A stretch of 8,357 bases of DNA from a virus. Its lineage: Duplodnaviria > Heunggongvirae > Uroviricota > Caudoviricetes. The number at the start of each line of letters is the position of its first letter. Position 1 is the stretch's first letter. The DNA lies in IMG/VR virus record IMGVR_UViG_3300029068_000009. One strand, written 5' to 3'. This document shows, piece by piece, positions 1 to 8,357 of the stretch. The position numbers and the translations under genes are program-made. The notes under the pieces were generated by a model. The model worked only from the letters and a program-made list of their open reading frames with translations, ran no database searches and had not been told where the DNA came from.

Positions 1-165
1 GCCACGGAATGGTCTGTGTTGTCGGGAGGATGCGTGATCTGATCCTTCAACTCAGCAAAAGTTCGATTTATTCAACAAAGCCCTTATGAGGCCGTAAAAA
101 CGACGCGGACACACAAAGCCCGACGGGAGAACCGAACTGCCGACCAGTTAAGCCAGTACGGGGCC

Positions 166-1509
166 GTGTCGTTACGTGAGCAGGCCCGTTACCTTGATAA
201 CAACCACGATCTGGTCATTGGTGTATTTGACAAGCTGGAAGAACGGGTGGTGGGGAAAAATGGGATTATTGTCGAGCCACATCCGGTATTACGCAATGGT
301 GCCATTGCCCGTGACCTGGCAGCGGAGATACGTACCCGATGGAGTGAATGGTCTGTCAGTCCGGAAGTCACCGGGCAGTTTACCCGTCCGATGCTGGAAC
401 GTCTGATGCTGCGTACCTGGCTGCGCGATGGTGAGGTGTTTGCCCAGATGGTTTCCGGGCGCATAAACAGCCTGACGCCTTCTGCCGGTGTTCATTTCTG
501 GCTGGAGGCGCTCGAGCCGGACTTTATTCCCATGACCAGTGATGAGAGCAACAGGCTGAATCAGGGCGTGTTTGTTGATGACTGGGGGCGTCCCGAAAAA
601 TATCTGGTGTATAAAAGTCGTCCTGTATCCAGACGGCAGATGGAAACCAAAGAAGTGGATGCAGAGCGAATGCTGCATCTTAAATTTGTTCGCCGTCTGC
701 ACCAGATGCGCGGGACGTCTTTATTGTCCGGTGTGCTGATCCGCCTCAGCGCCCTGAAAGAGTATGAAGATTCTGAGCTGACTGCAGCAAGGATCGCCGC
801 TGCTCTGGGGATGTACATCCGGAAAGGCGACGGACAGAGCTATGAAACGGATGGTAATGACAGCAAGGAGAACGAACGCGAGCTTACCATTCAGCCAGGC
901 ATTATTTACGACGATCTGAAACCCGGCGAAGAAATCGGAATGGTGAAGTCGGATCGTCCCAATCCTAACCTTGAAACTTTTCGTAATGGTCAGTTGCGTG
1001 CCGTGGCGGCGGGCAGTCGTCTGAGTTTTTCCAGTACGGCACGCAACTATAACGGCACTTACAGCGCCCAGCGTCAGGAACTGGTTGAGTCTACTGATGG
1101 CTACCTGATCCTGCAGGACTGGTTTATTGGTGCCGTCACCCGCCCGATGTATCGTGCCTGGCTGAAACAGGCTGTGGCATCCGGTGTTATCAGGCTACCC
1201 CGCGATCTTGACCGTTCTTCACTGTATACCGCGGTGTATTCCGGACCAGTGATGCCGTGGATTGACCCTGTTAAGGAGGCTGAGGCCTGGAAAATCCAGA
1301 TTCGTGGTGGAGCGGCGACAGAATCAGACTGGGTACGTGCTGGTGGTCGTAATCCGGATGATGTCAAACGTCGGCGCAAGGCCGAAATTGATGAAAACCG
1401 CAAGCTGGATCTGGTATTTGATACCGATCCGGCCAGTGATAAAGGAGGCAGCAGTGCCGCAACGAAACGACAGGAGCCGCAGCACACCGACGACCAGTCC
1501 GAAGAATAA
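166..1509 (+). CDS. Phage portal protein, lambda gpB family; 5' end uncertain
   Basis: 447-codon ORF immediately upstream of the protease/capsid gene, the usual portal position. Central segment GQLRAVAAGSRLSFSSTARNYNGTYSAQRQ resembles a lambda gpB segment as I recall it. First in-frame start is GTG at 166 with no obvious Shine-Dalgarno; the frame is open back to 43 (in-frame TGA at 40-42) with no ATG/GTG/TTG in between. Confidence 0.8.
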   Translation: MSLREQARYLDNNHDLVIGVFDKLEERVVGKNGIIVEPHPVLRNGAIARDLAAEIRTRWSEWSVSPEVTGQFTRPMLERLMLRTWLRDGEVFAQMVSGRINSLTPSAGVHFWLEALEPDFIPMTSDESNRLNQGVFVDDWGRPEKYLVYKSRPVSRRQMETKEVDAERMLHLKFVRRLHQMRGTSLLSGVLIRLSALKEYEDSELTAARIAAALGMYIRKGDGQSYETDGNDSKENERELTIQPGIIYDDLKPGEEIGMVKSDRPNPNLETFRNGQLRAVAAGSRLSFSSTARNYNGTYSAQRQELVESTDGYLILQDWFIGAVTRPMYRAWLKQAVASGVIRLPRDLDRSSLYTAVYSGPVMPWIDPVKEAEAWKIQIRGGAATESDWVRAGGRNPDDVKRRRKAEIDENRKLDLVFDTDPASDKGGSSAATKRQEPQHTDDQSEE

Positions 1510-3481
1510 TTCCTGGTTCAGGATGCAGGCTGGTCACCAGAGTGACGCGGATATTTATATTTATGACGAGATTGGTTTCTGGGGTGTTACAGCGAAGCAG
1601 TTTATCAGTGATCTGAATGCACTGGGCGATATCACCCACATTAATCTCCATATTAATTCACCGGGTGGCGATGTCTTTGAAGGCATCGCCATTTTTAATG
1701 CGCTGAAAACACATGGTGCGTCCATTACCGTTTATGTCGACGGTGTGGCGGCGTCAATGGCGTCGGTCATTGCGATGGTGGGAAACCCGGTCATTATGCC
1801 GGAAAACACTTTCATGATGATTCATAAACCATTTGGCTTTACGGGCGGTGATGCGGAGGACATGCGCACCTATGCCGACCTGCTCGATAAAGTTGAGGCG
1901 GTTCTGTTACCCGCTTATGCACAGAAAACCGGGAAAACCACCGATGAAATTGCTGCCATGCTGGCGGATGAGACCTGGATGTCCGGTGCCGAATGTCTGG
2001 CACATGGATTTGCTGATCAGGTAACGCCAGCCGTTAAGGCAATGGCATGTATTCAGTCAAAACGTACAGAGGAATTTAAAAAGATGCCGGAATCCATTCG
2101 AAACATGATTACTCCGCCACGCAACAGTGCTCCACGCGTACAGGATGATGAACCTGCAGCCTCCCGGACGCCAGTGCAGGCAGCAGCACCCGTGGTGGAT
2201 GAAAACAGTATCCGTGCGCAGGTACTGGCAGAGCAAAAAGCGCGTGTAAACGGTATTAATGATCTGTTTGCCATGTTTGGCGGGCGTTATCAGACGCTGC
2301 AGGCTCAGTGTCTTGCCGATCCTGAATGTTCGCTGGAGCAGGCCCGCGAAAAGCTGTTGAACGAGATGGGGCGCGAGTCCACGCCATCCAATAAAAATAC
2401 CCCGGCTCATATTTATGCCGGTAACGGTAATTTTGTGGGGGACGGGATCCGCCAGGCGCTGATGGCGCGTGCCGGATTTGAAAAAACCGAACGTGATAAT
2501 GTCTACAACGGGATGACCCTGCGTGAATATGCCCGTATGTCACTGACTGAACGGGGTATTGGGGTTTCCAGTTATAACCCGATGCAGATGGTCGGTGCGG
2601 CGTTCACACACAGTACGTCTGACTTCGGTAATATTCTGCTGGATGTTGCGAACAAAGCCATTCTGCAGGGCTGGGAAGATGCTCCTGAAACCTATGAACA
2701 GTGGACGCGGAAAGGTCAGTTGTCTGATTTTAAAATTGCCCATCGTGTGGGTATGGGGGGCTTCAGTGCTCTGCGTCAGGTGCGTGAAGGGGCGGAATAT
2801 AAATACGTCACCACCGGAGATAAACAGGCCACTATTGCACTGGCGACCTATGGCGAGCTGTTCAGTATCACCCGTCAGGCCATTATCAATGATGATCTGA
2901 ATATGCTGACCGATGTCCCGATGAAGCTGGGCCGTGCGGCGAAATCCACCATTGCCGATCTGGTTTATGCCATTCTGACGTCTAACCCGAAAATCTCCAC
3001 AGATAATGTAAGTCTGTTCGATAAAGCGAAACATGCAAACGTACTGGAGAGCGCTGCAATGGACGTGGCATCGCTGGATAAAGCCCGCCAGTTGATGCGC
3101 GTTCAGAAAGAGGGGGAGCGTCATCTGAATATTCGTCCTGCGTTCGTACTGGTACCGACGGCGATGGAGTCTGTTGCTAACCAGGTCATTCGCTCCTCAA
3201 GTGTCAAGGGGGCTGACATTAACGCCGGTATTATTAACCCGGTGAAAGATTTTGCGACCGTTATTGCAGAGCCTCGTCTTGATGATAACAGCCAGACCAC
3301 CTTCTACCTGGCTGCGTCCAAAGGCTCCGATACGATTGAAGTGGCTTATCTCAACGGTGTGGATACGCCATATATTGATCAGATGGAGGGCTTCAGTGTG
3401 GATGGCGTGACAACGAAAGTGCGTATTGACGCCGGTGTCGCGCCAGTTGATCACCGCGGTCTGGTGAAATGTACGGCGTAA
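1454..3481 (+). CDS. Tripartite head protein: ClpP-family (S14) prohead protease + scaffold-like linker + major capsid domain
   Basis: One uninterrupted ORF. N-terminal domain carries ClpP hallmarks: INSPGG; GVAASMAS with the putative catalytic Ser codon TCA at 1754-1756; MMIHKP with the His codon CAT at 1823-1825; a downstream acidic residue in LADETW. A middle charged/Ala-Gln-rich segment looks scaffold-like, and a C-terminal domain of about 400 aa sits where the major capsid protein belongs. Start chosen at GTG 1454, which has AGGAGG at 1443-1448 (5-nt spacer) and overlaps the portal 3' end by 56 nt; alternative start ATG 1523 has a weak RBS. Confidence 0.85.
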   Translation: MPQRNDRSRSTPTTSPKNNSWFRMQAGHQSDADIYIYDEIGFWGVTAKQFISDLNALGDITHINLHINSPGGDVFEGIAIFNALKTHGASITVYVDGVAASMASVIAMVGNPVIMPENTFMMIHKPFGFTGGDAEDMRTYADLLDKVEAVLLPAYAQKTGKTTDEIAAMLADETWMSGAECLAHGFADQVTPAVKAMACIQSKRTEEFKKMPESIRNMITPPRNSAPRVQDDEPAASRTPVQAAAPVVDENSIRAQVLAEQKARVNGINDLFAMFGGRYQTLQAQCLADPECSLEQAREKLLNEMGRESTPSNKNTPAHIYAGNGNFVGDGIRQALMARAGFEKTERDNVYNGMTLREYARMSLTERGIGVSSYNPMQMVGAAFTHSTSDFGNILLDVANKAILQGWEDAPETYEQWTRKGQLSDFKIAHRVGMGGFSALRQVREGAEYKYVTTGDKQATIALATYGELFSITRQAIINDDLNMLTDVPMKLGRAAKSTIADLVYAILTSNPKISTDNVSLFDKAKHANVLESAAMDVASLDKARQLMRVQKEGERHLNIRPAFVLVPTAMESVANQVIRSSSVKGADINAGIINPVKDFATVIAEPRLDDNSQTTFYLAASKGSDTIEVAYLNGVDTPYIDQMEGFSVDGVTTKVRIDAGVAPVDHRGLVKCTA

Positions 3482-3504
3482 ACGTCGCAGACAACAACTC
3501 TGAT

Positions 3505-3524
3505 GGCCCGTAAGGGCTTTTTTT
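3505..3524 (+). terminator. Putative weak intrinsic terminator or attenuator downstream of the capsid gene
   Basis: GCCC (3506-3509) pairs with GGGC (3514-3517) around a GNRA-type loop GTAA (3510-3513), followed by T7 (3518-3524). Lies 24 nt after the capsid-gene stop. The stem is only 4-5 bp. Confidence 0.4.
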
Positions 3525-3567
3525 GTACCTGAAATCAGCCTCTGAACGGGGCTGTGCGGAGACAGTT

Positions 3568-3891
3568 ATGGCAAAGAATTTTGTAGAAGAAGGAAAAACG
3601 GTGGCGATTGTTGCCAGTGCAGCCATCAGCAGCGGAGATCTGGTGCAGGTGGGTGATGTTTTTGCGGTGGCGCTGACCGATATTCCACAGGGTGAAACAG
3701 GCGACGGCATGACCGAAGGTGTGTTTATCCTGCCTAAACTGAAAACGGATGACATGAAAACGGGTAAGAAGGTTTATCTGAAGTCCGGAAAAGTTCAGCT
3801 GACTAACAGCGGCTCTGATCCGCTGGTCGGGGTTGTCTGGGCAGATGCCGGAACCAGTGCAGAAGAAGTGCCGGTAAAACTCAATGTCTGA
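3568..3891 (+). CDS. Small head protein, putative capsid decoration/cement protein (DUF2190-like)
   Basis: 107-aa ORF directly after the capsid gene. ATG 3568 is preceded by GGAG (3558-3561). Gly/Val-rich small beta-type protein; assignment is by position and general resemblance, not verified. The TTG at 3523 in the ORF track lies inside the T-tract and was not used. Confidence 0.55.
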   Translation: MAKNFVEEGKTVAIVASAAISSGDLVQVGDVFAVALTDIPQGETGDGMTEGVFILPKLKTDDMKTGKKVYLKSGKVQLTNSGSDPLVGVVWADAGTSAEEVPVKLNV

Positions 3892-4159
3892 TCCCTTTTC
3901 CCGGCTGGCAGCGCGTATGGATGCGATCACGGTCAGAAAGATGGGAAAGACAGCCTCGATTAATGATGTCGATATGGCTGTGATCCCGGGCGAAACACTG
4001 GCAGAGCTGAATGCTCTGTCCGGACCTGCGGTCTCTCTGGTGGTGTTTTCTTCGGGATACCGCCCACGGCGCGGGGATCGCGTTGTTTATGACGGACAAC
4101 AATGGACGGTCACACGGCATGAACGTTTTAACGGTAAGCCAATGATCTTTATTGAGTAA
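3884..4159 (+). CDS. Putative head-tail joining / head completion protein (positional analogue of lambda FII)
   Basis: 91-aa ORF whose ATG (3884-3886) overlaps the upstream stop (TGA 3889-3891) by 8 nt, indicating translational coupling. Sits between head genes and gpZ; function inferred from position and size only. Confidence 0.5.
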   Translation: MSDPFSRLAARMDAITVRKMGKTASINDVDMAVIPGETLAELNALSGPAVSLVVFSSGYRPRRGDRVVYDGQQWTVTRHERFNGKPMIFIE

Positions 4160-4170
4160 AGAGGTGTGGG

Positions 4171-4749
4171 ATGAAGGGGCTTGAGAATGCCATCCGCAAT
4201 CTGAACAGCCTTGATACCCGTATGGTGCCACAGGCCAGCGCATGGGCGATAAACCGTGTGGCACAGAAAGCGGTCTCGGTTGCCACCCGGCAGGTTGCCG
4301 GGAATACCGTTGCGGGAGATAACCAGGTGAAAGGGATCCCCCTGAAACTGGTACGTCAGCGTGTCCGGGTGTTTAAAGCCAGTCCGTCAGGAAAAATGAC
4401 GGCCAGGATCCGCGTTAACCGGGGCAATCTGCCCGCCATTAAGCTGGGGACAGCCCGGGTCAGACTGGCCCGGCGTGGTGGAAAACTGCAGTACCGTGGC
4501 AGTGTGCTGAAGGTGGGTAAATATCTTTTCCGGGATGCGTTTATTCAGCAACTGGCGAATGGTCGCTGGCATGTGATGCGGCGTATTGATGGCAAAAATC
4601 GTTACCCCATTGATGTGGTGAAAATCCCGCTTTCCGGACCGCTGACACAGGCATTTGAAGATGCCCGCGACCGCATCATTGCTGCGGAAATGCCGAAACA
4701 GCTGGGGTATGCACTGAAACAACAACTGAGGTTATGGCTGACCCGATGA
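4171..4749 (+). CDS. Z: Tail completion protein, lambda gpZ homologue
   Basis: 192 aa, the same length as lambda gpZ. Starts MKGLENAIRNLNSLD and contains VFKASP, NRGNLPAIKLGTAR, FRDAFIQQLANGRWHVMRR and GKNRYPIDVVKIP, matching lambda Z as I recall it. RBS GAGG at 4161-4164, 6 nt before ATG 4171. Confidence 0.85.
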   Translation: MKGLENAIRNLNSLDTRMVPQASAWAINRVAQKAVSVATRQVAGNTVAGDNQVKGIPLKLVRQRVRVFKASPSGKMTARIRVNRGNLPAIKLGTARVRLARRGGKLQYRGSVLKVGKYLFRDAFIQQLANGRWHVMRRIDGKNRYPIDVVKIPLSGPLTQAFEDARDRIIAAEMPKQLGYALKQQLRLWLTR

Positions 4750-5147
4750 ACCGACATACACAAATCCGCCAGGCCGTACTGGCACGCCTTCGGGAACAGT
4801 GTGGAGACAGCGCCACGTTTTTTGACGGGCTTCCGGCATTTATTGATGCGCAGGAACTGCCTGCCGTGGCGGTGTGGCTGAGTGATGCTCAGTACACCGG
4901 AAAAATGACGGATGAAGATGACTGGCAGGCTGTTCTGCATATTGCTGTCTTCATCCGGGCACAGGCACCGGATTCAGAGCTGGATATGTGGATGGAGAGC
5001 ACCATTTTCCCGGCCCTGAATGATATACCGGCACTTTCCGGACTCATCGACACCCTGATCCCTCTCGGTTTTAACTATCAACGTGATAATGAGATGGCCA
5101 CCTGGGCGATGGCGGAAATCACGTACCAGATCACGTACACGAATTAA
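4746..5147 (+). CDS. U: Tail terminator protein, lambda gpU homologue
   Basis: Contains ATFFDG, PAVAV, AQYTG, PDSELDMWMES, IPALS and ITYQITY, closely paralleling lambda gpU. Start placed at ATG 4746, which forms an ATGA overlap with the Z stop (4747-4749) as at the lambda Z/U junction and aligns with the lambda U N-terminus. The ORF-track start at ATG 4734 is an alternative. Confidence 0.88.
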   Translation: MNRHTQIRQAVLARLREQCGDSATFFDGLPAFIDAQELPAVAVWLSDAQYTGKMTDEDDWQAVLHIAVFIRAQAPDSELDMWMESTIFPALNDIPALSGLIDTLIPLGFNYQRDNEMATWAMAEITYQITYTN

Positions 5148-5158
5148 AGGAGGTGGCA

Positions 5159-5902
5159 ATGACCACACCAAATCCACTGGCAAAAACGAAAGGTGCGGGA
5201 ACGACGTTCTGGATGTACACCGGCAAGGGCGATGCGTTTGCGAACCCTTTATCGGACACTGACTGGCTGCGTCTTGCGATGGTGAAGGATCTGCAACCTG
5301 GCGAAATGACCGCTGATGCAGAAGATGACTCTTATCTCGATGATGAAGATGCAGACTGGAAAACGACAACCCAGGGGCAGAAATCCGTCGGTGATACTTC
5401 GGCGACGCTGGCCTGGCGTCCGGGTGACAGCGGGCAGAAAAAACTGGTTCAGTTGTTCGACTCCGGTGAAGTCTGCGCGTTTCGTATCAAATATCCCAAC
5501 GGCACTGTTGATGTTTTCCGTGGCTGGCTGAGCTCACTGGGTAAAACCATTGCCTCAAAAGACGTGATGACCCGCACAGTGAAAATCAGCGGTGTGGGGC
5601 GTCCGTATCTGGCAGAGGAAGGCACTGAAACAGTGAGCGTTACCGGGCTGACGGTGGCACCGGCATCTGCCAGTGTAAAAGTGGGAGCAACCACCACGCT
5701 GACCTTTACAGTAAAACCTGACGGAGCCAGTGACAAAGCGATCAGTGTGCATTCGACAGATCCACAGACTGCCACGGTGACCCTGAACGGGCTTGTGGCC
5801 ACGGTGAAAGGCGTGAAGCAGGGCAGTGTCAGCATTGTGGGCATGACTTCTGACGGCGATTTTGTGGCAGTGGCTGCGGTGGCTGTCAGCGCCGCAGGTT
5901 AA
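5159..5902 (+). CDS. V: Major tail tube protein, lambda gpV homologue, with C-terminal Ig-like domain
   Basis: Strong similarity to lambda gpV throughout: KGAGTT, ANPLSD, YLDDEDADW, GQGQKS, GDTS, LAW, PNGTVDVFRGW, TRTVK, GVGRP. ATG 5159 is preceded by GGAGG (5149-5153). C-terminal residues from about 161 form an Ig-like (Big_2-type) beta domain. Confidence 0.95.
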   Translation: MTTPNPLAKTKGAGTTFWMYTGKGDAFANPLSDTDWLRLAMVKDLQPGEMTADAEDDSYLDDEDADWKTTTQGQKSVGDTSATLAWRPGDSGQKKLVQLFDSGEVCAFRIKYPNGTVDVFRGWLSSLGKTIASKDVMTRTVKISGVGRPYLAEEGTETVSVTGLTVAPASASVKVGATTTLTFTVKPDGASDKAISVHSTDPQTATVTLNGLVATVKGVKQGSVSIVGMTSDGDFVAVAAVAVSAAG

Positions 5903-5922
5903 CAGGACGATACTCATCATTT

Positions 5923-5946
5923 GCCCCGGTTATCCGGGGCTTTTTT
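5923..5946 (+). terminator. Intrinsic (rho-independent) terminator between V and G
   Basis: Perfect 7-bp GC-rich stem, GCCCCGG (5923-5929) pairing with CCGGGGC (5934-5940), loop TTAT, followed by T6 (5941-5946). Lies 21 nt after the V stop. Confidence 0.7.
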
Positions 5947-5962
5947 GCAGGTGGAGAACATG

Positions 5963-6349
5963 ATGTTTCTGAAACAGGGCACGTTTAATTATGAAAAGCA
6001 GTCCGTGGTGCTCAGTGAGCTGTCCGGGCTGCAGAGAATTGAATATCTGGCGTTTGTTCAGCAGCGAACGGCAAAGTTTGATGCCGAAGAGGGAGAACTG
6101 CCGGAGGCTGAACGACAGATTGCTTTTCTGCGGATGGGGATGGATATCAATGCCTGGCTGGTTTCCCGCTCACTGTGGAATGCGGAACAGTCTCAGGATG
6201 TTGAGACGCTTTGCGCATCCGTTATTACAACATGGTCGTATGATGCCCTGGGAGCGGGGGCGGAGATGGTTCTGTCGCTGAGCGGTATGGGAGCCATTGA
6301 GAATGCCGGGGATTTGGAGCATGAGGTGCTGACGCCGGAAAAGTCCTGA
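5963..6349 (+). CDS. G: Tail assembly chaperone, lambda gpG homologue
   Basis: Starts MFLKQG as lambda gpG starts MFLK, and contains LSELSGLQRIEYLAF resembling lambda G LSELSALQRIEHLAL. ATG 5963 is preceded by GGAG (5953-5956). The TTG start at 5921 in the ORF track lies inside the terminator hairpin and was rejected. Confidence 0.85.
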   Translation: MFLKQGTFNYEKQSVVLSELSGLQRIEYLAFVQQRTAKFDAEEGELPEAERQIAFLRMGMDINAWLVSRSLWNAEQSQDVETLCASVITTWSYDALGAGAEMVLSLSGMGAIENAGDLEHEVLTPEKS

Positions 6350-6678
6350 CGCGGGAAATGCAGTTTGTCATGCGGCTTGCCCGGGAGTTCCGGCGGGCAG
6401 ACTGGCGGCGGATGCTGTCGGAAATGTCGGCCACTGAGCTTGGTGAGTGGGGCGATTATTTCCGGATGCAGAGCTTCAGTGATGTGTGGATGGATGCGCA
6501 GTTTGCCTCGCTGAAGGCATTGATCGTGAGAATGGTGTCCGGTAGCAGTGATGCTGCGGTGGCTGATTTCAGCCTTTTACCGGAAGAGAACGGGATACCG
6601 GAGCGAACGGACGAAGAACTGATGCATCTTGGGGAAGGTATTTCCGGAGGTGTGCGTTATGGACCAGACATCCGGTAA
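5963..6678 (+). CDS. T: gpGT tail assembly chaperone fusion made by programmed -1 ribosomal frameshift from G into the T frame
   Basis: The T ORF is in the -1 frame relative to G, opens at 6325 (after the T-frame TGA at 6322-6324) and overlaps the last 25 nt of G. This is the same arrangement as lambda G/T. Putative slip site G GAA AAG at 6337-6343. T-frame stop TAA at 6676-6678. Confidence 0.75.
6337..6343 (+). other. Putative -1 frameshift slippery heptamer G GAA AAG
   Basis: It is the only A-rich slippery-type sequence inside the 22-nt window (6325-6346) where both the G and T frames are open. It differs by one base from the lambda heptamer G GGA AAG. Confidence 0.55.
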
Positions 6679-7921
6679 GAAAAAAACACGCGAACCCCGT
6701 AATGATGAGGCCACCCGGTTATTGCTGCAGTACAGTCAGCAACAGGCACAGGTGGAAGGACAGATTGCTGCTGCCAGACAGTCAGCAGGCATTGCCACGG
6801 AAAGGATGACAGAAGCGCATAAACAGCTTCTGGCTCTGCAGCAGCGCATCAGCGACCTGGACGGGAAAAAACTGACGGCAGATGAAAAGAGTGTGCTGGC
6901 CCGTAAAGATGAACTGATTCAGGCACTGACGCTGCTGGATGTAAAACAGCAGGAGCTTCAGAAACAGACGGCACTCAACGAGCTGAAGAAAAAAACAATT
7001 CAGCTGACCAGTCAACTGGCTGAAGAAGAGCGCGCTCAGCGTCAGCAACATGACCTGGATATCGCCACGGTGGGTATGGGTGATCAGCAGCGGCAGCGAT
7101 ATCAGGTACAACTGAGTCTTCGCCAGAAATACCAGCAACAGCTGGAGCAGTTGAGGCGGGATAGTGAGCAGAAAGGAACATATAACACGGATGACTACAG
7201 AAAGGCCGAGCAGGCGCTGACGGAGAGCCTGAACCGACAACTGAATGAGAATCGCCGTTACTGGCAACAGCTTGAAGTTGTGCAGGGTAACTGGAAAAAC
7301 GGAGTCCTGCGTGCATTTCAGGATTTTACCGTGGATGCAGATAATACGGCAGGAACAGCAGAACAGGTGTTCTCGTCAGCCTTCAGCAACATGGGAAATG
7401 GCCTGGCAACTTTTGTCACTACCGGCAAACTCAATTTCAAATCCTTCACCTCTTCTGTGCTGTCAGATATGGCGAAAATCCTGGCGCAGGCAACCATGAT
7501 GAAATCGATAAAAGGGATTGGCAGTGTACTGGGATTTGATCTCAGCAGCCTTTCCCTGAATGCCAATGGGGGGATTTATCAGTCTGCTGATTTGAGTCGT
7601 TACAGTGGCACGGTGGTTAACCGTCCGACGTTTTTTGCTTTTGCAAAAGGCGCGGGTGTGATGGGGGAAGCGGGACCTGAAGCCATTCTGCCTCTGCGTC
7701 GTGGTGCTGACGGTAAGCTGGGGGTTGTGGCGGATATTGGTGGTTCAGGTATGGCGATGTTTGCCCCGCAGTACAACATCGAGATCAATAACGATGGCAC
7801 GAACGGGCAGATAGGTCCGGCTGCCCTGAAGGTGGTTTATGACCTTGGGAAAAAAGCGGCAGCGGACTTTATGCAACAGCAGGCCCGTGATGGTGGTCGG
7901 TTAAGTGGAGCATATCGGTAA
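6659..7921 (+). CDS. H: Tail tape measure protein, lambda gpH homologue, short (420 aa)
   Basis: ATG 6659 is preceded by GGAGG (6646-6650) and overlaps the T ORF end as in lambda. N-terminal part is Gln/Glu/Arg-rich and coiled-coil-like. The C-terminal part matches the lambda gpH C-terminus, including INNDGTNGQIGPAALK (VYD) and a final RDGG motif. Stop TAA 7919-7921 shares one base with the M start. Confidence 0.85.
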   Translation: MDQTSGKKKTREPRNDEATRLLLQYSQQQAQVEGQIAAARQSAGIATERMTEAHKQLLALQQRISDLDGKKLTADEKSVLARKDELIQALTLLDVKQQELQKQTALNELKKKTIQLTSQLAEEERAQRQQHDLDIATVGMGDQQRQRYQVQLSLRQKYQQQLEQLRRDSEQKGTYNTDDYRKAEQALTESLNRQLNENRRYWQQLEVVQGNWKNGVLRAFQDFTVDADNTAGTAEQVFSSAFSNMGNGLATFVTTGKLNFKSFTSSVLSDMAKILAQATMMKSIKGIGSVLGFDLSSLSLNANGGIYQSADLSRYSGTVVNRPTFFAFAKGAGVMGEAGPEAILPLRRGADGKLGVVADIGGSGMAMFAPQYNIEINNDGTNGQIGPAALKVVYDLGKKAAADFMQQQARDGGRLSGAYR

Positions 7922-8250
7922 TGGAGACGTTTCACTGGAAAGTGCGCCCGGATATGAATGTGGTATCAGAGCCGAAAGTGGTGACAGTGAAGCTGGGCGA
8001 TGGTTATGAACAGCGTCGTGCGGCGGGACTGAATAACCAGTTGTCGACTTACAGCGTGACGATACGTGTTCGTAAATGTGAACACCCATCTTTAAAAGCC
8101 TTTCTGGAACGGCACGGTGGCGTCCGCGCATTTCAGTGGACGCCACCTTATGACTGGAAACCGATTAGGGTGGTTTGTCGTAAATGGTCGGCAAGCGTGG
8201 GGGCGCTGTGGGTAACCATAACGGCAGATTTTGAACAGGTCGTGGCATAG
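7921..8250 (+). CDS. M: Minor tail protein (tail tip assembly), lambda gpM homologue
   Basis: 109 aa, the same length as lambda gpM. Contains FHWKVRPDM, GDGYEQR, TYSV, ERHGG, WTPPYDW, CRKWS and ADFEQVV, closely paralleling lambda M. TAATG overlap with the H stop. Confidence 0.92.
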   Translation: METFHWKVRPDMNVVSEPKVVTVKLGDGYEQRRAAGLNNQLSTYSVTIRVRKCEHPSLKAFLERHGGVRAFQWTPPYDWKPIRVVCRKWSASVGALWVTITADFEQVVA

Positions 8251-8259
8251 GAGGCTCTG

Positions 8260-8357
8260 ATGCAGGATATTCCACAGGAAACACATCATGAGACGACACG
8301 CCTCACTCAGTCAGCCCAGGTGGTGCTCTGGGAAATCGATCTGACAGAGGTCGGTGG
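8260..8357 (+). CDS. L: Minor tail protein, lambda gpL homologue; 5' fragment that runs off the window
   Basis: AGGAGG (8249-8254) lies 5 nt before ATG 8260. The translation MQDIPQETHHETTRLTQSAQVVLWEIDLTEVG matches the lambda gpL N-terminus. Open to the end of the window. Confidence 0.88.
   Translation, partial: MQDIPQETHHETTRLTQSAQVVLWEIDLTEVG

What the first reader, a model, noticed from the sequence alone, without database searches (positions are those of the whole stretch)
1454..3481. Head protease, scaffold and major capsid protein are encoded as one fused tripartite gene
Lambda uses separate C, Nu3 and E genes; here one ORF of about 650-675 codons does the job. The ClpP-type catalytic motifs are visible directly (Ser codon at 1754-1756 in GVAASMAS, His codon at 1823-1825 in MMIHKP, INSPGG loop), followed by a low-complexity charged linker and a roughly 400-aa C-terminal domain in the capsid position. 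This layout is known from Salmonella Gifsy-2-type prophages, where the polyprotein is self-processed. It implies a head assembly pathway distinct from lambda despite the lambda-like tail. No separate lambda-D or lambda-E type gene is present.
Basis: partly seen in the sequence, partly recalled or inferred. Interest (0 to 1): 0.5.

Follow-up and report, generated by a model that had tools for sequence, protein, structure and literature searches.

The report
Known fused protease-scaffold-capsid phage gene
This is an ordinary, already catalogued prophage gene in which the head protease, a scaffold segment and the capsid protein are made as one chain, as in Salmonella phage Gifsy-2; the only new lead is a conserved internal start site that may also yield a protease-free scaffold-capsid protein.

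Summary
Window 1454-3481 (+) is one 675-codon ORF with an N-terminal ClpP-fold serine protease, two disordered linkers flanking a three-helix module, and a C-terminal HK97-fold capsid domain of about 350 aa. The third triad position is Glu, not Asp.

It is already known. It scores 985 bits against NCBIfam NF045540 (cut-off 475). It is 70% identical over its full length to the Gifsy-2 tripartite capsid protein. It occurs in 2125 of 5426 complete E. coli genomes and in viable phages (mEp460, cdtI).

One claim needs correcting. A 107-aa head-decoration gene (3568-3891) follows, 61% identical to its Gifsy-2 counterpart, so a functional lambda-D analogue is present.

New lead, not proven: an in-frame ATG at 2084 (Met211), at the protease/linker boundary, has a conserved AGGA motif 9-10 nt upstream, the lowest synonymous diversity in the gene and the least mRNA structure. 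This suggests a nested scaffold-capsid product, as in lambda C/Nu3.

This copy sits in a damaged prophage, with an IS-truncated portal gene and a 1.8-kb tape-measure deletion.

The parts
83..1509 (+). Portal gene remnant of the lambda portal family. Its first ~27 codons are replaced by an IS end at window 1-82. Its 3' end overlaps the fusion gene by 56 nt.
   Evidence: Pfam Phage_portal_2, E=2.3e-78. The window is colinear with the intact prophage L001 only from position 83 onward.
1442..1448 (+). Shine-Dalgarno sequence AAGGAGG, 5 nt upstream of the GTG start.
   Evidence: Read directly from the sequence.
1454..3481 (+). ClpP-like prohead protease / scaffold / major capsid protein fusion gene, 675 codons, predicted 73.5 kDa.
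   Evidence: NCBIfam NF045540, 985 bits against a cut-off of 475. PHROG 133 matches over the full length. PGAP annotates exactly these coordinates in identical copies. The conserved NSW[FY] motif lies upstream of ATG 1523, and homologues start at the position of GTG 1454.
1523..2116 (+). Protease module (residues 24-221) with a ClpP fold. The Pfam ClpP core spans residues 31-191, which is nt 1544-2026.
1754..1756 (+). Ser101 codon (TCA), the catalytic nucleophile in GVAASMAS.
   Evidence: Aligns with the ClpP active-site Ser. Invariant in 60 of 60 and 75 of 75 homologues.
1823..1825 (+). His124 codon (CAT) in MMIHKP.
   Evidence: Aligns with the ClpP MIHQP His. Invariant in 60 of 60 homologues.
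1970..1972 (+). Glu173 codon (GAG), at the position of ClpP Asp171.
   Evidence: The phmmer alignment pairs ERDNWMS with ADETWMS. In 60 homologues the column is E 51, D 6, T 2, V 1.
2069..2073 (+). Internal SD-like motif GAGGA, 10 nt upstream of ATG 2084.
   Evidence: The AGGA core is conserved in all 138 distinct homologous genes examined, while the encoded residue varies among E, Q and K.
2084..2086 (+). In-frame ATG (Met211), the candidate nested start. It would give a 465-aa, 50.7-kDa scaffold-plus-capsid product without the protease.
   Evidence: Supported. This is an inference and has not been demonstrated.
2117..2194 (+). Linker 1 (residues 222-247): Pro/Ala-rich, predicted disordered, variable in length across the family.
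   Evidence: AF2 pLDDT below 50. Column conservation is 0.13-0.24 with 20-42% gaps.
2195..2380 (+). Three-helix module (residues 248-309), the presumed scaffolding (delta-domain-like) segment.
   Evidence: AF2 predicts helices at 227-250, 257-265 and 271-285 in 652-aa numbering, with pLDDT 88-95. No Pfam family matches it. The scaffolding role is inferred from its position and from Gifsy-2.
2381..2425 (+). Linker 2 (residues 310-324), predicted disordered. This is the likeliest region for the maturation cleavage that frees the capsid domain.
   Evidence: AF2 pLDDT below 50. The cleavage site itself is not known.
2426..3478 (+). HK97-fold major capsid domain (residues 325-675, 38.2 kDa).
3505..3528 (+). 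Terminator-like hairpin GGCCCGTAAGGGC followed by a run of seven T, between the capsid gene and the decoration gene.
   Evidence: Found by the scan. The equivalent site in phage mEp460 is annotated as a rho-independent terminator.
3568..3891 (+). Head decoration (cement) protein gene, 107 aa, 11.1 kDa.
   Evidence: Pfam Phage_cement_2, E=1.3e-20. PHROG 122 'head decoration', E=1.4e-46. It is 61% identical to the Gifsy-2 protein at the same position.

Best explanation
Window 1454-3481 encodes a Gifsy-2-type tripartite head protein. It has an N-terminal ClpP-fold serine protease (Ser101, His124, Glu173), a disordered linker, a short helical scaffolding-like module, a second disordered linker and a C-terminal HK97-fold major capsid domain. 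The following steps are inferred from the 70%-identical Gifsy-2 protein and from general HK97/lambda head assembly. The chains co-assemble on the portal into a T=7 procapsid with the protease and scaffold parts inside. The protease is then concentrated inside the shell, cuts within the linkers and degrades the internal parts. This leaves a capsid protein of about 38-40 kDa. The shell expands during DNA packaging and is then stabilised by trimers of the 11-kDa decoration protein encoded just downstream. What is shown here is the architecture, the folds, conservation of the catalytic residues, family membership and gene context. What is inferred is self-processing, the cleavage sites, the T number and the binding of the decoration protein.
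Against: No experiment bears on this particular protein. The primary Gifsy-2 paper (Effantin et al. 2010, Virology 402:355) could not be read here, so the details of its processing come from my memory of the abstract and from citing papers. The acidic triad residue is Glu, not the canonical ClpP Asp. The cleavage sites are unknown. This copy lies in a prophage with a truncated portal gene and a deleted tape-measure gene, so it probably cannot build virions by itself.
Confidence: 0.9

Rival explanations
1. The gene yields two co-C-terminal products rather than one. The full-length 73.5-kDa protease-scaffold-capsid chain starts at GTG 1454. A nested 50.7-kDa scaffold-capsid chain starts at the internal ATG 2084 (Met211). 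The protease-to-capsid ratio would then be set by translation, as in lambda C/Nu3, HSV-1 UL26/UL26.5 and HFTV1 gp17/gp17.5. This extends the main explanation rather than excluding it.
For: ATG 2084 lies exactly at the end of the protease module and has GAGGA 10 nt upstream. In 138 distinct homologous genes (45 representatives below 95% DNA identity) the ATG is invariant. The codon pair at -5/-4 is always NAG-GAN (GAG-GAA, CAG-GAG, AAG-GAG, AAG-GAC), even though the residue changes among E, Q and K. The Glu206 codon is GAG in 33 of 33 representatives, whereas nine other invariant Glu columns mix GAG and GAA. The lowest synonymous diversity in the gene falls at codons 200-208 for window sizes of 3, 5 and 7 codons, and at 202-215 for 9. 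The 70-nt mRNA window centred on this ATG is the least structured of 653 windows in the gene, at -3.3 to -4.6 kcal/mol against a mean of -17.05. It is also more open than every annotated gene start in the window. The homologous window ranks 1-22 of about 640 in 15 of 15 diverse homologues, including GC-rich Pseudomonas phage MD8. The independently catalogued families NF045541 and phrog_4523 match only from residue ~209-220 onward. Database proteins P0228 and P0165 begin MP.SAK at the homologous Met. Nested protease/scaffold genes are a documented strategy (bioRxiv 10.64898/2026.09.13.751334).
Against: There are no protein or ribosome data. The depth of the synonymous dip alone is not significant against shuffled columns (P = 0.20-0.36); only its location is telling. 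More distant family members (35-47% identity) carry T, A, V, P or I instead of Met at this column, so the feature is not universal. The SD-to-ATG spacing of 9-10 nt is on the long side. The low mRNA structure could partly reflect the Lys/Glu/Phe/Asn-rich peptide encoded there. P0228 comes from a contig that begins inside the ORF, and P0165 comes from a frameshifted or split copy, so their starts are choices made by gene callers. I could not check whether Effantin et al. 2010 already considered this.
Confidence: 0.5
2. In this particular locus the gene is an intact but stranded relic. The prophage is defective, so the protein is either not made into virions or only contributes if a related helper phage supplies the missing parts.
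For: Window 1-82 is a 100% match to the end of an IS5-family element. The portal reading frame is broken there, with an in-frame stop and about 27 missing codons. The tape-measure gene has an in-frame 1803-bp deletion, giving 420 aa instead of 1021 aa. Neither junction is found in 5426 complete E. coli genomes or in the GTDB representative genomes.
Against: The fusion gene is 100% identical to copies in apparently intact prophages, so any decay is recent. The window ends at the IS, so a simple IS insertion with the rest of the prophage beyond it cannot be excluded. Either junction could be an assembly artefact.
Confidence: 0.6
3. The long ORF is an artefact: two or three genes joined by a sequencing error or a frameshift, or a pseudogene.
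For: Frameshifted or split copies do exist. One example is L168, with a 201-aa Clp protease ORF followed by a 443-aa scaffold-capsid ORF in another frame.
Against: The uninterrupted fusion is conserved from 36% to 100% identity across more than 100 clusters at 50% identity. It has dedicated NCBIfam and PHROG models. It is present in isolated, viable phages. It is the form described for Gifsy-2.
Confidence: 0.01
4. The ClpP-like module is catalytically dead and serves only as a bulky scaffold, while another protease matures the head.
For: The canonical Asp of the ClpP triad is replaced by Glu. The protein scores far below the ClpP equivalog cut-offs (TIGR00493: 59.6 bits against 308.6).
Against: Ser101, His124, the GG of the INSPGG loop and Met122 are invariant in 60 diverse homologues. 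Residue 173 stays acidic in 57 of 60. The NCBIfam domain model NF045542, 'head maturation protease, ClpP-related', is passed at 215.7 bits against a cut-off of 120. No other protease gene is found in the head module.
Confidence: 0.03

Closest known systems
Salmonella phage Gifsy-2 tripartite capsid protein (STM1034.3n in NC_010393; Effantin et al. 2010, Virology 402:355)
   Same: The two proteins are 70% identical over the whole length, with the same protease-linker-helical module-linker-capsid order. The gene context is the same: a lambda-family portal gene overlapping the 5' end, a 107-aa decoration gene downstream (61% identity), then a PF13856 gene and lambda-like Z, U, V, G, T and H tail genes. 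The internal ATG with an upstream GAGGAG is also present in Gifsy-2.
   Different: The host is E. coli rather than Salmonella. The protein is 675 aa against 696 aa, with shorter linkers. This copy sits in a damaged prophage. All experimental knowledge (T=7, decoration trimers, processing) comes from Gifsy-2, not from this protein.
NCBIfam NF045540 'ClpP-like prohead protease/major capsid protein fusion protein' and PHROG 133
   Same: It is a full-length match well above the curated cut-off (985 bits against 475). PGAP gives this name to identical copies.
   Different: Nothing of substance. Phage GenBank records name the same gene inconsistently: protease C, Nu3, major head protein, protease/scaffold.
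HK97 gp4 protease plus gp5 (delta domain fused to the capsid protein)
   Same: The capsid domain has an HK97 fold. A scaffolding segment is fused N-terminally to the capsid protein and is presumably removed by a head protease. The putative nested product from Met211 would have the same layout as gp5.
   Different: From established knowledge, the HK97 protease is a separate gene with a different (herpesvirus-protease-like) fold, and HK97 stabilises its shell by covalent chainmail rather than by a decoration protein. Here a decoration gene is present. Crosslinking residues were not examined.
Lambda C / Nu3 / E / D head genes
   Same: The portal (PF05136) and the tail genes Z, U, V, G and T are lambda families. 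A small decoration protein gene follows the capsid gene. If the nested start is real, the expression logic resembles C/Nu3.
   Different: No lambda gpE, gpD or S49-type gpC family was hit; SppA-type models give only weak sub-threshold matches. The protease is ClpP-type, and the capsid protein is fused to it rather than being a separate gene.
Cellular ClpP (peptidase family S14)
   Different: It has Glu in place of Asp171. It scores far below every ClpP equivalog cut-off. It is tethered to a capsid protein. Whether it forms heptameric rings or docks an ATPase cannot be tested here.

Membership tests
ClpP-like prohead protease / major capsid protein fusion (NCBIfam NF045540; Gifsy-2 type) | Full-length match to the family model above its curated cut-off. 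| tested here: met
   985 bits against a cut-off of 475, covering residues 32-674 and profile positions 2-651 of 652.
ClpP-like prohead protease / major capsid protein fusion (NCBIfam NF045540; Gifsy-2 type) | N-terminal ClpP-fold protease module with conserved Ser and His. | tested here: met
ClpP-like prohead protease / major capsid protein fusion (NCBIfam NF045540; Gifsy-2 type) | C-terminal HK97-fold capsid domain in the same polypeptide. | tested here: met
   AF2 model with pTM 0.83. Foldseek probability 1.00 to encapsulins and phage capsid proteins. Pfam Phage_capsid_4, E=9.4e-55.
ClpP-like prohead protease / major capsid protein fusion (NCBIfam NF045540; Gifsy-2 type) | Position between the portal gene and a small decoration gene, with no separate capsid gene in the head module. 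| tested here: met
   Window Pfam results and the annotated intact relatives L001, mEp460 and Gifsy-2.
ClpP-like prohead protease / major capsid protein fusion (NCBIfam NF045540; Gifsy-2 type) | Autoproteolytic removal of the N-terminal modules during head maturation. | not testable with these tools
   This needs virion or procapsid protein analysis. It is inferred from Gifsy-2 only.
Cellular ClpP (S14, ATP-dependent Clp protease proteolytic subunit) | Ser-His-Asp catalytic triad at the aligned positions. | tested here: not met
   Ser and His align, but the Asp171 position is Glu173; in the family it is E 51, D 6, T 2, V 1.
Cellular ClpP (S14, ATP-dependent Clp protease proteolytic subunit) | Score above the ClpP equivalog cut-offs. 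| tested here: not met
   TIGR00493 scores 59.6 bits against 308.6, and the other ClpP models are all far below their cut-offs.
Cellular ClpP (S14, ATP-dependent Clp protease proteolytic subunit) | Double heptameric ring and docking of a ClpX/ClpA-type ATPase. | not testable with these tools
   Only a monomer model was made.
Lambda-type head genes (C/Nu3, E, D) | Homologues of the gpC S49 protease, the gpE capsid protein and the gpD decoration protein. | tested here: not met
   No such Pfam families appear among the window's proteins. Only a weak sub-threshold SppA_dom hit was found (22.3 bits against 155).
Nested protease/scaffold genes (lambda C/Nu3, HSV-1 UL26/UL26.5, HFTV1 gp17/17.5) | A functional in-frame internal initiation site giving a shorter co-C-terminal product. 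| tested here: inconclusive
   There is a conserved ATG with an AGGA motif, a minimum of synonymous diversity and a minimum of mRNA structure at 2084. There are no protein or ribosome data, and the feature is absent from distant clades.

The most novel reading that the evidence does not exclude
In the enterobacterial/Pseudomonas branch of this family, the 'tripartite' gene may really be a nested gene pair. A conserved internal ribosome-binding site (AGGA, 9-10 nt, then ATG; window 2069-2086, Met211) would drive abundant synthesis of a protease-free scaffold-capsid protein of 465 aa, laid out like HK97 gp5. The full-length protease-bearing chain from the GTG start, which overlaps the portal gene, would be the minor species. 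This would extend the lambda C/Nu3 and herpesvirus UL26/UL26.5 logic to a gene that also contains the capsid protein. It would also explain how the protease dose per procapsid is set. I could not check whether the 2010 Gifsy-2 paper already raised this.
Probability: 0.5. Interest if true: 0.45.

Novelty: already known. Interest (0 to 1): 0.22.

Why it matters
As stated, the finding adds nothing new. The architecture was described for Gifsy-2 in 2010, it has its own NCBIfam and PHROG models, and it is carried by about 39% of complete E. coli genomes.

It has some practical value. The gene is named inconsistently in phage records: protease C, Nu3, head maturation protease, major head protein. 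At least one automated capsid-protein pipeline failed to recover a capsid protein for Gifsy-2 (PMC8814770). Recognising the fusion therefore prevents 'missing capsid gene' errors.

No solved structure of a close relative was found by sequence search of the PDB.

If the nested internal start is real, it would give a simple and testable answer to how a capsid-tethered protease is kept sub-stoichiometric. It would also show that nested expression of head protease and scaffold, known from lambda, herpesviruses and an archaeal virus, operates here too.

Tried and rejected
- ATG 1523 as the true start (the mEp460 RefSeq choice, 652 aa). Rejected: a nearly invariant Trp in the N/K-S-W-F/Y motif lies upstream of it, close homologues begin MPK... 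at the position of GTG 1454, and that GTG has an AAGGAGG 5 nt upstream.
- A dnaX-like -1 frameshift site at TTT AAA AAG (2075-2083). Rejected: the heptamer is T AAA AAG, not A AAA AAG, and it is absent from Gifsy-2 and MD8.
- Synonymous-constraint depth as a stand-alone statistic. It is not significant against shuffled columns (P = 0.20-0.36), so I rely only on the coincidence of its location with the pre-specified ATG and on the codon-level pattern.
- Foldseek with the full-length model. The output was swamped by ClpP chains, so a separate model of the C-terminal domain was needed.
- PDB sequence searches. The decoration protein gave nothing. The capsid domain gave only weak hits to Mu gpT-type capsid proteins (E = 2e-4).
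- Reading Effantin et al. 2010. The paper is not held under its PubMed id or its DOI, and literature searches for processing or cleavage data on this family found none.
- Finding the source genome through the two junction sequences. There were no exact matches in the GTDB representatives, and no complete E. coli genome spans the tape-measure junction.
- Artefactual fusion and dead-protease readings. Both were considered and rejected on conservation.


Full report
**Observation**

The + strand carries one uninterrupted frame ending at 3481. Candidate starts include GTG 1454 (675 aa) and ATG 1523 (652 aa). Codon 1754-1756 is TCA (Ser) and codon 1823-1825 is CAT (His). Pfam places CLP_protease (E=2.8e-36, residues 31-191) and Phage_capsid_4 (E=9.4e-55, residues 375-672) in the same polypeptide.

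**Start codon**

PGAP annotates exactly 1454-3481 in identical E. coli copies. The mEp460 RefSeq record instead starts at the ATG that corresponds to 1523. Alignment of N-termini settles the question. A nearly invariant Trp in the motif (N/K)SW(F/Y) lies upstream of ATG 1523. Close homologues begin MPK... at the position of GTG 1454. That GTG is preceded by AAGGAGG with a 5-nt spacer. I therefore use 675-residue numbering. Some calls used the 652-residue form, which is 23 lower.

**Anatomy**

An AlphaFold2 model built on a 75-sequence alignment has a mean pLDDT of 84. It shows three structured parts separated by two segments with pLDDT below 50.
- Protease module: residues 24-221.
- Linker 1: residues 222-247, Pro/Ala-rich. 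It is also the most variable and gappy part of the family alignment.
- Three-helix module: residues 248-309.
- Linker 2: residues 310-324.
- C-terminal domain: residues 325-675.

**Catalytic residues**

In an alignment of 60 full-length homologues at 34-71% identity, Ser101 and His124 are invariant. So are the two Gly residues of the INSPGG loop. The residue that aligns with the ClpP acidic triad member is Glu173, where ERDNWMS in ClpP pairs with ADETWMS here. The Asp171 numbering for E. coli ClpP comes from established knowledge. Across the family this column is Glu in 51, Asp in 6 and other residues in 3. The triad is therefore Ser-His-Glu. The protein passes the NCBIfam domain model 'head maturation protease, ClpP-related' (215.7 bits against 120). 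It falls far below every cellular ClpP equivalog cut-off. It works like a ClpP-fold protease but is not a ClpP orthologue.

**Already known**

- The protein scores 985 bits against NCBIfam NF045540, 'ClpP-like prohead protease/major capsid protein fusion protein' (cut-off 475). It matches PHROG 133 over its full length.
- The DNA is 100% identical to copies in many E. coli chromosomes and matches 2125 of 5426 complete E. coli genomes.
- It is at least 99% identical to genes in isolated phages such as mEp460, cdtI, Ayreon and Tritos, and about 77% identical to genes in several Stx-converting phages.
- HMMER against 1.84 billion cluster representatives returns more than 100 full-length fused relatives at 36-60% identity.
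- It is 70% identical over its whole length to Gifsy-2 STM1034.3n. That is the protein of Effantin et al. [quoted passage not shown]

I could not read that paper. Citing papers confirm that the Gifsy-2 prohead protease and coat genes are fused (PMC12315714). [quoted passage not shown]

**Surroundings**

Upstream lies a lambda-family portal gene whose 3' end overlaps the fusion gene by 56 nt. Downstream the order is as follows:
- a terminator-like hairpin at 3505-3528;
- a 107-aa Phage_cement_2 / 'head decoration' gene at 3568-3891;
- a PF13856 'Gifsy-2' family gene at 3884-4159;
- lambda-type Z, U, V, G, T and tape-measure genes.

The decoration protein is 61% identical to the Gifsy-2 protein at the same position. 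A functional analogue is there. No lambda gpE, gpD or S49 gpC family is hit. No second capsid gene is found in the window or annotated in the head modules of intact relatives.

**Most likely mechanism**

The steps after this sentence are inferred from Gifsy-2 and from general HK97/lambda biology. The chains assemble on the portal into a T=7 procapsid with the protease and helical modules inside. The confined protease cuts in the disordered linkers and degrades the internal parts. The remaining capsid protein of about 38-40 kDa expands on DNA packaging. Trimers of the 11.1-kDa decoration protein then stabilise the shell (masses).

**A lead beyond the finding**

An in-frame ATG at 2084-2086 (Met211) lies exactly at the end of the protease module, with GAGGA 10 nt upstream. 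I flagged it before testing it. The evidence is as follows.
1. Across 138 distinct homologous genes from IMG/VR, Gifsy-2, an Stx2d phage and Pseudomonas phage MD8, the ATG is invariant. The two codons at -5/-4 are always NAG-GAN (GAG-GAA, CAG-GAG, AAG-GAG, AAG-GAC). The nucleotide core AGGA is thus kept while the amino acid changes among Glu, Gln and Lys.
2. The Glu206 codon is GAG in 33 of 33 representatives. Nine other invariant Glu columns mix GAG and GAA, with 9 to 23 of 34 being GAG.
3. The lowest synonymous diversity in the gene falls at codons 200-208 for windows of 3, 5 and 7 codons, and at 202-215 for 9. The depth of that dip is not significant on its own against shuffled columns (P = 0.20-0.36).
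4. The 70-nt mRNA window centred on this ATG is the least structured of 653 windows in the gene, at -3.3 to -4.6 kcal/mol against a mean of -17.05 and an sd of 4.7. It is more open than every annotated start in the window.
5. The homologous window ranks 1-22 of about 640 in 15 of 15 diverse homologues.
6. The scaffold-plus-capsid part behaves as a separable unit. NF045541 and phrog_4523 match only from residue ~209-220 onward. Database proteins P0228 and P0165 begin at the homologous Met-Pro. One comes from a contig that starts inside the ORF, and the other from a frameshifted or split copy.

Together these points suggest a nested 465-aa scaffold-capsid product. The parallels are lambda C/Nu3, HSV-1 UL26/UL26.5 and HFTV1 gp17/17.5 (bioRxiv 10.64898/2026.09.13.751334).

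Against this reading, there are no protein data. More distant clades lack the Met. The spacer is rather long. Peptide composition may contribute to the open mRNA. I put the probability at about 0.5.

**State of this copy**

Window 1-82 is a 100% match to the end of an IS5-family element. It replaces the first ~27 portal codons and leaves an in-frame stop. The tape-measure gene keeps its ATG at 6659 but lacks 1803 bp in frame, giving 420 aa instead of 1021 aa. Neither junction occurs in 5426 complete E. coli genomes or in the GTDB representatives. Between positions 83 and 6650 the window is 6558 of 6567 identical to an intact prophage. The prophage here is probably defective, or the assembly is wrong.

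**Verdict**

The feature is already known and common, so its interest is low. The nested-start signal is the one item worth an experiment.

Noticed in passing
window 1-82, junction at 82/83: The first 82 bases are a 100% match to the terminal part of an IS5-family (IS903-like, from memory) element. They replace the 5' end of the portal gene: about 27 codons are lost and an in-frame stop appears at codon 14 of frame 1. The junction sequence was not found in the GTDB representative genomes.
   Followed up: partly
window 6659-7921, junction at 6668/6669: The tape-measure gene keeps its ATG and first three codons, then skips 1803 bp in frame (residues 4-604 of the 1021-aa protein in the intact prophage L001). 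This leaves a 420-aa protein. No complete E. coli genome spans this junction. It would predict a much shorter tail or a dead prophage, or it is an assembly artefact.
   Followed up: partly
window 3505-3528: A GC-rich hairpin followed by a run of seven T lies between the capsid gene and the decoration gene. The equivalent site is annotated as a rho-independent terminator in phage mEp460. A terminator inside the late operon, just after the most abundant structural gene, could tune the ratio of capsid protein to downstream proteins.
   Followed up: no
window 3884-4159: This 91-aa gene hits Pfam PF13856 'Gifsy-2', which is described as 'ATP-binding sugar transporter from pro-phage'. PGAP names it 'DNA breaking-rejoining protein', PHROG 153 names it 'minor tail protein', and mEp460 calls it a minor tail protein. 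Its position and a weak Phage_attach hit suggest a head-tail joining protein, so the database names look wrong.
   Followed up: no
phage records H1-H25: The same gene is annotated in GenBank phage records as 'head-tail preconnector protease C', 'Nu3', 'Major head protein', 'putative protease/scaffold protein', 'head maturation protease' or 'prophage Clp protease-like protein'. In VT1-Sakai it is interrupted by IS629.
   Followed up: no
L168:2357-4332 (GCA_000755365.1, BBMQ01000056.1): This is a split version of the gene: a 201-aa Clp protease ORF ending in a stop, then a 443-aa scaffold-capsid ORF in another frame. Homology to the fused protein continues upstream of the second ORF's ATG in that ORF's frame, and AAGGA lies 10 nt before the ATG. 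It is either a real fission or frameshift, or a sequencing error.
   Followed up: partly
window 5153-5902: The lambda gpV-like major tail protein carries a C-terminal Big_2 Ig-like domain (residues 163-241), as lambda V does.
   Followed up: no
window 5921-6678: Genes for the tail assembly chaperones G (PF06894) and T (PF06223) are adjacent, the pair that in lambda is joined by a -1 frameshift. I saw no obvious GGGAAAG-type heptamer at the end of G in a quick look at 6301-6360. The 3' end of T is altered by the tape-measure deletion.
   Followed up: no

What the first reader, a model, noticed from the sequence alone, without database searches (positions are those of the whole stretch)
6325..6346. 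G-T frameshift site is a single-base variant of the lambda heptamer
The two stop codons (T-frame TGA 6322-6324, G-frame TGA 6347-6349) confine any -1 frameshift to 22 nt. The only slippery-type sequence there is G GAA AAG (6337-6343), where lambda has G GGA AAG. The A-site lysine codon AAG to AAA slip is preserved, but the P-site codon is GAA (Glu), which would re-pair with GGA only through a middle-position G-U wobble. This predicts either lower frameshift efficiency, and so a different G:GT ratio, or a single-tRNA lysine slip mechanism.
Basis: partly seen in the sequence, partly recalled or inferred. Interest (0 to 1): 0.45.

Follow-up and report, generated by a model that had tools for sequence, protein, structure and literature searches.

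The report
Phage tail chaperone G-T frameshift site
This is the ordinary programmed -1 ribosomal frameshift site that makes the G-T tail-assembly chaperone fusion of a lambda-like E. coli phage; its G GAA AAG heptamer is the commonest form in this gene family and is already annotated in phage N15, so it is not an oddity.

Summary
G (5960-6349) and the -1-frame T reading frame (open 6325-6678) overlap by 22 nt, bounded by TGA 6322-6324 and TGA 6347-6349. The only in-frame shift-prone motif there is G GAA AAG (6337-6343).

The window is a mEp460/cdtI/Ayreon-type lambdoid phage, and G and T match Pfam PF06894 and PF06223. Across 150 related loci T is always in the -1 frame. Every locus carries G GNA AAR at the homologous spot, and the overlap windows intersect on just the heptamer plus 3 nt.

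Of 31 sequence clusters, 25 use G GAA AAG and only 3 use lambda's G GGA AAG. The "variant" is therefore the family norm.

GenBank already marks GGAAAAG as the -1 slippery sequence in phage N15 and phage LLS.

The first heptamer base is G in 31/31 clusters, although it is the third base of a codon for varying amino acids. That argues for P-site tRNA-Glu re-pairing (a two-tRNA slip) rather than a pure lysine-tRNA slip.

I found no conserved stimulatory structure and no family-wide SD-like stimulator. Published in vitro work treats G GAA AAG as less slippery than G GGA AAG; efficiency in vivo is unmeasured. Low novelty.

The parts
5950..5957 (+). Shine-Dalgarno-like GGTGGAGA ahead of the G start codon
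   Evidence: Read directly from the sequence; lies 2 nt before ATG 5960. Inferred function.
5960..6349 (+). Gene G, tail assembly chaperone: 129 aa, 14.4 kDa, stop TGA 6347-6349
   Evidence: Translation; Pfam PF06894 Phage_TAC_2 E=1.8e-39; phrog_42 E=1e-51; mass.
6322..6324 (+). TGA stop in the -1 (T) frame, the 5' limit of any productive -1 shift
6323..6328 (+). SD-like GAGGTG, 8 nt upstream of the heptamer; a candidate upstream stimulator that is not conserved in the family
   Evidence: Anti-SD duplex energy -9.2 kcal/mol; only 5% of control windows in G genes reach this. The family as a whole does not differ from background (Mann-Whitney p=0.25) and sister phages have GAGGCG.
6325..6346 (+). 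22-nt G/T overlap in which the -1 shift must occur
   Evidence: Across the family the overlaps (13-160 nt) intersect on the heptamer plus 3 nt upstream.
6337..6343 (+). Shift heptamer G GAA AAG (P-site codon GAA, A-site codon AAG; -1 frame GGA AAA)
   Evidence: Same heptamer at the homologous position in 25 of 31 clusters; G GNA AAR in 31/31. Annotated as the slippery sequence in N15 (AF064539) and LLS (PQ299149).
6343..6678 (+). T segment read in the -1 frame after the shift (G6343 re-read as the first base of GTC Val), ending at TAA 6676-6678. GT fusion is 239 aa, 27.0 kDa
   Evidence: Translation; Pfam PF06223 Phage_tail_T E=4.7e-15; phrog_39 E=2.3e-42. The fused-GT profile phrog_32165 matches G at profile positions 1-119 and T at 136-251.
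6358..6360 (+). ATG in the T frame, used as the T start in GenBank/RefSeq records; probably not a real start
   Evidence: Annotated as the T start in mEp460 and RefSeq. The residue is Leu or Arg in the other 30 clusters. No well-spaced SD (GGGAA abuts the ATG; read).

Best explanation
Ribosomes translating the tail-assembly chaperone gene G reach CCG GAA AAG (6335-6343). Most read on through UCC and terminate at UGA 6347-6349, giving the 129-aa G protein.

A minority slip one base backwards while tRNA-Glu sits on GAA (P site) and tRNA-Lys on AAG (A site). tRNA-Lys re-pairs perfectly with AAA. tRNA-Glu re-pairs with GGA, keeping its first-position G:C and third-position A:U pairs and accepting a central G.U.

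Translation then continues in the -1 frame from GUC (Val) through T to TAA 6676-6678, producing a 239-aa, 27-kDa G-T fusion. By homology with lambda gpG/gpGT, the G part binds the tape-measure protein H. The rare T part recruits the major tail protein V, and neither ends up in the virion.

Shown here: the frames, the confinement of the shift, the family membership and the conservation of the motif. Inferred: that shifting occurs, its efficiency (probably a few percent or less) and the two-tRNA mechanism.
For: 1. Domain identity and gene order. G matches PF06894 and T matches PF06223. The gene order is V (5153-5902, PF16461), G, T, then H (6659-, tape-measure domains).

2. T is in the -1 frame relative to G in 150/150 related loci.

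3. Every locus has an in-frame G GNA AAR at the aligned position. The intersection of all overlap windows is the heptamer plus 3 nt.

4. Heptamer positions 1, 2, 4, 5 and 6 are invariant in 31 clusters. Position 1 is the third base of a codon encoding P, A, L, V, T or M (CCG, GCG, CTG, TTG, GTG, ACG, ATG). The third positions of the three preceding codons are near-random (information 0.02-0.23 bits). G3 usage for those amino acids elsewhere in G is 0.30-0.54, giving about 1e-12 if lineages were independent. All three P-site tRNAs used in the family (Glu, Gly, Ala) have C36, which would pair with that G after the slip. This last point is established tRNA knowledge, not tested here.

5. Public records annotate the same heptamer in N15 and LLS, the latter with a joined CDS.

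6. Literature. Lambda G GGA AAG shifts about 4%, and the ratio matters for infection (PMC3296357; PMC5009743). The G.S to A.S change at the A-site wobble favours the -1 frame by about 2.9 kJ/mol (PMC6787027). GAA->GGA re-pairing via G.U has been noted for the G GGG GAA sites of actinobacteriophage tail chaperones (PMC10885494).
Against: No experiment on this sequence exists, so the product and the ratio are unobserved.

In a reconstituted E. coli system AUG GAA AAG gave mainly 0-frame product at all EF-G concentrations (PMC6924986). The A_AAG tetramer alone is barely above background in vivo without a stimulator: about 0.15%, against 5.6% with a strong pseudoknot (PMC4066793).

I found no conserved stimulator. 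Downstream folds are no better than shuffles (window z=+0.7 for +4..+63, z=-1.2 for 6344-6440; family mean z=-0.31; RNAalifold finds nothing). There is no Rfam frameshift element.

Two clusters use G GCA AAA, where the P-site tRNA-Ala could keep only the first-base pair. Full P-site re-pairing is therefore not obligatory in the family.

The invariance of base 1 comes from related sequences, and a cause other than P-site pairing cannot be excluded.

This particular copy has a 601-codon deletion in H, so the element may be defective.
Confidence: 0.85

Rival explanations
1. Single-tRNA slip. Only tRNA-Lys slips from AAG to AAA on the A_AAG tetramer, in the A site or in the P site while the next codon waits. 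tRNA-Glu does not re-pair, as at the hexanucleotide sites CGA_AAG of B. subtilis cdd and IS1222.
For: A_AAG is by far the shiftiest tetramer in E. coli (PMC4066793). NNA_AAG sites are used naturally (PMC5009743). [quoted passage not shown] Family members with G GCA AAA cannot re-pair the P-site tRNA well. Five clusters have a stop codon immediately 3' of the heptamer, which fits a P-site slip while the A site waits.
Against: It does not predict the invariant G at heptamer position 1 (31/31, across seven different codons), nor the invariant G at position 2, which lets the P-site codon be only GAA, GGA or GCA. Known tetramer and hexamer sites need strong stimulators, and none is conserved here.
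Confidence: 0.2
2. T is made on its own from ATG 6358, as GenBank and RefSeq annotate it, and no frameshift is needed.
For: An ATG exists at 6358, and databases annotate a separate 106-aa 'tail assembly protein T'.
Against: The Met is specific to this clade. The aligned residue is Leu or Arg in the other 30 clusters, including the nearest outgroups Gifsy-1, Gifsy-2 and Fels-1. No properly spaced SD precedes it. The T frame is open and conserved (xLxxE) from the heptamer onward in all loci, and its upstream stop can lie as close as 3-6 nt before the heptamer. PHROGs holds a fused-GT profile covering both halves.
Confidence: 0.05
3. The motif is a relic. This copy belongs to a defective element, and the heptamer has no current function in this particular sequence.
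For: The tape-measure gene H in the window lacks 1803 nt (601 codons) relative to all relatives, and the deletion also rewrites the last residues of T.
Against: The deletion is in frame and leaves G, the heptamer and the T Pfam domain intact. G-T (window 5900-6668) is 99.7% identical to the same region of phage Ayreon, isolated on E. coli K12. This rival concerns the biology of this copy, not what the site is.
Confidence: 0.05
4. The frame change is made by RNA polymerase slippage on the A run rather than by the ribosome.
For: The site contains AAAA.
Against: Four A's are far shorter than the homopolymer runs known to give transcriptional slippage (established knowledge; review PMC5009743). 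The conserved features are codon-phased (G GNA AAR in the 0 frame), which fits tRNA re-pairing.
Confidence: 0.01

Closest known systems
Bacteriophage lambda gpG/gpGT programmed -1 frameshift (G GGA AAG; Levin, Hendrix & Casjens 1993)
   Same: Homologous G and T domains (35% identity over GT; same Pfam families). Same gene order V-G-T-H. T is in the -1 frame. The slip-site Lys is aligned and invariant. No stimulatory structure is evident.
   Different: The P-site codon is GAA (Glu), not GGA (Gly). Re-pairing therefore has a central G.U instead of a third-position G.U. The overlap is 22 nt against 61 nt. The G stop lies 1 codon after the heptamer instead of 5.
Phage N15 genes 14/15 and phage LLS genes 11/12 (also phi80 and mEp237)
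   Same: Same protein family and the identical heptamer GGAAAAG at the homologous position. It is explicitly annotated as the -1 slippery sequence in AF064539 and PQ299149.
   Different: About 42-43% identity in T. The preceding codon is GCG or GTG rather than CCG. The G stop is 5 codons downstream. Some members of that subgroup have a possible CGCCAGY...RCUGGCG hairpin 4-5 nt after the heptamer, which is absent here.
Gifsy-1, Gifsy-2 and Fels-1 prophages of Salmonella
   Same: Nearest outgroups (66-70% nucleotide identity). Identical ACN CCG GAA AAG YCC TGA arrangement. Gifsy records already describe T as the frameshift half.
   Different: The upstream G tail and the position of the -1-frame stop differ (28-nt overlap). 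The T frame has no ATG at the position of 6358.
Hexanucleotide and tetranucleotide A_AAG sites (B. subtilis cdd A_CGA_AAG, IS1222 G_CGA_AAG)
   Same: An A-site AAG->AAA slip by tRNA-Lys, with a P-site codon that is not of the X_XX type (PMC5009743).
   Different: Those sites depend on SD-like or pseudoknot stimulators. Here none is conserved, and the base 5' of the P-site codon is under selection.
G_GA-type non-canonical heptamers (G GAU UUU of insect-specific flaviviruses, dianthoviruses and mesoniviruses; G GGG GAA of actinobacteriophage tail chaperones)
   Same: A GAN codon re-pairs with GGA through a central G.U (PMC5009743; PMC10885494).
   Different: Different tRNAs, hosts and ribosomes. 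In G GGG GAA the GAA codon is in the A site, not the P site.

Membership tests
Lambda-type G/GT tail assembly chaperone with programmed -1 frameshift | Upstream ORF homologous to gpG | tested here: met
   PF06894 E=1.8e-39, covering residues 2-115 of 129; phrog_42.
Lambda-type G/GT tail assembly chaperone with programmed -1 frameshift | Downstream segment homologous to gpT, in the -1 frame, overlapping the 3' end of G | tested here: met
   PF06223 E=4.7e-15; 22-nt overlap; -1 frame in 150/150 relatives.
Lambda-type G/GT tail assembly chaperone with programmed -1 frameshift | Located between the major tail protein gene and the tape-measure gene | tested here: met
   V-like ORF 5153-5902 (PF16461 plus Big_2) upstream; tape-measure ORF 6659-7921 (PF24622, PF09718) downstream.
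Lambda-type G/GT tail assembly chaperone with programmed -1 frameshift | Shift-prone heptamer inside the overlap at a conserved position | tested here: met
   G GAA AAG at 6337-6343; G GNA AAR in 31/31 clusters; overlap intersection is the heptamer plus 3 nt.
Lambda-type G/GT tail assembly chaperone with programmed -1 frameshift | T has no conserved initiation signal of its own | tested here: met
   The Met at 6358 is Leu or Arg in the other 30 clusters. For this clade alone, independent initiation cannot be formally excluded.
Lambda-type G/GT tail assembly chaperone with programmed -1 frameshift | GT fusion protein actually made, at a low fixed ratio to G (about 1:30 in lambda) | not testable with these tools
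   Needs a reporter assay, western blot or mass spectrometry.
Canonical tandem-slippage heptamer X_XXY_YYZ | The first three bases are identical, so that the P-site tRNA re-pairs with at most a wobble-position change | tested here: not met
   G GAA: the -1 codon GGA differs from GAA at the middle base (direct reading). It works like a tandem-slippage site, with near-cognate P-site re-pairing, but is not a strict X_XXY_YYZ.
Single-tRNA A_AAG (hexanucleotide) shift sites such as cdd and IS1222 | In-frame A_AAG | tested here: met
   A AAG at 6340-6343, in frame.
Single-tRNA A_AAG (hexanucleotide) shift sites such as cdd and IS1222 | No constraint on the base 5' of the P-site codon (no P-site re-pairing) | tested here: not met
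   That base is G in 31/31 clusters despite variable amino acids.
dnaX-type stimulated -1 frameshift cassette | Upstream SD-like stimulator at about 10 nt | tested here: inconclusive
   The window has GAGGTG (-9.2 kcal/mol, 8-nt gap, 5% tail of controls). It is not conserved: family against background p=0.25.
dnaX-type stimulated -1 frameshift cassette | Downstream stem-loop or pseudoknot 5-9 nt after the heptamer | tested here: not met
   Window z=+0.7 (+4..+63) and z=-1.2 (6344-6440); family mean z=-0.31; no RNAalifold consensus; no Rfam match. Pseudoknots were not searched explicitly.

The most novel reading that the evidence does not exclude
The heptamer that biochemists use as an 'unfavourable, one-tRNA' control (G GAA AAG) is the predominant natural G-T shift site of enterobacterial lambdoid phages. 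It occurs in prophages of about a third of complete E. coli genomes. If it reaches a lambda-like GT level in vivo, then either a central G.U is well tolerated in the P site during translocation, or an unrecognised stimulator exists. Both slipping tRNAs (Glu and Lys) carry mnm5s2U34, so the G:GT ratio of these phages could be even more sensitive to the host's tRNA thiolation state than lambda's.
Probability: 0.25. Interest if true: 0.4.

Novelty: already known. Interest (0 to 1): 0.2.

Why it matters
It matters little for discovery. The G-T frameshift is a textbook case, and this heptamer is already marked in the N15 and LLS records.

It has some practical value. All 17 closely matching phage records, and the one RefSeq E. 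coli record I opened, list G and T under separate product names. None of the four records I opened shows a joined CDS, and three of them give T its own start codon. The junction region occurs in 1,846 of 5,426 complete E. coli genomes.

For frameshifting specialists, the family survey gives a natural test set. It shows G GAA AAG and G GGA AAG interchanging during evolution, with an invariant first G, and this bears on how much P-site mispairing a tandem slip tolerates.

Tried and rejected
1. Downstream stimulatory structure. I folded 6344-6440 and 6300-6480. I also folded +4..+63 of 31 cluster representatives against dinucleotide shuffles and ran RNAalifold on the ungapped block. Nothing was significant or conserved for the window. 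The only structure predicted in the window starts immediately after the heptamer, too close to act as a stimulator. A possible hairpin exists only in the N15-like subgroup.

2. Upstream SD-like stimulator. Anti-SD duplex energies were compared with control windows in G genes. The window itself is in the 5% tail, but the family is not enriched, so this remains a lead only.

3. Rfam scan at a permissive E-value. Only chance-level hits, and no frameshift element.

4. Literature on this heptamer in tail chaperones. Full-text searches for GGAAAAG with frameshift, tail or slippery, and for 'G GAA AAG', found only Peng et al. 2019. Xu, Hendrix & Duda 2004 and Licznar et al. 2003 (which has NNA_AAG data) are not held. 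I therefore could not check whether they list or measure GAA_AAG.

5. A viral-contig scan returned only close relatives at 92-100% identity. Diversity came from genome contigs and from a protein search of phage records.

6. Transcriptional slippage and independent T initiation were considered and rejected (see rivals).

7. The other GGAAAAG copies in the window (3787 on +, 3895 and 4525 on -) are not in the slip phase of a gene.

Full report
**Observation.** The coordinates are exact.
- G runs from ATG 5960 to TGA 6347-6349 (129 aa).
- The -1 frame has TGA at 6322-6324 and is then open to TAA 6676-6678.
- The overlap is 6325-6346, 22 nt.
- In the G frame the last codons are GAG GTG CTG ACG CCG GAA AAG TCC TGA.
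- The only in-frame Z_ZZN or heptamer-type motif is G GAA AAG at 6337-6343.
- A -1 slip there gives ...TPEK|VLTREMQF..., a 239-aa, 27.0-kDa fusion.

Taken alone, the motif is not very improbable. Among 7-codon in-frame windows in this window's genes, 9% hold an in-frame A_AAR and 1.3% a G_GNA_AAR.

**What the locus is.** G matches Pfam PF06894 (lambda tail assembly chaperone G, E=1.8e-39). The -1-frame segment matches PF06223 (minor tail protein T, E=4.7e-15). A PHROGs profile of fused GT proteins matches G over its first half and T over its second.

The neighbours are lambda-type: portal, ClpP-protease/capsid fusion, cement protein, Z, U, V, then G, T, H and M. The DNA is 99.7% identical to phage Ayreon and 97.5-99.6% identical to mEp460, cdtI and 13 other E. 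coli phage records. The 161 nt around the site occur in 1,846 of 5,426 complete E. coli genomes.

All 17 phage records list G and T under separate product names. In the four records I opened:
- mEp460 and RefSeq strain A31 start T at the ATG corresponding to 6358.
- Ayreon starts T further downstream.
- Gifsy-1 starts T inside the overlap, upstream of that position, and describes it as made by translational frameshifting.
- None shows a joined CDS.

**Comparative test of the site.** I collected 155 related loci from IMG/VR, GTDB genomes and phage records. In each I located the G stop, the T frame and the overlap.
- T is in the -1 frame in 150 of 150 loci.
- Every locus has an in-frame G GNA AAR at the position that aligns with lambda's G GGA AAG. 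The junction Lys is an invariant column.
- The overlaps range from 13 to 160 nt. Their intersection is the heptamer plus the 3 nt before it.
- After clustering at 88% identity (31 clusters, down to about 35-40% protein identity), the heptamers are GGAAAAG 25, GGGAAAG 3, GGCAAAA 2 and GGGAAAA 1.
- A rough neighbour-joining tree puts the GGGAAAG lineages (lambda plus E. albertii, and Edwardsiella) and the GGGAAAA one (Providencia rustigianii) in separate places among GGAAAAG lineages.

**Already known.** The N15 GenBank record (AF064539) carries a misc_feature 'slippery sequence for -1 translational frameshift' whose coordinates are GGAAAAG. The LLS record (PQ299149) states 'minus-one programmed translational frameshift site GGAAAAG' and gives a joined CDS. 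phi80 has the same heptamer. The Gifsy-1 and Gifsy-2 records describe T as the frameshift half.

**Mechanism.** The family alignment bears on this choice.
- Heptamer base 1 is G in 31/31 clusters.
- It is the third base of a codon whose amino acid varies: Pro 9, Ala 12, Leu 7, Val 1, Thr 1, Met 1, across seven different codons.
- It lies upstream of the junction in the T frame, so neither protein constrains it.
- The third positions of the three preceding codons are close to random (0.02-0.23 bits).
- G3 usage for these amino acids elsewhere in G is 0.30-0.54. That gives about 1e-12 if lineages were independent, which overstates the significance because they are related.
- Base 2 is also invariantly G, and the P-site codon is only ever GAA, GGA or GCA. 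The tRNAs for these codons all have C36 (established tRNA knowledge).

After a -1 slip that C36 pairs with base 1. This is what a two-tRNA slip with near-cognate P-site re-pairing predicts (G:C, G.U, A:U for tRNA-Glu). A lysine-only slip does not predict it.

I therefore favour the tandem slip, at about 0.6 given that shifting occurs at all. The caveat is the G GCA AAA members, where the P-site tRNA can keep only that first pair. Five clusters place a stop codon directly after the heptamer, so a P-site lysine slip may contribute in those.

**Efficiency.** This cannot be computed. The published data are as follows.
- Lambda keeps the 0 frame about 96% of the time, and the ratio matters for infection (PMC3296357; PMC5009743).
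- In a reconstituted system AUG GAA AAG gave mainly 0-frame product, whereas AUG GGA AAG shifted strongly at low EF-G. EF-G domain-4 mutants raised shifting on both (PMC6924986).
- A_AAG alone is barely above background in vivo without a stimulator: about 0.15% averaged over the tetramers, against 5.6% with the IS3 pseudoknot (PMC4066793).
- The AAG->AAA change at the A-site wobble favours the -1 frame by about 2.9 kJ/mol. Second-position mismatches were not covered by that model (PMC6787027).

**Stimulators.** I found no conserved stimulator.
- Downstream folds are no better than shuffles: window z=+0.7 and z=-1.2, family mean z=-0.31, and no RNAalifold consensus.
- Rfam finds nothing.
- SD-like pairing upstream is not enriched across the family (p=0.25).
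- The window itself has GAGGTG 8 nt upstream at -9.2 kcal/mol, in the 5% tail of controls. Sister phages have GAGGCG.

**Independent T start.** The ATG at 6358 is specific to this clade. The aligned residue is Leu or Arg in the other 30 clusters, including Gifsy-1, Gifsy-2 and Fels-1. No properly spaced SD precedes it.

**Verdict.** This is an ordinary member of a well-known system with an already-annotated heptamer, so novelty is low.

The residual point of interest concerns a sequence treated in vitro as unfavourable that turns out to be the commonest natural G-T shift site in enterobacterial lambdoid phages. Both of its slipping tRNAs carry mnm5s2U34 (established knowledge; PMC3296357 links this modification to the lambda GT ratio), and that makes a simple set of reporter experiments worthwhile.

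**Aside.** The tape-measure gene next door carries a unique in-frame 601-codon deletion (see Noticed in passing).

Noticed in passing
window 6659-7921, junction at 6668|6669: The tape-measure gene H has an in-frame 1803-nt (601-codon) internal deletion relative to Ayreon, mEp460 and all other relatives. Window 5900-6668 matches Ayreon 8730-9498, and window 6669-8357 matches Ayreon 11302-12990. H is 420 aa instead of 1021 aa. The deletion starts 10 nt after the H ATG and also changes the T C-terminus (...YGPDSQPGH to ...YGPDIR). None of 87 related loci and none of 5,426 complete E. coli genomes has this junction. There is no clear microhomology at the breakpoints. By analogy with lambda H deletions it would predict a much shorter tail or a defective element; it could also be an assembly or construction artefact.
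   Followed up: partly
window 5923-5949: Strong terminator-like hairpin (GCCCCGG TTAT CCGGGGC followed by TTTTTT) in the V-G intergenic space. It is annotated as a rho-independent terminator in Ayreon and mEp460 and as a stem-loop in N15. It is plausibly an attenuator that lowers G/T/H expression relative to the major tail protein.
   Followed up: partly
window 3943-3949: A canonical lambda-type heptamer G GGA AAG lies in frame inside ORF 3884-4159 (Pfam PF13856, Gifsy-2 family). A -1 shift there would terminate after 4 codons, so it is probably incidental.
   Followed up: yes
L095, L097, L110, L125, L141 (genome-contig loci): Some family members have the G stop codon immediately after the shift site, with altered heptamers: CTG GCA AAA TAG (Kluyvera, Ewingella), ATG GGA AAA TAG (Providencia rustigianii) and CTG GAA AAG TAG (Providencia). 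These are 'shifty stop' arrangements in which P-site re-pairing is poor for GCA.
   Followed up: partly
L156 (N15), L096, L108, L116 and relatives, +4 to +38 after the heptamer: The N15-like subgroup can form a 7-bp hairpin CGCCAGY...RCUGGCG starting 4-5 nt after the heptamer. z is -2.2 to -2.7 in three clusters (L108, L116, L156) and -1.2 in L096. It is absent from the window and from lambda. Covariation was not tested.
   Followed up: no
L128-L134, L136-L140 (genome contigs): Lambda-identical G-T sequences (all with the same 39% match to the query) sit on short, low-coverage contigs of assemblies labelled Kitasatospora, Neobacillus, Oceanobacillus, Pseudomonas, Shewanella, Leeuwenhoekiella, Enterococcus and others. 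This is most likely lambda DNA contamination of those assemblies.
   Followed up: no
window 1262-3481: A single 739-aa ORF combines a ClpP-type protease domain with a major capsid domain (PF00574 plus PF25209). It overlaps the 3' end of the portal ORF 166-1509 by about 250 nt as listed, although the true start is probably further downstream.
   Followed up: no

What the first reader, a model, noticed from the sequence alone, without database searches (positions are those of the whole stretch)
6659..7921. Tape measure protein is about half the length of lambda gpH in an otherwise intact lambda-type tail module
H here is 420 aa against 853 aa for lambda gpH. The conserved C-terminal region is present and the start context (SD, overlap with T) and the downstream M junction are intact, so the missing length is internal or N-proximal, not a crude truncation. 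Tape measure length sets tail length at roughly 0.15 nm per residue, which would predict a tail of about 60-65 nm, roughly half that of lambda. The alternative is an in-frame deletion accumulated in a decaying prophage. Either reading bears on whether this element can make functional virions.
Basis: partly seen in the sequence, partly recalled or inferred. Interest (0 to 1): 0.5.

Follow-up and report, generated by a model that had tools for sequence, protein, structure and literature searches.

The report
Deleted tape-measure gene in decaying prophage
The short tail "ruler" gene is the normal 1021-residue gene of a common E. coli prophage that recently lost its first 601 codons, in a prophage that also has a broken portal gene, so this is ordinary prophage decay and not a new short-tailed phage.

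Summary
The ORF at 6659-7921 (420 aa) is real. It is not a short tape-measure lineage. It is the 1021-aa tape measure of mEp460/cdtI-type lambdoid E. coli prophages minus exactly 1803 bp (residues 4-604). The junction at window 6668|6669 is blunt and in frame. The deletion removes the conserved N-terminus, the Pfam TMP_2 domain and the only hydrophobic segment. It also rewrites the last residues of T.

The deleted segment is present in 1829 of 5426 complete E. coli genomes. The junction is present in none of them. Every isolated phage relative I checked has 1018-1021 aa. The exact allele occurs only in a few human-gut metagenome contigs. Those contigs come from independent assemblies and agree 100% across the junction, so the deletion is real.

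The same contig carries two more lesions. An IS903 end (window 1-82) cuts the portal gene after nt 82. About 800 nt beyond the window, a 65-bp frameshifting deletion truncates gene K. Everything else is 99.9% identical to intact prophages. The best reading is a recent private lesion in a decaying prophage, and the protein very probably cannot work as a ruler.

Side observation: one TA dinucleotide in this gene (window 7075-7076, intact here) is a recurrent, two-sided deletion breakpoint in other E. coli prophages. I could not explain it.

The parts
1..82 (-). Terminal 82 nt of an IS903-type (IS5 family) insertion sequence. The terminal inverted repeat GGCTTTGTTGAATAAATC reads leftward from position 82.
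   Evidence: 100% identical to IS903/IS5-family transposase regions in thousands of plasmids. Homology to the prophage starts only at window 83. Other contigs carrying the same junction extend a further 37-45 nt into the IS and then stop.
83..1509 (+). Portal gene remnant. It lacks its first 82 nt (27 codons plus 1 nt) and its start codon. The 447-aa ORF at 166-1509 begins at an internal GTG.
   Evidence: The intact relative has a 502-aa portal at L002 2919-4427, and window 83 corresponds to L002 3001. Pfam Phage_portal_2 matches both forms.
1454..3481 (+). ClpP-like prohead protease / major capsid fusion gene (675 aa), intact.
   Evidence: Same length as in the intact prophage L002. No nucleotide difference from L002 falls inside it.
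4171..6349 (+). Tail genes Z (4171-4749), U (4746-5147), V with a C-terminal Big_2 domain (5159-5902) and G (5963-6349). All are intact.
   Evidence: Pfam assignments on the identical contig L003. Collinear with L002 at 99.92% identity. The only differences here are two synonymous changes.
6358..6678 (+). T reading frame (the -1 frame extension of G). Its C-terminus is rewritten by the deletion: ...GPDIR* (106 aa) in place of ...GPDSQPGH* (109 aa).
   Evidence: Translation compared with mEp460. The 106-aa form is found only in JGI/ENA metagenome contigs.
6645..6651 (+). Shine-Dalgarno sequence GGAGGTG of gene H, unchanged from the parent.
   Evidence: Sequence read. It is identical to L002 at the corresponding position.
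6659..7921 (+). Tape-measure gene H carrying a deletion of codons 4-604. It encodes 420 aa in place of 1021.
   Evidence: Residues 5-420 are 100% identical to residues 606-1021 of the full-length protein of L002.
6668..6669 (.). Deletion junction. Window 6668 corresponds to L002 9586 and window 6669 to L002 11390. 1803 bp (601 codons) are missing, with no microhomology and no inserted bases.
   Evidence: BLAST and direct comparison of both parental flanks. The junction is identical in three independently assembled contigs, L003, L004 and L005.
6701..6934 (+). Retained TMP_4 domain (residues 15-92).
   Evidence: Pfam PF24622, E 5e-17.
7286..7510 (+). Retained Tape_meas_lam_C domain (residues 210-284).
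   Evidence: Pfam PF09718, E 9e-23.
7921..8250 (+). Gene M (109 aa), intact. Its start overlaps the H stop codon.
   Evidence: The segment is 100% identical to L002.
7075..7076 (.). TA dinucleotide (in gggTAtggg, at codons G139/M140 of this H, equal to G740/M741 of the full protein). It is intact in the window but is a recurrent deletion breakpoint in other E. coli prophages. This is a side observation.

Best explanation
The window is the head-tail module of an mEp460/cdtI-type lambdoid prophage of E. coli, taken from a human gut metagenome, and the prophage is in an early stage of decay. Gene H suffered one illegitimate-recombination event. That event removed 1803 bp starting 10 nt after the start codon and happened to preserve the reading frame (shown). 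The product keeps M-D-Q and then resumes at residue 605 of the parental 1021-aa tape measure (shown). It therefore retains the C-terminal half, which in lambda docks in the tail tip (inferred from lambda). It has lost the conserved N-terminal segment, the TMP_2 domain, the only strongly hydrophobic segment and about 60% of the ruler (shown). My inference is that if the late operon is still transcribed the protein is made, since the ribosome-binding site and the coupling to T and M are intact. At most it would nucleate tail tips and short tubes of about 60-65 nm (roughly 16 rings). It would not give correctly terminated, infectious tails. In any case the prophage cannot form virions on its own, because an IS903 copy has cut the portal gene and gene K carries a frameshifting 65-bp deletion (both shown). 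The near identity of everything else to intact prophages means these lesions are recent and private to one strain lineage (inferred).
For: The deletion is mapped to the base against mEp460 and against a 99.9-100% identical intact prophage.

The parental gene is 3066 nt in E. coli DETEC-E601, mEp460, Ayreon and Tritos, and 3057 nt in cdtI.

No record among 20,395 spans the junction. The deleted segment is present at >=80% coverage in 1829 of 5426 genomes.

The exact 420-aa protein is found only in JGI, ENA and Logan metagenome contigs, not in NCBI isolates. Independent assemblies of runs ERR525704 and ERR525705 and of SAMEA2579921 agree 100% across a junction that has no shared k-mer.

Pfam TMP_2 is present in the parent (residues 228-426) and in lambda gpH (54-256) but absent here. 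The parental N-terminus (2-56) aligns with lambda 3-57, and the only hydrophobic segment (286-306) is the counterpart of lambda 113-138. Both are deleted. The lambda segment 116-140 is the favoured membrane-spanning candidate of gpH (PMC12617516).

In TP901-1 every N-terminal tape-measure deletion tested abolished plaque formation and lysogenisation. The N-terminal 154 residues and the first hydrophobic region are required (PMC5099701).

IS903 interrupts the portal gene. A 65-bp deletion between GGTCTGCC repeats truncates K to 79 of 247 aa on contig L003.

Only 5 substitutions separate window 83-6668 from L002, and 4 of them are synonymous.

Other independent tape-measure deletion alleles exist in defective E. 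coli prophages, for example P0069, which lacks residues 199-641 and sits beside a PerC-Z fusion.
Against: The deletion is in frame and leaves the start, the ribosome-binding site and the coupling to M untouched. Selection for a working protein would also give that result. By chance alone an in-frame outcome has a probability of about one in three.

Lambda H mutants with internal in-frame deletions make proportionally shorter tails (Katsura and Hendrix 1984 and Katsura 1987, as cited in PMC1796659). Shortening as such is therefore tolerated.

gpG binds multiple regions of gpH (PMC5009743), so some chaperone binding may survive.

Loss of function of this particular protein is inferred from homologues and was not tested.

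All contigs end inside the IS. It is therefore unknown whether the 5' end of the portal gene and the terminase genes lie just beyond it.

The K lesion is seen close to the end of one scaffold only.
Confidence: 0.88

Rival explanations
1. The 420-aa protein is still an assembly-competent ruler. If the late genes are expressed, or the gene is rescued by recombination into an intact relative, it directs tails about 40% of normal length.
For: The frame is preserved. Translation signals and the junctions with T and M are intact. The C-terminal domains that dock in the lambda tail tip are kept. Lambda, TM4 and TP901-1 tolerate internal tape-measure deletions and make proportionally shorter tails.
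Against: This deletion is not internal. It removes the N-terminus, TMP_2 and the hydrophobic segment. In TP901-1 all N-terminal deletions and loss of the first hydrophobic region abolished infectivity. The allele is absent from all isolated phages and complete genomes. The host element has lost portal and K function.
Confidence: 0.07
2. This is a normal member of a naturally short-tailed lambdoid lineage whose tape measure is about 420 aa.
Against: Both flanks of the junction are 99.9-100% identical to prophages with a 1021-aa gene. No relative has a complete short gene. The one candidate, P0093 (435 aa), is the downstream half of a full-length gene interrupted by a TAG codon. Other short database entries are fragments at contig ends.
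Confidence: 0.02
3. The junction is an assembly artefact from collapsing or mis-joining prophage copies in a metagenome.
For: E. coli genomes usually hold several related tail modules (median 2 places per genome). One contig (L006) stops exactly at the left breakpoint, which suggests a branch in that assembly graph.
Against: The two parental flanks share no bases at the junction, so a k-mer graph cannot join them without reads that span it. The same junction was recovered by different assemblers from different runs with 100% identity.
Confidence: 0.02

Closest known systems
Tape measure protein gp13 of phage mEp460 (YP_007112087.1), and the identical-length proteins of E. coli prophages (for example WP_000371999.1) and of phages Ayreon, Tritos and cdtI
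   Same: Residues 5-420 of the window protein match residues 606-1021 at 99-100% identity. The flanking G, T and M genes are the same, as are the start codon and ribosome-binding site.
   Different: The window protein lacks residues 4-604: the N-terminal segment, the TMP_2 domain and the hydrophobic segment. T ends in a different pentapeptide.
Lambda gpH (853 aa)
   Same: Same family and same gene position. Tape_meas_lam_C and the C-terminal tail align (window 46-420 with lambda 491-853). The full-length parent aligns with lambda over its whole length.
   Different: Only about 27% identity. The equivalent of roughly lambda residues 4-450, including TMP_2 (54-256) and the 116-140 hydrophobic stretch, is missing.
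[quoted passage not shown]
   Same: An in-frame loss of ruler length, with an expected proportional shortening of the tail (about 0.15 nm per residue).
   Different: The viable laboratory mutants carry internal deletions. This deletion removes the N-terminal end, which was essential in TP901-1. It arose naturally in an element with other lethal lesions.
Other natural tape-measure deletion alleles in defective E. coli prophages (for example P0069/L021; fusions P0076, P0101-P0103, P0110, P0115)
   Same: Illegitimate deletions with one or both ends in the same gene, within prophages that carry several lesions.
   Different: The breakpoints differ. The window's junction has no microhomology and does not use the recurrent TA breakpoint at codon 740/741.

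Membership tests
Lambda-family tail tape measure protein (gpH type) | C-terminal Tape_meas_lam_C domain | tested here: met
   PF09718 at residues 210-284, 80.5 bits against a cut-off of 23.
Lambda-family tail tape measure protein (gpH type) | N-terminal TMP_2 domain, shared by lambda gpH and the parental protein | tested here: not met
   PF06791 is found in lambda (54-256) and in the mEp460 protein (228-426) but not in the window protein.
Lambda-family tail tape measure protein (gpH type) | Gene located between the G/T chaperone genes and gene M | tested here: met
   Gene order G, T, H, M, L with matching Pfam assignments.
Lambda-family tail tape measure protein (gpH type) | Full-length collinearity with functional family members | tested here: not met
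   Residues 4-604 of 1021 are absent.
Lambda-family tail tape measure protein (gpH type) | Sets tail length and supports infection | not testable with these tools
   This needs induction or engineering followed by electron microscopy and plaque assay.
Defective (cryptic) prophage | Inactivating lesions in genes essential for virion formation | tested here: met
   The portal gene is cut by IS903 after nt 82. H lacks 601 codons. K is truncated to 79 of 247 aa on contig L003.
Defective (cryptic) prophage | Integrated in a bacterial chromosome and unable to yield plaques | not testable with these tools
   All contigs end in the IS on one side and in tail genes on the other. No host flank and no phenotype are available.
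Domesticated flexible-tail bacteriocin (F-type tailocin) | Tail module kept without head genes and maintained under selection | tested here: not met
   The protease-capsid, decoration and head-completion genes are all present and 99.9% identical to those of intact phages. The tail gene K is broken.

The most novel reading that the evidence does not exclude
The N-terminally deleted, 420-aa tape measure still nucleates and measures tails, so that this element, or a recombinant that acquires the allele, makes flexible tails of about 60-65 nm. That would be a natural demonstration that the N-terminal 60% of a lambda-family ruler, including TMP_2 and the hydrophobic segment, is dispensable for assembly.
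Probability: 0.04. Interest if true: 0.4.

Novelty: already known. Interest (0 to 1): 0.12.

Why it matters
The finding matters little on its own. It documents the first steps of prophage decay caught in a gut population: an IS hit, one large deletion and one small deletion on an otherwise pristine module. It also shows that an intact-looking short tape-measure ORF should be compared with its own lineage and not with lambda before any tail length is inferred.

The allele could serve as a ready-made design for testing whether the N-terminal 60% of a lambda-family ruler is needed.

The side observation may be of more general interest. Many independent deletions in E. coli prophages break at one TA dinucleotide of this gene. 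This could point to a site-specific cut or to a mobile element that shapes cryptic prophages such as Rac and Qin.

Tried and rejected
1. Exact-match search for the junction in genome contigs and viral contigs gave no hit. The junction was found only through the exact-protein look-up.

2. P0093 (435 aa) looked like a natural short tape measure. tblastn showed it is the distal ORF of a gene of about 1050 aa interrupted by a TAG codon. Other short entries (P0047, P0079, P0080 and others) are fragments at contig ends or start at internal codons.

3. I could not read Xu et al. 2014 (PMC3907469) on G/GT binding sites in gpH, because it is not held. I used the summary in PMC5009743 instead.

4. For the TA hot spot I tested four ideas.
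- An element still inserted at the site. The left-junction pattern gave 0 hits in viral contigs and only unrelated genes in metagenome contigs. The right-junction pattern found only two more deletion alleles. All 17 phage records are intact at the site.
- A contig edge next to the site being an IS end. It is a lysis-region ORF.
- A local DNA hairpin. It is not significant, with z = -1.27.
- A pseudo-cos site. This could not be assessed, because the mEp460 record starts at the terminase gene and not at cos.

5. I considered an IS903-mediated adjacent deletion as the cause of the H deletion and rejected it, because no IS sequence lies at the junction.

Full report
**Observation**

ATG at 6659 and TAA at 7919-7921 give 420 codons. 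A GGAGGTG ribosome-binding site lies 7 nt upstream. The ORF overlaps the T frame (6358-6678) by 20 nt, and the M start codon overlaps the H stop.

The protein carries Pfam TMP_4 (residues 15-92) and Tape_meas_lam_C (210-284). Residues 46-420 align with lambda gpH 491-853.

**What it is**

Megablast against 5426 complete E. coli genomes and against phage records showed that homology to tape-measure genes begins abruptly at window 6669. The sequence to the left of that point matches the same records about 1.8 kb further upstream.

I aligned the window to phage mEp460 (L001) and to the closest intact prophage, E. coli DETEC-E601 (L002).
- Window 83-6668 equals L002 3001-9586 at 99.92% identity.
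- Window 6669-8357 equals L002 11390-13078 at 100% identity.

The window therefore lacks L002 9587-11389. That is 1803 bp, or 601 codons. The deletion begins 10 nt after the H start codon. The two parental flanks share no bases at the junction, and nothing is inserted there.

The parental gene is 3066 nt (1021 aa) in DETEC-E601, mEp460, Ayreon and Tritos. It is 3057 nt in cdtI. The window protein is M-D-Q followed by residues 605-1021 of that protein. Because T overlaps the start of H, the deletion also changes the end of T from ...GPDSQPGH to ...GPDIR.

**Is the deletion real, and how common is it?**

No record in the complete-genome collection spans the junction. The deleted segment is present in 1829 of 5426 genomes. 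That is about as many genomes as carry the retained part.

The junction was not found in one-genome-per-species contigs or in IMG/VR.

The exact 420-aa protein is on record only in metagenome assemblies (JGI, ENA, Logan). The samples are runs ERR525704 and ERR525705 of PRJEB6456, the Backhed infant-gut study, and SAMEA2579921. Contigs L003, L004 and L005 come from different assemblers and are 100% identical to the window across the junction. The flanks share no k-mer, so a graph mis-join is not a credible source. The allele is real but private to one strain lineage.

**Other lesions**

The window's first 82 nt do not belong to the prophage. They are 100% identical to the end of IS903 (IS5 family). 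They abut the portal gene at its nucleotide 83. The 447-aa "portal" ORF is therefore an internal GTG-initiated remnant of a 502-aa gene.

Contig L003 extends about 900 nt beyond the window. There, gene K has a 65-bp deletion between GGTCTGCC repeats. This shifts the frame and ends the protein at 79 of 247 residues. Seven other loci keep the segment.

Apart from these lesions the module is pristine. There are five substitutions in 6.6 kb relative to L002. Four are synonymous and one is a Gly-to-Arg change in the portal remnant. All other genes have full length. The lesions are therefore recent.

**Functional inference**

The full-length parent aligns with lambda gpH end to end: residues 2-56 with lambda 3-57, and 289-1021 with lambda 122-853. 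It shares lambda's TMP_2 domain.

The deletion removes three things:
- the conserved N-terminal segment;
- the TMP_2 domain;
- the only strongly hydrophobic stretch (residues 286-306). This is the counterpart of lambda 113-138, which has been proposed as the membrane-spanning part of ejected gpH (PMC12617516).

In lambda the C-terminal helix of gpH sits in the tip on the gpI trimer, and the rest fills the tube of 32 gpV rings (PMC10721106).

Internal in-frame deletions in lambda H, TM4 gp17 and TP901-1 TMP give shorter tails. In TP901-1, however, every N-terminal deletion abolished infectivity, and so did loss of the first hydrophobic region (PMC5099701).

From these homologues I infer that this protein may still enter tip complexes. 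It might template a tube of about 63 nm (420 x 0.15 nm, roughly 16 rings by lambda's 853 aa per 32 rings), against about 153 nm for the parent. I do not expect it to give terminated, infectious tails. This step is inference and was not shown here. Independently of it, the element cannot make virions without a portal and gene K.

**Alternatives**

- A natural short-tail lineage is excluded by the base-perfect flanks and by the lack of any complete short homologue. The one candidate, P0093 at 435 aa, is the downstream half of a gene interrupted by a nonsense codon.
- An assembly artefact is unlikely, for the reasons given above.
- Residual assembly competence cannot be excluded without an experiment.

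Deletions ending in this gene are common in defective prophages. Protein searches returned an independent in-frame deletion (P0069, lacking residues 199-641, next to a PerC-Z fusion). They also returned many fusions of upstream genes to the tape-measure C-terminus.

**Side observation: a deletion hot spot**

Among those fusions I noticed a hot spot. I found seven alleles with sequenced junctions that join different upstream points to the same base of the tape-measure gene. An eighth allele (P0102, a third terminase-A fusion) shows the same join at the protein level.

The seven sequenced upstream points are:
- a lysis-region ORF;
- the Nu1-like DUF1441 gene;
- two points in terminase A;
- two points in portal;
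- one point in Z.

At least three further alleles join the gene up to that same point to different downstream genes: K, J and the side fibre.

For nine of the ten sequenced junctions a parental partner sequence was available to compare. In all nine, the junction is a precise exchange at the TA of gggTAtggg. This is L002 11796-11797, window 7075-7076, codons 740/741. For the DUF1441 allele and the side-fibre allele the partner parent was not recovered, so the shared TA there is read from the product only.

The tape-measure alleles involved are 87-99.8% identical to one another, so the events are independent. One of the rightward junctions lies in a Qin-like remnant.

The pattern fits a fixed staggered break or an element that duplicates TA on insertion, followed by one-sided loss and joining at the TA. 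IS-excision-enhancer-dependent deletions next to IS elements are a known analogue (PMC9943667).

I found no inserted element and no nuclease. The local hairpin is not significant. The window itself is intact at this site, and its own deletion does not use it.

**Verdict**

The interpretation as a deletion in a decaying prophage is supported, and the short-tail-lineage reading is refuted. This is a known kind of event in a known gene, and the interest is low.

Noticed in passing
window 7075-7076 (intact here); related loci L009, L010, L013, L016-L019, L032, L034, L035: One TA dinucleotide of the tape-measure gene (gggTAtggg, codons 740/741 of the full protein) is a recurrent, two-sided deletion breakpoint in E. 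coli prophages. Seven sequenced alleles, plus one seen only at the protein level, join different upstream genes to it. At least three alleles join it to different downstream genes. In all nine junctions with a comparable parent, the join is a precise exchange at a shared TA. No inserted element or nuclease was found.
   Followed up: partly
window 1-82 and 83-1509: An IS903 (IS5 family) end abuts the portal gene at its nucleotide 83. The 447-aa portal ORF is a GTG-initiated remnant of a 502-aa gene. All contigs carrying it stop inside the IS, so the other side of the insertion is unknown.
   Followed up: yes
L003 9120-9200 (about 800 nt right of the window end, same contig): A 65-bp deletion between GGTCTGCC direct repeats frameshifts tail gene K, giving 79 aa in place of 247. 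Seven related loci keep the segment.
   Followed up: yes
window 6358-6678: The H deletion also rewrites the C-terminus of the T frame (SQPGH becomes IR; 106 aa against 109 aa). This would change the gpGT chaperone as well.
   Followed up: yes
L006 (ENA ERZ27239353 k119_507), right end: This contig carries the IS-portal junction and stops exactly at the left breakpoint of the H deletion (L002 9586). That suggests a branch in the assembly graph, for example a second prophage copy or strain with the intact gene in the same sample.
   Followed up: no
L034 (Logan SRR31599027) and L032 (Rac-like region, GCA_002468185.1): These are 'condensed' prophage remnants with many internal deletions in a row. 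L034 has five junctions in 4.4 kb, each with 1-2 nt of microhomology, and several of the junctions create fused ORFs.
   Followed up: partly
L016 and L017, junction at L002 12624/12625 (window about 7903/7904): Two alleles with different left partners share a second breakpoint four codons before the end of H. One joins it to the C-terminal part of J and the other to a DUF4376-containing ORF. I did not compare whether the downstream sequences are the same.
   Followed up: no
window 6669-6827: A 159-bp stretch is 100% identical to an unannotated region near the end of the Aeromonas phage AP1 record (MT713136.1, 251326-251484). This is probably contamination or a chimeric end in that record.
   Followed up: no
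window 6335-6360: The G to T shift into the -1 frame must occur at CCG GAA AAG TCC TGA. This offers only an A-AAG lysine slip and not lambda's G-GGA-AAG heptamer. The sequence is identical in the intact relatives.
   Followed up: no
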